This document shows positions 1 to 64,000 of a DNA stretch of 64,000 nucleotides, piece after piece. Within the stretch, counting starts at the first letter, position 1; every line of letters begins with the position of its first letter. Source of the DNA: Aquificaceae bacterium (GTDB lineage: Bacteria > Aquificota > Aquificia > Aquificales > Aquificaceae); assembly GCA_037924335.1 (NCBI GenBank), contig JAXSMZ010000001.1, positions 11,911 to 75,910 of the forward strand, given 5' to 3'. Made by a program: the position numbers and the translations under genes. The notes under the pieces are model-generated. The model worked only from the letters and a program-made list of their open reading frames with translations, did no database searches and was not told where the DNA came from.

Positions 1-2
1 AA

Positions 3-107
3 CCCTTCCCCAAAGACTTGGATGGCTTCCTTGAAAGGATAGTGAGGGAAAGCGAGGGAGAGATTATAAGGAGTGAGTTCAACGATGATGACGAAATCCC
101 CTTCTGA
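3..107 (+). CDS. 3' end of a gene truncated by the window edge; ends in an SSB-like acidic tail (DDDEIPF)
   Basis: Frame from nt 3 reads [34 protein letters not shown] (TGA 105-107), overlapping the hslU start. Confidence 0.6.
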
Positions 108-1434
108 ACTGCTTGAGGATTTTACACCAAAGAGAATAGTTGAGGAGCTTGATAAATATATTGTTGGACAGTATCAAGCAAAAAGGTCAGTAGCCATAGC
201 ACTCAGGAACAGATGGAGAAGGCAGAATCTGCCAGAGCATATAAGGGACGAGGTTGCACCAAAGAACATACTTATGATAGGACCAACTGGTGTTGGAAAA
301 ACGGAGATAGCAAGGAGACTAGCTCAGCTTATAAGGGCTCCCTTTATAAAAGTTGAAGCTACAAAGTACACAGAGATAGGTTATGTGGGAAGAGATGTGG
401 AATCCATGATAAGAGAGCTTGTCGAGACATCATACCAAATGGTAAAGCAGGAAAAACTGCAAAAGGTCAAAGAAAGAGCAAAGAGGTCTGCAGAAGAGAG
501 GGTCATTGACCATCTTGTCCCCCAGCAGCTAAGCTTTGGTCTTGTAGAGCAACAGAGCTTTGGCAAAAGGGACATGATGAGAGAAAAACTGAGGAGTGGA
601 GAGCTGGACGATAAGGTGATAGAGGTAGAGCTTCAAGAGAAGAACTATCCCATGATAGGTATAGCTGGACCTCCCGGACTTGAGGAGCTAGAAGAACAGC
701 TCAAAAACATGTTAGGAAGCATGATTCCAAACAGGAAAAGGAGGAAGGTAAAAGTAAAAGAAGCCCTTGCTTTGCTCGAGCAGGAAGAAGCTGAAAAGCT
801 CATTGACCCAGATGAGATTGCAAGGGAGGCAATATACAGGGCTGAGAACTTTGGAGTTGTTTTCATAGACGAGATAGACAAGATAGCTGTGAAGACGCCA
901 GGTGTAGGACCTGGTGTTTCAAGGGAGGGTGTACAGAGAGACCTACTCCCAATAGTTGAAGGGACAACGGTAAAGACCAAGTACGGAGCAGTTAGAACTG
1001 AGCACATACTCTTTATAGCCGCTGGTGCCTTCCATATGGCAAAACCCTCTGACCTTATCCCAGAACTCCAGGGAAGATTCCCCATAAGAGTCGAACTGAA
1101 CCCATTAACGCAGGATGACCTTGTAAGAATTCTCAAAGAACCAAAGAACGCTTTGACCAAACAGTACATTGAGCTTCTCAAAACCGAAGGCGTCGAAATA
1201 GAGTTTACGGACGATGCTCTGGAGGAGATAGCTAAAATAGCCGAAGAGGCAAACAATAGGACAGAGAACATAGGAGCAAGAAGACTACACACCGTCATGG
1301 AGAAGCTTCTTGAGGATATATCCTTCAACGCTCCAGAGCTTGAAGGGCAACGTATAATCATAGATGCCAAGTTTGTCAGAGCAAGGTTAGAAGGCATTGT
1401 AAAGGATGTGGAACTTTCCAAGTACATACTATGA
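85..1434 (+). CDS. hslU: ATP-dependent protease ATPase subunit HslU
   Basis: GPTGVGKTE Walker A, FIDEIDK Walker B, GVQRDLLP and NIGARRLHT motifs; start probably ATG 85 or 88 rather than GTG 73. Confidence 0.97.
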
Positions 1435-1922
1435 GTGACATGCTAATACGCACCCTCATGGAGAGATTAGAAGAGCTTATAAATGCTCAGTATAAAATAG
1501 CTGGTCTTATGCTTTCCCATGAGACTAAAGGGTTGGACTTCTCTGTCTCCACAGCCTTGGATGTTCTGTACATTAACCTGGAGATGCTCGACCTGACCTC
1601 AGACATAATAGGTATGATGTCAAGCGTGTCTGATGAGTACATTAAAAAGTATGCCATCAATCTTGGTGCAGAGGCTCTCTCGTGGAGCGGATTTATGCTT
1701 ACCCATATAGAAAAGTCTTCACCCATATTCATAGAGTACATAGAGGTTGAGAACGAACCAGTCACGTCCAGGATAAAGAACCTGGCATACCTTTTGGAGA
1801 ACCTCGGTTCAAAACTTGACCCCTTCTCCTTTGAGGAGATAATAAGAACCATAGATATGGTATCAAAGGCTATAAAGTACCAGGTTTACATGGCAAAAAA
1901 GTCTTACGAAACAATGGAATAA
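1431..1922 (+). CDS. hypothetical protein (163 aa)
   Basis: ATGA overlap with the hslU stop and abuts kdsB; no family recognised. Confidence 0.75.
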
Positions 1923-3411
<1,489 letters not shown>

Positions 3412-3415
<4 letters not shown>

Positions 3416-4137
3416 CCTTCATCATTATTTTGCAAACTCTGTGCCAACTCCTTCAGAAGGTTCACTATGCTTTCCATGCTTGGTTTTTCAGGCATTAAAC
3501 AATCCAACCCTGACAGAGAAGAAAACTCTTCTTTTGTAGTTTTGCCAATGCAGACCGTTATTTTACTCTTTAGAACCCTTATGGATTCTTCCTTTTGCAA
3601 ATTTGCAAAAAGACTTTTAATGGACGACGGACTTGCAAAGACCAATACATCAGCCTTGGATAGCTTGTCAAGGAGTTTCTTCCTTTCGTAAACAACCCCT
3701 TGCGTTGTGTACACATCGACTGGGTAGACATCAAATCCCAAATTTTTAAGCCCCTTTATGAGGTTGTCTTTTCCCTCTCTTGAGCGAGGTATGAGCACCT
3801 TCCCCCTCTTACCTTCCATGATTTTTAGAATCTCTGAAGCGTAGTACTTTTCTGGCACATGATGGACCCTGTAGCCGTACTTTTCAACGGATGACCTTGT
3901 AACTTCTCCAACTGCTATTATCCTTTCACCTCCCCCAAGCTTTTTTCTGTTCAAAAAGTATCTTACAGCTTTCTCGCTTTGAAAGATAACATAGTCAAAA
4001 GTATCATCTTGGAGCTCAAACTCCAAGGGCTTTATTTTTATCAAAGGGATAGCGATAACTTCAAATCCTTCCCTCTCAAATATCTTCCTGTCTTTCTGTA
4101 AGTCCTCTTTACTCCTTGTTAAACCCACTTTAAACAC
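3412..4137 (-). CDS. hemD: uroporphyrinogen-III synthase
   Basis: LTRS N-terminus, AVGEVT, VYTT, FASPSS, IGKTT motifs; GTG start. Confidence 0.88.
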
Positions 4138-4153
4138 GATAGAATTATTTTAC

Positions 4154-4300
4154 GAAACCTCCACAAGATGAATTGTGGTAAAATAATAATACATAAACCT
4201 GTCTGGCATAGGCAGTAATCTATGCCCTACCGCTGGACTGGCGGGAAGTTATGCCCCCACAAGGGGAAGCTCCTCATTGGAATAGAGGAGAGGAAGTCAC
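4154..4300 (+). mobile_element. non-autonomous IS200/IS605-derived mini-element with promoter and compact TnpB omega-RNA-like scaffold, copy 1
   Basis: Homologous to 17036-17192 (-); 66/70 identical over 4171-4240; follows TTTTAC; TGnTAAAAT at 4176-4184; ends GAAG-hairpin(CTCCTC..GAGGAG)-AGGAAGTCAC like IS605-group right ends. Confidence 0.75.
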
Positions 4301-4307
4301 GTAAGCA

Positions 4308-4375
4308 CTGAATGAGAAATTGGTTATGTAGGAGCAATTCATGAATGCCCTACAGAGGATGAATCTCTCACTCAG
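4308..4375. repeat. long imperfect hairpin with a GTAG-type REP-like palindrome at its core
   Basis: Outer arms CTGAATGAGAAATT (4308-4321) / AATCTCTCACTCAG (4362-4375); core TGTAGGAGCAATTCATGAATGCCCTACA (4327-4354). Confidence 0.6.
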
Positions 4376-4398
4376 CGTATGATAGAATTATTCTACAT

Positions 4399-5667
4399 AT
4401 GTCAAAGTTCCTAGTAAAGAAAGGAAGAGTTGTAGACCCATCCCAGAACATGGACGTTGTAAGAGATATTCTGATAGAGAATGGGGTGATAAAGAGCATT
4501 GGGGAAGATATATTTGAACATGATGCCCAAATTGTAGATGCATCGGGGAAGGTTGTATGCCCATCTTTTGTAGACTTTCATGTACACCTTAGAGACCCAG
4601 GTCAAACCTATAAAGAAGATATAGAATCTGGGAGCAGGTGTGCAGTGGCTGGTGGTTATACGCACATGGTTTGCATGCCCAACACAAAACCCCCAATAGA
4701 TTCACCGGAGATAGTAGAGTATATAAAGGATAAGGCAGAGAAAGTTGGTCTTTGCCGCATTATGCCATCTGGTGCTATAACAAAGGGTAGGGAGGGCAAA
4801 GAGCTGACAGACTTTTACGCACTAAAAAGGGCTGGATGCCTTGTCCTTACAGACGATGGTAGCCCTTTGATGGATTCAAGGCTTATGAAAAAAGCCCTTG
4901 AGCTTGCGGGACAGCTTGGCCTTCTTGTTATGAACCACTGTGAGGACGATAAACTGGCTTATGGGTATGTAAACGATGGATACGTGAGCAGTCTCTTAGG
5001 CGTTCTTCCAAGACCAAAAAGTGCCGAAGATATTCTGGTAGCAAGGGACTGTATACTTTCTTACTACACTGGTTCTCCCCTTCACATACAACATGTTAGC
5101 TCTCCACTTTCCGTTGATATGATAAGATACTTTAAAGATAAAGGTGCGAAAGTGTCCTGTGAGATAAACCCCCATCATCTTCTCTTTACGGAAGAGGAAG
5201 TTCTAAAAAGCGGGTCCAATGCTAGAATAAATCCACCACTGAGAAGCCAAAAAGACAGACAGGCTCTCCTTGAAGCTCTGAAAGATGGAACCATAGATTG
5301 CGTGGCAACAGACCATGCACCCCATGCACCATGGGAAAAGGGTCAGATAGAGAACGCAATGCCCGGAGTGATAGGTCTTCAGACGGCACTCCCTTCTATG
5401 CTGGAGTTGGTCAGAGAAGGCATCATAAACCTGAGAAGGGTGGTGGAACTGATGTCCTGCAACCCTGCAAAGCTTTTAGGGCTTGAATGTGGAATAAAAG
5501 AGGGGTCTTTGGCAAACTTAGTTATCTTTGACCCGGAGAGAGAATGGGTATTGGATGAAAGCACAAACCTTTCCAAATCTAAAAACACACCGCTTTGGAA
5601 CGGAAAGCTCAAAGGGAAAGTCCTTTACACTTTCTTTAATGGAAGGGTAGTTTACAAAGATGTTTAG
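4399..5667 (+). CDS. pyrC: dihydroorotase (type I)
   Basis: DFHVHLRDPG, MPNT, NPPLR, ATDHAPH motifs. Confidence 0.96.
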   Translation: MSKFLVKKGRVVDPSQNMDVVRDILIENGVIKSIGEDIFEHDAQIVDASGKVVCPSFVDFHVHLRDPGQTYKEDIESGSRCAVAGGYTHMVCMPNTKPPIDSPEIVEYIKDKAEKVGLCRIMPSGAITKGREGKELTDFYALKRAGCLVLTDDGSPLMDSRLMKKALELAGQLGLLVMNHCEDDKLAYGYVNDGYVSSLLGVLPRPKSAEDILVARDCILSYYTGSPLHIQHVSSPLSVDMIRYFKDKGAKVSCEINPHHLLFTEEEVLKSGSNARINPPLRSQKDRQALLEALKDGTIDCVATDHAPHAPWEKGQIENAMPGVIGLQTALPSMLELVREGIINLRRVVELMSCNPAKLLGLECGIKEGSLANLVIFDPEREWVLDESTNLSKSKNTPLWNGKLKGKVLYTFFNGRVVYKDV

Positions 5668-6505
5668 AAGGGTCGGTATAGTAGGCATTGGTTTTATGGG
5701 AGGGTCTCTGTCTGTATCTCTGAAGGAAGTTTGTAAAGACTGCTCTATCTTTGGTGTTGATATAAATCCTTCCGCCATAGAAAGGGGGATAAGCTTGGGC
5801 ATAATAGATAGTGGAAGTAGTAACATAAAAGATTTGAAGGACTTTTGCCCGGAGATTGTAGTTTTAGCAACGCCAGTGAGAACCTTCAAAAGCATAGCGG
5901 AATCCTTAGAGCTTAGCCGAGAAGTTATAATAACTGACATAGGAAGCGTAAAAGGGCACATTGTCTTTATGATGGAGAAGGTCCTTGGAAGTAGGTTTGT
6001 TGGGGGTCATCCCATAGCTGGTACTGAAAAGTCTGGAGTGGAAAACAGCGTAAAGGGTCTTTTTAAAGGTAAAAAAACCATAATAACACCTACAGAAAGA
6101 ACCGATAAGGAGGCTAAGGAGAAGGTAAAAGAGCTCTGGACAATCCTTGGCTCTGTTGTAGAGGAGATGGACCCCTATTTGCACGATTACATATTTGGTG
6201 CTGTTTCGCACCTTCCCCATGCTGTAGCCTTTGCTCTCATAAAAGCTCTTATTAAGCTAAACAAAGAAGATAATGACCTTTTTAAATATCCAGGTGCTGG
6301 GTTCAAGGATTTTACAAGAATAGCCTCCTCTGACCCCATAATGTGGAGAGACATCTTCTTAGAAAACAAAGAGAACGTCATTAAGGCCATCGATGTTTAC
6401 ATAGAATCACTGGAAGAGTTAAAGAGGATGATAGGTAAGGAGGATGTGGATAACATAATGCAGTATCTGAAGGAAGCTAAGGAAAACAGAGAGATGATCA
6501 ACTGA
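5660..6505 (+). CDS. tyrA: prephenate dehydrogenase
   Basis: GIGFMGGS Rossmann, TDIGSVK, HPIAGTE, SHLPH, DFTRIA. Confidence 0.94.
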   Translation: MFRRVGIVGIGFMGGSLSVSLKEVCKDCSIFGVDINPSAIERGISLGIIDSGSSNIKDLKDFCPEIVVLATPVRTFKSIAESLELSREVIITDIGSVKGHIVFMMEKVLGSRFVGGHPIAGTEKSGVENSVKGLFKGKKTIITPTERTDKEAKEKVKELWTILGSVVEEMDPYLHDYIFGAVSHLPHAVAFALIKALIKLNKEDNDLFKYPGAGFKDFTRIASSDPIMWRDIFLENKENVIKAIDVYIESLEELKRMIGKEDVDNIMQYLKEAKENREMIN

Positions 6506-6593
6506 GGATAAACTTTAAAAGGAAATACAAAGCCGCTGCAGTCAATAAACACAAGGTACAAACTAAAACAAACTTCAAAAGTTTTAATAGCAT
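6498..6593 (-). CDS. putative 31-aa single-transmembrane peptide
   Basis: MLLKLLKFVLVCTLCLLTAAALYFLLKFILS*; GGAG just upstream; below the ORF-track cutoff. Confidence 0.4.
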   Translation of the reverse strand: MLLKLLKFVLVCTLCLLTAAALYFLLKFILS

Positions 6594-6613
6594 ATTCTCC
6601 AAAAGCTTAAAAG

Positions 6614-6686
6614 TGGAGCGGAGGGGACTTGAACCCCCGACCTCCTACACGCCAAGCAGGCGCTCTCCCAACTGAGCTACCGCCCC
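6614..6686 (-). tRNA. tRNA-Ala(GGC)
   Basis: GGGGCGG/CCGCTCC acceptor stem with G3:U70, anticodon loop TTGGCGT, GTTCAAGTC T-loop; CCA not encoded. Confidence 0.96.
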
Positions 6687-6697
6687 AGAGAGGTTAT

Positions 6698-6847
6698 TCA
6701 ATTCATAAATTTCCTCTTGTCCATACCCCTTCTTGAGGATTCTATCATGAGTCTAAGCTTCAATCCCTCTCTTTTCCTTGCCTGCTCTCTCCTGAGCGTC
6801 TGCACACATTCCTCTCTGAGCAACTTAACAAAACTAAAAAGCTCCAT
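6698..6847 (-). CDS. putative 49-aa basic small protein between two tRNAs
   Basis: MELFSFVKLLREECVQTLRREQARKREGLKLRLMIESSRRGMDKRKFMN*; TATAAT 8 nt upstream of ATG. Confidence 0.5.
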   Translation of the reverse strand: MELFSFVKLLREECVQTLRREQARKREGLKLRLMIESSRRGMDKRKFMN

Positions 6848-6869
6848 AAGTGTAAATTATAATCCAAAA

Positions 6870-6943
6870 TGAGCCGGGAGGGATTCGAACCCTCGACCCA
6901 CGGATTAAAAGTCCGTTGCTCTGCCAGACTGAGCTACCGGCTC
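6870..6943 (-). tRNA. tRNA-Lys(TTT)
   Basis: GAGCCGG/CCGGCTC acceptor stem, anticodon arm ACGGA-CTTTTAA-TCCGT, GTTCGAATC T-loop. Confidence 0.96.
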
Positions 6944-6977
6944 TTCAAACTATAGTATTTTAGCTTTTATTTTTGCT

Positions 6978-8366
6978 TTAGTCAACAAGCTTGTCTTTGC
7001 CCTTCCCTTTTATGACTTTTAGCTTTGCTCTTGATATGGCAAGGTCTCCATCCTCTATATCCTTGTTTATCACGGAACCGCCGGCTATGTATACGTAATC
7101 ACCTATCTTTATTGGAGCTATAAGAAGGGAGTTGCTTCCTATGAAGGTATGCTTTCCCACGTAGCTCTTGTGTTTTCTCTTCCCATCAAAGTTGGCAAAG
7201 ACAACACCAGCTCCTATGTTGGTTTGGTCATCAACGTGTGCATCTCCTATGTAGGTAAGGTGCTTTGCCTTCACATCTTTACCTATCTGGGATGCTTTTA
7301 CCTCAACAAAGTTGTTTATCTGAGAAGCTTCACCTATAAAACTACCGTTCCTTATATGCACAAAGGGACCCAAATGAGCATTGCTCCCAACCTCTGAATC
7401 CTTTATAACAGAAAAGGGTTCTACTATGACGTTATCTCCAAGCGTGGAGTTCTCTATGTAGCATCCTCTACCAAGCACAGTACCTTTGCCTATCCTTGTT
7501 TTTCCCTTAAGCGTCACACTGGGATGAATCTCCGCATCCCCTTCCAAGGTTACATCGGGTTCTATCCATATGCTCTCAGGCTGATGCAGTGTGTTACCCT
7601 TTTCGGCCCAATGTTGAAGTATTCGTAACCTTATGACATTTTCGGCTATGGCAAGGTCCCATCTTGTGTTTACTCCCATAGCTTCCGTAACATCCTCAGC
7701 CATAAAGCTTCTAACCTTATAACCTTTGTTATACATCATCTTAAAAATTTCTGTGATATACAGCTCCCCACTTGCTCCGCTGGGCTTTATGGCAAATAGA
7801 GACTCAATAAGGTGGGGTGTATAGAAAATGTATACACCGCTATTTATCTTTTTTATGTTCTTTTCTTCAAAATTAGCATCCTTCTCCTCAACCACCTTTA
7901 CTATGTTACCCATCCCATCTTCTATAACTCTTCCATAGCCTGTAGGGTCTGGCAGAAAGCTTGTAAGAAGGACGCCACTGAGCTTTATACCTTCGTACTC
8001 ATAAACCATGTGCAAGAACTTTTCCATGTTCTTTATTGTCTGGGACTTTACAAGGGGAGAATCTCCGTTGATAACCAAAAGGTAGTCTTCGATAGACCTC
8101 CACATGTTGGCAGAGGAGAGTAAGGCATCGGCAGTACCTCCCTTTGGGTCCTTCTGATGGAAAAAAACGACACCTTCGTCCTTTAGGACTTCCACCACCT
8201 CATCAGCCTTGTATCCTACAACTACGCCTATATCCTTGATTCCACTGTTTTTCACAACCTGCAGCACATACCATATCATGGGTTTTCCAAGTATGGTGTG
8301 AAGTACTTTGGGCTTCTCACTCTTGAAGCGGCTACCAAGTCCTGCAGCTAGTACAACGCATCTCAT
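6978..8366 (-). CDS. glmU: bifunctional UDP-GlcNAc pyrophosphorylase / glucosamine-1-P acetyltransferase
   Basis: LAAGLGSRFKS..PKVLH, GYGR, NFVEVK, HLTYIGDA, hexapeptide repeats. Confidence 0.96.
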   Translation of the reverse strand: MRCVVLAAGLGSRFKSEKPKVLHTILGKPMIWYVLQVVKNSGIKDIGVVVGYKADEVVEVLKDEGVVFFHQKDPKGGTADALLSSANMWRSIEDYLLVINGDSPLVKSQTIKNMEKFLHMVYEYEGIKLSGVLLTSFLPDPTGYGRVIEDGMGNIVKVVEEKDANFEEKNIKKINSGVYIFYTPHLIESLFAIKPSGASGELYITEIFKMMYNKGYKVRSFMAEDVTEAMGVNTRWDLAIAENVIRLRILQHWAEKGNTLHQPESIWIEPDVTLEGDAEIHPSVTLKGKTRIGKGTVLGRGCYIENSTLGDNVIVEPFSVIKDSEVGSNAHLGPFVHIRNGSFIGEASQINNFVEVKASQIGKDVKAKHLTYIGDAHVDDQTNIGAGVVFANFDGKRKHKSYVGKHTFIGSNSLLIAPIKIGDYVYIAGGSVINKDIEDGDLAISRAKLKVIKGKGKDKLVD

Positions 8367-9157
8367 GTTCTTCCTCCTGCATCCCTTGCTATTCCTCTTC
8401 TGGTTGTTTTAACAAACTCCACAAGCCTTTTAATCTCTTCATAGCTACCAAACTCCTTAAGAAGGATGTCGCAAGCATCCTTTTTTAGCATACCACTTCT
8501 GAACATCAACCTATAAGCTTTCTTGAGTACTGCTATAACTTCCTTGCTCATACCCCTCCTTTCCAATCCGACTGTATTTATACCATACAAAAGAGCATGC
8601 TGTCCAGATGCTCTTGTATAAGGAGGTATATCAAGGGATACACCTGAGATTCCACCCACCATAGCATAGGATCCCACTCTTGCCCATTGATGAACTGCAG
8701 AGAGGCCCCCTATAAAGGCGTACTCCCCCACTTCTACATGTCCACCAAGCGTGGCACAGTTTGCCATTATAACCCCCTTCCTGACAGTACAGTCATGTGC
8801 TACATGAGAGTAAGCCATCAGCATAACATCATCCTCTATAATAGTCTTCATAGTACCTATGGCAGTACCCCTGTGTACAGTGGCGTATTCCCTTATTATC
8901 ACCCTGTTTCCCACTATCACTTGGCTGTCTTCTCCAGTGTATCTGAGATGCTGGGGCTCTTCACCTATCACTGCACCATCATAAATTCTACACTCCTCAC
9001 CTATCTTTACCTTCCCCTTTATGCTTACCCTGCTTTTTACTTTTGTACCCTTTCCTATGTAAACATCACCTTCTATTATGCTGTAAGCTCCAACTTCCAC
9101 ATCCTCTTCCAACTCTACATGCTTTCCTACAATTGCAGTGGGATGTATTTTTGGCAT
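8363..9157 (-). CDS. lpxA: acyl-ACP--UDP-GlcNAc O-acyltransferase
   Basis: IHPTAIV, IREYATVHRGT, HVAHDC, hexapeptide repeats. Confidence 0.96.
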   Translation of the reverse strand: MPKIHPTAIVGKHVELEEDVEVGAYSIIEGDVYIGKGTKVKSRVSIKGKVKIGEECRIYDGAVIGEEPQHLRYTGEDSQVIVGNRVIIREYATVHRGTAIGTMKTIIEDDVMLMAYSHVAHDCTVRKGVIMANCATLGGHVEVGEYAFIGGLSAVHQWARVGSYAMVGGISGVSLDIPPYTRASGQHALLYGINTVGLERRGMSKEVIAVLKKAYRLMFRSGMLKKDACDILLKEFGSYEEIKRLVEFVKTTRRGIARDAGGRT

Positions 9158-9829
9158 CTATAGACTCCTAAGTAAAAATTTTCTCAGCATGTCAAGAGCT
9201 ATCTGCGTTGAGAGGAACCTGTTGGTGTTTCTTTCCTCCTTTAGCTTATACTCCTGTACGATAACTTCTTTATCAGTACCGAGGCCTATGTAAGTCAGTC
9301 CTACAGGTTTTAGCTTTGTCCCCCCAGAAGGTCCAGCTATGCCTGTTATGGCAAGGGATATGTCTGCATCCGTTTCCTCCAAAACACCTACACACATTGC
9401 CCTACATACCTCCCCCGATACAGCCCCGTAGTCTGTTAGAAGCTCTTCTTCCACGCTCAGAAGCTTGGTTTTTAGCTCGTTGGCATAAACAACAAACCCA
9501 CCCAAAAAATTGGAAGAGCTCCCAGGAACGTTCACTATCCTTGCAGCAAGGAGACCACCGGTAGAGCTTTCTGCCACCGCTAACTTTAGCCCTTTTGCCT
9601 TTAACAGCTCAACTACCACATCCTCCATCTCCAAGTAGCCATCGGCGTAAACGTGGTCCTTAAATTCCGAGTAAGCTCTTTCTTTCTCCTCTTCTCTTTC
9701 AAAGAACAGGTCTATACCTCCTATTGTTTTTTGATAGATGTAGTTTTTTAATCTATCCTCCGACAGACCGAAGGTTCTCAGTATGTACCTGTGGTTTCTT
9801 CTTCTTTTCCCGCATATGGACACTATCAT
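9158..9829 (-). CDS. cinA: CinA C-terminal / PncC family nicotinamide-nucleotide amidohydrolase
   Basis: AVAESSTGG, VPGSS, GAVS, ITGIAGP motifs; lacks the N-terminal MoCF domain. Confidence 0.85.
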   Translation of the reverse strand: MIVSICGKRRRNHRYILRTFGLSEDRLKNYIYQKTIGGIDLFFEREEEKERAYSEFKDHVYADGYLEMEDVVVELLKAKGLKLAVAESSTGGLLAARIVNVPGSSSNFLGGFVVYANELKTKLLSVEEELLTDYGAVSGEVCRAMCVGVLEETDADISLAITGIAGPSGGTKLKPVGLTYIGLGTDKEVIVQEYKLKEERNTNRFLSTQIALDMLRKFLLRSL

Positions 9830-11406
9830 ACAAGCACCTCGTACCTGTTGTACGGATCTTCCAAAAACATGCCTACGCTTACTCCAGGGTCAAAGGGCTG
9901 GTATTCCTCAAAGGATGATGGAACAAAGACAACATCATCAGCTAAGTTAGGAGTTATCACCACATCAAGCTCAACGCCTCTTATTCTCAACTTCTCCTTC
10001 ACGCTTAGCTTCTTTGCGGTTTCTCTGTTCATATAAGCCTTCTGGTACTTTTCCATCTCGTGGGTCCAAGGAAGCCAGTGCCCCATCTCTTCAACTATGC
10101 TGTTGTCCGTATATATGTAAACACCTTTCTCTGGTTCTTGTACTTCAAGGGAAAAGTCCATGCTTTCCATGTCTGGGATGTCCAGCCCTAAGCCACCAAG
10201 GGAGCTTTTCAAAAGCTCCAAGTCTACTCCGTAGAGGTTCAGAAATCCACGTAAGTCTGCTTTTGTTCCAAACACCTCTGATAGGAAAAGGTAAGGGTCT
10301 ATTCCGTATGGCTCTAAAGTTTTTGGCGAGTAGGAGACAAAGCCAAGGCCATGTCTGTAGTTTATAAACTCCCTTTCCGCAAAGCCCAGAGAGGGTATGA
10401 CCAAAGTTGCATGATGGGCAGTAAAGTTTGGGAAGAGGCTAAAGTGCAAAACAAACTTGCCCTTAAGTTTTTCAATGCTCTCTCTCTTTAAAAACCTGAG
10501 GGGGTTTCCAAAAATAACGATGGAATCAAAGGTCTCAAGCCTTCGGGAAAACTCCTTCAGTCCTTTGGCTGGAAAGGGCATAACATCCCCAACTAAGGAG
10601 TATTCAACTCCAAACTTTTTTCTTAGCTCCCTCAGAAGGTTCACCACCTTACCGCCAAAGTTAGAAAGGAGAAGGGAACTACCTATAAGCAAAAGGGAAC
10701 TTCTAACAGTTACAAGAAATCTCTTTAGGAACCTTGTTATCTCGTTGCTCTCCTCTGGTTCCATGAGCTTTTCCAAGAGCCTTATTCCCTCGTAGGGAGG
10801 GAGAAGGTGCTTCCCTTGAGCTTTTGCCATAAGTGTATCGTACCTTGAGGATATGGATAAGAGATAGGAGCCCTTCTCTACTGCGTCCACTATCCACCTG
10901 GTGGACATAACCTCAGAGTAAACTGGGTAAGCTTCTAAAGTAGTTATAAGCCTTTTATCCTTCCACTCTTGGGGCCTAAGGCTGGAAGCTTTGAAAGGTA
11001 AATAAGGAGCATCGCAGAAGACTTCCTCCGATACTTCCCTTGCAAGAAGATACTCTTCCAATCCCGCCGTTCTGTCTAGTAGGAAGGCTATCTTACCCTT
11101 TAGGTTTTCCTTTGCTATGAAGATGGCATCTTTAAGACTGACCTCTTTAAGTCTGCCTTTTTCCCAAAGGTAGGGCTTTTTTAGCCTAAGAGGGCTATTG
11201 TACAGCTCCTGTATATAAGCTATCCCTTTAGTGCAGAAGCTTCCTATACCGTTGGGGTCTTTGGGATGTCCGTAAAGGTCTATGACTTCTTTGTCTTTTT
11301 TATACAGAATGTATCCGCAGGAACATCCACAACCAGCACAGATACCACAGGATAAAGCATCAAACTTTTTGACCGTTAGGGGCAAGTTGGTGGGTTCTAA
11401 AGCCAT
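9826..11406 (-). CDS. molybdopterin-oxidoreductase-like protein with N-terminal 4Fe-4S motif (short, divergent)
   Basis: CGICAGCGCSCG...GSFCTKG, RLKKP, ATLVIPSLGFAERE, C-terminal dinucleotide-binding-like domain; start moved to ATG 11406 because the longer ORF runs through a tRNA. Confidence 0.75.
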   Translation of the reverse strand: MALEPTNLPLTVKKFDALSCGICAGCGCSCGYILYKKDKEVIDLYGHPKDPNGIGSFCTKGIAYIQELYNSPLRLKKPYLWEKGRLKEVSLKDAIFIAKENLKGKIAFLLDRTAGLEEYLLAREVSEEVFCDAPYLPFKASSLRPQEWKDKRLITTLEAYPVYSEVMSTRWIVDAVEKGSYLLSISSRYDTLMAKAQGKHLLPPYEGIRLLEKLMEPEESNEITRFLKRFLVTVRSSLLLIGSSLLLSNFGGKVVNLLRELRKKFGVEYSLVGDVMPFPAKGLKEFSRRLETFDSIVIFGNPLRFLKRESIEKLKGKFVLHFSLFPNFTAHHATLVIPSLGFAEREFINYRHGLGFVSYSPKTLEPYGIDPYLFLSEVFGTKADLRGFLNLYGVDLELLKSSLGGLGLDIPDMESMDFSLEVQEPEKGVYIYTDNSIVEEMGHWLPWTHEMEKYQKAYMNRETAKKLSVKEKLRIRGVELDVVITPNLADDVVFVPSSFEEYQPFDPGVSVGMFLEDPYNRYEVLV

Positions 11407-11427
11407 CTGAGTTATTATATCAAATAT

Positions 11428-11499
11428 GGGGACGTAGCTCAGTGGGAGAGCGCCTGCATCGCAAGCAGGAGGTCGGGGGTTCAACTCCCCTCGTCTCCA
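11428..11499 (+). tRNA. tRNA-Ala(CGC)
   Basis: GGGGACG/CGTCTCC acceptor stem, anticodon arm CCTGC-ATCGCAA-GCAGG, GTTCAACTC T-loop. Confidence 0.95.
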
Positions 11500-11605
11500 T
11501 GGACTTATCGCTAAACGTGAAAACATTTTTCGCAATACTATTGATACTCATCATAACACTATATGCTATAATATTGTCAAAATTTGATACTATATTAGCT
11601 AAGGA

Positions 11606-12559
11606 GGTGTAGCATGAGTAAAGTGTTTTTTACGTTGTTTGGAGCTCTGTTGTTCGCTGGAATGTCCTTTGCAGAAGAGAAACTTCTGATCTTTGCTGGA
11701 GCTGCAAGCAAGCCACCTACGGAGGAAGCGGCAAAGGCTTTTGAAAAGAAGTATGGGGTCAAGGTGGACATCGTATTTGGGGGGTCTGGTTATGTGCTCA
11801 ATCAGATGATCCTTACCAAGCAAGGAGACTTGTACTTTCCAGGCTCTTCGGATTATATGGAACTGGCAAAGAGGAAAGGAGTAGTCTTTCCAGAGACAGA
11901 GAAGTATGTGGTCTACCTTGTACCCGCGATCAACGTTCAAAAGGGAAACCCTAAGAATATAAGGTCGCTCAAAGACCTCACAAGGCCAGGGCTAAGGGTT
12001 GCCATAGCCAACCCAGAGGGTGTATGTGTTGGAGCTTATGCTGTTGAGATCATAGAGAGGGAGTTTACACCCGAGGAGAAAGCTGCATTTAGAAGGAATT
12101 TGGTAAACTATACAGAAAGCTGCGAAAAGACCGCTACGGCTATTTCTTTAAAGACTGTTGATGCAGTTATTGGTTGGAGCGTATTTGAGCATTGGGATCC
12201 TGAGAGGATAGAGACAGTGCCTCTTAAACCTTCTGAGGTTACACGTGTAGGCTACATTCCCATAGCCATATCAAAGTTTACCAAAAACAGAGAACTAGCG
12301 CAGAAGTTCATAGACTTTCTCCTTTCCAAGGAAGGAAAAAACATCTTCAGAAAGTATCATTACTTCATGACGCCTGAGGAAGCTTTCGCTTGGATAGGTG
12401 AGAAAAAGCAAGTAGGCGGAGAGTATGTTGTGCCGAAAGAATGGCTTAAGAAATGATGTTTAAGAGAGGGGGTGTAGCATGAGTAAAGTGCTTTTTACGT
12501 TGTTTGGAGCTCTGTTGTTCACTGGAATGTCCTTTGCAGAAGAGAAACTTCTGATCTTT
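11606..12559 (+). repeat. 89-bp direct repeat (11606-11694 and 12471-12559) covering the upstream region and signal-peptide code of both modA genes
   Basis: 87/89 identical, offset 865 bp; TGGCTTAAGAAATGA at the 3' ends repeats at the same offset (12442, 13307). Confidence 0.9.
11614..12456 (+). CDS. modA: molybdate ABC transporter substrate-binding protein, paralogue 1
   Basis: Signal peptide, FAGAAS, FGGSG, VQKGNPKNI, IANP motifs; AAGGAGG RBS. Confidence 0.88.
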   Translation: MSKVFFTLFGALLFAGMSFAEEKLLIFAGAASKPPTEEAAKAFEKKYGVKVDIVFGGSGYVLNQMILTKQGDLYFPGSSDYMELAKRKGVVFPETEKYVVYLVPAINVQKGNPKNIRSLKDLTRPGLRVAIANPEGVCVGAYAVEIIEREFTPEEKAAFRRNLVNYTESCEKTATAISLKTVDAVIGWSVFEHWDPERIETVPLKPSEVTRVGYIPIAISKFTKNRELAQKFIDFLLSKEGKNIFRKYHYFMTPEEAFAWIGEKKQVGGEYVVPKEWLKK

Positions 12560-13321
12560 TCAGGAGCTGCTTTTAAAAAGCCTATAGACGATATTGCAAG
12601 TCTTTTTGAAAAAAAAACAGGAATAAAGGTTTATGTCACTTACGGTAGTGTAGAAACTGTTATGTCTCAACTGATATTAGCGAAAAAAGGTGATGTTTTA
12701 ATAGTCCCGTCTCCTGATATTATGGATAGAGCGGTCAAAACAAAACTCGTAAAAAAAGAAAGCATCAAAGAATTTTCTTACCAGGTCCCTACCATATTAG
12801 TTCAGAAGGGTAACCCCAAAAACATTACGGGATTAAAAGACCTGCTGAGGGATGATGTCAAATTTGCTATGGCAAATCCGGAAAGCGTTTATATAGGAAT
12901 GCTCGCTGCGGAAATTTTTGATAAAAATCTATCGGAGGCAGAAAGAGAAGTTTTAAGAAAAAAGATTGTGACTTATGCCGAGGATATTTCAAAGCTCACG
13001 ACATACCTGATTATGAATCAGGTAGATGCAATAGTGGGTTTTGATTTTTTGCACGGTTGGAATCCTGATAAGACAGATATAGTTAAGTTTAAAAGCAATG
13101 AGATCATTCGTATAGGTGCGGGGCAGGCAGGAGTAATCACATATACGACTAACGAAGAAAAGGCAAGGAAGTTTATAGAATTTATGCTATCGGACGACGG
13201 ACAAAGCGTTTTTAAAAAATATGGGTATCTCAGTTCCGAAAAAGATGCCTTTGGTTTTGCAGGGAAAAAAGTAGTCATTGGAGGATCTCCTTCGGTGAGT
13301 AAGGAGTGGCTTAAGAAATGA
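12479..13321 (+). CDS. modA: molybdate/tungstate ABC substrate-binding protein, paralogue 2
   Basis: Near-identical signal peptide, VQKGNPKNITGLKDL, MANP; predicted ligand-proximal segments diverge (FSGAAF, YGSV). Confidence 0.8.
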   Translation: MSKVLFTLFGALLFTGMSFAEEKLLIFSGAAFKKPIDDIASLFEKKTGIKVYVTYGSVETVMSQLILAKKGDVLIVPSPDIMDRAVKTKLVKKESIKEFSYQVPTILVQKGNPKNITGLKDLLRDDVKFAMANPESVYIGMLAAEIFDKNLSEAEREVLRKKIVTYAEDISKLTTYLIMNQVDAIVGFDFLHGWNPDKTDIVKFKSNEIIRIGAGQAGVITYTTNEEKARKFIEFMLSDDGQSVFKKYGYLSSEKDAFGFAGKKVVIGGSPSVSKEWLKK

Positions 13322-14094
13322 CGTTTAAAAGGCTTTCAATATTTTTTGCAGCATCGATCTTCACTCTCTATACTGGACTAGTACTCTCTCTGTTTTACTT
13401 TTTTAAAGGGCACATCTTTGTAGCAACTATCCTTTCAGAAAGAACACTATTCTCCATTAAGATAAGTCTTATAGCTGCAACAATTGCGACCTTGCTATCT
13501 CTTTTTATTGCGCTGCCATCTGCCTATGCCCTTTCTAGGTTTGATTTTAGAGGCAGGGACATTATAGACACTATCCTTGAGCTTCCGATGATAGTATCTC
13601 CCGCTGCACTTGGTGCAATGCTTCTTATATTTTTCAACAATCCTCTTGGTACATGGATTCAGAATAACTTAATACAGTTCGTATTTACTGCATATGGTAT
13701 AATCCTTGCCCAATTCATAACTACCGTTGGGATTGCAACAAGACTAATCAAAGCCGCGATGGATGAGATACCGCAAAGATATGAGGATGTTGCACGCTCG
13801 CTTGGAACCCCACCCCTTAGAGCATTTCTGACTGTCACACTTCCTCTATGTAGTAGAGGTATATTGGCAGCATCCATCCTAACTTGGGCAAAGGCGATCG
13901 GAGAGTTTGGAGCTACAATCATGGTGGCGGGCACAATGGCCATGAAAACAGAAACCCTTCCTATAGCTATATTTATGAGGCTTTCTATGGCAGACATTGA
14001 AGGCACTGTTGCCCTCATAATGGTGCTTGTTGCCATAGGAATAGCTACTCTTTACAGCGTAAAACTTCTGACAAGAAGGATATCGCTCCAATGA
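13318..14094 (+). CDS. modB: molybdate ABC transporter permease
   Basis: LPMIVSP, EDVARSLG (EAA loop), AKAIGEFGAT. Confidence 0.9.
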   Translation: MTFKRLSIFFAASIFTLYTGLVLSLFYFFKGHIFVATILSERTLFSIKISLIAATIATLLSLFIALPSAYALSRFDFRGRDIIDTILELPMIVSPAALGAMLLIFFNNPLGTWIQNNLIQFVFTAYGIILAQFITTVGIATRLIKAAMDEIPQRYEDVARSLGTPPLRAFLTVTLPLCSRGILAASILTWAKAIGEFGATIMVAGTMAMKTETLPIAIFMRLSMADIEGTVALIMVLVAIGIATLYSVKLLTRRISLQ

Positions 14095-15179
14095 TAGATG
14101 TTATAGACCTGCATGTTAAAGTAAGAGCCTTTTCTTTAAAGAATGTATCCCTGAAGGTGCAAACTGGCTCATGCCATTGTCTGATAGGTCCCACTGGATG
14201 TGGCAAAACTACCCTTCTTGAGGCAATCCTTGGTTTGAGGAAGGTCGAAAAGGGAACAGTTCTGCTCGATGGAAAAGATATCACAAACCTACCTCTGCAT
14301 AAAAGGGGTTTCTCTTACGTTCCGCAGGATTTGGCCATATTCCCCCATCTCACGGTAGAGGAGAACATTATCTACGGAATAAAACATAGCAATGTTTCTA
14401 ATAAAAAGAAGAGGTACGATGAGGCCATTAAGTTGGTACACTTGCTTGGTATTGCACATTTACTTAAGAGGAAGGCTGTTAACCTCAGTGGTGGCGAAAA
14501 ACAAAGGGTCGCCCTCGCAAGGGCACTTGCACCAGGACACAAATATCTTCTTCTTGACGAACCTTTATCTGCCCTTCATGAAGGGATGAAAAAAGAGTTA
14601 TGGTTTCTACTTAAGGAATTGCAGAAGAAATATGAGTTTACTATCCTCATGGTAAGCCATGATATGGAGGAGACTTTTTTCTTAGCAGACCATGTAAGCA
14701 TTATGATAGATGGAGTTATTCATCAGTCTGATAGAAAGGATGTGGTCTACCGTTATCCCTCAAACTCTGAGGTAGCAAGGTTCTTTGGTATAAAGAACAT
14801 ATTTAATGGAGATATAAAGGGTAAGGAAGGTGATCACTATAGACTTTACTGTAAAGAACTAAACGGAGAGATACTGTTGCCCATTGATAGAATAAACAAC
14901 ATGCCAGAGAGAGGGAGCATTACATTTGGTATAAGAAGCGAGGATGTTATCATGCTAAGGCCAGACCTGCCTATGAAAAAGGAGAACACCATCACGGGTG
15001 TCGTAAAAGAGATACATCCTGCTGGCTCAAACTCGGTTGTAATGTTCAAACCTGATGGCTCTGATAAACTGATCGAGATAACCATCCCCGACTATGCTTT
15101 TGCAAAGCTTTACCCAAAGCCATCTATGCGTGCAAACATTACTCTAAGAAGTGATAGGCTTTTTGTGCTGAAAAGCTAA
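14091..15179 (+). CDS. modC: molybdate/tungstate ABC transporter ATP-binding protein
   Basis: [23 protein letters not shown]-terminal TOBE-like region. Confidence 0.85.
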
Positions 15180-17035
15180 CCCTCATATCTGAGGTAAACT
15201 CCTGCAAGGGGAGGGAGTGTGAGAAGGACCGAGTATGGCCTTCCATGAAAGGGAAAATCCTCAGCGTAAACTCCCTCTGCATCTCCAAAGCCAGAACCTC
15301 CGTAAACTTTTGCATCGCTGTTTATTATTCTTTTCCAGAATCCCTTTTTGGGTACTCCTATCCTGTAGTTCTCCCTTGGGACGGGCGTGAAGTTGAAAAC
15401 GCAAAGGATAAGGTTATCCCTAGATTTTCTTAAAAAGCTTATAACACTCTGCTCGTAGTCAGAAAAATCTATCCACTCAAAGCCTTCCCAGCTGAAGTCT
15501 ATCTCATAGAGTGCTGGGTTCTCTTTTACCATTCCGTTTAGGTCTCTTACTAAATTCTGAACTCCTCTGTGTGTATCCCAGTCAAGGAGGAACCAGTCTA
15601 GGCCTCTGTCGTGGTTCCACTCCTCCCACTGTCCAAACTCTCCCCCCATGAAGAGAAGTTTTTTACCAGGATGAGCGTACATGTAAGTAAAAAGAAGCCT
15701 TAGGTTGGCAAATTTCTGCCACCAGTCTTTTGGCATCTTGCTTATAAGCGAGCCTTTGCCATGAACTACCTCGTCATGGGAGAGAGGGAGGAGGAAGTTC
15801 TCAGAGAAGGCGTACCACATGCTAAAGGTCAAGCTATCATGGTGGTACTTTCTGTGTATTGGGTCCTTAGAAAAGTAATAGAGGGTATCGTGCATCCATC
15901 CCATATTCCATTTCATACCAAAGCCAAGACCTCCCAAGTATGTGGGCCTAGTCACCATAGGCCATGCCGTTGACTCTTCTGCTATGGTTTGAACATGGGG
16001 GAAGTCCCTGTATATACATTCGTTTAGCTTCCTTATAAAATCAATAGCTTCCAAGTTTTCCCTTCCACCGTATACGTTTGGTGTCCATTGACCATCTTTT
16101 CTCGAATAATCAAGATAGAGCATAGAGGCAACAGCATCTACTCTGACAGCATCTATGTGGTACTTTTCAAACCAAAAGTGAGCAGAGCTCAGAAGAAAGG
16201 ACCTTACCTCTGGCTTTGAATAGTCAAAGATATAGCTGTTCCAGTCTGGGTGGTGTCTCTTCCTGTGGTCTTCGTATTCGTAAAGATGAGTTCCGTCAAA
16301 GTAAACCAAGGCGTGGCCATCTGTGGGAAAGTGAGATGGTACCCAGTCAAGCACTACACCTATACCCTCCTGGTGCAGTCTATCAACTAAGTACATAAAG
16401 TCTTGCGGTTTACCGTAGCGTGAAGTGGGGGCAAAGTAACCAGTTGTCTGGTAGCCCCAAGAGCCGTAAAAGGGATGCTCCATGATGGGTAAAAACTCCA
16501 CATGAGTAAAACCCATATGCTTTACGTAATCTACAAGCTCATGAGCAAGTTCCCTGTAGCTTAAAGATTCCCACCCCCTCTTCTTCCAAGAGCCAAGATG
16601 AACCTCGTATATGAGCCAAGGAGAGCTAAGCGAGTTTTCTGTATGTCTTTTTTCAATCCATCCTCTATCGTTCCATGTATAATCCATGTCCCACACTATG
16701 CTTGCCGTTTTTGGTGGTACTTCAAAGAAGAAGCCAAAGGGGTCTGTCTTTTCCGCCTCATAGCCTGTCTTTGAAACTATAAAGTATTTGTAAAGGTCTC
16801 CCGCCTTAGCTTCTGGCACAAAGGCTTCCCATATGCCAGAACCGTCCTCTCTTCTTTTCATAGGGTTTTTGCCTCTGTCCCAATGGTTAAAGCCCCCTAT
16901 AACAGACAGATAAACAGCATTTGGAGCCCACACGGCAAAGTAAACGCCACCATTCAAAGGATGAGCACCCAGCTTATCGTAAAGCCTACAATGAGCCCCT
17001 TCTCTAAAGAGATAAACATCATAGTCTGTGATCAT
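15176..17035 (-). CDS. glgB: 1,4-alpha-glucan branching enzyme
   Basis: [47 protein letters not shown]. Confidence 0.97.
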
Positions 17036-17192
17036 ATGACCTCCTCTCCTTACTCAAAGGAGGAGCTTCCCTTCCTCAGGGCATCACTTCCCTCAGTCCA
17101 GCGGTAAGGCATAGAGAACTGCCTATGCCAGACAGGTTTATGTATTATTATTTTATCACAATTTAAAAGGAGAGCCTTCTTGTGGATGTTTC
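17036..17192 (-). mobile_element. IS200/IS605-derived mini-element with omega-RNA-like scaffold, copy 2, forming the glgB leader
   Basis: Reverse complement aligns with 4154-4300; follows TTTTAC; TGnTAAAAT at 17158-17150; ends GGAGGTCAT directly before the glgB ATG. Confidence 0.75.
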
Positions 17193-17239
17193 GTAAAACT
17201 CATGCAAAAAAAATTTTAATGTATAAAATAAATGGCATT

Positions 17240-17812
17240 ATGGGAAATGTAGAAACGAATTGGGAGCGATTGGAAGGTATCATCGAGGACATCTACAGTT
17301 CTACAAAGCACTTTGATATTGGGTGTTCCCAGCTTAACTGTTTCCTCTGCGCCAAAGGAGGGAAAAGGTCCCCTGAGTGTCAAAGGTTGAACGAAGCCGT
17401 AGTGCTTCTTCCCACTGAGAACCAAATGATAGGGAAGCTCAACTCTGTTAACTTTCCTGAGATAAACGTAAATGGCTTCAGCATAGGATTTTTGGCACCT
17501 GAGCAAGACTGCCCTTTCAACGTAGATGGTTTTTGCGGTATACATGGAAAACATCCCATAGACTGCAGGAGCTTCCCAATAATACCCTCTGTGAGCGAAA
17601 GGGGTGACCTCATCATCTCAATATCCCTCAAGTGTCCAGTCACTCCACCTTGGGAGTTTGTCAAGACTTGGGTGGAAAACTGGAGGAAGCTGTGGGAAGT
17701 TCTTCCAGATGAATGGTTAAAGTTTTACTCTAACGTGCCAACAAATCCAACAAAACCTATAGCCATGTTCAAAGCCGAGGGTCGGTTTAAATGCGATGCA
17801 TCTGATAGATGA
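17240..17812 (+). CDS. YkgJ/FliB-like cysteine-cluster protein
   Basis: CSQLNCFLC...C, CPF...CGIHGKHPIDCRSFP; start uncertain (ATG 17219 or 17240; the 17180 start lies inside the mini-element). Confidence 0.65.
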   Translation: MGNVETNWERLEGIIEDIYSSTKHFDIGCSQLNCFLCAKGGKRSPECQRLNEAVVLLPTENQMIGKLNSVNFPEINVNGFSIGFLAPEQDCPFNVDGFCGIHGKHPIDCRSFPIIPSVSERGDLIISISLKCPVTPPWEFVKTWVENWRKLWEVLPDEWLKFYSNVPTNPTKPIAMFKAEGRFKCDASDR

Positions 17813-18761
17813 GCTCACAAAGAAATTAAATGGACAGTTGGTTCAAACTCACACCAGTTGGGTTGTCCTTTTGGAAGACATAGTGTACAAGATAAAGAAA
17901 CCAGTAAACTTTGGTTTTTTGGACTACTCCACCCTTGAGAAGAGAAAGGAAAACTGCGAAAGAGAAGTGATGCTAAACAAAAGACTCTGTCATAACATTT
18001 ACCTTGGAGTTGTACCCATAAGCCTTGTAGGTGGTAAATACTATATTGAGAACTCTACGAATGTGATTGAGTATGCCGTTAAGATGAGAAGAGTGCCACA
18101 GGAAAGGTTGCTCGTTAACATGCTCAGCAAGGTAAGCGTAGATGATATAAAAAGACTGGCAGAACATATAGCCAACTTTCATATAAAAGCTGAGAGAAGG
18201 GATGATTTTGGAAGGATTGAGGTTATGAAGTTCAACACAGACGAGAACTTCATGCAGACTGAAAAGTACATAGGTATAACTGTAGAGAAGGAAGACTACG
18301 AGCTTATAGTAAGCAAGACAGAAAAGTTCTACAGAAGATACAGTTATCTCTTTGAAAAAAGGATAAAAGACGGTAGGATAAGGGATGGGCATGGAGATAT
18401 GAGGTTGGAGCATGTTGCCTTCCTCAACGATAAGGTCTGCGTCTTTGATTGTATAGAATTCAATGAAAGGTTTAGATGCGGTGATGTTTTAAACGATATG
18501 TGCTTTCTTTCCATGGAGCTTGAATTTTATGGCAAAGATACCCTTGCCAAAGCTTATGAAGAGCGCTATAAGGAAATAACCCAGGATGATGAGTTTGAGG
18601 TCTTTCTTCCTTTCTTTAAATGCTACAGGGCTTATGTAAGAGGTAAAGTGAACAGCTTTCTGCTAGATGACCCAAGCTATCAGGAAAAGGAAAAAGCTAA
18701 AGCTCTTGCAAGTGAGCTTTTCAAACTCAGCAGAAGGTACGCAGAAGAGATATCAGTCTAA
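17796..18761 (+). CDS. aminoglycoside-phosphotransferase/kinase-like protein (COG2187-type)
   Basis: QTHTSWV, YKIKKPVNFGFLDYS, GHGDMRLEH, FDCIEFN, YRAYVRGKV. Confidence 0.8.
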   Translation: MHLIDELTKKLNGQLVQTHTSWVVLLEDIVYKIKKPVNFGFLDYSTLEKRKENCEREVMLNKRLCHNIYLGVVPISLVGGKYYIENSTNVIEYAVKMRRVPQERLLVNMLSKVSVDDIKRLAEHIANFHIKAERRDDFGRIEVMKFNTDENFMQTEKYIGITVEKEDYELIVSKTEKFYRRYSYLFEKRIKDGRIRDGHGDMRLEHVAFLNDKVCVFDCIEFNERFRCGDVLNDMCFLSMELEFYGKDTLAKAYEERYKEITQDDEFEVFLPFFKCYRAYVRGKVNSFLLDDPSYQEKEKAKALASELFKLSRRYAEEISV

Positions 18762-19262
18762 CCACCTTAATGTAATATCATAACCTTCTTTCTTCAGTTT
18801 CTTTCCTACCTTATGCTTCTTGGCAACTACGACCTCATTGCTGGGGTCTATACTCCTTGCCCTTTCAAAATAGGCTTCGGCTTCGTCTTCCCTCCCCATG
18901 TACAGGAGTGTCAAACCTATAGTGGCGTAAACTCTAGCTGTCCATAAATCACCTGGGGAATACCTTACAGCTACAGTAAGCCTGTCATAAGCTTGTGGAT
19001 AGTTGCCACACATACCTTCTGCTACGCCAAGCCAGTAAAGAGCCTCAAAGTTCCTTGGATTCTTTTCCAGAGCCTTGTTAAATTCATGGATGGCTTGCCT
19101 GCAATGACCTTTCCTCAGATGCTTTTTCCCATTCTCCAAAGCCTTTTCTGAGGCTACTGTTAGACCTGGTGGTCTCTCGGGAGAGACGACCACTGTTCTT
19201 TCAGCACAGGAAACAGTCATGGACAGAAGAGCCGAGATTAAAATTAAGCCTTTCCTTTCCAT
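18753..19262 (-). CDS. TPR-repeat lipoprotein
   Basis: Lipobox-like TVSC after a hydrophobic signal; about three TPR units. Confidence 0.75.
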   Translation of the reverse strand: MERKGLILISALLSMTVSCAERTVVVSPERPPGLTVASEKALENGKKHLRKGHCRQAIHEFNKALEKNPRNFEALYWLGVAEGMCGNYPQAYDRLTVAVRYSPGDLWTARVYATIGLTLLYMGREDEAEAYFERARSIDPSNEVVVAKKHKVGKKLKKEGYDITLRWLD

Positions 19263-19284
19263 AGAAAATAAAATAACACGTTAG

Positions 19285-20190
19285 ATGATAGTTTTAGGAG
19301 GTGCAACGGCAAGCGGAAAGTCAGAAATAGCCTGCGAGCTTGCAAAGAGATTAAACACAGAGATAATAAGCGTAGATTCTATGAGCGTGTACAAGTATAT
19401 GGATATTGGGACAGCAAAACCCATCGAATGCATGAAAGATGTCAAGCACCACCTTGTAGATATAATGAACCCTGGAGAGTACTTTGACGCCAAGATCTTT
19501 GAAAGCTTAGCACTCAGGGTAATGCAGGACATAAAAAGCAGAGGCAAGCTTCCAATAGTTTGTGGAGGTACATACCTTTACATACAGGCACTTCTCTATG
19601 GAATAGAAGAAACACCAAAGCCAGACTGGAATCTCAGGAAAAGGCTCTACACAGTTATAGAAAAGAAGGGAAGTGAGTATCTCTACAGTAAATTAAAGCT
19701 TGTGGACCCTCAGTATGCGGGGAAAATACATCCAAAGGATGCAAGGAGGATAGTGAGAGCTTTAGAGGTTTTTATTCAAAGCGGAAGAGCTTTCTCTTCC
19801 TTTCACAGTTGGAAAAAACCGAGGTTTGATTTCAGTGGTTTTTACATAAAATGGGAATGGCCATCCCTTTCCAAAAGGATAGAGGAGAGAGTTTTGCTTA
19901 TGTTTGAAAGGGGGCTGGTCAAAGAGGTAGAAAATCTTCTAAAAATGGGGTTTGAAAACTTTCTCACATCCTCCCAGGCTATAGGCTACAAAGAAGTGGT
20001 TCCTTATCTGAAGGGACTTATAAGCTTAGAGGAGGCTATAGGAAAAGTCATAAAGAACACTAAAGAGTACGCCAAAAGGCAAATAAGATGGTTCAGAAGG
20101 CAGGAATGGACGCAAGTGGATGCAGAAAAGCTTGGAATAGAGGGAAGCGTTGAATTTATCCTTACATCTTTGACTCAACCCTGTATATGA
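19285..20190 (+). CDS. miaA: tRNA dimethylallyltransferase
   Basis: GATASGKS, DSMSVYKYMDIGTAKP, GGTYLY, YAKRQIRWF. Confidence 0.96.
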   Translation: MIVLGGATASGKSEIACELAKRLNTEIISVDSMSVYKYMDIGTAKPIECMKDVKHHLVDIMNPGEYFDAKIFESLALRVMQDIKSRGKLPIVCGGTYLYIQALLYGIEETPKPDWNLRKRLYTVIEKKGSEYLYSKLKLVDPQYAGKIHPKDARRIVRALEVFIQSGRAFSSFHSWKKPRFDFSGFYIKWEWPSLSKRIEERVLLMFERGLVKEVENLLKMGFENFLTSSQAIGYKEVVPYLKGLISLEEAIGKVIKNTKEYAKRQIRWFRRQEWTQVDAEKLGIEGSVEFILTSLTQPCI

Positions 20191-21061
20191 GCCAATAAAC
20201 CAAGCCTAAGGATACAGTTACCAAAGACAGTATCAAAAGCTCCTGTGCCTTTTCTGGTGCAAGGGATATGATCAGTACCTTTCTTATTATTGCTGCCAAA
20301 GCCACACCTACAAAGACCTTTAAGCTAAGAGCTGAACCCCTTATATGCCTTATCTCCTCTGAGAGTAGCTCAGTTATAGCGTAAAGTATGAGTACAGAAC
20401 CAAGGATGCTAAGACCTCCTCTCTCCAAGGGTAGCTGGCTAGAGACTACAAGCCAAACCTCATAAGAGACCCAGAATATGAGGAAAATGGCTACAACCGT
20501 TAATGTGAGCGTTATAAAAGTATCGAAAAACCAGGAGAGTTTTCTTATATTCTCAATGAGAAGTCTTTGATACTTACCAGAGGCAAAATAAAGTCTTAAT
20601 TCTTCTTCCCTGAAGGAGTTTATCATCACATCTAAGTTCATGTCCAATGCTTTATTTATAGAGGTCATAATATGCTTTGCCTCTTCGGTCAGCCCAATCT
20701 CTTTTATGACCTTATCCGTTATATAATCTCTCACAAAGTTCATGGATGCTTGCACATAGTGGGGTGGCAGTCCTATCTTTACATGAGTTTCACCTATCCT
20801 GTGAAGCCTTCTCAGATACTGAGCATCATATTTGGAAGTAAATAGGGATACAAACCAGCGTTTTACCTTCTCTTTGTGTCTTGCCCTTGTTGACTCATCA
20901 GGAAGGTACCTACTGGTATCTTTAAAGTTCTCCAAATACCTGTAAAACTCCTCTATGAACTCATCCCTGTACTTCTCCCCTATCCATGAGATAGACCTTA
21001 TATTTCCTTCGTCTATGTTTGTCCAGCTGTAATGAACTTTTAGTTCTTCTATGGTTTCCAT
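20162..21061 (-). CDS. protoglobin (globin-coupled sensor) domain fused to a PsiE-like four-TM domain
   Basis: EEFYRYL, IGETHVKIGL (proximal His), C-terminal TM helices with AAIIRKVLI; start ATG 21061 behind TATAAT. Confidence 0.8.
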   Translation of the reverse strand: METIEELKVHYSWTNIDEGNIRSISWIGEKYRDEFIEEFYRYLENFKDTSRYLPDESTRARHKEKVKRWFVSLFTSKYDAQYLRRLHRIGETHVKIGLPPHYVQASMNFVRDYITDKVIKEIGLTEEAKHIMTSINKALDMNLDVMINSFREEELRLYFASGKYQRLLIENIRKLSWFFDTFITLTLTVVAIFLIFWVSYEVWLVVSSQLPLERGGLSILGSVLILYAITELLSEEIRHIRGSALSLKVFVGVALAAIIRKVLIISLAPEKAQELLILSLVTVSLGLVYWLIYRVESKM

Positions 21062-21076
21062 GGTATTATTATACAT

Positions 21077-21523
21077 ATGAAGATAGCGTTAGGCTCAGAC
21101 CATGCTGGCTTCCATCTCAAGGAGAAGATAAAGGAGTTTTTGGTGTCAAAAGGACATCATGTTATAGACGTTGGCACAACTTCCAATGAACCTACGGATT
21201 ATCCCATCTATGCCAGAGAAGTTGCCATGTTAGTAAAAAGCGGAGAAGCTGAGCAGGGTATTCTCATATGCGGTACTGGTATAGGTATGTGCATAACTGC
21301 TAACAAGTTTAAAGGAATCTATGCAGCTCTGTGTACTGATGAATACATGGCAAAGGTTAGCAAGTTGCATAACAATGCCAACGTACTATGCCTTGGAGGA
21401 AGAGTTTTGGGAGATGAGCTAGCCCTTTCCATAGTTGATGCTTGGCTCTCCTATAGTTTTGAAGGTGGAAGGCATGAAAAGAGGGTGAAGATCATAGAGG
21501 GCATAGAAAAAGATGCTTCATAG
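21077..21523 (+). CDS. rpiB: ribose 5-phosphate isomerase B
   Basis: GSDHAG, DYP, CGTGIG, HNNANVLCLG, FEGGRH. Confidence 0.96.
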   Translation: MKIALGSDHAGFHLKEKIKEFLVSKGHHVIDVGTTSNEPTDYPIYAREVAMLVKSGEAEQGILICGTGIGMCITANKFKGIYAALCTDEYMAKVSKLHNNANVLCLGGRVLGDELALSIVDAWLSYSFEGGRHEKRVKIIEGIEKDAS

Positions 21524-21562
21524 CTACGGTGCAAGAAGGGCTATAGCAAACCTCTCATTGCA

Positions 21563-21901
21563 CTACGGTAAGGCGCCACGAGTGGGCTCTGCAACACCCT
21601 GAGAGTTCTCAGCTGAGCCTTTGGCTATCAAGTAAGATGCATACCTTATGCTTCCATCCTTAAGCAGCACAAAGTTCTTCTCCATCCTTTCCCTTAGTCC
21701 CTTTTTGTTTTCAAGGAATTCTTGCAAAGCTTTGGGTTCACTATGAGATTTCAAAAGGTACTCTCTTTTCTCTCCGTTTTCAAAGTAAATAACAACAGGA
21801 AGACAGTAATAGGCAGAGTAGGAACCCTCCGTACATCTATGTATTTCACCCTTTGGCTCTATCTTGATGCTTCTTGCTACTATATCCTCTTCATTTACCA
21901 T
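21563..21901 (-). CDS. hypothetical protein (112 aa)
   Basis: Clean ORF with TATAAT 6 nt upstream; no family recognised. Confidence 0.65.
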   Translation of the reverse strand: MVNEEDIVARSIKIEPKGEIHRCTEGSYSAYYCLPVVIYFENGEKREYLLKSHSEPKALQEFLENKKGLRERMEKNFVLLKDGSIRYASYLIAKGSAENSQGVAEPTRGALP

Positions 21902-21908
21902 GCTTTAA

Positions 21909-23465
21909 TTATAAACCGAGTTCTTTTATCTTTCGCCATAGGGTTGTTCTGTGAATGCCAAGTAGTTTTGCTGCAAGTGTTCTGTTGCCCCGAGCCTGTT
22001 CTAACACTCTCTTAATTTTGACCTTTTCTTCTTCTTGTTGTTTTTCGGAGCTTCTATACACGTCCACATCTAGTTCCAAATAGCTTTTTGTACATGTTAT
22101 AACAGAACGTTCTATTATGTTTTCAAGTTCCCTTACATTACCAGGAAAGTCATAAGAAAGAAGAAATCTCATAGCTTCTGGTGATATACCTTTGATTTTC
22201 TTTGAATACTTATTTGCATATCTTGTGAGGAAATACTCTGCAAGCAGTGGAACATCTTCCTTCCTCTCTCTTAAAGATGGTAAATGTATATGAACTACAT
22301 TTAGCCTGTAGTAGAGGTCTTCTCTAAATAGTCCATTGGACACTAGCTCCTTTAGATTCCTGTTTGTTGCAGCTATGATCCTAACGTTTGCTTTCCTTGT
22401 TTTTGTATCTCCTATCCTCTCAAACTCCTTCTCATGCACAAGATGGAGTATTTTAGCCTGAAGAGAGAGCGGCATGTCTCCTATCTCATCCAAGAAAATG
22501 GTACCTTTATCTGCAAGCTCTACCTTGCCAGGTTTGTCTTTGAGTGCACCCGTGAAGGCCCCTTTGACATAACCAAAAAGCTCAGCCTCCAGTAGGCTTT
22601 CTGGTATGGCAGTGCAGTTTATCCTTACAAAAGGTCCATCCCTCCTTGGTGAAACATAGTGAATGTATTTAGCCAGTAGGCTCTTACCAGTACCAGTTTC
22701 TCCCTCCAAAAGCACATTTACATCGTATTCTGCCACTGATTTAACTAAGTCTAAAACCCTTTGGAATACTGGGCTTTTAGTAATTATGAGTTCATCCTCT
22801 GGCGCTGATACATTTATATTATTGCTTACCACATAAAGGGATACAACTAAACCAAATCCAGACTTCATGGGAGAAACTAACAAGGATGCCTTTTGTCTTC
22901 CATACGGAGTTTCTATGTATATATCGCATCTTTCTCCTTCTGGTGGTAGCTCATCAACGGACAGGTTTATAAGCTCTTTTATATTCTTACCAATAAGGGA
23001 AATTCTTTCGTCTGCGCATAGCATTCTCTTGGCGACCTGGTTATGCTCCAATACTTCACCATGATGGTTAAGTACCAATATGGCTTCAAATATAGAATTG
23101 AGAATAGCCTCCTTGTAAGTTCTCTGCCTTTCAGATTCTACTATGCAGTGGACCACGTTACTAACATCTCTAAAGACCTCAAGAACTCCAAGGAAATTAC
23201 CCTTTACAAATACAGGAGACATGCTCCAACATGCGTGCTTTGAATTTGATAATTTCACGTCATAAACTTGCACTCCCTCTCTTTCTTCCTTAACGTGCTT
23301 CATGGGACAGTCTTCGCATATAGAAAAAATGCCTTTACAATTGCTTCCCTCCAGATCTTCCCTCCCCAACAATCTCTTTGCAGCATCGTTAGCATAAACT
23401 ATCTTAAACTCTCCGTTTATGTAAAGCACACCATCAAACAACCCATCTAGGATGGATATTTCCAT
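21909..23465 (-). CDS. sigma54-dependent enhancer-binding protein (PAS-PAS-AAA+-Fis HTH)
   Basis: GETGTGKS, GAFTGA, FLDEIGD, FREDLYYRL, C-terminal HTH; start probably ATG 23465. Confidence 0.92.
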   Translation of the reverse strand: MEISILDGLFDGVLYINGEFKIVYANDAAKRLLGREDLEGSNCKGIFSICEDCPMKHVKEEREGVQVYDVKLSNSKHACWSMSPVFVKGNFLGVLEVFRDVSNVVHCIVESERQRTYKEAILNSIFEAILVLNHHGEVLEHNQVAKRMLCADERISLIGKNIKELINLSVDELPPEGERCDIYIETPYGRQKASLLVSPMKSGFGLVVSLYVVSNNINVSAPEDELIITKSPVFQRVLDLVKSVAEYDVNVLLEGETGTGKSLLAKYIHYVSPRRDGPFVRINCTAIPESLLEAELFGYVKGAFTGALKDKPGKVELADKGTIFLDEIGDMPLSLQAKILHLVHEKEFERIGDTKTRKANVRIIAATNRNLKELVSNGLFREDLYYRLNVVHIHLPSLRERKEDVPLLAEYFLTRYANKYSKKIKGISPEAMRFLLSYDFPGNVRELENIIERSVITCTKSYLELDVDVYRSSEKQQEEEKVKIKRVLEQARGNRTLAAKLLGIHRTTLWRKIKELGL

Positions 23466-23473
23466 AAGATGAA

Positions 23474-23860
23474 TTATAAGTTCCAATGGGTGGGAATATA
23501 AGACATCATTCTGAGGCTTTCCTCAAAGGCTGACATATACCTCATGGCTGTTATCATAGACCCTTTAAACTTTAATCTTTTAGTTAGCATGGCAGCTCTT
23601 GGTCCCATATCACCGCTTGCGAGCTTTTTCCAATTTTCTGGGCTTGCCCATAGCTCAAAGTTGTATTTTTGAGAGTTAGCCTTTCCTGAAGACTTGGCTA
23701 TACCTCTTTCTACTATAAGCTCCATCGCTTCTCCTTCTTTTCCTTCTATATAGTACTTTATGCTGGCAGAAAAATCCTTAAGGTCTGATTTTAATTTTTC
23801 GTTCTTGTTCCACTCTTCTGCGTAAGCCCTTATCCAATCTTCCGAAAGAAACTTATACAT
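23474..23860 (-). CDS. SCP2 sterol/lipid-binding domain protein
   Basis: FLSEDW...WN start and AAMLTKRLKFKGSM end typical of SCP2; AGGAGG RBS before ATG 23860. Confidence 0.75.
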   Translation of the reverse strand: MYKFLSEDWIRAYAEEWNKNEKLKSDLKDFSASIKYYIEGKEGEAMELIVERGIAKSSGKANSQKYNFELWASPENWKKLASGDMGPRAAMLTKRLKFKGSMITAMRYMSAFEESLRMMSYIPTHWNL

Positions 23861-23880
23861 GCTCACCTCCTAAAATAAAA

Positions 23881-23907
23881 AAGAGGAAGGCTCTAAGCCT
23901 TCCTCTT
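23881..23907 (-). terminator. intrinsic terminator between the DUF2173 pair and the SCP2 gene
   Basis: Perfect 11-bp stem AAGAGGAAGGC/GCCTTCCTCTT followed by a T-rich tract on the minus strand. Confidence 0.8.
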
Positions 23908-23917
23908 ACTCTTTACT

Positions 23918-24253
23918 TTACTTCCCAGCTTCTTCCCTTAGAACCTTAAAGACCTCGTTAAAGGAGACCTCATCGTTGTTTACAAAAACACCTACGTTAC
24001 CCATTACACACACGGAATATTTAGGACCTGTAAGAGCCCATCCATGAAGTGGTGTCCATTCTTGTCCAGAAAAGGCAGTGTATCCATCGCACTGCATCCT
24101 TGCCATAGCGTTGTTGGCTGCGCACATCTCCGCAGCCATAGCTGCATGTTCATCCGATATGTTTCCTTTGTAAGCAACAAGTTTCCCATCGTTGGTAAAC
24201 TCACCTGCAGCCCATACACCTTTTATTTTCATAAGTCTTTCAAGGTTTGCCAT
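23918..24253 (-). CDS. DUF2173-like (roadblock-like) protein, paralogue 2
   Basis: GVWAAGEF..DG.L, MCAAN, CVMGNVGVFV; AAAGGAGG RBS. Confidence 0.75.
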   Translation of the reverse strand: MANLERLMKIKGVWAAGEFTNDGKLVAYKGNISDEHAAMAAEMCAANNAMARMQCDGYTAFSGQEWTPLHGWALTGPKYSVCVMGNVGVFVNNDEVSFNEVFKVLREEAGK

Positions 24254-24267
24254 GGCTTTTACCTCCT

Positions 24268-24609
24268 TTAGATATACTTGGAAAGGGTTTCAAAGGTCTT
24301 GTCAAAATCCGCCTTGCTGAGCTCTACAAAGACTCCCACATTACCCATTATGCAGGCGGCATATTTGCCTCCAGCAACCGCAAAACCATAGACTGGATAA
24401 AAGCCTCCCTGTCCTGTATAGGCACTCCAACCCTTTGCCTGCATGTTGCCCATGAGCTTGTTGGCAGCACACATCATAGCAGCTATCTCTGCAGACTTCT
24501 CGTCTATATCTCCGTAATAGGCAAGAAGCCTCCCATCATCGGAGAACTCTCCAGCCGCCACTGCACCAGGCAGTGACATGAGCTCTCTTAGCTTGCTTAC
24601 GGTAGCCAT
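24268..24609 (-). CDS. DUF2173-like (roadblock-like) protein, paralogue 1
   Basis: GAVAAGEF..DG.L, MCAAN, CIMGNVGVFV; AAGGAGG RBS. Confidence 0.75.
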   Translation of the reverse strand: MATVSKLRELMSLPGAVAAGEFSDDGRLLAYYGDIDEKSAEIAAMMCAANKLMGNMQAKGWSAYTGQGGFYPVYGFAVAGGKYAACIMGNVGVFVELSKADFDKTFETLSKYI

Positions 24610-24646
24610 CTTACACCTCCTTTTAAGGATTTACATAGTTTATTTG

Positions 24647-24663
24647 AGCAATAACCGTGCCAG
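24647..24663 (-). promoter_or_regulatory. sigma54 -24/-12 promoter
   Basis: CTGGCACGGTTATTGCT matches TGGCAC-N5-TTGC, 37 nt upstream of the DUF2173 start. Confidence 0.9.
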
Positions 24664-24724
24664 CCTATCTGTTTTTGAAAATTAAGAACTTACAGCATTT
24701 CCAAATGTCTGCCTCTTTTTGTAT

Positions 24725-24754
24725 ATGTTGCATGTTGCTACAGTGATGCAACAT
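24725..24754. promoter_or_regulatory. putative upstream activating sequence for the enhancer-binding protein
   Basis: Inverted repeat ATGTTGCAT-N12-ATGCAACAT with an internal TGCTACA half-site; IHF-like AATTAAGAACTTA at 24680-24692. Confidence 0.6.
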
Positions 24755-24802
24755 GCTAAAAACACTTGAAATATACTGAAGGAAGCTTATCTATTATTAC
24801 TT

Positions 24803-25312
24803 ATGGTTAGGGAGATTTTGAGATTTCCACATCCTATACTTAAAACCCCCACCCAGAGGGTGGACTTAATAGATAGGGAAATAGAAAGTCTAGTGAAAGA
24901 TATGTTTGAAACTATGTACAGTGCAGAAGGTGTCGGTTTAGCCGCCAACCAAATAGGTGTATCGCTCAGCATAATGGTTATAGACACATCAAAAAAAGAG
25001 GGAAGCCCACCCTTTAAGGCTGTAATGATAAACCCACAGATATTGCTGGCTGAGGGTGAGTTGAACTACAAAGAGGGATGTCTATCCTTCCCTGGTTTGG
25101 TTGTTGAGGTAAAAAGGTACAATAAGGTATTTTTTAAATACGTTGACCTCTTTGGGGAAGAAAGGGAGGAGACCATTGAAGGCTTCCCAGCCGTTGTGTT
25201 CCAGCATGAGCTTGACCATCTTAGCGGTATAACTTTTATAGACAGAGTGAACGGGGTAAGAAGGCGTTTAGCCCTGGACAAGTATGTCAAGCTCCAGAAA
25301 GAGAAGGTATGA
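24803..25312 (+). CDS. def: peptide deformylase
   Basis: GVGLAANQ, EGCLS, QHELDHL. Confidence 0.97.
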   Translation: MVREILRFPHPILKTPTQRVDLIDREIESLVKDMFETMYSAEGVGLAANQIGVSLSIMVIDTSKKEGSPPFKAVMINPQILLAEGELNYKEGCLSFPGLVVEVKRYNKVFFKYVDLFGEEREETIEGFPAVVFQHELDHLSGITFIDRVNGVRRRLALDKYVKLQKEKV

Positions 25313-25575
25313 AAGTGGAGCTTGTCAGGTTTTATCCCTTTGAAACTTCTCTGAAAAAACCAAAACTTTTGGGGTATGCGGATGTACAGATAGATGGAGC
25401 CCTTGTTATAAAGGGTATAAAGCTTTTTGAAAGTAAGTATGGAGGATACTTTATTCAGTTTCCTACTTTGGAAAAGGAAGGCAAAAGCTACAGTATATTG
25501 GATGTAAAGTCAAAGGAACTAACTGAAAAGATAAGAAGAGTTATCGTAGATTATTATAAAGAAAACGCACTTTAG
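25309..25575 (+). CDS. SpoVG family protein
   Basis: LLGYADVQIDGALVIKGIKL...GYFIQFP pattern. Confidence 0.7.
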   Translation: MKVELVRFYPFETSLKKPKLLGYADVQIDGALVIKGIKLFESKYGGYFIQFPTLEKEGKSYSILDVKSKELTEKIRRVIVDYYKENAL

Positions 25576-25648
25576 TGCCCTTAGCTCAGATGGATAGAGC
25601 GTGGGTCTCCGAAGCCCAAGGTCGGGGGTTCGAGTCCCCCAGGGCACG
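25575..25648 (+). tRNA. tRNA-Arg(CCG)
   Basis: GTGCCCT/AGGGCAC acceptor stem, anticodon arm TGGGT-CTCCGAA-GCCCA, GTTCGAGTC T-loop. Confidence 0.95.
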
Positions 25649-25662
25649 CATATATTTATAGT

Positions 25663-26373
25663 ATGCATGTTAGAGCTATCGTAAAGATAAAACGGTCAGA
25701 TTTTGAAGGATACAGAGAGTTCTCTCTTGAACTTCCACAGAGTTATACAGTTCTTGACTTACTTACAAAGATGAAGGAAGATATGGACCAGAGCATATCT
25801 TTCAGGAGCATGTGCAGGTCTGGCATATGTGGAACGTGCGCTGTAAAGGTCAATGGAAAACCAGTGCTGGCATGTAATACAAAACTGAAAGAGCTTGGGG
25901 AAGACATAAAGATAGAACCCATAGATGGTTTTTATGTTATAAAAGACCTTGTTGTTGAACATGATACCCTTATCAAAAGAGTAAAGTCTGCAAGAGTTTG
26001 GTTTAGCCCAAGAGAAGATGCTGTTCCTGTAAGTCAAGAGATCTTGAACATCACAGAAAAGAGCTGGGAATGTATTTTGTGCGGTGCATGCGACAGTGTA
26101 TGCCCAGTACTCTTAGCGAGTCCTTCCTTTGGTGGTCCTATGGCATTTGCAAGAGCCTACAAGCTTTTCAAAGACAAAAGAAACAAGGATACAGAAGAAC
26201 TATCCATGAAGCTAAAGGAGCTCAGCATAAACGCATGTACACACTGTAGAAACTGCTCCTTTGTGTGTCCAAAGATCGTTATGCCAGAGTATCTTATAAA
26301 GGTGGAGGAAGATATTTTGGCAGAGAGGGGTTATACACAGCAAGCTGGTGGTTTTGAATTTCTGTCCTTCTGA
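25663..26373 (+). CDS. frdB: succinate dehydrogenase/fumarate reductase iron-sulfur subunit
   Basis: CRSGICGTC..C, CILCGACDSVCP, CTHCRNCSFVCP. Confidence 0.88.
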   Translation: MHVRAIVKIKRSDFEGYREFSLELPQSYTVLDLLTKMKEDMDQSISFRSMCRSGICGTCAVKVNGKPVLACNTKLKELGEDIKIEPIDGFYVIKDLVVEHDTLIKRVKSARVWFSPREDAVPVSQEILNITEKSWECILCGACDSVCPVLLASPSFGGPMAFARAYKLFKDKRNKDTEELSMKLKELSINACTHCRNCSFVCPKIVMPEYLIKVEEDILAERGYTQQAGGFEFLSF

Positions 26374-26386
26374 CCTACCTTTCAAT

Positions 26387-26395
26387 TTTTCCACA
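26387..26395 (+). promoter_or_regulatory. DnaA box upstream of dnaA
   Basis: TTTTCCACA matches TTWTNCACA. Confidence 0.45.
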
Positions 26396-26506
26396 AGGAA
26401 GAGGAGTTAGGAGTATAGCACTTAAATACAAAGCCACCCTACACATTTTTTTGGGTAGTGAGTTCCTTCGTGCTTTAAGATAAAAGTAAACAAAGAAGAG
26501 GAAAAC

Positions 26507-27724
26507 ATGGAAAGGCAGGAGAGGCAAGATTTCTTGATGTTTATTGAAAGACTAGACCATTTTGCGGTTGGTCTTTTCCGTCAGTTTAGAATAGAAGAAG
26601 GTACAGATAGAGTTGTTCTTGTAGCACCTACGGAAACATACAAAAGATGGGCGATAGAGTATATAGGGAGCAGGCTCAAAAACTATGTAAAAAAGATAGA
26701 GGTTAAAAGCGCAGATGAAGCAGAGAACAAAAGTCTTCAGGAAAGTTACAATTCAAACCTCGTTGAAAGATTTACCTTTGAAAACTTTGTGGTGGGGAGG
26801 GCAAACGAGCTTGCCTATAAAGTCTGTTTGGAAGTTGCAGAAAAGCCTGGAATAGCCTTTAACCCTGTCTTTTTATACGGCAATGTGGGTTTAGGAAAAA
26901 CACACCTACTACACGCTTTAGGAAACATGGCGAGAAGCAAGGGCTTCAAGGTCATATACTCTTCAATCAACGACTTTTCCGATGAGATGATAGAGTACCT
27001 CAGGAAAGGAAACATAGGAAGGTTTAGGGAAAGGTACATGGGGGTTGACCTTATACTCCTTGATGATGTTCAGTTCTTGACTGGCAAAGAGAGAACTCAG
27101 GTAGAGCTCTTTAGACTGTTTGAGTCTATGTATTTGATGGATAAGCAAATAGTGCTGGTGAGCGATAGACATCCCAAGGACCTAAGAGACATATCGGACA
27201 GGTTGATAAGTAGATTTGAGGGTGGTTTAGTTTTAGAGATAGGCTTGGATGATGACACAAAGCTGTCCATAATAAAGCAGAAGCTCATACTCTACGGCCT
27301 TCCTGTAGACAAGGTGGCAATGGACTATATTTTTGACACAACAGGCTACAACGTCAGAGAGATAGAGGGAGCCATAAAAACATTAAAGGTAGTTGGTATA
27401 AAGCCCTTAGAAAACAGGACAGAAAAGGATGTGCAGTTTGTAGTAGAATTTGTTGCCAAGCACTTTGGACTAAAGCCAGACCACCTAAGGAAGGATACAA
27501 AGGAAAGAAGGATAATAAACGCAAAACAGATGGCCATGTACTTATGCAAAGCTGTTCTTGGTATATCCTACACAGAGATAAGCAGGCAATTTGGAAAGAG
27601 GGACCACACATGGGCTATTTACTCCATTAAAAAAATAGAAGAGAGGGTAAGGGAAGACAGGAAGTTCAAGTATATGCTTAGCTTTTTAGAAAAGCAGCTG
27701 AGAAAGGAATTGGGTAAATATTAG
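26507..27724 (+). CDS. dnaA: chromosomal replication initiator
   Basis: FTFENFVVG, NPVFLYGNVGLGKTHL, LLDDVQF, NVREIEG, RDHT helix-turn-helix. Confidence 0.96.
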   Translation: MERQERQDFLMFIERLDHFAVGLFRQFRIEEGTDRVVLVAPTETYKRWAIEYIGSRLKNYVKKIEVKSADEAENKSLQESYNSNLVERFTFENFVVGRANELAYKVCLEVAEKPGIAFNPVFLYGNVGLGKTHLLHALGNMARSKGFKVIYSSINDFSDEMIEYLRKGNIGRFRERYMGVDLILLDDVQFLTGKERTQVELFRLFESMYLMDKQIVLVSDRHPKDLRDISDRLISRFEGGLVLEIGLDDDTKLSIIKQKLILYGLPVDKVAMDYIFDTTGYNVREIEGAIKTLKVVGIKPLENRTEKDVQFVVEFVAKHFGLKPDHLRKDTKERRIINAKQMAMYLCKAVLGISYTEISRQFGKRDHTWAIYSIKKIEERVREDRKFKYMLSFLEKQLRKELGKY

Positions 27725-29757
27725 AACATATAAGAAACATTAACATAAAAAGTCCTTCCTGGCTCTGGCACTTTTACCCCACTCCTGAAGGGGTCTCTCT
27801 GGTATGATAGGTAATCGTAGTACTTCTTATCAAGCAGGTTGTCTATGCCAGCAGTTAGGTTAAGCCCTTTGTAACTTCCACCAACCTTTATGTTCACTAT
27901 ACCGTATCCAGAGGTCTTCTGCTCTCTTAGGTCTCTGTCTACCCTGTCCTGAGTTGCGGAAAGGATCGTCTCTATCTCTCCAAAGTACATACTCCTATCG
28001 TACCTGAGGGCAAGCCTAGTCCTGAGGGGTGGGATCTCTGCAACCTTTGAGCTCGTTATATTCTTTTCTGGTTTTGTGTCCTTCTTAGCCTGAACATATG
28101 ACAGTCCACCAAAGAAGAAAAGGCTATCCGTCAAAGAAAACCTCGAATCTAACTCTCCACCAAAGAACTGTGCGTTTACATTCTCATAAGAACGTGCATT
28201 GCTGTTCATAACATCCATAACGTTGTTCACCTTACTCTGGTTATGAACTGTTATGTAATCCTGTACATAGCTGTAGAAAACAGTTGCCTTTGTTAACACT
28301 TTTTTTGTTGAATACTTAGCACCAATGTCTAACTCTGTGTTCCTTGAGGGTTTTAGGTTAGGGTTTCCAACCCAATCACTGCCCATACGTTTCATGGCAA
28401 AGTACCTCTCTTGCGGGTCTGGAATTCTCACCGAGTGGCCAAGGCCTGCAAAGAATTCAATCCCTTTCGTTGGCTCGTAGAAGAACTGGATATTACCAGA
28501 AGGGTATGTGTCCGTCTTTGACGTGCTCCTCGTGTTCTTGTAAGCGTAGTATAGGTCTGTGTTTGCTTTTGATGAATCTGCCTTTGTCTCTGCAGTGTCT
28601 AGCCTGATGCCTGCAACCAGCCTTGTCTTCTCAGACAGCATCCTTCTATACTCCCCATAAAGGCCAAGGCTTGTAGTATCCACATCTGGTATTACAAACT
28701 GACCTTTAATATCGCTCATCATACGCATGTAGTTCGTTGCATCCCAGTTTCTCCTGTAAGCCTCTAATCCTACTTTAAAATCCTTTACTTGGGTTTCTAA
28801 CCTTCCACCGTAGGTTTTTGTCTTTGCATCTGTAGCCATAGACCAGGGCATCATGCCTGAGCTTGTCCTGTAGCCATCATCCATCCAGTGGTCTACCTTT
28901 GTGTAATAAAATTGGAAATTCAGAGATTTCAAAAGGTCCGATATGTTATCTACATTGTAAGTGAAGTTTAACCTGTCAGTGTTATCGTATTTGGCATCCA
29001 TAGCAAGGTAAGGATATAGCACATCCTTGGCTTCTTGTCTCGTGTAAGAAAGCTCTAAGCTATGGTTTTCTAAGGGTTTTAGTCCAAACTTTGTCCAGTA
29101 AGTGTTTATCTCAAAAGCTTTCTTGTTTTGGAACTGAGGTTTGTAAAGGGGCTGTCCACTCGGACTGACCAACTCTGTGAACTTTTTACCATCTCCGTCT
29201 TTGTAAGGTTTTGAGTATTTGTAAGAGTATCCTGCAAGTCCGTAAAACTTATCATCACCATAAGAGACAACTGGTGAAAGGTTTACGAAGTTAAAAGACC
29301 CTAAGCTTGCGTTTAGCTTTAAATGAAATCCCTTTTCCGGTCTTTTGGTAATTATGTTGACAAGTCCAGCCATAGAACCTTGGTGCTTTACATCGAAGGG
29401 ACCCTTTATAATGTCAATCTTTTCAACCTCTGAAAAATCCACATGGAAGGCTGGTGGGTCCATCCTGCCAGGGCATGCTCCGTATATCCTCTCTCCATCG
29501 ATAAGAACGTTTATGTTGTCCCTGTAAAAGCCCCTTAGCACTATATCGTTGGCAATCCCACCCTTTCTTATCTTCCAGATGCCTTCAACCTTAGTTAGAG
29601 CTTCCCCCACATCCTTAGCAGAGCTTTCTCTTATCTCCCTCACGTCAAGACTCTCCTGAAGGTGCTCCCTTTTGGCTTTTACCTCGATCTCTTTGAGAAG
29701 AACCTCCTGAGCATAGCCCATAGAAACCAAAGCGCTCATCAGAACAACTAGCCTCAT
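27721..29757 (-). CDS. TonB-dependent receptor, OprC/NosA-like copper receptor
   Basis: Signal peptide, plug with ACPGRMDPP (CxxxM), HWM (HxM), Met-rich loops, C-terminal Phe. Confidence 0.85.
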   Translation of the reverse strand: MRLVVLMSALVSMGYAQEVLLKEIEVKAKREHLQESLDVREIRESSAKDVGEALTKVEGIWKIRKGGIANDIVLRGFYRDNINVLIDGERIYGACPGRMDPPAFHVDFSEVEKIDIIKGPFDVKHQGSMAGLVNIITKRPEKGFHLKLNASLGSFNFVNLSPVVSYGDDKFYGLAGYSYKYSKPYKDGDGKKFTELVSPSGQPLYKPQFQNKKAFEINTYWTKFGLKPLENHSLELSYTRQEAKDVLYPYLAMDAKYDNTDRLNFTYNVDNISDLLKSLNFQFYYTKVDHWMDDGYRTSSGMMPWSMATDAKTKTYGGRLETQVKDFKVGLEAYRRNWDATNYMRMMSDIKGQFVIPDVDTTSLGLYGEYRRMLSEKTRLVAGIRLDTAETKADSSKANTDLYYAYKNTRSTSKTDTYPSGNIQFFYEPTKGIEFFAGLGHSVRIPDPQERYFAMKRMGSDWVGNPNLKPSRNTELDIGAKYSTKKVLTKATVFYSYVQDYITVHNQSKVNNVMDVMNSNARSYENVNAQFFGGELDSRFSLTDSLFFFGGLSYVQAKKDTKPEKNITSSKVAEIPPLRTRLALRYDRSMYFGEIETILSATQDRVDRDLREQKTSGYGIVNIKVGGSYKGLNLTAGIDNLLDKKYYDYLSYQRDPFRSGVKVPEPGRTFYVNVSYMF

Positions 29758-29791
29758 AGTTTCACCTCCTTTTTATGTTCATATTAAGGTA

Positions 29792-29820
29792 ATAATAACA
29801 GAAAATATGATAAAAGTCAA
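29792..29820 (-). promoter_or_regulatory. sigma70-type promoter of the TonB receptor, with an FNR/Crp-like site over the -35
   Basis: TTGACT-17 bp-TATTAT with TGn; TTGAC-TTTT-ATCAT at 29820-29807. Confidence 0.55.
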
Positions 29821-29827
29821 GAGAAAA

Positions 29828-30550
29828 TTACCACAGACCCATGTAAACTCTTCTCACCACATCTTCGGCGAGAAGGTCTTTAACATTCCCCTCTGACACA
29901 ATGGTTCCTAAATCTAACACGTAACCCCTCTGACATAGCATGCTTGCAAGGTATATCTCCTGTTCTACTACGAGCAAGGAGACACCTTCTCTTTTACTAA
30001 CATCCTTTAGAATTTCTCCCAACCTGTCTACTACCTTTGGTGAAAGACCCAAAGATAGCTCATCTATCATGAGCAGAGATGGATCAGACATTATAGCCCT
30101 TCCTATGGATAGCATCCTCTGAAAGCCACCGGATAGCTCACCGGCCAATCTTCTCCTTACCTTTTCAAGCTCTGGAAAGAAGTGATAGACCTTTTCTAGC
30201 CTCTCTTTGAACCCCCTCCTCTTTGTGTAAGCGCCCAGTGTCAAGTTATCTTCAACGCTCATGTCCAAAAAAAGGTTTTTTGTATCACTTGCCAAAGCTA
30301 TACCAAGCTTTAGCCTCTCGTAGGAGCTCATCTCTGATACATCCTCATCGTTGAACCTTATGCTCCCCTTCCATGGACTGATCACGCCTGCTATTGTTTT
30401 TAAAAGAGTGCTCTTTCCAGAACCATTGGAACCAAAGATAACAACAGACTCTTCTCTGTGGACGGTTATGTTTATCTCATCAAGAACAGTAATATCACCG
30501 TATCCAACGCTCAGTCCATCAACCTTCAAAAGTGGGATGCCTTTCTCCAA
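29828..30550 (-). CDS. livF: branched-chain amino acid-type ABC ATPase (LivF-like)
   Basis: GSNGSGKS, LSGGFQR, DELSLGLSP, VVEQ. Confidence 0.85.
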   Translation of the reverse strand: MEKGIPLLKVDGLSVGYGDITVLDEINITVHREESVVIFGSNGSGKSTLLKTIAGVISPWKGSIRFNDEDVSEMSSYERLKLGIALASDTKNLFLDMSVEDNLTLGAYTKRRGFKERLEKVYHFFPELEKVRRRLAGELSGGFQRMLSIGRAIMSDPSLLMIDELSLGLSPKVVDRLGEILKDVSKREGVSLLVVEQEIYLASMLCQRGYVLDLGTIVSEGNVKDLLAEDVVRRVYMGLW

Positions 30551-31238
30551 GGTATGCCCTCCTTACGCCTTCGTCCTCCAACATACCCTCAATGGACCCA
30601 TCGTATATGACTCTCCCCTCGTGGAGAACTATAACCCTGTCTACCAAACCAAACATAGCTTTTAGTACATGCTCCACCATAAGGATGCTAACCCCATCCT
30701 CTCTCAAACCTCTTAGCATGTTCCACATCTCTTTTACAGATGCTGGGTTCAGTCCTGCAAAAACCTCGTCAAGCAAAAGAAGGCTCGGTTTTAGCGCCAT
30801 TGCTCTTGCCATCTCAAGCCTTTTTCTCTGAGCTAAAGAGAGTTCTCCCCCTTTTTTATCCCTTAATTCGTAGAGTCCTACCCTCTTTAAAATGTCCTCT
30901 GTGTCTGCTCCTTTTCCTGAATGGGTGCATGCCATTTGGACATTTTCCCACACGGTGAGACCTGAAAAAGGTTTAGGAATCTGAAAGGTCCTTCCTATGC
31001 CGAGCTTTGCCCTCCTGTACGGTGGTTCACTGCTTATGTCAACGTTTTTAAGGCGTATGTTTCCAGAGTCCTGCTTTGTTATTCCAGATATTATGTTTAT
31101 CAGTGTAGTTTTACCAGAGCCGTTTGGACCTATGATTCCAACAGCTTCCCCAATCCTTACGCTGAAGTTTACACTCTCCAGAACCTGATTCCCACCGTAG
31201 GATTTTCTTACGTTTATAACTTCCAACTCCTTTTCCAT
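30519..31238 (-). CDS. livG: branched-chain amino acid-type ABC ATPase (LivG-like)
   Basis: GPNGSGKT, GRTFQ, LLLDE, VEH, RAYLG. Confidence 0.85.
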   Translation of the reverse strand: MEKELEVINVRKSYGGNQVLESVNFSVRIGEAVGIIGPNGSGKTTLINIISGITKQDSGNIRLKNVDISSEPPYRRAKLGIGRTFQIPKPFSGLTVWENVQMACTHSGKGADTEDILKRVGLYELRDKKGGELSLAQRKRLEMARAMALKPSLLLLDEVFAGLNPASVKEMWNMLRGLREDGVSILMVEHVLKAMFGLVDRVIVLHEGRVIYDGSIEGMLEDEGVRRAYLGERHPTFEG

Positions 31239-32113
31239 GCAAGTCCTCTTGGGAAGAGCAGTATAAGGACAACTATGGCTAATCCTAAGAGCAAACCATG
31301 GAGTAGTAAAAATTTACTCCAGAGAAGCTCAAAGGTCATCTCAAAGATCCAAGACCAGAGAAGGGGACCAAACAAAGGTGCAGACATAGAGAGTGTTAAC
31401 ACAAAAAAGGTTTTTACTGATAGCATGGGATCAAAAAGAGTTGGAGCATCCACATAAGCGTTCCAAAAGGAGAAAACTCCCCCGAGCAGTCCAAGGAAGA
31501 AGGCCATGCTCATAAAGGCAAGGGATTTGTATGCCATGGTGTTTACTCCTACGCTTAGAGAGGTCGTCTCATCCTCCTTTATGGCTTTCATTGTAAGGCC
31601 AAAGTTTGAAATCTCAAGAAATAAGGTAAAAGTCAAAAGGGTCAAAAGTATAAAAAGGAAGGCATAGAAAGATATAAGGTTAGACTGCTGTGTCAGTTTA
31701 AAGACTATACCCTTTGTACCTCCTGTTATATCAAGGTTTTCCGCAAGCTCCATAAAAGAAAGTTGGAGTGCCAGAGTTGCTATGGCAAAGTAGTGGCTTT
31801 TTAGCCTCATGACTGCTGGAGAGACAGAAAGGGAAAGAAGAAGGGAAGAGAACCCTCCCAAAAGCAGGGATAAGAAGAAAGGATAAGAAAGGTTCGCATA
31901 AAGCACTGAGAAGACATAGGCACCAAAACCAAAAAAGGCTATACCACCAAAGGCTGGATAGCCAAGAAAATAGAAAAGCAGGTTATGGGAGTAAGAAAGG
32001 CAAGAGAGAAAAAGGGTTGAGATGATTACACGAAGCCAGTATGGACTGAGAAGGCTTGGGAGGAAAAAAAGAAGGCACAGCCCAGCTAAAAGGATTAAAT
32101 CACGCTTTTTCAT
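31214..32113 (-). CDS. livM: branched-chain amino acid-type ABC permease (LivM-like)
   Basis: RLKSHYFAIATL, TGGTKG, AIKEDE..SVGVN. Confidence 0.85.
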   Translation of the reverse strand: MKKRDLILLAGLCLLFFLPSLLSPYWLRVIISTLFLSCLSYSHNLLFYFLGYPAFGGIAFFGFGAYVFSVLYANLSYPFFLSLLLGGFSSLLLSLSVSPAVMRLKSHYFAIATLALQLSFMELAENLDITGGTKGIVFKLTQQSNLISFYAFLFILLTLLTFTLFLEISNFGLTMKAIKEDETTSLSVGVNTMAYKSLAFMSMAFFLGLLGGVFSFWNAYVDAPTLFDPMLSVKTFFVLTLSMSAPLFGPLLWSWIFEMTFELLWSKFLLLHGLLLGLAIVVLILLFPRGLAWKRSWKL

Positions 32114-32972
32114 GGTACTTTATTCCAAAAAGTCCCCTTGGTCTTACTGCAAGGAAGAGGATAAGGAGAAATAGGGACACAACATTTTTCCACTCTTCAC
32201 CCATGTAAAAGCCAGAGAAGACTTCAAATATGGAGAGAAGAAAGCTACCAAAGGCAAGCCCGCTAACGCTCCCAAGCCCGCTTATAACACATACAAGGAA
32301 GGCCTTTATTGTTAATCCTCCAGAGTCAAAGGGAGTAAAGCCCTGAAGCATGGCGTAAAAACTTCCAGAAAAAAGGGCTAAACCAGTAGCTACTCCAGTG
32401 CTAAGAGTGTAAACCCTTTTGGGATTTATTCCGCAGAGCTTTGCTCCAACAGAGTCCATGGAAACTGCCCTTATAGCCCTTCCTATCCAAGAAAGCTTTA
32501 AAAAAATGTAGAGGGTTAAAACAGAGAGAGTGGACAGGATAAAAACCAGAACCTTGTTGGCTGGCAAGAGAAGAACTCCCAAGGTTAAAGAATAGCTTTC
32601 AAAGGAAAGGCTTATTGACCTAATGTCTGCCTTGAAAAGAAGGTTAAGAAGGTTTGTTATGACTATATCAAGTCCAAAGGTCAGGACAAGTACAGTGAAA
32701 GGTTCATAGTCCATGAGCTTGTTAATAAGAAGTGTTTGGAGCAAAAGACCCAAAAGCATGCCAACGAAGAAAACCAAGGGAAGTGAAACAAAAAGGCTCA
32801 CCTCTTTATGGTAAAGAGCATAAGCCATGTAGGCTCCAGTGAGAATAAGAGAGCCGTAAGCTAAGTTTATTATGCCCGTTACACCCCACATCAGTGAAAA
32901 ACCAGCAGATAGGAGAGTGTAAAAACCGGAGAGCAAGATAGCATCCAAAATAAGCTGAAAAACTATTTCCAT
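32100..32972 (-). CDS. livH: branched-chain amino acid-type ABC permease (LivH-like)
   Basis: GFSLMWGVTGIINLAYG, GRAIRAV, RPRGLFG. Confidence 0.85.
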   Translation of the reverse strand: MEIVFQLILDAILLSGFYTLLSAGFSLMWGVTGIINLAYGSLILTGAYMAYALYHKEVSLFVSLPLVFFVGMLLGLLLQTLLINKLMDYEPFTVLVLTFGLDIVITNLLNLLFKADIRSISLSFESYSLTLGVLLLPANKVLVFILSTLSVLTLYIFLKLSWIGRAIRAVSMDSVGAKLCGINPKRVYTLSTGVATGLALFSGSFYAMLQGFTPFDSGGLTIKAFLVCVISGLGSVSGLAFGSFLLSIFEVFSGFYMGEEWKNVVSLFLLILFLAVRPRGLFGIKYHEKA

Positions 32973-34138
32973 GAGGGTTTTGGATATATGGGGCTCGATT
33001 CCCTTACTGGATAGATGGTTGTCTGCCTGCCATTCTGTATCTGGATGATAGCCATAGGTTTGGTTATGACTTTTCCAGTTGAATCAAACCCCAAAACACC
33101 GAAGAGTGTCTCCACTTTGTTTTTACTCAAAGCCTCCCTTATCTTTGAGACTTCAAGGCTTTTTGCAGTCTCTATGGCTATTTGGAAAACTAAGCCTGCG
33201 GCAACAGCACCAGCTACATGATACTCAGGTTCCACTTTAAACCTCTCTCTGTAAAGCTTTACAAACTCTTTAGTGCTTCCAAACAATGGGTCTTTGTAAT
33301 TTAAAGCTGAACTCCACTGCACTGGTCCAAATATGCCCTCCGCATCCTCTCCAAGAGACTGGACAAAGGCAGGCAATGCAGGACCAACGGTAAGCCCAAG
33401 GAACTTAGGATTTATTCTAAACTGCTTGAGCTGCTTTACCAAAAGTACAGAGTCGGCAAAATGACCAGAGCCTATGATAATATCAGGCTTCAGTAATCTG
33501 ACCTTTTGCATTAGGCTCGAAAGGTCCTTTGTCTCTTTTGGGTAACCTTCGTAAAGAACAACCTTCAGACCTTTTCTTTTGGAGTGATCTAGTGCACCGT
33601 AAGCTGCATCCTCAGAGAATATGTCCTTCTCATAAACTATAGCCACTGTCCTTAGGTTTTTATCAAGCACTGTGGCAAGCTCCACAAGGTCCTTTCCATA
33701 GTTTGGTGCTGTAGTGTAAAGCCCAAATATGTTTCTGTAGCCCTTCGTGTATATATCGCTGGAAGCACCACCAGCTTGAACCATAATGGCTCCGTACTTT
33801 TCCACTATGGGAGCTGCAGCAAAAACTTGAGCGCTTCCGTATGGTCCCAAGATCAGCTTTATTTGGTCTTGAATTATCAACCTCTCTATTAGCCTTGCAG
33901 TTGTTGTGGGATCACTCTGGTCATCGTAATAGACAATGTCAATCTTATAAAGTTTGTTCCCTACCTTTATCCCCCCCTGTGCGTTGATTTTTTCCCTCCA
34001 AAGCTCATAGCCTTGTTTCAGGAGCTGACCTTCCTTTGCGAGCTTACCCGTAAGAGAGACTGCAGCACCAAACCTTATAACATCCTGAGCGTTACAAAAA
34101 AACAGGAGAGTTAAAAGTAGAACAAGCAGTGCCCTCAT
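32963..34138 (-). CDS. branched-chain amino acid-type ABC substrate-binding protein
   Basis: Signal peptide, SLTG, INAQGGI, YYDDQSDP, LGPYGS; substrate not determinable. Confidence 0.85.
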   Translation of the reverse strand: MRALLVLLLTLLFFCNAQDVIRFGAAVSLTGKLAKEGQLLKQGYELWREKINAQGGIKVGNKLYKIDIVYYDDQSDPTTTARLIERLIIQDQIKLILGPYGSAQVFAAAPIVEKYGAIMVQAGGASSDIYTKGYRNIFGLYTTAPNYGKDLVELATVLDKNLRTVAIVYEKDIFSEDAAYGALDHSKRKGLKVVLYEGYPKETKDLSSLMQKVRLLKPDIIIGSGHFADSVLLVKQLKQFRINPKFLGLTVGPALPAFVQSLGEDAEGIFGPVQWSSALNYKDPLFGSTKEFVKLYRERFKVEPEYHVAGAVAAGLVFQIAIETAKSLEVSKIREALSKNKVETLFGVLGFDSTGKVITKPMAIIQIQNGRQTTIYPVRESSPIYPKPSWK

Positions 34139-34157
34139 ACTTTAAATTATAAGCTCT

Positions 34158-35381
34158 TTATGTTATGTTCAAAACATCGTAAAAACTAACCTTCTTTTGC
34201 TCACCAGTATGCATGTTCTTTATTGTCACATAACCGCTCACCTTTTCATCCTCACCTACTATGACGGCATAATCTGCCCTCATCCTATTTGCCAGTTCCA
34301 TCTGCTTCTTAAGCCCGTTCCTTTTGTAAGAGAGCTCCACTCTCTTGCCCTTTTCTCTTAGCTTTTTGGCAACTTCAAAAGCATAATCCATAACGTTCCC
34401 AAAGGGGATGACAAAGTAAAGGGGTTCTTCTGGTAAACTTTCCCCTACAAGCATAGAGAGCCTCTCTACACCAACTGCAAAACCCATAGCTGGTACAGAT
34501 GGTCCTCCCATATCCTCAACTAGGTAGTCGTACCTCCCTCCAGCCACGACTGCTATACCAAGCTCATGTGATACAGCCTCAAAAACCGTCTTAGTGTAGT
34601 AATCAAGCCCCCTTACTAAATTATGGTTCTCCTTGTAAGGTATGGAAAGCATGCTTAAATATTCCTTCAACGTTTGATAATGCCCTTTGCAATCGTCACA
34701 CAGAAAATCAACCATCTTTGGTGCTTCCCTTACAGCCTCCTTACAAGTCTCCACTTTACAATCAAGAACGCGCAATGGGTTTTTATCCATTCTATCTATG
34801 CAGATATCGCAGAGATGTCCAGCAACATGGTTAAGGTACTCAACGAGAGCTTCTCTGTATATGGGTCTACAGACCCTACATCCTATGGAGTTTATCTCTA
34901 TGGTAGAGTTTATACCAAGCTCTTCCAGTATGGTGTAAACTATCTGTATCATCTCCGAATCTACTACTGGGTCTATGCTTCCAAAGACTTCGGCACCTAT
35001 CTGATGGAACTGCCTGTATCTGCCTGCCTGAGGTCTTTCGTACCTGAACATGGGACCCTCATAAAAAACCTTAAGGTATGGCTTCATAGCGTACAGTTTG
35101 TTTTGTATTAAAGCTCTTACCGCTCCAGCAGTACCTTCTGGTCTCAGAGCTAACCACCTTCCCTTTCTGTCTTGGAAGGAAAACATCTCCTTCTGAACTA
35201 TGTCAGTTGCTTCCCCTATGCTCCTTTGAAACACTTCAATGTACTCAACCACTGGCAGTATGACCTCTTCAAAGTTATAGGTCTTTAAAACTCTTCTGAT
35301 GGTTTCTCCAATGTGGACGAACTTCTTTGCCTCTTTTCCAAATATGTCATGAAAACCTCTAACGCTTTGAAATTCTTCCAT
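34158..35381 (-). CDS. hisS: histidine--tRNA ligase
   Basis: LRPEGTA, FRYERPQAGRYRQF, VRGLDYY, GGRYD. Confidence 0.98.
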   Translation of the reverse strand: MEEFQSVRGFHDIFGKEAKKFVHIGETIRRVLKTYNFEEVILPVVEYIEVFQRSIGEATDIVQKEMFSFQDRKGRWLALRPEGTAGAVRALIQNKLYAMKPYLKVFYEGPMFRYERPQAGRYRQFHQIGAEVFGSIDPVVDSEMIQIVYTILEELGINSTIEINSIGCRVCRPIYREALVEYLNHVAGHLCDICIDRMDKNPLRVLDCKVETCKEAVREAPKMVDFLCDDCKGHYQTLKEYLSMLSIPYKENHNLVRGLDYYTKTVFEAVSHELGIAVVAGGRYDYLVEDMGGPSVPAMGFAVGVERLSMLVGESLPEEPLYFVIPFGNVMDYAFEVAKKLREKGKRVELSYKRNGLKKQMELANRMRADYAVIVGEDEKVSGYVTIKNMHTGEQKKVSFYDVLNIT

Positions 35382-35406
35382 AAGGGATAAAATTATAACC
35401 TTTGAT

Positions 35407-36711
35407 ATGCAAACGGTAACAGTTATAGGTGGAGGACTCGCCGGCTCAGAGGCTGCTTACAGGATAGCTAAGGAGGGCATAAAGGTCATTCTGTACGAGA
35501 TGAGGCCAAAAAGACAAAGCCCAGCACACAAAACGGATAGGCTTGCGGAGCTTGTCTGCAGCAACACCTTGGGAAGCATGGATGTAAGCACAGCCTCTGG
35601 GCTCTTAAAGATGGAGATGGAGATGCTCGGCTCTTTGGTAGTTGAGGCTGGAAGGTATGCCTACGTTCCGGCTGGTTCTGCCCTGGCGGTAGACAGAAAC
35701 ATCTTCTCTGATTACATAACTCAAAGGATAATCTCCCATCCAAACATAGAGGTTCATAGGGAGGAGGTTAAGAAAGTTCCAAGGGATGGTGTTATCATAG
35801 TTTCCTCTGGCCCCTTGACGTCTCCAGACCTTGAGATGGATATAAAGGAGCTCGTTGGCTTTGACTACCTTCACTTCTACGATGCTCTATCACCCATAGT
35901 GGAAGCAGAAAGTGTAGATTACACAAAAGGCTTTTGGGCATCAAGGTATGGAAAGGGTGAGAATGACTACTTTAACTGCGTTCTTACAGAAGAAGATTAT
36001 AGGCTATTCTATGAGGAGCTAATAAAAGCTGAGCAAGTAAAACCCAAAGACTTTGAAAAGGCTCTCTACTTCGAAGGGTGTATGCCCATAGAAGAGATGG
36101 CCTCGAGGGGTTACAAAACCTTACTCTTTGGTCCTATGAGACCAGTAGGTTTATCCAATCAAGAAGGAAAACCCTTCGCAGTCCTTCAGCTAAGAAAAGA
36201 AAACAGAGAAGGAACTCTGCTTTCTCTGGTAGGCTTTCAGACAAGAATGACCCACAGAGAGCAGAAAAGAGTCCTTAGACTGATACCTTGTCTTAGGAAT
36301 GCGGTTTTTGTAAGGCTTGGCTCCATGCACAGAAACACCTTTATACAATCCAACAGGGTTCTAACCCCTTCTCTGAACATGAGAAAGTACGAAAACATAT
36401 TCTTTGCAGGTCAGATAACGGGGGTTGAAGGGTACGTTGCTTCGGCAGCAACTGGAATACTTGCAGGTATGAACGCTTCAAGGCTGATAAAAGGGAAGAA
36501 AACAGTAGCACTGCCAAAGGAGACTATGCTTGGTTCTTTGGTGAGGTACATAACCAGCAAAGATGGGACGCTTCAACCAATGGGTCCAGTTATGGGTCTT
36601 TTGCCGCCGCTTGGCTTAAAAGTAAAAGACAAGTATGAAAGAAAGAGGCTTTTATCCGAAAGAGCCTTAAAAGCACTAAGGCTATTTCTTGAAAAGGAGA
36701 TTGATCAGTAA
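35407..36711 (+). CDS. trmFO: FAD/folate-dependent tRNA (U54) methyltransferase
   Basis: GGGLAGSEAA, ELVCSN, FEGCMPIE, GSMHRNTF, AGQITGVEGY. Confidence 0.96.
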   Translation: MQTVTVIGGGLAGSEAAYRIAKEGIKVILYEMRPKRQSPAHKTDRLAELVCSNTLGSMDVSTASGLLKMEMEMLGSLVVEAGRYAYVPAGSALAVDRNIFSDYITQRIISHPNIEVHREEVKKVPRDGVIIVSSGPLTSPDLEMDIKELVGFDYLHFYDALSPIVEAESVDYTKGFWASRYGKGENDYFNCVLTEEDYRLFYEELIKAEQVKPKDFEKALYFEGCMPIEEMASRGYKTLLFGPMRPVGLSNQEGKPFAVLQLRKENREGTLLSLVGFQTRMTHREQKRVLRLIPCLRNAVFVRLGSMHRNTFIQSNRVLTPSLNMRKYENIFFAGQITGVEGYVASAATGILAGMNASRLIKGKKTVALPKETMLGSLVRYITSKDGTLQPMGPVMGLLPPLGLKVKDKYERKRLLSERALKALRLFLEKEIDQ

Positions 36712-36903
36712 TGTAAGTATCAAACTCAAAAGTATGGAAGTGGCTATGGGAAAGTACAGAACAAAGTTATCTCTCTTTATGACTATATCTCCCGGCAGCT
36801 TTCCAATTGCAAAAGGTAGCTTTGGGAAGACCATCATCAAAAGTCCAAGAACTACCAAAATAGAGCCAGCAAGTAACAAAAGCTTACCCAACTGTTCCAT
36901 CAT
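36682..36903 (-). CDS. DUF2905-like small membrane protein
   Basis: GKLPGDI...YFPIATSI pattern between two TM helices. Confidence 0.8.
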   Translation of the reverse strand: MMEQLGKLLLLAGSILVVLGLLMMVFPKLPFAIGKLPGDIVIKRDNFVLYFPIATSILLSLILTLLINLLFKK

Positions 36904-38038
36904 AGGAATAAGCTTCCACTCTGAGCGTTGGGTCTGGTTTTTTGCCAGTTAGTATATGGATGAGCTCCTTTACTGATACTATGCCCTGTCTTTTTAGCAT
37001 GTGCCCGTTTGCGCCGCTTATAAATATACCCTCTTCGTAGTTTCCAAGCCATGCAGCACCGAGCCTATCAGCTATACAAAAACCAACCTTTTTGGCCTCC
37101 TCCCCTTTATTACAGGGTACTATGCAATTAGAAACACACCCGTTCCATCCATTGTATCCTGAAAGCAACCTTTCCACAAAGGGAGTCTTTACAACCCTCA
37201 GCGGATAACCTACGGGAGACTTAAGAAGTATTATATCCTCCTCGTTGGCATTTAGCAACGTCTCCTTGTATATGAGGGGTGCATCACACTCGTAAGTTGC
37301 TATAAACCTTGTGGCTATCTGAACCCCAGCAGCTCCTCCTCCCATGTAATACTTTATGTCCTCATAACTCCAAACACCACCGGCAACTATGACCGGTATG
37401 CTACCCCACCTTCTTGCCTCTTCGAGAACTGAGGGGAACAAGTTTTCAAGTTGGTATTCATCCATAAAACACTCTTCGTACTTAAAACCCTGATGTCCTC
37501 CAGACTTGGGACCTTCAAGGACCACAGCATCAGGAAGCCTTTTGTACTTCTTTTCCCATGACCTGCATATGAGGTTAAGAGCTCTGGCGGATGAGACTAT
37601 TGGCACAAGAGCAACGTCAGAGTCTCCCACGTACTCTGGTAGCCTCATGGGCAAGCCAGCCCCAGATATGATAAGATCAGCTCCAGCTTCCACAGCGTCA
37701 GATGCAACCCTCCCATAGTCTGTTATGGCACAGAGAATGTTAACACCTATAAGACCCTTACCCTGTGATATTCTTTTGGCTTCCTGTATGATCTTAGTGA
37801 GAGCTTCTTTGCTGTGTGTATGTATGGAACCTATGGGTCTTCCAAACTTGTCCCTCTTTACCATGTTGGGATATCTGTAACCCGTCCCAACTGAAGATAC
37901 AACTCCAACTGCTCCTTCTCTTGCAACGGCACCGGCAAGCTTCTCCCAAGATATGCCAACTCCCATACCTCCTTGGATGATAGGTACTTGAGCCCTCTTC
38001 TTTCCTAATGTTAAGCTTGGTAAAATCATACTGTTCAT
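36884..38038 (-). CDS. nitronate monooxygenase/FabK family flavoprotein, FabX-like
   Basis: PIIQGGMGVG, EGPKSGGHQG, CVSNCIVPC...FCIAD Fe-S motif. Confidence 0.85.
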   Translation of the reverse strand: MNSMILPSLTLGKKRAQVPIIQGGMGVGISWEKLAGAVAREGAVGVVSSVGTGYRYPNMVKRDKFGRPIGSIHTHSKEALTKIIQEAKRISQGKGLIGVNILCAITDYGRVASDAVEAGADLIISGAGLPMRLPEYVGDSDVALVPIVSSARALNLICRSWEKKYKRLPDAVVLEGPKSGGHQGFKYEECFMDEYQLENLFPSVLEEARRWGSIPVIVAGGVWSYEDIKYYMGGGAAGVQIATRFIATYECDAPLIYKETLLNANEEDIILLKSPVGYPLRVVKTPFVERLLSGYNGWNGCVSNCIVPCNKGEEAKKVGFCIADRLGAAWLGNYEEGIFISGANGHMLKRQGIVSVKELIHILTGKKPDPTLRVEAYSYDGTVG

Positions 38039-39399
38039 TATAACACCTTCCCAGGATTGAACAAGTTTTTTGGGTCAAAGACAGCCTTTATTGCCTTCAT
38101 GATCTCAACCCCCACATCTCCTACTTGCCACCTTAGAAACTTCCTTTTGGTTAGTCCCACTCCATGCTCCCCAGTTATAGAACCATGGTAAGACAGTGCA
38201 AGCTCAAAGACTTCATCCACAGCCATCTCTGCCCTTTTCTCCTCTTCGGGGTCGCTCTTTTCGTACAGAAGGTTCACATGCAGATTACCATCTCCTATGT
38301 GCCCGAAGATTACAAGCTTGAGATCGTATCTTTTGGCTATCTCTCTGAGCTTTGGTATTGCATCTGTGAGATAAGTCCTTGGAAAAACTATATCCTCGTT
38401 TATCTTTCCCGACTTGAGGTTTCCTAAAGCTGGTCCCAAGCTTTTCCTTGCTCTCCAAAGGTCTTCCGCCTCTTTTTCATCCTTTGCAGATTGAACAGAC
38501 ACACCCATAGAGTTGAGAAGCTCCTTGACCATGCTTGCCTCCTCTCTAACGCTTTGGGGATGGCCGTCCAGCTCTATCAAGAGCAAGGCTTCTACATCTT
38601 TTGGTAAGCCGACTGGCTTGTAATCTTCTACAGCTCTAATGGCATACTTATCCATAAATTCAAGAGCTGAAGGGAATACACCGGAGGTCATTATCTTAGT
38701 TACTGCCTTCCCAACATCTTCAAGCCTATAAAACAAGGCTAAAAGCGTTGTCCTCGAAAGGGGTTTTGGTATTAGCTTTAGGGTTGCAGATGTTATAAGT
38801 CCAAGCGTTCCCTCTGAACCTACAAAGAACTTGGTTATGTCGTAACCAGCCACATCCTTTATCACAGGGTTTCCAGTCTTTAAAAGCTTGCCCTCTTTTA
38901 TGACGGCAGTAAGTCCAAGTACGTACTCCCTTGTCACCCCATACTTTAGACATCTTGGACCGCCAGCATTCTCTGCTATGTTTCCCCCAATGGTCGAGTA
39001 TTTAAAGGATGATGGGTCTGGTGGATAAAAAAGTCCAAGCTTTTCAATATACTGTTGAAACTCGTAAGTTATAACACCTGGCTGAACTGTTGCCGTTGCA
39101 TTATCCACATCAACGTTGAATTCTTTCATCCTTTCAAAGGATATTACAACACCCCTTTCGGACGTTGGAACAGCTCCACCTGTAAGCCCAGAACCTGCAC
39201 CTCTTGGGAAGATGGGTATGTCTTCTTCGTAACATACCTCAACGAGCTTCTGAACATCTTCTTCTGTCTTGGGGAAAACAACGGCCATAGGTGTTGCCCT
39301 GCTTATAGGTATGGGGGTAGCGTCGTAGGAGTAAAGCTTTCTTTCAACCAACGAAAAGTTCACCTTTTCCTTCCCTAAAACTTCTATAAGCCTTTCCAT
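38038..39399 (-). CDS. glcD: FAD-linked oxidase, GlcD / D-lactate dehydrogenase family
   Basis: PRGAGSGLTGG, PPDPSS, GSEGTLG, GHIGDGNLH, GEHGVG; start at ATG 39399 with GAGG RBS. Confidence 0.85.
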   Translation of the reverse strand: MERLIEVLGKEKVNFSLVERKLYSYDATPIPISRATPMAVVFPKTEEDVQKLVEVCYEEDIPIFPRGAGSGLTGGAVPTSERGVVISFERMKEFNVDVDNATATVQPGVITYEFQQYIEKLGLFYPPDPSSFKYSTIGGNIAENAGGPRCLKYGVTREYVLGLTAVIKEGKLLKTGNPVIKDVAGYDITKFFVGSEGTLGLITSATLKLIPKPLSRTTLLALFYRLEDVGKAVTKIMTSGVFPSALEFMDKYAIRAVEDYKPVGLPKDVEALLLIELDGHPQSVREEASMVKELLNSMGVSVQSAKDEKEAEDLWRARKSLGPALGNLKSGKINEDIVFPRTYLTDAIPKLREIAKRYDLKLVIFGHIGDGNLHVNLLYEKSDPEEEKRAEMAVDEVFELALSYHGSITGEHGVGLTKRKFLRWQVGDVGVEIMKAIKAVFDPKNLFNPGKVL

Positions 39400-39485
39400 A
39401 GGTCCTCTCTTACCCATTAGCATATACTTGAATTTAAAGACTGACCTTCTCTTTTGTATGATGGAAACTATAATTTTAAAAGATA

Positions 39486-39989
39486 ATGGCAAGCGTTGTG
39501 ATGTTCTGGGGTAAACAGGAAGAGGATGGCTACCTTCCAGAGAAAATACTTTGGCTTTTAGAAAAACCTCATCCCCATTGGGTAGAAACTCAGAGGGATA
39601 ACCTGAAGCTTGACTTTAAGGAAACAGGGTTCAGACAGTTTGTAAATCTAAACTCTAAGTACATAATAACTGATGCTATGCTCATGTTTGGTCTTCAGTT
39701 TTCAAAGATGAAGGACCAGCTTATAGAAACGCTAAACCCTGTCAGACTGATGATAAAGTTAAAGCCTGGAAGCTTTTTGAGCATGAGCCACCACTTTTTA
39801 GGTGCACCTTTTGAAATAGAGTGTGATGAGGTGCTAAGGGAGTTTCTCAGGTCTGCAAGGGAGATGTTGGAAGAAGGTGGTTTCTGTTTGGACTTGCTCC
39901 TAATTTCACACAACCCTTACCTTGAAGATGTTATTTTGAGCAACTTGAGCAGAATAAAAGGATTAAACTATAAGTTTTACGGTGCTTGA
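39486..39989 (+). CDS. hypothetical protein (167 aa)
   Basis: First gene of a three-gene overlapping run; no family recognised. Confidence 0.7.
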   Translation: MASVVMFWGKQEEDGYLPEKILWLLEKPHPHWVETQRDNLKLDFKETGFRQFVNLNSKYIITDAMLMFGLQFSKMKDQLIETLNPVRLMIKLKPGSFLSMSHHFLGAPFEIECDEVLREFLRSAREMLEEGGFCLDLLLISHNPYLEDVILSNLSRIKGLNYKFYGA

Positions 39990-39990
39990 T

Positions 39991-40226
39991 ATGGAAGAAG
40001 GGTACAGAGGTATATTTAGCAAGATGGGAGAAGCTCTGATAGAAAGATACATAGAGGATATAAAGAGGGAGCTTAGTCAGAAGCCTAACGACATAGACCT
40101 TCTTTTTAAGTTGGGCGTGGCTTATGTTAGGATAAAGAAGGTAAACCAAGCAAGGGAGGTATACAAAAAGCTCAAAGAGTTAAACAGAGAGAAAGCCAAT
40201 GAACTTTTGGATATCATATACGAGCT

Positions 40227-40230
<4 letters not shown>
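39991..40230 (+). CDS. small TPR protein
   Basis: PNDIDLLFKLGVAY...AREVY TPR pattern. Confidence 0.75.
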
Positions 40231-42885
<2,655 letters not shown>

Positions 42886-42886
42886 A

Positions 42887-43270
42887 TCATCTCTCCTTTT
42901 CTATAAATATATCTTTTATATCCCTCATGTAAAATCCTACTTTACCAAACTCCCATAATGATGTGCAATAAGTGTTAGCGCTTACATATACCTTCTCTTT
43001 GCTGCCGTTTACAAACTCAACTCTCAAGACAAGCAGTTCCCCATTTTGGGATAAAAGACTTATATGTTTTATCATGTCAAAAGGTATAGTGTACTCTAAA
43101 TTACCTTCTTTTACTCTCAAATAATCTCTCCCATTGCAAACCACCCCTTTTAGGTTGTGTTCTACACCTTCCCTGTCTATAACTCTTACCATCAAGCTTT
43201 TGCTAGGCTTCATGGGTTCTGCCATGGAAAGTAGTAAGATAGCGAGTACTAAGAGCAACGCCCTTCTCAT
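42887..43270 (-). CDS. hypothetical exported protein
   Basis: Signal-like MRRALLLVLAILLLSMA; start moved to ATG 43270. Confidence 0.65.
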   Translation of the reverse strand: MRRALLLVLAILLLSMAEPMKPSKSLMVRVIDREGVEHNLKGVVCNGRDYLRVKEGNLEYTIPFDMIKHISLLSQNGELLVLRVEFVNGSKEKVYVSANTYCTSLWEFGKVGFYMRDIKDIFIEKER

Positions 43271-43286
43271 AAGAAGAAATTTTAAA

Positions 43287-44870
43287 CTAACTTTTCTTGT
43301 TTTCTTCCTCATCCTTTAAGAGCTTGTAAACAATACTGTCTGTGAGTGCTATCCAAGAGGCTTCTATGATGTTTTCGGATACACCAACCGTACCCCATCT
43401 TCTTTTACCATCTGTGGACTCTATGAGAACCCTAACTTTAGCTAATGTTCCCTCAGATTCGTTCACTATTCTGACTTTGTAATCTATCAGCTGCACTTCC
43501 TTCAGATTGGGATAAAAGGTCTCCAAAGCTTTTCTTATTGCCCTATCGAGAGCGTTTACTGGACCATTACCCAAGGCTGCCGTGTGTTCTCTAACACCGT
43601 TTACATATAGCCTCACAGTGGCTTCAGAAATGGGGAGTTCATCGCTACTCCTTCTGGCTATGAGCACCCTATAAGCATCCAGTTCAAAGTAGTTCTTCAC
43701 AAGTCCAAAATGTCTTTTACACAGAAGCTCAAAGGATGCCTCAGCCGCTTCAAAATGGTACCCTTCCTTTTCAAACTCCTTTATCTTCTCTAAAAGGTTT
43801 ACAAGCTCCTTCTCGTTTACTTCCATACCAAGCTCTCTGAGCTTATAAAGTAAACTGCTCCTCCCAGACAGGTCAGATATGACAACCTTTCTTCTGTTTC
43901 CTACAAGGAATGGGTCAATATGTTCGTAAGTCTTTGTTTCTCTCATAATGGCTGAGGCATGGACTCCAGCCTTGTGTGCAAAAGCACTCTCTCCTACGTA
44001 GGGTATGTTCTTAGGAAGGGGTACGTTTGAAAGCTCAGAGACAAAGTTGGCAATCTCAGTGAGCCTCTTCATGCTTTCTGGGGGTATCACGTCAAAGCCC
44101 ATCTTAAGCTGCAAGTTTGGTATTATGGAACAAAGGTTTGCGTTGCCAGTCCTCTCTCCTATACCGTTTATGGTGCCATGTACCTGTCTGGCTCCTGCGA
44201 GAACAGCCATAAGGGAGTTTGCCACCGCACTGTCAGAATCATTATGGGTGTGTATGCCAACGTTAGACTGCGGAAACCTTTCTTTTACTGTCTTCGTTAT
44301 GTTGTAAACTTCGTTGGGAAGGCTTCCTCCGTTTGTATCACAAAGAACTATCCAATCTGCACCACCTTGAAGGGCAGCATTTAGAACTTCCAAGGCATAA
44401 TCTGGATTGCTCTTGTATCCATCGAAGAAATGCTCCGCATCAAATATCACTTCATTTACATGCTCCTTAAGGTAATGGACAGTCTGATAAACCATGTTCA
44501 AGTTCTCTTCTAAGGTAATGGACATGGCTTGGGTAACATGGAAATCCCAGCTTTTCCCAAAGATGGTTATCACTTTAGCCTCAGACCTTAAGAGGTTCTC
44601 CAACTGTTTATCCTCGTTGGGCTTTTTGTTGGGCCTCCTCGTTGAACCAAAAGCCACAACCTTGGAGTTTCTCAGTTTTATGTTTTTGAGTTTTTCAAAA
44701 AGGGCAGTGTCCTTTGGGTTTGATCCTGGCCATCCGCACTCTAAATAGTGGATCCCAAACTCATCAAGTTTTTCAATTATACGCAGTTTATCATCTATGG
44801 AGAAGTTTACACCTTCAGCCTGAGAACCATCCCTCAGAGTAGTGTCGTACAAAAAAACCTTATCCTTCAT
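43287..44870 (-). CDS. cimA: citramalate synthase (LeuA-like family)
   Basis: YDTTLRDGSQAEG, GWPGSNPKD, FDAEHFFDG, HKAGVH, C-terminal regulatory domain. Confidence 0.9.
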   Translation of the reverse strand: MKDKVFLYDTTLRDGSQAEGVNFSIDDKLRIIEKLDEFGIHYLECGWPGSNPKDTALFEKLKNIKLRNSKVVAFGSTRRPNKKPNEDKQLENLLRSEAKVITIFGKSWDFHVTQAMSITLEENLNMVYQTVHYLKEHVNEVIFDAEHFFDGYKSNPDYALEVLNAALQGGADWIVLCDTNGGSLPNEVYNITKTVKERFPQSNVGIHTHNDSDSAVANSLMAVLAGARQVHGTINGIGERTGNANLCSIIPNLQLKMGFDVIPPESMKRLTEIANFVSELSNVPLPKNIPYVGESAFAHKAGVHASAIMRETKTYEHIDPFLVGNRRKVVISDLSGRSSLLYKLRELGMEVNEKELVNLLEKIKEFEKEGYHFEAAEASFELLCKRHFGLVKNYFELDAYRVLIARRSSDELPISEATVRLYVNGVREHTAALGNGPVNALDRAIRKALETFYPNLKEVQLIDYKVRIVNESEGTLAKVRVLIESTDGKRRWGTVGVSENIIEASWIALTDSIVYKLLKDEEENKKS

Positions 44871-44888
44871 GGAATTATAAATATATTC

Positions 44889-47800
44889 TCATGCCTTCTT
44901 TCCACCAAACTTTTCATACACAAGCGGGAGTATAAGCAAAGTTAGCATAGTAGAAGTAAAGATACCACCTATAACTACAACAGCCAGGGGTTTTTGAAGC
45001 TCTGCACCTATCCCTGTAGCAAAGAGCATGGGAAGAAGACCAAGGGAGGCAGCACTGGCAGTTATGAGTATAGGTCTTAGTCTCCTTGACGCTCCCATGA
45101 GTACAGCTTCCCTTACGCTGTAGCCGTTCTCAAGGAGAGACCTGATGTAAGATATGAGAACTACACCGTTCAAGGTTGCAATGCCAAAGAGGGCTATAAA
45201 ACCTATAGCTGAGGGTACTGAGAGGTTATAACCAGACAGATAGAGGGATATTACACCGCCTATAGTTGCAAAGGGTACGTTCAATATAACTATGATGGCA
45301 TCCCTGAGTGAGTTATAGTTTACGTAAAGGAGAAGAAGTATAAGGAGTATGGATATGGGAACAACTATGGAAAGCTTTTTCATAGCCCTCTCTTGGTTCT
45401 CAAACTGTCCGCCGAAGGTTATAAAGTACCCAGGGGGAAGCTTTACCCCCTTGTATATCCTTTCCTTGATCTCTTTTACAAAGCCTCCCAAGTCTCTACC
45501 TTGAAGGTTAGACTGCACAAGGGCAAATCTCATACCGTTCTCTCTTCTTATCTTTAAGAAACCCTCGGTCGTCTTAACATCTGCCACCTGTGAAAGGGTG
45601 AGTATGGTACCGTCCTTTGTAAGCAGTGGCATATCCTTTACGCTTTCCAGTTCCTTCCTTTCAAGACCTAAGACCATGGGGAATAGTATGCTGTCCCTCT
45701 CCATATAACCTGCCTCTTTTCCTCCCAGAGTATAGGCTACTAAGTTCATAAGCTCCGCAGTTGTTATGTTGTATCTTTTGAGAACTTCCATCTTTGGAAC
45801 TATTCTCAGTTGGAGCTTTCCAGACTGAGCTTCTGTTTCTACGTCCACTGCACCCTTTGTGTTTTTGACTATCTCCTCAATCTTATAGGCAATTTCATTT
45901 ATCCTGTTTAGGTCATCACCAAAAACCTTTATGGCCACAGTAGACTTTACCCCAGAGAGAAGCTCATCTATCCTCATCTGGATGGGCTGTGTAAAGCTAA
46001 ACTCCACACCAGGTACATACCCAAGCTTTTTTCTGAGAAGTCCTACAAACTCCTCCCTGCTTTTAAAGTTCTTCCACTCACTCGTTGGTTTGAGAATTAT
46101 GAAGGTTTCAATGTAGCTGACATCCTCTGGCTCTGCCACCTCTGCCCTCCCTATGTTGGAAAATGTTCTTACAACTTCAGGATAACTAAGAGCTGTCTCT
46201 TCAACCAGTTTTGCTACGCTCTTTGCCTCTTCCAAGGAAACGTTTGGGTCTAAGAAGGACTTGACAAGAACTGCACCCTCTTCAAGCTGTGGGGCAAACT
46301 CTGTACCTACTCGGGAAAGCAAGAATAGGGAGAAGACGAAGGATATGAAAGTGATTCCCAAAAGTACCCATCTTACTCCAAAGGCTCTCTCCAAAAGCTT
46401 CAGATAAATACTCCTCAACATTTTGAAAAAGTAAGTCTCTTCCGTACCTGGTTTGATAATGTAATAAGAGAGAACGGGCATAAAGAGAAAGGCAACGACA
46501 AGAGAAGAGAGGATGGCCAGTATAATGGTGAGGGCTAAGGGCTTGTAGTACTTGCCTTCTACGGATTCGAAGGTAAATATGGGAATGAAGACCACTATTA
46601 TGATCCCTACCGCAAAGGTTACGGGTCTTATGACTTCCATAACTGAGTCAACTACGATGGAAAGCTTGTATCCCTGCCTATTTTCTGATAGATGTCTGTA
46701 TACGTTCTCCACAACAACTACAGTAGCATCTGCAAATAGACCTATGCCTATGGCAAGCCCTCCAAGAGTCATTAGGTTTCCAGAGATGCCAATCTGCTTT
46801 AGGAGTATAAAGGTGTAAAGGAGCGTAAGGGGTACAGAGAGGGCTACCAAAAAGGCTACTCTTGGATTCCACATGTAAAGGACTATTGCCAAAGATACGA
46901 GCAGAATTCCTTCCAAAAGGGCTTTTTCCACTGTTGACAATGCCTTTTTTGTCAGGTAGGACTGGTCGTAGAGCATCTCAACCTTTATGCCCGGTGGAAG
47001 GACATCTTGAACCTTCTTCAGCCTTTCCTTTAGCTCCTGTACAAGCTCCATTGTGTTGGTCTGAACCCTTTTCAGGACTATGTTCCCCTGAACCTCCTCA
47101 CCGTTGAGAGTGAAGGCTCCTCTTCTGTTAGGAAGCTCGGAAGGGAGCACATCAGCCACGTCTCTCAGAACCAAGCTTATACTCTCTTCCTTCTTTATGG
47201 GTACGTTCTCTACCTCTTCTATGCTCCTTAGCCTTCCGAGACCTCTTATGACCATGTCTCCTTGAGAGGACTCCAAGAATCCCCCACCAGCTATCTGGTT
47301 ATACTCCTCCAGAGACCTTATAACATCCTCCAATGTTATCCCGTAGAGTACCATCCTTTCGGGCCTTAACCTTATCAGATAAGCCCTTTCTGGTCCCCAT
47401 TGGGATATATCCTCCACTCCATCCATGGACTTGACCATGGGTCTTACCTTCCACATCTGAATGGTCTTTAGGTCTTCTAGGGAGTAGTTTCCCTTCTCAT
47501 CCAAGAGGGCGTAGAAGAGCACGTTTCCAAGACCAGAAGTGTTTGGTCCTATCCTTGGCACATAACCCTTAGGCATCTGAGCCTGAGCCTCAGGAAGCTT
47601 TTGAGCCACAAGATTTCTTGCAAAGTATACATCAGTTCCATCTTTAAAAAATACGCTCACATAAGAGAGTCCAGGAAGGCTCACGGACCTTACGAGTTCT
47701 ACACCCTTTAATCCAGACAGGACAAACTCTATGGGCTTGGTTACCAGCAGTTCTGTCTCTTCTGCAGAAAGGCCTGGCGTTTCCGTGTATATGACCACCT

Positions 47801-47921
47801 GTACGGGCGTAGGGTCTGGGAATGTGTCTATGGGTAGTTTCTTGAAAGACCAAAGTCCCAAAAGCATGCTTCCTATCAGGAGTATCAGCACAAGGAGTCT
47901 GTATTGAAGAACCTTTCTCAT
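44889..47921 (-). CDS. CusA/CzcA family heavy-metal RND transporter
   Basis: LPIDTFPD, GGLAIGIG, VVVVENVYR, FTQPIQMRIDEL, RLRPILIT. Confidence 0.93.
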   Translation of the reverse strand: MRKVLQYRLLVLILLIGSMLLGLWSFKKLPIDTFPDPTPVQVVIYTETPGLSAEETELLVTKPIEFVLSGLKGVELVRSVSLPGLSYVSVFFKDGTDVYFARNLVAQKLPEAQAQMPKGYVPRIGPNTSGLGNVLFYALLDEKGNYSLEDLKTIQMWKVRPMVKSMDGVEDISQWGPERAYLIRLRPERMVLYGITLEDVIRSLEEYNQIAGGGFLESSQGDMVIRGLGRLRSIEEVENVPIKKEESISLVLRDVADVLPSELPNRRGAFTLNGEEVQGNIVLKRVQTNTMELVQELKERLKKVQDVLPPGIKVEMLYDQSYLTKKALSTVEKALLEGILLVSLAIVLYMWNPRVAFLVALSVPLTLLYTFILLKQIGISGNLMTLGGLAIGIGLFADATVVVVENVYRHLSENRQGYKLSIVVDSVMEVIRPVTFAVGIIIVVFIPIFTFESVEGKYYKPLALTIILAILSSLVVAFLFMPVLSYYIIKPGTEETYFFKMLRSIYLKLLERAFGVRWVLLGITFISFVFSLFLLSRVGTEFAPQLEEGAVLVKSFLDPNVSLEEAKSVAKLVEETALSYPEVVRTFSNIGRAEVAEPEDVSYIETFIILKPTSEWKNFKSREEFVGLLRKKLGYVPGVEFSFTQPIQMRIDELLSGVKSTVAIKVFGDDLNRINEIAYKIEEIVKNTKGAVDVETEAQSGKLQLRIVPKMEVLKRYNITTAELMNLVAYTLGGKEAGYMERDSILFPMVLGLERKELESVKDMPLLTKDGTILTLSQVADVKTTEGFLKIRRENGMRFALVQSNLQGRDLGGFVKEIKERIYKGVKLPPGYFITFGGQFENQERAMKKLSIVVPISILLILLLLYVNYNSLRDAIIVILNVPFATIGGVISLYLSGYNLSVPSAIGFIALFGIATLNGVVLISYIRSLLENGYSVREAVLMGASRRLRPILITASAASLGLLPMLFATGIGAELQKPLAVVVIGGIFTSTMLTLLILPLVYEKFGGKKA

Positions 47922-48946
47922 CTTTCTATCTGATTCTTTAAGAATATGACACCGCTTATTGCAACCTTTTCTTTTTCCTTAAGGTTTCCGCTCACTAAAA
48001 CCATATCCTTCTCTTCCTTTATCTTTTTAACTTTCCTTGTCTCAAAACCGTCGTCGGTTTTTACAAAAACCATATAATCTCCTTTGACCTTCTGAACACC
48101 TTGTGCGGGTATCCAGAAACCTTTTACGCTTCCAACCTTGATGAATACGTCAACCATCAGGCCTGGTCTCAGAAGGTCTTCTCTGTTATCCACAAGGAGT
48201 CTTATAGGAACCCTTTTTGTGTTTTGGTCTACCTCATGGGATACGTAATCTACGTAGCCCCATACCTTTTTCCCCTTCCATAGGCTATATCCCTTTGTTC
48301 CCTTCCTGACCATATCTACCTCTTCAGGCCTAGCATAGGAGTAAACCCATAGCTTTTCGTGTGAGTGAACTTTGAACATCTCCTTGGAAATGTCCACACC
48401 AGAACCAGTAAAAACATTCTGCTCTATAACGTATCCGCTTATGGGAGACCTTATTAGTACCACGTCTCCTTTTACTTCTCCAAAAGACCTGAGGGATTGC
48501 AAAAGGGCATGGTACTCTCCCCTTGCCTTCTCATAATCTATCTTTGCACCGTAATACCTTGAGTAAGGGATGACCTCCTCTCTGTAGAGCATCTCTTCCC
48601 TCTTGAGTGTTTCCTCTGCTACCTTTAACTTCACCTGGGACATCCTTATCTGAGCTTGCAGGTCCGCTACATGTGGAGAATAAACAGATGCTAACACTTT
48701 ACCTCTTTTTACATAATCTCCCTGTTTCACAAAGATTTTCCTTACAACGCCGGCAACTGGTGAGTAAACTTGAGATACAAGACCAGAGTATTCGCTCACC
48801 TGTGCTGGAAGCCTTAGCTCCTCCTCCACCTCCTGTAGTCTAACCTCCCAAAGCTTGATACCAAGCCTTTTCTGTGTTTCATTGTCTATCCTTATGACCT
48901 CAGAGAAAGAAAAGAGGGGTAAAAGTAACAGTATGAACACTCTCAA
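47918..48946 (-). CDS. RND membrane fusion protein (CzcB-like)
   Basis: SPVAGVV..IFVKQGDYV lipoyl-like half, IRSPISG, LRPGLMV. Confidence 0.9.
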   Translation of the reverse strand: MRVFILLLLPLFSFSEVIRIDNETQKRLGIKLWEVRLQEVEEELRLPAQVSEYSGLVSQVYSPVAGVVRKIFVKQGDYVKRGKVLASVYSPHVADLQAQIRMSQVKLKVAEETLKREEMLYREEVIPYSRYYGAKIDYEKARGEYHALLQSLRSFGEVKGDVVLIRSPISGYVIEQNVFTGSGVDISKEMFKVHSHEKLWVYSYARPEEVDMVRKGTKGYSLWKGKKVWGYVDYVSHEVDQNTKRVPIRLLVDNREDLLRPGLMVDVFIKVGSVKGFWIPAQGVQKVKGDYMVFVKTDDGFETRKVKKIKEEKDMVLVSGNLKEKEKVAISGVIFLKNQIER

Positions 48947-50112
48947 AGCTCACCTCCCAGCATAAGATACTTGGTATACTCCTCGTGCGCCTGTTTTATG
49001 AGTTCAAGCCTGTACTTTAAAAGTTCCACATATCTTCTTTTTGTATCAGAAAGCTCCAAAAGGGTTATAGTTCTCAGCCTGTAGCTTTTTATGGCCAAGC
49101 TTAACTCCTCCTGAACTTTTGGGATAGCTCGCTCCTCTACTCTCTTTATCTCCTCAAGGAGCTTTCTGTACCTTGACCTGATTAGCTGGTAATCCCTTTC
49201 TATGCTCAGTTTTTCAAACTCCTTTAGTCTTTCTAAACTTCTGGCTTGGGCGGAGATCTGTATGAGCTCCCCCTGTCTTCTGTAAAAAAGAGGAAGTGAT
49301 GCGGTAAGACCAGCCCTAAAGCCATACTCATTGACGGACACCTTTTCTCCTGTTATGTTCCAACTGAGTTGAGGCTTTGCCAGAATTCTTTCCACTTCAC
49401 TGGCATATGTTAAGCTCTTTATCATATAGTCATACTGCTTTACTCTTGGAAGGTCTTCTATGGTTGGGTCTTTCATGTCTCTGAGGTCATCAAACCTTCC
49501 TTCCACATCTGATACTTCCTCACCTACGAAGGAAGAGAGATATTTCAAAGAGTTTTTGTATTCATTCTTTGCAAAATCAAGCTCAACCCTTGCAAGCTCG
49601 AGCTCCCTCTCAGACCTGAAAACCTCCAGCTTTGTACCCTCACCTAACTCAAAGAGCCTCTTTATGAATCTATGTATATCCTCGCTTATGTTGTAGTTCT
49701 CCTGAGCTACCTTCAGAAGCTCCCTTCTGTATAGGGTTGAATAATAAGCCCAGTACACCTGCCCTGTAAGAGACCTCCTTTCTGTCTCTACCCTCTGTAA
49801 AAAGGACTTCTCTTCGTAATCCACCATCTTTCTGAATTGCCTTCCAAGGGGATAGGGGACGAAAGGTTGGGAGTAAGAGATGCTATACACAGGGTTTGAC
49901 TTTACGCCTTCCTTAGATGTTCCAAAGTTTCCAGCCTCTAAGCTGAGTGTAGGGTTAAGATAAGATCTGTAAGTCAGAGCTTTACCCTTGAACTTTAAGC
50001 TTTCTTCCTGAAGAGCCTTTATAGAGGGATAACTTTTTATAGCTTTTTCTAAGGCACTTTCAAGCTCTATAGCGTATGAAGCTCCAAAGACAAGCAGGAG
50101 CAAAAGCATCAT
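48943..50112 (-). CDS. outer membrane factor (TolC/CzcC-like)
   Basis: Signal peptide, NPTLSL, SLPLF, helical repeats; operon position. Confidence 0.85.
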   Translation of the reverse strand: MMLLLLLVFGASYAIELESALEKAIKSYPSIKALQEESLKFKGKALTYRSYLNPTLSLEAGNFGTSKEGVKSNPVYSISYSQPFVPYPLGRQFRKMVDYEEKSFLQRVETERRSLTGQVYWAYYSTLYRRELLKVAQENYNISEDIHRFIKRLFELGEGTKLEVFRSERELELARVELDFAKNEYKNSLKYLSSFVGEEVSDVEGRFDDLRDMKDPTIEDLPRVKQYDYMIKSLTYASEVERILAKPQLSWNITGEKVSVNEYGFRAGLTASLPLFYRRQGELIQISAQARSLERLKEFEKLSIERDYQLIRSRYRKLLEEIKRVEERAIPKVQEELSLAIKSYRLRTITLLELSDTKRRYVELLKYRLELIKQAHEEYTKYLMLGGEL

Positions 50113-50513
50113 GGTTTTAGTTTAACAAGATGGTCATACACTATGCTCCCTCCTAAGTTCCCTTGAAGGAAAAGCAACAGAACGCCCACTATAAGCATAA
50201 GAGTGAAGATGTTCCTAAGCCTAAAGAACCTCACAACACCAATGAGAAGAAAGAAAACAGCCAAGAAAAGGCCTAACTTTTCGTGAGTCTCAAAGATGGG
50301 GATCTTCTCAAGCAGTTCCTCTATGGGTTCATGTGCTATGATACCAGATAATGTCCCTAACGCTACAGAGAGCACAGTGAGATACGTCAAAAGAGCATGC
50401 ATTCTATCAAGCTCTCTCTTGGTTATTCTGTAATAGACGTCTATAAAGAGCAAAAGCACTGGAAAGGCTATGGCAAAGTGTACGGTGGGTGGATGAAGCT
50501 TTATAACTTCCAT
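50109..50513 (-). CDS. DUF2231-like membrane protein
   Basis: LHPPTVHFAIA, HEKLG, GNLGGSIVY. Confidence 0.8.
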   Translation of the reverse strand: MEVIKLHPPTVHFAIAFPVLLLFIDVYYRITKRELDRMHALLTYLTVLSVALGTLSGIIAHEPIEELLEKIPIFETHEKLGLFLAVFFLLIGVVRFFRLRNIFTLMLIVGVLLLFLQGNLGGSIVYDHLVKLKP

Positions 50514-50549
50514 TCTACCTTCCTCCTATTTTTATTCTATCAGCTTAAC

Positions 50550-50566
50550 ATTAATCCAAAATTAAC
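50550..50566 (-). promoter_or_regulatory. putative OmpR-family response-regulator box upstream of the DUF2231-RND genes
   Basis: GTTAAT-N5-ATTAAT then TAGAAT 10 nt downstream; same architecture at 52767-52783. Confidence 0.55.
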
Positions 50567-51798
50567 GGCAGCTTTAAGGAAACGTTCACCATATAAACCT
50601 CCCCTTCCTTCGACTGTTCTATGCTGAGCTCACACTCCATCATGCAGGACAGCTCACGAGCCACGTAAAGCCCTATACCAGTAAACTTCCCTTCAAAGGG
50701 TCTAAAGAGCTTTTCTTCGTCCATGCATCTTTCGGAGAGGTTACCAACCCTAATGTAGGCATGTCTCTGATCCTTCTCCACGTGTATATCTACAAAGCTA
50801 TCTTCAATCCCATGCCTTATAGAGTTATCCACAACTATGCCAAGGACTTCCAAAAGCATGTTCTTATCACAGTAAACAAAGATAGGTTCTTGGATTATGT
50901 GTAGTCTTATCTTCTTCCCTTCTGGGTCGTAGAGTCTCGTTAGATCATTTAAAAGGGGTTGCAAGTGGCACTTTTCTCTGTTGACCAGATTCTGCCGACT
51001 TTCCATCTTAGCCATCCTGAGAAAAGCCGTGAGATTCTTTTCCAATCTCCACAGTTCATCACGAACTACCATTAGCCTTTCATCTTTATAGAACCTAATG
51101 GCATCTTCCAAGAGAAGTAGGGCTGTGGATAGTGGTGTTTTTACAGAGTGGCTAAGAACCAAAAGTATGTTCCTATGCCTTTCTGAGGTTTCTTTGATCC
51201 TCTTTATCCCCTCATGCACTTTTTTCATAAAAGGCTTTAACTCTTCATAAACTTCAGCGTCAAACTTCTCTTCAAAGAGGCTCTGACCAGCCCTTTTAAT
51301 AGAACCTAACAGGGACCTTACAGCAAGAAGGTATATACCAACCAACGTGAGGAGAAAGAAAAGCCAGGAGATAAACAAAAAGACCTTTAGGCTCTCTAAA
51401 AACTCCCTCTCTGGCGTAAAGTTGACCGCATACTGGACATAAAAGCCATTTCCCCTTTTGTAGGTTAGCATCCTATAAAACCTACCTTTTTTTTCCACAA
51501 GGCGTAAATCTGGCAAGTACCATTCCTTACTGAAAGGTAAAAGGGTGTCCTCAGAGGCTTCCAAAAGGGCACCATTGGGGGTTCTTATGGCATAAAACTC
51601 ATAGCCTGGATGGAGTTCAAAATCCCTTCCAAGAAAGTAGGACTGCTCAAATATTTTTGCATCGTCCGTTATGTGTCTGTCTACGGATGTAAAGAGGGCT
51701 TTTTCCATTACCACATAAAGGACAAGGTTATAAAGACCAAAGAGAACAAGCAGGGCTGCAAAAAACAGGTTCAGCTGAAGCTTTATAGACCTTTTCAT
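50551..51798 (-). CDS. sensor histidine kinase
   Basis: Two TM helices, SHSVKTPL H-box, DNSIRHG N-box, TGIGL G2. Confidence 0.85.
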   Translation of the reverse strand: MKRSIKLQLNLFFAALLVLFGLYNLVLYVVMEKALFTSVDRHITDDAKIFEQSYFLGRDFELHPGYEFYAIRTPNGALLEASEDTLLPFSKEWYLPDLRLVEKKGRFYRMLTYKRGNGFYVQYAVNFTPEREFLESLKVFLFISWLFFLLTLVGIYLLAVRSLLGSIKRAGQSLFEEKFDAEVYEELKPFMKKVHEGIKRIKETSERHRNILLVLSHSVKTPLSTALLLLEDAIRFYKDERLMVVRDELWRLEKNLTAFLRMAKMESRQNLVNREKCHLQPLLNDLTRLYDPEGKKIRLHIIQEPIFVYCDKNMLLEVLGIVVDNSIRHGIEDSFVDIHVEKDQRHAYIRVGNLSERCMDEEKLFRPFEGKFTGIGLYVARELSCMMECELSIEQSKEGEVYMVNVSLKLPLILD

Positions 51799-52445
51799 TC
51801 TACTATGTATCCAACCCCTTTTGAAGATTTGATGAGGTCTTTAATCCCCAACCTCTTTCTTATCCTTGATATGAGAACTTCAAGACTGTTGCTATCAGAG
51901 TAATAGCTAAAGACCTTCTCCCTTAGCTCCTCCTTGCTTACATACCTCCCCCTGTTTAGGCATAGGTATTCAAGGATCGCATACTCTCCATGGGTAAGCC
52001 TTACCTCCCCATCTTTTACAAAGACCTTTTTCCTCTCTATATCCAGCCTTAAATCCCCTATCTGGATCGTATCGGAAGCACCCCTATAACTTCTCCTTAT
52101 CAAAGCCCTCACCCTTGCCAACAGCTCCTCAAGGTGGAAAGGTTTAGTAAGGTAGTCGTCCGCGCCCAAGCTAAAAAGCTTCACCTTTTGTGAAACTTCT
52201 GACATAACGGTAAGCATAAGAATGGGTGTATGAACACCCTCTTCCCTTAGCCTCTTTACTATCTTATCCCCATCTATGGCAGGAAGGAGTAAGTCCAACA
52301 GAATAAGGTCAAAATCGCCCGATAGAGCCAATTCAAGACCCCTCCTCCCATCCAAAGCCAAACTTACCCTATAGCCTTCTCTTTCAAGAACATCTTTCAA
52401 AGACCTTGCCAAAGAGACATCATCCTCTATGAGAAGTATCCTCAA
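51795..52445 (-). CDS. OmpR-family response regulator
   Basis: LIEDD, LLDLLLP, GADDYLTKPF, winged helix ending GVGY. Confidence 0.95.
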   Translation of the reverse strand: MRILLIEDDVSLARSLKDVLEREGYRVSLALDGRRGLELALSGDFDLILLDLLLPAIDGDKIVKRLREEGVHTPILMLTVMSEVSQKVKLFSLGADDYLTKPFHLEELLARVRALIRRSYRGASDTIQIGDLRLDIERKKVFVKDGEVRLTHGEYAILEYLCLNRGRYVSKEELREKVFSYYSDSNSLEVLISRIRKRLGIKDLIKSSKGVGYIVE

Positions 52446-52729
52446 GGCTTGGGACCTACCTCCATTAGCATCTTCTTACGAATTTCGTAATGCTCTCTCC
52501 TCATTTGTTCCTTTACATCCATCATACAAAGCCTCATATCTTCATAGCTCCCCGCCTTTTCCACACACTCCCTTTCCTTGGGTAGATACTTTTCTTTCAG
52601 CCTTATGAACTCCAACCTGTACTTTTTGCATACACTCCAGTTTTGCTCACACCATATACGTCCCTTTTCAGCCCTTGGATAGGCAAGGGCAAGGCTAACA
52701 AAAGCTGTGATGAAGATAAGTTTCTTCAT
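52442..52729 (-). CDS. small exported helical protein with four Cys
   Basis: Signal peptide, AAGGAGG RBS, ATGA-type overlap with the regulator gene. Confidence 0.75.
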   Translation of the reverse strand: MKKLIFITAFVSLALAYPRAEKGRIWCEQNWSVCKKYRLEFIRLKEKYLPKERECVEKAGSYEDMRLCMMDVKEQMRREHYEIRKKMLMEVGPKP

Positions 52730-52766
52730 GACTCTACCTCCTTATAAATTTAGTCTAAGTGTTTTC

Positions 52767-52783
52767 ATTAACGGATAATTAAC
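52767..52783 (-). promoter_or_regulatory. putative autoregulatory OmpR-family box
   Basis: GTTAAT-N5-GTTAAT direct repeat (11-bp period) then TAGACT 9 nt downstream. Confidence 0.55.
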
Positions 52784-52810
52784 ACCATTTAGAATGCTAA
52801 AATTTTTCAG

Positions 52811-54172
52811 ATGAAAGGGTCCCTTTTGATAGTGGATGATGAAAAAAGTATAAGAGATACCTTGAGAAGTCTTCTTGAGGAGGAGGGTTATCGTGTTAAG
52901 ACTGCAGAGAGTTTAGAAAAGGCAAGGAAGCTTGTGCAATCCGAGTACTTCTATGCTGTCCTTTTAGACATTTGGCTGCCAGATGGAAACGGTTTAGATT
53001 TTCTGGAAGAGCTTAGAAATTATCTCCCAGATGCAAGCGTGATAGTGATAACCGGCCATGGAAAGGTGGAGCATGCAGTTAAAGCCATAAAGGAGGGAGC
53101 CTATGACTTTTTGGAAAAACCCTTTTCCATGGAGAGGCTTTTGCTCACAGTCGAGAGAGCCATTCATGAGGTTATAAGGAAAAGGGAAAGCCCAAAAGAA
53201 GAGGATGAGATCATCGGAAGGTCCAAGCCTATTCTTGAAGTTAAAGAGGTGATAAGAAAAGTGGCCAGAACAAACATAAATGTTCTCATCCTAGGTGAAA
53301 GCGGGACTGGTAAGGAGCTTGTTGCCAAATATATTCACAAGCTCTCTGATAGAAGGGATTTTCCCTTTGTTGACCTAAACTGCGCATCCTTTCCAGAGGA
53401 CCTAATAGAAGCCGAGCTTTTTGGTTATGAGAAGGGCGCTTTCACATCAGCCATGACAAGAAAGCAGGGAAAGTTAGAGCTTGCGCATGGAGGAACGCTT
53501 TTCTTGGACGAGATAGGGGATATGAGCCCTGTGGCTCAGGCCAAGCTCCTCAGAGTACTCGAGACTAAAAGATTTACAAGGCTTGGTGGAAACCAAGTCA
53601 TAGAATCCGATTTTAGAGTTATATCAGCATCCAACAAAGACCTTATGGATGAGATCAGAAAGGGTAAGTTCAGAGAAGACCTTTATTACAGAATATCAGC
53701 CTTTATCATAAAGCTGCCGCTCTTAAGGGAAAGGGGTGAGGACGTGTTATTGCTCGCTGAGTACTTTTTAAACAAGTTTGCAAGAGAGTATGGAAAACCA
53801 ACAAAGTACTTAACGGAGGATGCCAGATCACTGCTCATGTCTTACGAATGGAGGGGTAACGTGCGTGAGCTTAAAAACCTCATGGAAAGAATTGTCATAC
53901 TCTCTACGGGAGAGAAGATAAGTGCGGACGATATAAAGTCGCTGGATATAAGCATAAAAAATAACTACGATAAGCTTTTCATAGAAAGGGACCTAAAACG
54001 TGCAAAGCAAGAGTTTGAAAGGCTGTTTATAGAAGAAAAACTGAAAGAATACGGTTACGATCTAAGGAAGGTATCGGAAGTTATAAACATAGACATTTCT
54101 AACCTCTACAGGAAGGCAAAACAGTATGGCATAGATATAAAGAGTAAAGGGGGAGGAGCATCTCCCCTTTGA
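52811..54172 (+). CDS. NtrC/NtrX-family response regulator (REC-AAA+-HTH)
   Basis: LIVDDE, LLDIWLP, GESGTGKE, GAFTSA variant, FREDLYYR. Confidence 0.93.
   Translation: MKGSLLIVDDEKSIRDTLRSLLEEEGYRVKTAESLEKARKLVQSEYFYAVLLDIWLPDGNGLDFLEELRNYLPDASVIVITGHGKVEHAVKAIKEGAYDFLEKPFSMERLLLTVERAIHEVIRKRESPKEEDEIIGRSKPILEVKEVIRKVARTNINVLILGESGTGKELVAKYIHKLSDRRDFPFVDLNCASFPEDLIEAELFGYEKGAFTSAMTRKQGKLELAHGGTLFLDEIGDMSPVAQAKLLRVLETKRFTRLGGNQVIESDFRVISASNKDLMDEIRKGKFREDLYYRISAFIIKLPLLRERGEDVLLLAEYFLNKFAREYGKPTKYLTEDARSLLMSYEWRGNVRELKNLMERIVILSTGEKISADDIKSLDISIKNNYDKLFIERDLKRAKQEFERLFIEEKLKEYGYDLRKVSEVINIDISNLYRKAKQYGIDIKSKGGGASPL
54146..54170. terminator. probable terminator hairpin between convergent genes
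   Basis: AAAGGGGGAG...CTCCCCTTT stem. Confidence 0.55.
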
Positions 54173-54178
54173 AGAACC

Positions 54179-54397
54179 TTACTTCTTCTCTTCCTTCTTC
54201 TCCTCTTTCTTCTCTTCTTTCTTCTCTTCCTTCTTTACCTTCTTCTTTACTTTCTTATGCTTCTTTACTTTCTTCTCCTCCTTCTTTTGCTCTTGGGCTG
54301 GCTTTTCTTCCTTTTTCTCGGCTGGTGCGGCAGGCTCTGCTGCCAAAGCTGCTCCTGCAAAGGCTACTGTGAAAAGAGCTGCTAGAAGCTTCCTCAT
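54179..54397 (-). CDS. small exported Lys/Glu-rich low-complexity protein (Asr-like)
   Basis: Signal peptide ending ALA, KKEE repeats, AAGGAGG RBS. Confidence 0.75.
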   Translation of the reverse strand: MRKLLAALFTVAFAGAALAAEPAAPAEKKEEKPAQEQKKEEKKVKKHKKVKKKVKKEEKKEEKKEEKKEEKK

Positions 54398-54479
54398 GTT
54401 CTTACCTCCTTTTAAGTTTGATTAGTTTAATTTTACGGATGGGAAGATGAAAATTTAATGAAACCTGAAGGGCCCACAT

Positions 54480-55340
54480 CTACAGAAGAGATTTTAGGAG
54501 CAACAAGAGCATCTGGTATAGGATGGAGGTCATACCTACAAGATAGTACAATCTTGTAACACTTTGTAGCTTAGTATTTGCCAGAATATAACCAAGCGTC
54601 ACAAGAGTGGGCAGGGAAAAAGAATTTATAAGGTTTAACCTTTCATCCCTCCTTAAAAAGTCCTTCCTTCTTTCCACATTAACAAGCTTTTCTAAGTTCA
54701 ACGTGTATTTGGAAAAGCCAGTTAGATAAGACTTTTTTTCTTCTTTTATAAGTACTACCCCGTCCCCAAAGATTATGTTCTCTCCTTCTAACAGGGCTCT
54801 TCTTGCAAGTATTACATCGCTACCTTTTTTAAAGAAAACATTGTAAAAGTTGCTTCCTGATTTCCTTTCCACATAGAGGGTAACATCTCCAAAGGTAGAA
54901 AAATTCTTTTCTGGGGAAGAGTATATGAGGCTTGTATAGTACTTATAGGTCAGATACCTTCTCATGAAGGATATATCTTCCTCATGCAATAAAAAGCTTG
55001 CCATTATTAATAGGAAAAAGATGGGTATGAGTCTTACGAGCGTTTTAGAGTAAAAAGTAAAGGGTGATACACCAAAAGATTGAAGTATATGCAGCTTTTT
55101 TTCTTCCTTTATCTCAAAGAACACCAGGGAAGACCCTATAAAGGAAGAGGTTGGGAAGAAATAAAAGGTAGCGTATAGAAGCCACATTAGTATAAAAAGC
55201 AGCGATTGACCTATGGGGATAGAAAAGAGTATCTTATCAAAGCTTGTAAACTGGAAGACGATGAGAGCAGATGATAGGATCAAACTTACGATTATGGAAG
55301 TTTTTGTTATTCTCCATGCTATCCAATTCCAAAACATCAC
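54480..55340 (-). CDS. LptF/LptG family LPS export permease (short)
   Basis: TM helices, ILQSFGVSP motif, beta-rich periplasmic part. Confidence 0.65.
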   Translation of the reverse strand: MMFWNWIAWRITKTSIIVSLILSSALIVFQFTSFDKILFSIPIGQSLLFILMWLLYATFYFFPTSSFIGSSLVFFEIKEEKKLHILQSFGVSPFTFYSKTLVRLIPIFFLLIMASFLLHEEDISFMRRYLTYKYYTSLIYSSPEKNFSTFGDVTLYVERKSGSNFYNVFFKKGSDVILARRALLEGENIIFGDGVVLIKEEKKSYLTGFSKYTLNLEKLVNVERRKDFLRRDERLNLINSFSLPTLVTLGYILANTKLQSVTRLYYLVGMTSILYQMLLLLLKSLL

Positions 55341-56974
55341 TCCTTTATCTTTCCCTTTAGTCTTTCCTCCTGCCCAGGCTCTCCCTTTTTACCAGCTTTG
55401 AGAAGCTCCATGGCTCTCCTGTAATACTCAATTGCCTCTTCCTTTCTCCCAAGTTTTAAAAGCACATCTCCCATGTGTTCATTTATTACCGGGTCTTTCT
55501 TTTCCTTAGAGTAAGCTTCTTTTAGGAGCTTATAAGCTTCCTCGTACCTTCCCCTGTAATAGAGTACCCATGCGTAACTGTCCATGTATGCTGGGTTTTC
55601 TTTATCCTTTGAAAGTGCAAAAAGTATGAGTTTTTCTGCTTCGTCCACCCTTGCTGGTCCGTACCAGAGAAGAAGAGAGTATCCTAGATGGTTGTAAAGC
55701 TCTGGATCTTCTGGGTTTAGCTCTATAGCCCTTCTGAGGTTTTCTTCTGCATTAATTATCTGACCTGCTTTATCGTTTACCAAGGCTTTTATAAAGTATC
55801 CTCTGTAATCTTTGGGGTTTATACTTATGGCTTTGTCAACATACTTCAGAGCTTCCTGTGGCTTTTCTTCTTCGCTCAGAAGATTGCCCATCAGGAGGTT
55901 TAGCTCGTAGCTGTTTGGATTTGTGGATAGCCCTTTTTTCAGCAGACCTTCCGCCTTTTGGTGGTCTCCTCTGTCCATGTATATGCCTGCAAGCCTCTCT
56001 ATAACCTTTGTGTTCGTTGGGTCTTTTTCGTACAGCTTTTCGTATATATCCTTTGCTTTGTCCGTCTCCTTGGTGAGTTCAAGCACCAGCGCATAAGTGT
56101 AGGCTACGTCAACATGGTCTGGATTTTCTGAGTAAAGCTCATGGAGAACCTTCTTAGCCTCATCATAACGAGAGCTCCTTACGAGAACAATGGCGTACTG
56201 ATAAGCATAGTTTCCTTCTGGGTATAGTTGAGAGAGCCTCTTGTAAATGTCCCTCGCCTCTTCAAGCCTGTTAGTCATAACATACAAGTAGGCCAACCTT
56301 TCGAGGGCTACCCTGTTATCTGGTGATTCTTTCAATATACTCGTATAAAGTTGCTCAGCATTGGTGTACTCTCCCTTCTCCTCATATATGCTCCCTAAGG
56401 TTATAAAACCAGCTTCAAAGGTCTTTTTTATCTGAAGCGACTTTTCTAAGTATTTTATGGCAAGGTCTCTGTTTCCTTCTGACAGATATATCCTTGCGAG
56501 CATATAGTAAGGTAGTGGATTGTCTGAACTCTCCTTTGCTAAGTTTTCAACCACTGCCTTTGCTTTCTCATTCTCTCCCCTTTTGAGATACTCATCGGCC
56601 AAAAAAAGCATTATCTCCTTTGAATTTGGGAGTCCTTTGTAGCCTTCTTCTAAAGCCAAAAGTGCCTTGTCTTTCTGTCCCATAAGTGAGTACACGCTGT
56701 GCAATGTAAGATAAGATTCGTAATTCTTAGGATATGAGCTTTTGAGCTTTTGAGCAAGCTTTAAGGCTTTTTCCTTCTTTTTTAAAATTAGCTCAAGCCT
56801 TATGGTATCCACAAAGAGAGTTAGGCTTGATGACCTATCCAATGCGCGTAGACAGTATTTTTCTGCAACTTCTGGTCTCTCTTCCTGAAAATACCTGCAA
56901 AAGAAATAATCTGTGTAAGGGTTGTATGCAAAGGAAATAAGGGGCAAAAGGGTCAAAAAGAGTAAATGTTTCAT
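55337..56974 (-). CDS. exported TPR-repeat protein
   Basis: Many TPR units, NHLGYSL, DSYAWVLY, EHMGDV. Confidence 0.88.
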   Translation of the reverse strand: MKHLLFLTLLPLISFAYNPYTDYFFCRYFQEERPEVAEKYCLRALDRSSSLTLFVDTIRLELILKKKEKALKLAQKLKSSYPKNYESYLTLHSVYSLMGQKDKALLALEEGYKGLPNSKEIMLFLADEYLKRGENEKAKAVVENLAKESSDNPLPYYMLARIYLSEGNRDLAIKYLEKSLQIKKTFEAGFITLGSIYEEKGEYTNAEQLYTSILKESPDNRVALERLAYLYVMTNRLEEARDIYKRLSQLYPEGNYAYQYAIVLVRSSRYDEAKKVLHELYSENPDHVDVAYTYALVLELTKETDKAKDIYEKLYEKDPTNTKVIERLAGIYMDRGDHQKAEGLLKKGLSTNPNSYELNLLMGNLLSEEEKPQEALKYVDKAISINPKDYRGYFIKALVNDKAGQIINAEENLRRAIELNPEDPELYNHLGYSLLLWYGPARVDEAEKLILFALSKDKENPAYMDSYAWVLYYRGRYEEAYKLLKEAYSKEKKDPVINEHMGDVLLKLGRKEEAIEYYRRAMELLKAGKKGEPGQEERLKGKIKE

Positions 56975-57852
56975 TCAGTACTCCTGTATATGAGTATGGG
57001 TATATCAACCTTCCTTAGGACCTCAGAGGATGTACTTCCAAGAAGAACCCGCTGGAGCGAAGAAAGCCCACGACTACCCATGACCAGAAGGTCATAGTCT
57101 GGATTAGCCTTTATGTAATTAAGTATTCCATCCACTGGGCTTTTTTCCTGCAAGATCTCAAACTTAGCCTCTAACCCCTCTTCCCTTGCCTTCTTTACAA
57201 GCCCTTCAAAGTACCTGAGCTTCTCCTCCTTGTACCTTTCACTTATCACATCCTTGATGTTTGCCACAACAGGAAGCTCTATAGTCTCCTCCACATGAAG
57301 CAGGATGACCTCCGACCTGAGCGGTTTTAAAAGATCAAGGGCAAGTTTAAAGGCCCTTTCTGCATGCAGGGAAAGGTCATGGGCTATTAGAACCTTCCTA
57401 AAGCTTTCTACCTCCTTCCCTTTCATGATGAAGAGTGGTTTCTTTGTGTACCTTGCTACCTTCTCTGCCGTTGAGCCCACAAGTATCTTCTCTATAAGCC
57501 CCTTCCTGTGACTTCCCATAAGGATAATGTCTGCTAAGACCTCTTTTTCAAGGATAAGCTCTGCTGGGTCACCAATTTCCACTATGAGTTCACTCTCTAT
57601 GGGCTTTAGATAGTCTGCAAGCCCTTTTAGTCTCTCTTTAGCTTCAGATTCTTTCTTCTTTTCAAGGTCTGAAAGGAGCTCAAGGTCTATAACGCTCATG
57701 CCAAAGCTCTCTGGATATGGAAGGTACACTATGGGAGAGACAGCATGAAGAAGTATAACCTTAGCCTTGTGTTGCTCAGCTAAGTTTTTCACCAATCTGA
57801 GCAGTGGGTTGGTTATCTCTGTAAAATCAACAGGCACCAAAAATTTCATCAT
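56971..57852 (-). CDS. tandem-domain universal stress protein
   Basis: LVPVDF, MGSH..LVGSTAEKV, MGSRG..LLGSTS. Confidence 0.92.
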   Translation of the reverse strand: MMKFLVPVDFTEITNPLLRLVKNLAEQHKAKVILLHAVSPIVYLPYPESFGMSVIDLELLSDLEKKKESEAKERLKGLADYLKPIESELIVEIGDPAELILEKEVLADIILMGSHRKGLIEKILVGSTAEKVARYTKKPLFIMKGKEVESFRKVLIAHDLSLHAERAFKLALDLLKPLRSEVILLHVEETIELPVVANIKDVISERYKEEKLRYFEGLVKKAREEGLEAKFEILQEKSPVDGILNYIKANPDYDLLVMGSRGLSSLQRVLLGSTSSEVLRKVDIPILIYRSTE

Positions 57853-57853
57853 C

Positions 57854-58642
57854 TTACAAAACCTCTATGTTAGATTTTACAGCATTTTCTATATGGGGAA
57901 AGGCTTTTGGACTTGCCGCTATAACATCCGTACCTTTGGATAGCCCTTTTGTAAGGTAAACCCTTCCACCTGCCTCTTGCACCAAAAGCATGCCAGCGCA
58001 CACATCCCATGGGTTTAGCTCAAACTCTACAAGACCATCGAATATCCCCTCTGCTACAAAGCAAAGGTCAACGGCTGCAGCTCCTGGCCTTCTCATAGCA
58101 CCGACCTTTTCAAAGAGGTCTCTAATTATTCTCCAGTAAACGTTCAGGTCTCTCCTTGCCCTTGATGGATAACCGTAAGCTATATAAAAGTGTTTTACTT
58201 GCTCCCTCTGACTCACCCTTATGATTCTGTCGTTTTTGTAAGCTCCTCTTCCCTTTACTGCCCAATAGAGTGTATCAAAGTAAGGGAGATAAACAGCTCC
58301 AACAACGGGTTCTTTCTTGTAAACAACGCCTACAGAGACACCAAATATGGGGAATCCAGCTATGTAGTTTTTAGTACCGTCAAGGGGGTCCACGTACCAA
58401 ACGTAGTCATGGTTATCTACCCCGCCTTCCTCTTCTCCTATAACACTATGGTCTGGAAAGTTCTTCTTTATTTTTTTCCTTATAACCTCTTCGGACTTTT
58501 TGTCCACATAGCTCACCACATCCTTCTCTGATTTTTCTTCTATATCCCCTTGGGAGATCTTACCAAAATGTTCCTTTAGCACTTTGCCACCCATCAGAGC
58601 TGACTCTTTTGCCACCCTTAAGATAACTTCCAAACTTTCCAT
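57854..58642 (-). CDS. suhB: inositol monophosphatase / FBPase family
   Basis: GEE, WYVDPLDGTKNY, RRPGAAA, PWDVCAG. Confidence 0.9.
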   Translation of the reverse strand: MESLEVILRVAKESALMGGKVLKEHFGKISQGDIEEKSEKDVVSYVDKKSEEVIRKKIKKNFPDHSVIGEEEGGVDNHDYVWYVDPLDGTKNYIAGFPIFGVSVGVVYKKEPVVGAVYLPYFDTLYWAVKGRGAYKNDRIIRVSQREQVKHFYIAYGYPSRARRDLNVYWRIIRDLFEKVGAMRRPGAAAVDLCFVAEGIFDGLVEFELNPWDVCAGMLLVQEAGGRVYLTKGLSKGTDVIAASPKAFPHIENAVKSNIEVL

Positions 58643-58664
58643 ACAGTAGTAAAGTATAACATTT

Positions 58665-59927
58665 TTAAGAGGTTAGCCTTATAAAAGGTATCTCGCTCAT
58701 TGTAGGATGCGGGAGTGGTACCTTTGACATGGTGCTCACATCAAGCTCTGCATGAAGGGACACGGTAAGGCTTGATATTATGTCTGCGGCATGTTTAGAG
58801 AGAACCTCAGCCCCCAGAAGAAAACCACTGTTGTCAAAGTAAAGAAAACATATACCCTCTTCTGAGTGTTGAATGTGAGGCATGGCAAAAGCTTTAAGGC
58901 TTACGCTCTTCTCTGTATACTTTATGCCTCTCTTTTCAAGGTCTGTCTTGCCAAAGCCTACCTTTGCATAGGATAGGGGTATTGTGTAAAGCACGTAAGG
59001 TATCTTCTCAGGTTTTATATAAAAGCCCCTACCTTCTGTTATTTTCTTAGAGACGCTTATGGCTTGAAGCCTAGCCGCATGGGCAGTTTCCGATATACCG
59101 TTTACATCTCCCACAGCATAATGGTTCTTCAAGACTGTCTCGTAGTTCCTGTCAACTATGAAGTGGTTTTCCTCATCCCTTGTGATCAGGTCACCAACGC
59201 TTTCCCAGTTTGGAACTCTCTTTTTTACAACCAGCGTCTTACTTCCCTTTTTGCTCCCCATATCCTTAGTACTAAAAAGCTTTATACCAACGGTATCCAT
59301 TTCTTTCATAAGCCTTTTTTTTATGCTAGGGTGCATAAAGCTAAACGGCTCATCAAAGTACACCTCTGTACGAGATCCAAGGATGGCAAGCATGGTTGCA
59401 AACTCAAAACCTATATGGTCATCCCCCACTATGCTTATCTCCTCTGGGACCTCTTCAAGCTCAAGTATCTGGTCTGTGTTGAACACATTAACACCATCAG
59501 TTTCAAGGGGATGCCTTTTGCCCACATTTATTATTACATTTTCCCCGCTTATTCTCTTACCGTTTACTTCAACTACATGCGGTTCTACAAGTCTTCCCTC
59601 ACCATAAAAAATGTCCACACCCTTTAGAAGCTTCTCTATATCCTCTCTTAGCCTCTTTATGAAACCCCTTTTGTACTCAAGCAGGGTCTTTAAGTTTATT
59701 TTTTGAAAGTTAAAAGATGCAAGCCTCGATAGCTTAGCATCGTATATCTTTTGAGCCTCAAACATGTACAGCTTTGTGGGTATACAGCCCTCATGAAGGC
59801 ATACACCACCCAGATGCTCTCTCTTTTTTTCTATCAGGGCAACCTTAAGCCCCCTGTTTTTTAAGACCTCAGCTCCCACGTAAGCCAGTCCACCCCCAAG
59901 TATGACCACATGGTAATCAAATTTCAT
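58665..59927 (-). CDS. lpdA: dihydrolipoamide dehydrogenase-like protein (divergent)
   Basis: GGVCLHEGCIPTK, YAVGDV, HPTMSE; operon with E1 and E2. Confidence 0.8.
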   Translation of the reverse strand: MKFDYHVVILGGGLAYVGAEVLKNRGLKVALIEKKREHLGGVCLHEGCIPTKLYMFEAQKIYDAKLSRLASFNFQKINLKTLLEYKRGFIKRLREDIEKLLKGVDIFYGEGRLVEPHVVEVNGKRISGENVIINVGKRHPLETDGVNVFNTDQILELEEVPEEISIVGDDHIGFEFATMLAILGSRTEVYFDEPFSFMHPSIKKRLMKEMDTVGIKLFSTKDMGSKKGSKTLVVKKRVPNWESVGDLITRDEENHFIVDRNYETVLKNHYAVGDVNGISETAHAARLQAISVSKKITEGRGFYIKPEKIPYVLYTIPLSYAKVGFGKTDLEKRGIKYTEKSVSLKAFAMPHIQHSEEGICFLYFDNSGFLLGAEVLSKHAADIISSLTVSLHAELDVSTMSKVPLPHPTMSEIPFIRLTS

Positions 59928-61153
59928 CCAGTCCTCCTTAAAGATCTTATGTACCTCTTGTCCAAAACTTTTTCTTTCAGATACTTAACAAATAGAGCTC
60001 CGTGCGTTCCATTTACAGCTCTGTGGTCAAAAGTAAAGGTGAACTTTGCCTTTCTCTGCTCGTCTAAAGCACCCACCGAAACTATGCAGACCTGTCCGTA
60101 CGGTATTAAGGCATCAAAGGAAGATATGCCGTACATCCCCATATTGGATATGGTAAGGCTTCCGCCTTTTAGGTCTTCAAGGGTCAGCCTCCCTCCCTCA
60201 GCCCTTTCCTTCAACTCCCTTACCTCCTTTGCTATCTGAGCAAGCTCCTTCTTGTTGACCTTCTTTATAACTGGTGCATAGAGCTCATCTCCTACTGCTG
60301 TGGCTACACCAACGTTGGAATTTGGTGTTATAAGATAATGATCTTCTTTGACCTCTGCTCTTAGCCTTTCAAAGTATAACATGGCATCGCCCACTATCTT
60401 TACGAGCCAATGGGTCAAGGTTATATCCTTATCCCATGGTATGAGAGAAAGGTCTAACTCTTCGTATATTCTAAAGCTCGGGTTCTGTATACTCTTTGTT
60501 AAGTTTGATATGAGGCTCTTTTGAACGCTTGATATGGGCACTCTTTTGGGAATATCAAATTCTTCTATGTATTCCAGAAGCATATCTTCGTTTACCTTCT
60601 CTCCTTTGAAGTAGTCTGTAACCTTCTGAAGGTCAATCTCGTAATCCTTTAGCACCTCAAGGGCCTTTTTCGTAAAGTACCTTTCTGTAAGAAAGTTTTT
60701 CATATCCCTTTCATGCGCTGGAGAGGGCAGTCTTCCCTCCTTTTGAAGCTCTTCTATATCAAAGCCATACTGAGACGCTATGACTTTCGCATACGGAGAT
60801 GCCATACCTGGTGGAAGGGATATCCTCTCAACTGGTTTTACTTCAACCTTCTCTTCCTTTTTAGGCTTTACCTGTGGTTTTAGCTCTCCTTTCTCTGCTT
60901 TTGGAGGCCTCTCCTCTGTAAGCTCTATAAGGGCTATGGGTGTCTTGACTGGAACTTCTTCTCCTTCCTTCACTAAGACCTTCTTCAGAAGACCTTTTCT
61001 GAAGGATTGGAGGTCCATTACAGCCTTTTCTGCCTCTATCTCTGCTATGGTCTCCCCCTTTTCTACATAATCTCCCTCTTTCTTTAGCCATTTTACTATC
61101 TTACCCCTCTCCATAGTATCAGAGAACTGAGGCATTATAACTTCATAGTCCAT
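59924..61153 (-). CDS. pdhC: 2-oxoacid dehydrogenase E2 acyltransferase
   Basis: Lipoyl domain EAEKA, ASPYA binding domain, TISNMG, FDHRAVNG. Confidence 0.88.
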   Translation of the reverse strand: MDYEVIMPQFSDTMERGKIVKWLKKEGDYVEKGETIAEIEAEKAVMDLQSFRKGLLKKVLVKEGEEVPVKTPIALIELTEERPPKAEKGELKPQVKPKKEEKVEVKPVERISLPPGMASPYAKVIASQYGFDIEELQKEGRLPSPAHERDMKNFLTERYFTKKALEVLKDYEIDLQKVTDYFKGEKVNEDMLLEYIEEFDIPKRVPISSVQKSLISNLTKSIQNPSFRIYEELDLSLIPWDKDITLTHWLVKIVGDAMLYFERLRAEVKEDHYLITPNSNVGVATAVGDELYAPVIKKVNKKELAQIAKEVRELKERAEGGRLTLEDLKGGSLTISNMGMYGISSFDALIPYGQVCIVSVGALDEQRKAKFTFTFDHRAVNGTHGALFVKYLKEKVLDKRYIRSLRRTG

Positions 61154-62117
61154 GTCTTTCTCCCCATTCTCTTATCTGTTTGTATATCTTCTCGGGCGTG
61201 GGTATGCTTGCGAGTTCAAGCTTCCTGTTGTAAGGTATTGGAACTTCTTCTCCTGCTACCCTCAGCGGTGGAGCATCCAAAAAGTAAAAGAGCTCTTCGC
61301 TCACCCTTGCAGAGACTTCAGCCCCAAAGCCAAGACTTTTTGGAGCCTCGTAGACTAAAACGAGCCTTTTGGTCTTCCTGACAGAGGAGTATATGGCTTC
61401 AAAGTCTATGGGTCTTAAAGATAAGAGGTCTATAACCTCGCATGAGATGCCATCCCTTTCGAGCCACTCGCAGGCTTTCAGCACATCTTGGGTCATTTTC
61501 AAGTAGGAGATTATGGTTACATCTTCACCTTCTCTCAAGACCCTTGCATTGAAGGGGTTGAAGTTCTTGACCTCTCTGAATTCAAAGTCCATAGGGTAAA
61601 GAAGGGCGTGTTCCAAGAGTATTACTGGGTCATCAAGCTTTATGGCATAAAGCGTTGTGTAGTAAGCACTTGTAGAGTCAGAGGAGCAAAAGACATAAAG
61701 GCCTGGAATAGATGCAAACATATGCTCCAAGCTCTGGGAATGTTGTGCTGCCAGCTGTTTTCCAACCCCCTGCGGCATTCTTACAACAAGCGGAAGGGCT
61801 ATCTTCCCACCGCTCATGTACCTTAGCTTTGCCATGTTGTTAACTATCTGGTCCATGGCAAGCATAGAGAAGTTGGCCGTCATAATTTCTGCCACAGGTC
61901 TCAAACCGCACATGGCCATACCTATAGCCGTCCCAACTATGGAGTTTTCCGCTATTGGTGTATCTATAACCCTTCTTTCGCTGTACTTTGAATAGAGCCC
62001 ATCTGTGACTTTGTAATTTCCTCCGTAAAAACCTACGTCTTCACCGAGTATAACAACCCTGCCGTCGCTTTCCATAGCATGGTCTAAGGCAAGGTTTATG
62101 GCATCACGATACAACAT
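61143..62117 (-). CDS. pdhB: pyruvate dehydrogenase E1 beta
   Basis: GEDVG, DTPIAE, AAQHSQ, IDLLSLRP; start moved to ATG 62117. Confidence 0.9.
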   Translation of the reverse strand: MLYRDAINLALDHAMESDGRVVILGEDVGFYGGNYKVTDGLYSKYSERRVIDTPIAENSIVGTAIGMAMCGLRPVAEIMTANFSMLAMDQIVNNMAKLRYMSGGKIALPLVVRMPQGVGKQLAAQHSQSLEHMFASIPGLYVFCSSDSTSAYYTTLYAIKLDDPVILLEHALLYPMDFEFREVKNFNPFNARVLREGEDVTIISYLKMTQDVLKACEWLERDGISCEVIDLLSLRPIDFEAIYSSVRKTKRLVLVYEAPKSLGFGAEVSARVSEELFYFLDAPPLRVAGEEVPIPYNRKLELASIPTPEKIYKQIREWGERHGL

Positions 62118-63075
62118 CGGAACAAACCCCACAGTATATGTCCTTGTAGAGCTCATCTAAGTCTGGTTCTGATGAACTGATGGCAAACTGGACAGCCTCC
62201 TCTATGACCCTTTCTATTGCCTCATCTGTGGTTCTTATCCAATTTTCTGTAAGCCAACCCATCTTGATGGCTTTTGCTTTCAGATTCTCAATGGGGTCCT
62301 TCTTTTTGTAAGTTTCTATCTCCTTTGGAGACCTGTAATCTCCTTTGTCTGCCATAGAATGCCCCTCGTACCTGTATGTAAGAGCCTCTATGTAGAAAGG
62401 ACTCCCGTAGTTTTCTATGTGCTTTTTTGCCTCCTGAACGGCTTCGTAGACTTGAAAAACGTCCATGCCATCCACCTGTAAGTAAGGCATGTAATCCTTC
62501 GCCTTCATGTAAGTATCCCTAAAGGCTGAAACCCTGTCTATTCTTGTTCCTATAGCGTAGAAGTTGTTTTCACAGAGGAATAATACTGGAACTTTCCACA
62601 CTACAGCCAGATTTATGGCTTCAAAGAAACTACCACCGTTTGTTGCTCCATCCCCAAAAATGGCAAGAACTCCAGCCTTTTCTCCCATAAGCTTCCTTGC
62701 ATACGCTGCGCCTACAGCATGGGAAAGATGCGCTCCAACTATAGCGTTCCCTCCATAAAAATCAAGCTTGGGCTCATAGAGGTGCATAGACCCTCCCTTA
62801 CCCTTAGAAACACCCGTAACCTTCCCAAAAAGCTCAGCCATTATCAGCTTTGGGTCCATTCCTCTAGCAAGAGCAAGAACGTGCTCCCTGTACGGACAGA
62901 AAAGGTCCCCCTTCCCAAAGCCCAAAACTGCACCAACGCTTACAGCCTCCTGCCCTATGTCCAAGTGTAAGAACCCTCCGATGTTACCTTTCATATACTC
63001 CTCTTTTGCTCTTAGCTCTAACTCCCTACCCAGCTTCATGTAAAAGTAAAACTTTTCTGCAAGGCTCTGGCTCAT
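62104..63075 (-). CDS. pdhA: pyruvate dehydrogenase E1 alpha
   Basis: GFLHL..GQEA, GKGGSMH, GDGA..ENN ThDP motif, TYRYEGHS. Confidence 0.92.
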   Translation of the reverse strand: MSQSLAEKFYFYMKLGRELELRAKEEYMKGNIGGFLHLDIGQEAVSVGAVLGFGKGDLFCPYREHVLALARGMDPKLIMAELFGKVTGVSKGKGGSMHLYEPKLDFYGGNAIVGAHLSHAVGAAYARKLMGEKAGVLAIFGDGATNGGSFFEAINLAVVWKVPVLFLCENNFYAIGTRIDRVSAFRDTYMKAKDYMPYLQVDGMDVFQVYEAVQEAKKHIENYGSPFYIEALTYRYEGHSMADKGDYRSPKEIETYKKKDPIENLKAKAIKMGWLTENWIRTTDEAIERVIEEAVQFAISSSEPDLDELYKDIYCGVCSDVVS

Positions 63076-63087
63076 CGAATTACTATT

Positions 63088-63735
63088 TTAAAACACTTCT
63101 AACTTGGGATTGACTGGAAGGGAACCGTAAAGTGCACCCTCAACGATGACCTTCCTACCATTGACCTTTACCCTCCCTTCAGATATCCACCTTATAGTCT
63201 GAGGAAGTACTCTGTGCTCGTAATAGAGTATGCGTTCAGAGAGTGATTCTTCAGTATCGTCCTCAAGCACTGGAACGCAAGCTTGAACTATAACTGGACC
63301 GCTGTCTAGCTCCTCCGTTACAAAGTGGACCGTGCAACCTGTTATTTTTACCCCATACTCTATGGCTTGTTTCTGGGCATTCACTCCCCTAAAGGCTGGT
63401 GTCAGGGAAGGATGTATGTTTATTATTCTCATGGGAAAGCTTCTTATAAAGTACGGAGAAAGGATACGCATAAAACCAGCAAGGATAACAAGTTCTACAT
63501 CGGCCCTTTTTAGCTCATCAACCATAGCTTTCTCAAAATTCTCCTTTGAACTAAAACCCTTTCTCTCTACAACCTTGTATGGAACCCCATGCTTTATGCA
63601 CCTTTGTAAGGCTAAAGCCTCCCCTTTATCCGATATGACCAGCTCTATGCTGTCTTTGAGCTTTTTTGAACTTATAGCATCTATAATGGCCTGAAGGTTT
63701 GACCCTCTTCCAGATACTAAAACGCCCAGTTTCAT
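63088..63735 (-). CDS. purN: phosphoribosylglycinamide formyltransferase
   Basis: [36 protein letters not shown]. Confidence 0.97.
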
Positions 63736-63780
63736 GTTATGATAGTATACCCTATAAGTATTTACAGGAGGTTTTCAAGC

Positions 63781-64000
63781 ATGAACGTAGAATTTGTAGG
63801 AAAGGGTATCCTTTGGACAGATGCCATGAAGAGCTTTGTTGAAGGCAAGCTGGACAGGTTAAATAGATTTTTGAGGGAGGCTGAGGAAGACCAAGTAGAG
63901 GTTATTGTAACTCTTTCTACTACAAGGGCAAAGCAGAAGGATTTTGCTGGTGAAAGCAGGCCAACCATCTACAGAGTAGACATAGACATCTACCTGAGAA
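63781..64000 (+). CDS. hpf: ribosome hibernation promoting factor / RaiA, 5' part
   Basis: MNVEFVGKGILWTDAMKSFVEGKLDRL...; AGGAGG RBS; runs off the window. Confidence 0.75.
   Translation, partial: MNVEFVGKGILWTDAMKSFVEGKLDRLNRFLREAEEDQVEVIVTLSTTRAKQKDFAGESRPTIYRVDIDIYLR

Follow-up and report, generated by a model that had tools for sequence, protein, structure and literature searches.

Gene-less IS200/IS605 elements with a short omega-RNA-type end in an Aquificaceae genome

Two copies of a non-coding element of about 150 bp, one between hemD and pyrC and one abutting glgB, raise the question of what such elements are, where they came from and whether they serve the cell. They lie in a 64,000-nucleotide stretch of Aquificaceae DNA (the window; contig C1:11911-75910 of its own genome assembly, G000, which comprises 1.53 Mb in 39 contigs and is 99.94% complete as judged from marker genes). 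Metagenome runs containing window DNA come from hot springs, and an Aquificaceae MAG carries near-identical elements. A sequence-only reading had interpreted the two copies as IS200/IS605 remnants that lost tnpA and tnpB and kept a promoter fused to a minimised TnpB omega-RNA scaffold, and had proposed that they form a scattered guide-RNA repertoire for a TnpB encoded elsewhere. The transposon origin is borne out, and we consider it highly probable that the copies are non-autonomous IS200/IS605 elements (PATEs), produced by internal deletion of a tnpB-only element, with the omega-RNA end kept and the system orphaned here. The proposed repertoire fares badly, as described below.

In a 164-column alignment the two copies agree at 81% (E 2.8e-39 for a search of the whole 1.53-Mb genome), so the repeat is not due to chance, and all the parts first described lie at the places given for them (Table 1). 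The repeat is thus real, but its limits are narrower than proposed because the TTTTAC included in it is target DNA. The shared order of parts also stands, whereas the loss of the left-end hairpin from both copies and the breakage of stem 1 (CCGYT/RRCGG) in copy 2 had been missed. In copy 1, 24 nt that lay between AGA repeats are gone after position 4168, comprising an AAGG guide motif and a CTCTCC..GGAGAG hairpin; copy 2 has lost the 3' arm of this hairpin (12 nt) and terminates in TCAT. A promoter scan flagged the -10 box of neither copy; copy 2 yielded no site and copy 1 a different one (9/12). An Rfam search over the window returned four tRNAs only, with no family assigned to the element at gathering score. 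Two ORFs divergent from glgB (17180-17812 and 17796-18761, plus strand) have no Pfam or NCBIfam match; the former is conserved within the genus.

Table 1. Features of the two copies and their surroundings, in positions of the window
Feature	Position	Strand	Basis or remark
hemD-like uroporphyrinogen-III synthase gene	3412..4137	-	NF004594, E 7e-100, 333 bits, below the 365 cut-off; divergent from copy 1
TTTTAC before copy 1	4148-4153	+	target DNA, outside the element
TTTAC target motif, copy 1	4149..4153	+	left cleavage site / predicted TAM; flanking DNA
Copy 1, gene-less IS200/IS605 element (PATE), 147 bp	4154..4300	+	RNA model match E 5.8e-28, copy 1 itself being among the sequences in the model
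Truncated left end, copy 1	4154..4175	+	comparison with the C30, C4 and C23 copies
Extended -10-like box TG-n-TAAAAT	4176..4184	+	read by eye from the consensus; putative native tnpB promoter
5' hairpin GGCATAG/CTATGCC	4205..4226	+	derives from the last tnpB codons; encoded in parent C-termini
Stem 1 with pseudoknot loop GGACT (4235-4239)	4230..4244	+	loop core GACT 4236-4239
Stem 2, 4 bp, 5-nt closing loop	4254..4266	+	stem-3 equivalent of relatives absent here
Right end: GAAG guide motif, hairpin, pseudoknot strand, cleavage site	4266..4300	+	sequence
Right-end hairpin CTCCTC/GAGGAG	4270-4290	+	copy 1
Pseudoknot strand AGTC; TCAC cleavage site	4295-4298; 4297-4300	+	copy 1
Predicted guide of copy 1	4301..4316	+	start of the 79-bp remnant of another, inverted-repeat element
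79-bp remnant of unrelated inverted-repeat element	4301..4379	+	adjoins copy 1
pyrC dihydroorotase	4399..5667	+	NF006844, 732 bits, above cut-off; 98 nt 3' of copy 1
glgB glycogen branching enzyme	15176..17035	-	NCBIfam NF003811, 960 bits, above cut-off; start adjoins copy 2
Copy 2, PATE, 157 bp	17036..17192	-	now glgB leader, by position
AGGAGG in copy 2 right end	17040..17045	-	4 nt before glgB ATG; possible ribosome-binding site
TTTAC target motif, copy 2	17193..17197	-	within TTTTAC 17198-17193

Further copies after TTTAC had been predicted, and the genome contains 13 copies in total, copies 1 and 2 included. A fuzzy search of the assembly for the right-end motif gave 27 matches, 13 of them with a hairpin before the motif; an RNA model built from 23 sequences recovers 12 of the 13 copies at E <= 5.5e-10, together with two weak unrelated matches, and the thirteenth, a 51-nt ends-only form after TTTAC, was found by BLAST. 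TTTAC precedes 11 copies, TTTAT precedes one, and the left part of the remaining one is displaced by another element. The intact form is 170 nt and consists of TTTAC, about 14 nt, AAGG, the CTCTCC..GGAGAG hairpin, the -10-like box, the scaffold and the right end. The left hairpin is kept in 8/13 copies, which thus have both hairpins, while the window copies have the right one only; the -10-like box is present in 7/13. The anatomy proposed for the right end (GAAG guide motif, hairpin, TCAC) is confirmed, with TCAC as the terminus in 12 of the 13. In IS608, a guide motif pairs with the cleavage site at each end; here AAGG would pair with TTAC and GAAG with TCAC, and a second family in G000 has GAGG with TCAC at its left end. 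The mini-elements (147-219 nt) contain no protein gene, and the family also includes a frameshifted tnpB relic of 712 nt, bounded by the same two ends. BLASTN with copy 1 in 60 relatives matched four genomes, in right-end fragments only, and no match was found in plasmid and phage collections.

Several observations concern the neighbours of other copies. Those at C4:27625 and C4:54902 are nested in or adjoin remnants of other tnpB elements, and at C30:11998 and C1:174923 the right-end TCA is, on the opposite strand, the stop codon of a convergent ORF. A second TnpB family in this genome, ending in GGAACTAT, has short derivatives of its own (C27:12200-12332, C4:55091-55330, C18:239-480, and many at contig ends), one of which interrupts the -10 box of the C27 copy.

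The mode of insertion identifies the transposon type. A contig from run X8, of a related strain, skips exactly 17036-17192 (the shorter flank spans at least 255 letters), and copy 2 is absent at glgB in all six same-genus genomes compared. The C30 copy likewise has a clean empty site, in the relative G006. TTTAC is kept at both empty sites, and insertion was exactly 3' of it without target duplication, which is a signature of IS200/IS605 elements (PMC8612924). Together with ends shared with tnpB and tnpA elements, this upholds the proposed origin. No clean empty site turned up for copies C23, C2:130128 and C8. At the copy 1 site, X8 lacks 243 bp (4136-4378), which is not a clean empty site.

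An 18-bp sequence borders copy 1 and the adjoining 79-bp remnant on both sides, in two versions (4136-4153 and 4380-4397); G006 has a single 18-mer there. The inverted-repeat family of the remnant has 15 ends in our searches and two complete copies (C4:78315-78659 and C5:54714-55127) with target duplications of 23 and 25 bp; the duplication here is 18 bp with two mismatches. This family, many ends of which lie just before AT-rich -10-like sequences, presumably resembles IS982-type elements; PF13612 has no match in G000. The 18-mer contains -10-like hexamers on both strands between the divergent hemD and pyrC genes, both flagged by the promoter scan, and in G006 one 18-mer copy separates the two start codons. 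Judged from these features, it looks like a two-way leaderless promoter.

PATEs were defined in Haloquadratum (PMC3119063) and described in Halanaerobium (PMC7290912) and Geobacillus stearothermophilus (PMC10055086); according to the last of these papers, PATEs often encode omega-RNAs that need to be used in trans. Stand-alone omega-RNAs are able to function in trans (PMC10691335). The present family shares with known PATEs hairpins near both ends without terminal inverted repeats, insertion without target duplication, the absence of coding capacity, an origin by core deletion and strain-specific insertions. It differs in that its own assembly yielded neither an intact tnpA nor an intact cognate tnpB, in a much shorter scaffold and in the lack of the left hairpin from the window copies. 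Like the stand-alone omega-RNAs, it is a mobilised scaffold without effector or transposase and with a flank-derived guide; the genomes that carry those RNAs also have an effector locus, and action in trans has been demonstrated for them (PMC10691335), whereas the present family is known from sequence. The element type and the use of omega-RNAs in trans are already in print (PMC10055086, PMC10691335), and the distinctive point is the inherited scaffold without stem 3 in a family of the PATE kind.

That inheritance is traced through the tnpB genes from which the elements derive. Full-length tnpB elements with matching ends had been predicted and were found in relatives. L089 and L099, which are more distant than the L110 group, share TTTTAC, AAGG, the left hairpin and TCAC with the mini-elements. 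A tnpA+tnpB element in G014 carries the same hairpin sequences with a different left guide region, and the right-end layout of copy 1 recurs at its end. The element ends are common to the relic, L089, L099, L110 and L128. A pattern scan gave 19 metagenome loci, 14 matches in genomes, five of which are chance matches in unrelated genes, and six viral matches in which no element was found. Four loci (L103, L106, L110, L114) are tnpB 3' ends that share the short right end of the mini-elements. In L110 the frame is open over 289 codons and truncated by the start of its contig; other insertions break up the remaining three. Over the final 74 alignment columns, the C30 and C8 copies are 100% identical to the 3' end of the L110 tnpB ORF. 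The mini-element joins the left end and promoter-like box to the last ~105 nt of the parent, and every one of the separate deletions (the two subfamilies, L121 and the C8/C2 type) ends at the 5' hairpin or immediately ahead of it. In L121, the retained tnpB start MKLEKIKQKIQ follows the -10 box by 9 nt, indicating that the box is most likely the native tnpB promoter. The loss of tnpA and tnpB with fusion of a promoter-like box to the scaffold thus agrees with the first reading, the box itself being predicted.

A protein search with L110 returned 140 matches, among which P0001-P0003 (425-436 aa) are 76-91% identical. The scaffold overlaps the tnpB 3' end, as seen in the L110 ORF: the short end is spelled by the C-termini of P0002, P0003, P0121, P0122 and P0007, the last a fragment from an archaeon, and the long end by those of P0004-P0006 and P0124, P0001 stopping too early. 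Intact ORFs of 436 aa end in the short form in two clusters (P0002; P0003 with P0121 and P0122). Genome contigs gave one irrelevant match with the relic frame, none with L110, and 17 loci at 46-61% identity with P0002. Against 178 genomes of the phylum, P0002 matched in 34, none above 63% identity and none in G000; viral contigs gave two loci (52-54% identity). The whole DNA of a short-scaffold parent, left end included, was not found across the metagenome, genome and viral searches. In P0001-P0007, the ~35 residues that immediately precede the RNA region (alignment A1, columns 385-420) align with the omega-RNA-encoding stretch of distant relatives, as if an old RNA end had turned coding and a new right end had been added.

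The claim that the mini-elements minimised their scaffold does not hold, as the same short end closes full-length tnpB genes; shortening by the mini-element itself was rejected because the short end is already present in L110 and in the parent C-termini. The absence of stem 3a is a variant rather than damage to the minis, because it is also absent in the parent. The minis inherited their short scaffold from one TnpB subclade (P0002, P0003, P0007, L110). From GCC to GAAG, the stem-3 region measures 10 nt here versus 32-76 nt in longer relatives. Gene-less minis with a long or separately shortened stem 3 also occur (L045, L048, L044, L036 and L022, from Thermotoga, Aquificales and other bins). 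The same mini-element is present in an Aenigmatarchaeota MAG (L175), where misbinning is possible, and P0124, a close parent protein, lies in an archaeal bin; with P0007, these sequences suggest transfer between domains in hot springs.

The predicted RNA structure is consistent with an omega-RNA. In the alignment of 23 sequences, pairing holds in 97.8% of 595 cells, and 9 of the 26 pairs show changes on both sides; none of 500 shuffles reaches the observed pairing and covariation (slid controls 36-53%), although the shuffle control overstates covariation, as the sequences are related and share changes. In the 5' hairpin, 4/7 pairs change on both sides, mostly through one split between two subfamilies, and in stem 2, 2/4 do so. 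The pseudoknot proposed between the stem-1 loop and the 3' end, which characterises omega-RNAs, holds up in wider relatives, where 41 of 47 loci matched the pattern: the loop GGACC pairs with GGTC in 14/14, the loop GGACT is accompanied by AGTC in 19/25, GGTC in 3/25 and TGTC in 3/25, and two rows have other loops. Copies 1 and 2 alone fold no better than shuffles (z -1.31, with 16/200 as good, and z -1.62, with 14/200), but a sister copy (z -2.65) and the parent end (z -3.30) do. At E <= 1, Rfam has no match in L016, L028, L021 and L110; sub-threshold RAGATH-18/HgcC matches appear only in the long relatives L044 and L115, and no family (HEARO, RAGATH-18, HgcC, others) matches at gathering score.

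The ISDra2 omega-RNA is similarly organised: its stem-1 loop pairs with bases immediately 5' of the cleavage site, and stem 2, the right-end hairpin, a flank guide of about 16 nt and the overlap with the tnpB 3' end are all shared (PMC10097598, PMC8612924). The length differs, ISDra2 requiring 116 nt from stem 1 to the end versus 71 nt in the short scaffold. In ISDra2, stem 3a contacts RuvC and engineering removed only stem 3b, whereas all of stem 3 is absent here. Scaffold trimming and short Fanzor RNAs are known (PMC13639567, PMC11423790), and the available passages of these two papers name no TnpB RNA without stem 3. Searches of the open-access literature gave no description of the subclade or its scaffold, which the supplementary tables of TnpB surveys may list.

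Whether such an RNA is loaded depends on the protein, and a possible, if rather doubtful, account is that the elements are plain PATEs whose scaffold is a never-loaded passenger: loss of stem 3 or of the catalytic Glu would have disabled the parent system, and spread would need only TnpA and the ends. Stems 2 and 3a contact RuvC in ISDra2 (PMC10097598), which makes the complete absence of stem 3 a point for this account, as is the RuvC-II residue: among 124 aligned homologs, Asp is kept at RuvC-I (D203, 122/124) and RuvC-III (D360, 121/124), and RuvC-II is Gln (Q283) in 123/124. The existence of the 51-nt ends-only copy after TTTAC and the failure to find the cognate protein in the assembly point the same way. 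Against a passenger role, the short end closes intact ORFs in two clusters and the archaeal fragment, stem 2 and the pseudoknot vary while their pairing stays, and 10/13 copies retain the full-length scaffold though about 35 nt suffices for the right end.

Replacement of the RuvC-II Glu with retention of the RuvC-I and -III Asp residues is also known from RIIr TnpBs (PMC10691335) and TvTnpB (PMC10530073); the replacement is Gly or Pro in those proteins and Gln in the parent protein here. Other acids conserved among the 124 homologs are E224 (113/124) and D/E285 (123/124). A position about 43 residues after RuvC-II, Gln in the parent clade and variable elsewhere, was considered as a replacement Glu and dropped, since, of 112 proteins from outside the clade, only 65 have Glu there. 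The AlphaFold model of P0001 (mean pLDDT 76) matches TnpB 8H1J (E 5e-13) and is unreliable around RuvC-II (pLDDT under 50 at 284-306).

Under the favoured explanation, an orphaned PATE with a kept omega-RNA end, the life of the element can be outlined by analogy with the mechanism described in PMC8612924 and PMC10055086. A Y1 TnpA acting in trans would move the element as single-stranded DNA. The promoter, now beside the scaffold, would drive synthesis of an omega-RNA with ~16 flank-derived nt at its 3' end; this RNA would load on the parent TnpB and target only its own empty site (TTTAC plus flank), and cutting of the empty site would drive repair that restores the element. The outcome would be selfish maintenance rather than a host guide library. 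Counting against this explanation, no Y1 tnpA (PF01797) matches in G000, so the mobiliser is missing or gone; PF01797 was found in 11 of 71 genomes searched in the family, and no serine resolvase (PF00239) matches in G000 either. In 3/13 copies the scaffold is incomplete, so spread does not depend on the RNA; the unclean empty site of copy 1 and the promoter scan that missed the box also weigh against the explanation. The system looks orphaned today because no intact cognate tnpB or tnpA was found and the window copies lack the left-end hairpin needed for excision.

A working repertoire of scattered guides, directing a TnpB or nuclease-dead TnpB elsewhere in the genome to host or foreign targets, is very unlikely. 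It is favoured by the retention of both promoter box and scaffold in 7/13 copies and by the stand-alone omega-RNAs that act in trans in other organisms (PMC10691335), and a gene could be unassembled, as the assembly has 39 contigs with many tnpB pieces at contig ends; 0/13 right ends of the family, however, lie at a contig end. G000 contains 7 PF01385 and 23 PF07282 matches with other end types, many at contig ends, but the only cognate tnpB sequence is the frameshifted, internally deleted relic, and the best non-relic match to the parent is ~30% identical. The TnpB expected elsewhere and the compatible effector that accompanies stand-alone omega-RNAs were thus not found in this assembly. Nor do the guides point to targets. 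When the 13 guides were compared with 6,218 TTTAC sites, the best matches had 4-6 mismatches in 16 nt, like those of 40 random controls (3-6), so that no guide beats the controls, and the two window guides have no exact match in viral contigs. The guides are not conserved, because the insertions are strain-specific (copy 2, C30). The family resembles the nuclease-dead TnpB repressors called TldR (PMC10705468) in involving a TnpB-derived protein with an altered RuvC and an omega-like RNA. TldR loci are fixed and carry conserved guides to promoters. Here, by contrast, the elements move, two of the three catalytic residues persist in the parent, and no conserved host target of this kind was found for any of the 13 guides. 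In RNA run X9, for which contigs only are available and the presence of the host is uncertain (7/30 bins covered), a contig across the right end differs from copy 1 by one deleted base.

A third possibility, that the family is a cis-regulatory RNA, a riboswitch-like leader before genes, is extremely unlikely. Copy 2 invites it, since it abuts the glgB ATG with AGGAGG in a hairpin arm, and an ORF lies downstream on the same strand in 7/13 copies. Yet four copies face opposite-strand genes, one lies between two ORF pieces and one has no ORF near; the downstream genes are unrelated to each other, the six relatives lack the element at glgB, and it derives from a tnpB 3' end without an Rfam match. 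The co-orientation of only 7/13 and the unrelated genes indicate that this is not a cis-regulatory family.

Copy 2 nevertheless places a -10 box and AGGAGG before the glgB ATG, the latter partly paired within the right-end hairpin in the predicted fold. Judging from this arrangement, copy 2 serves in cis as the glgB leader; an effect on glgB output is likely, and this local effect is likely a side effect of the insertion. In five of six relatives, an ATG lies 12 nt upstream in frame with glgB (M-N-F/L-S-M/L), and the corresponding spacing is 11 nt in G006 and in this genome's own empty form, which puts the ATG out of frame. Copy 2, inserted at the remaining ATG, may have rescued or changed glgB expression.

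A further reading goes beyond the orphaned elements to their source, and we put it forward tentatively, as a serious possibility: the parent subclade (P0002, P0003, P0007, L110) would comprise working, heat-stable Gln-type TnpBs with a stem-3-less scaffold of ~71-76 nt, and the minis would be self-promoted guide cassettes that spread among hot-spring Aquificaceae and archaea and load the nuclease in trans wherever a parent is present. If so, the subclade scaffold would be shorter than the engineered ISDra2 Trim2 RNA, and the short-scaffold system may merit trial as a compact, heat-stable editing tool. Intact tnpB genes with a natural loss of the whole of stem 3 would provide a direct test of the minimal size of a TnpB guide RNA, and the Gln-type RuvC of the hot-spring protein offers a chance to learn how such a RuvC works. 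For the host genome, copy 2 appears to be a clean case of a PATE that became fixed and was turned into a gene leader.
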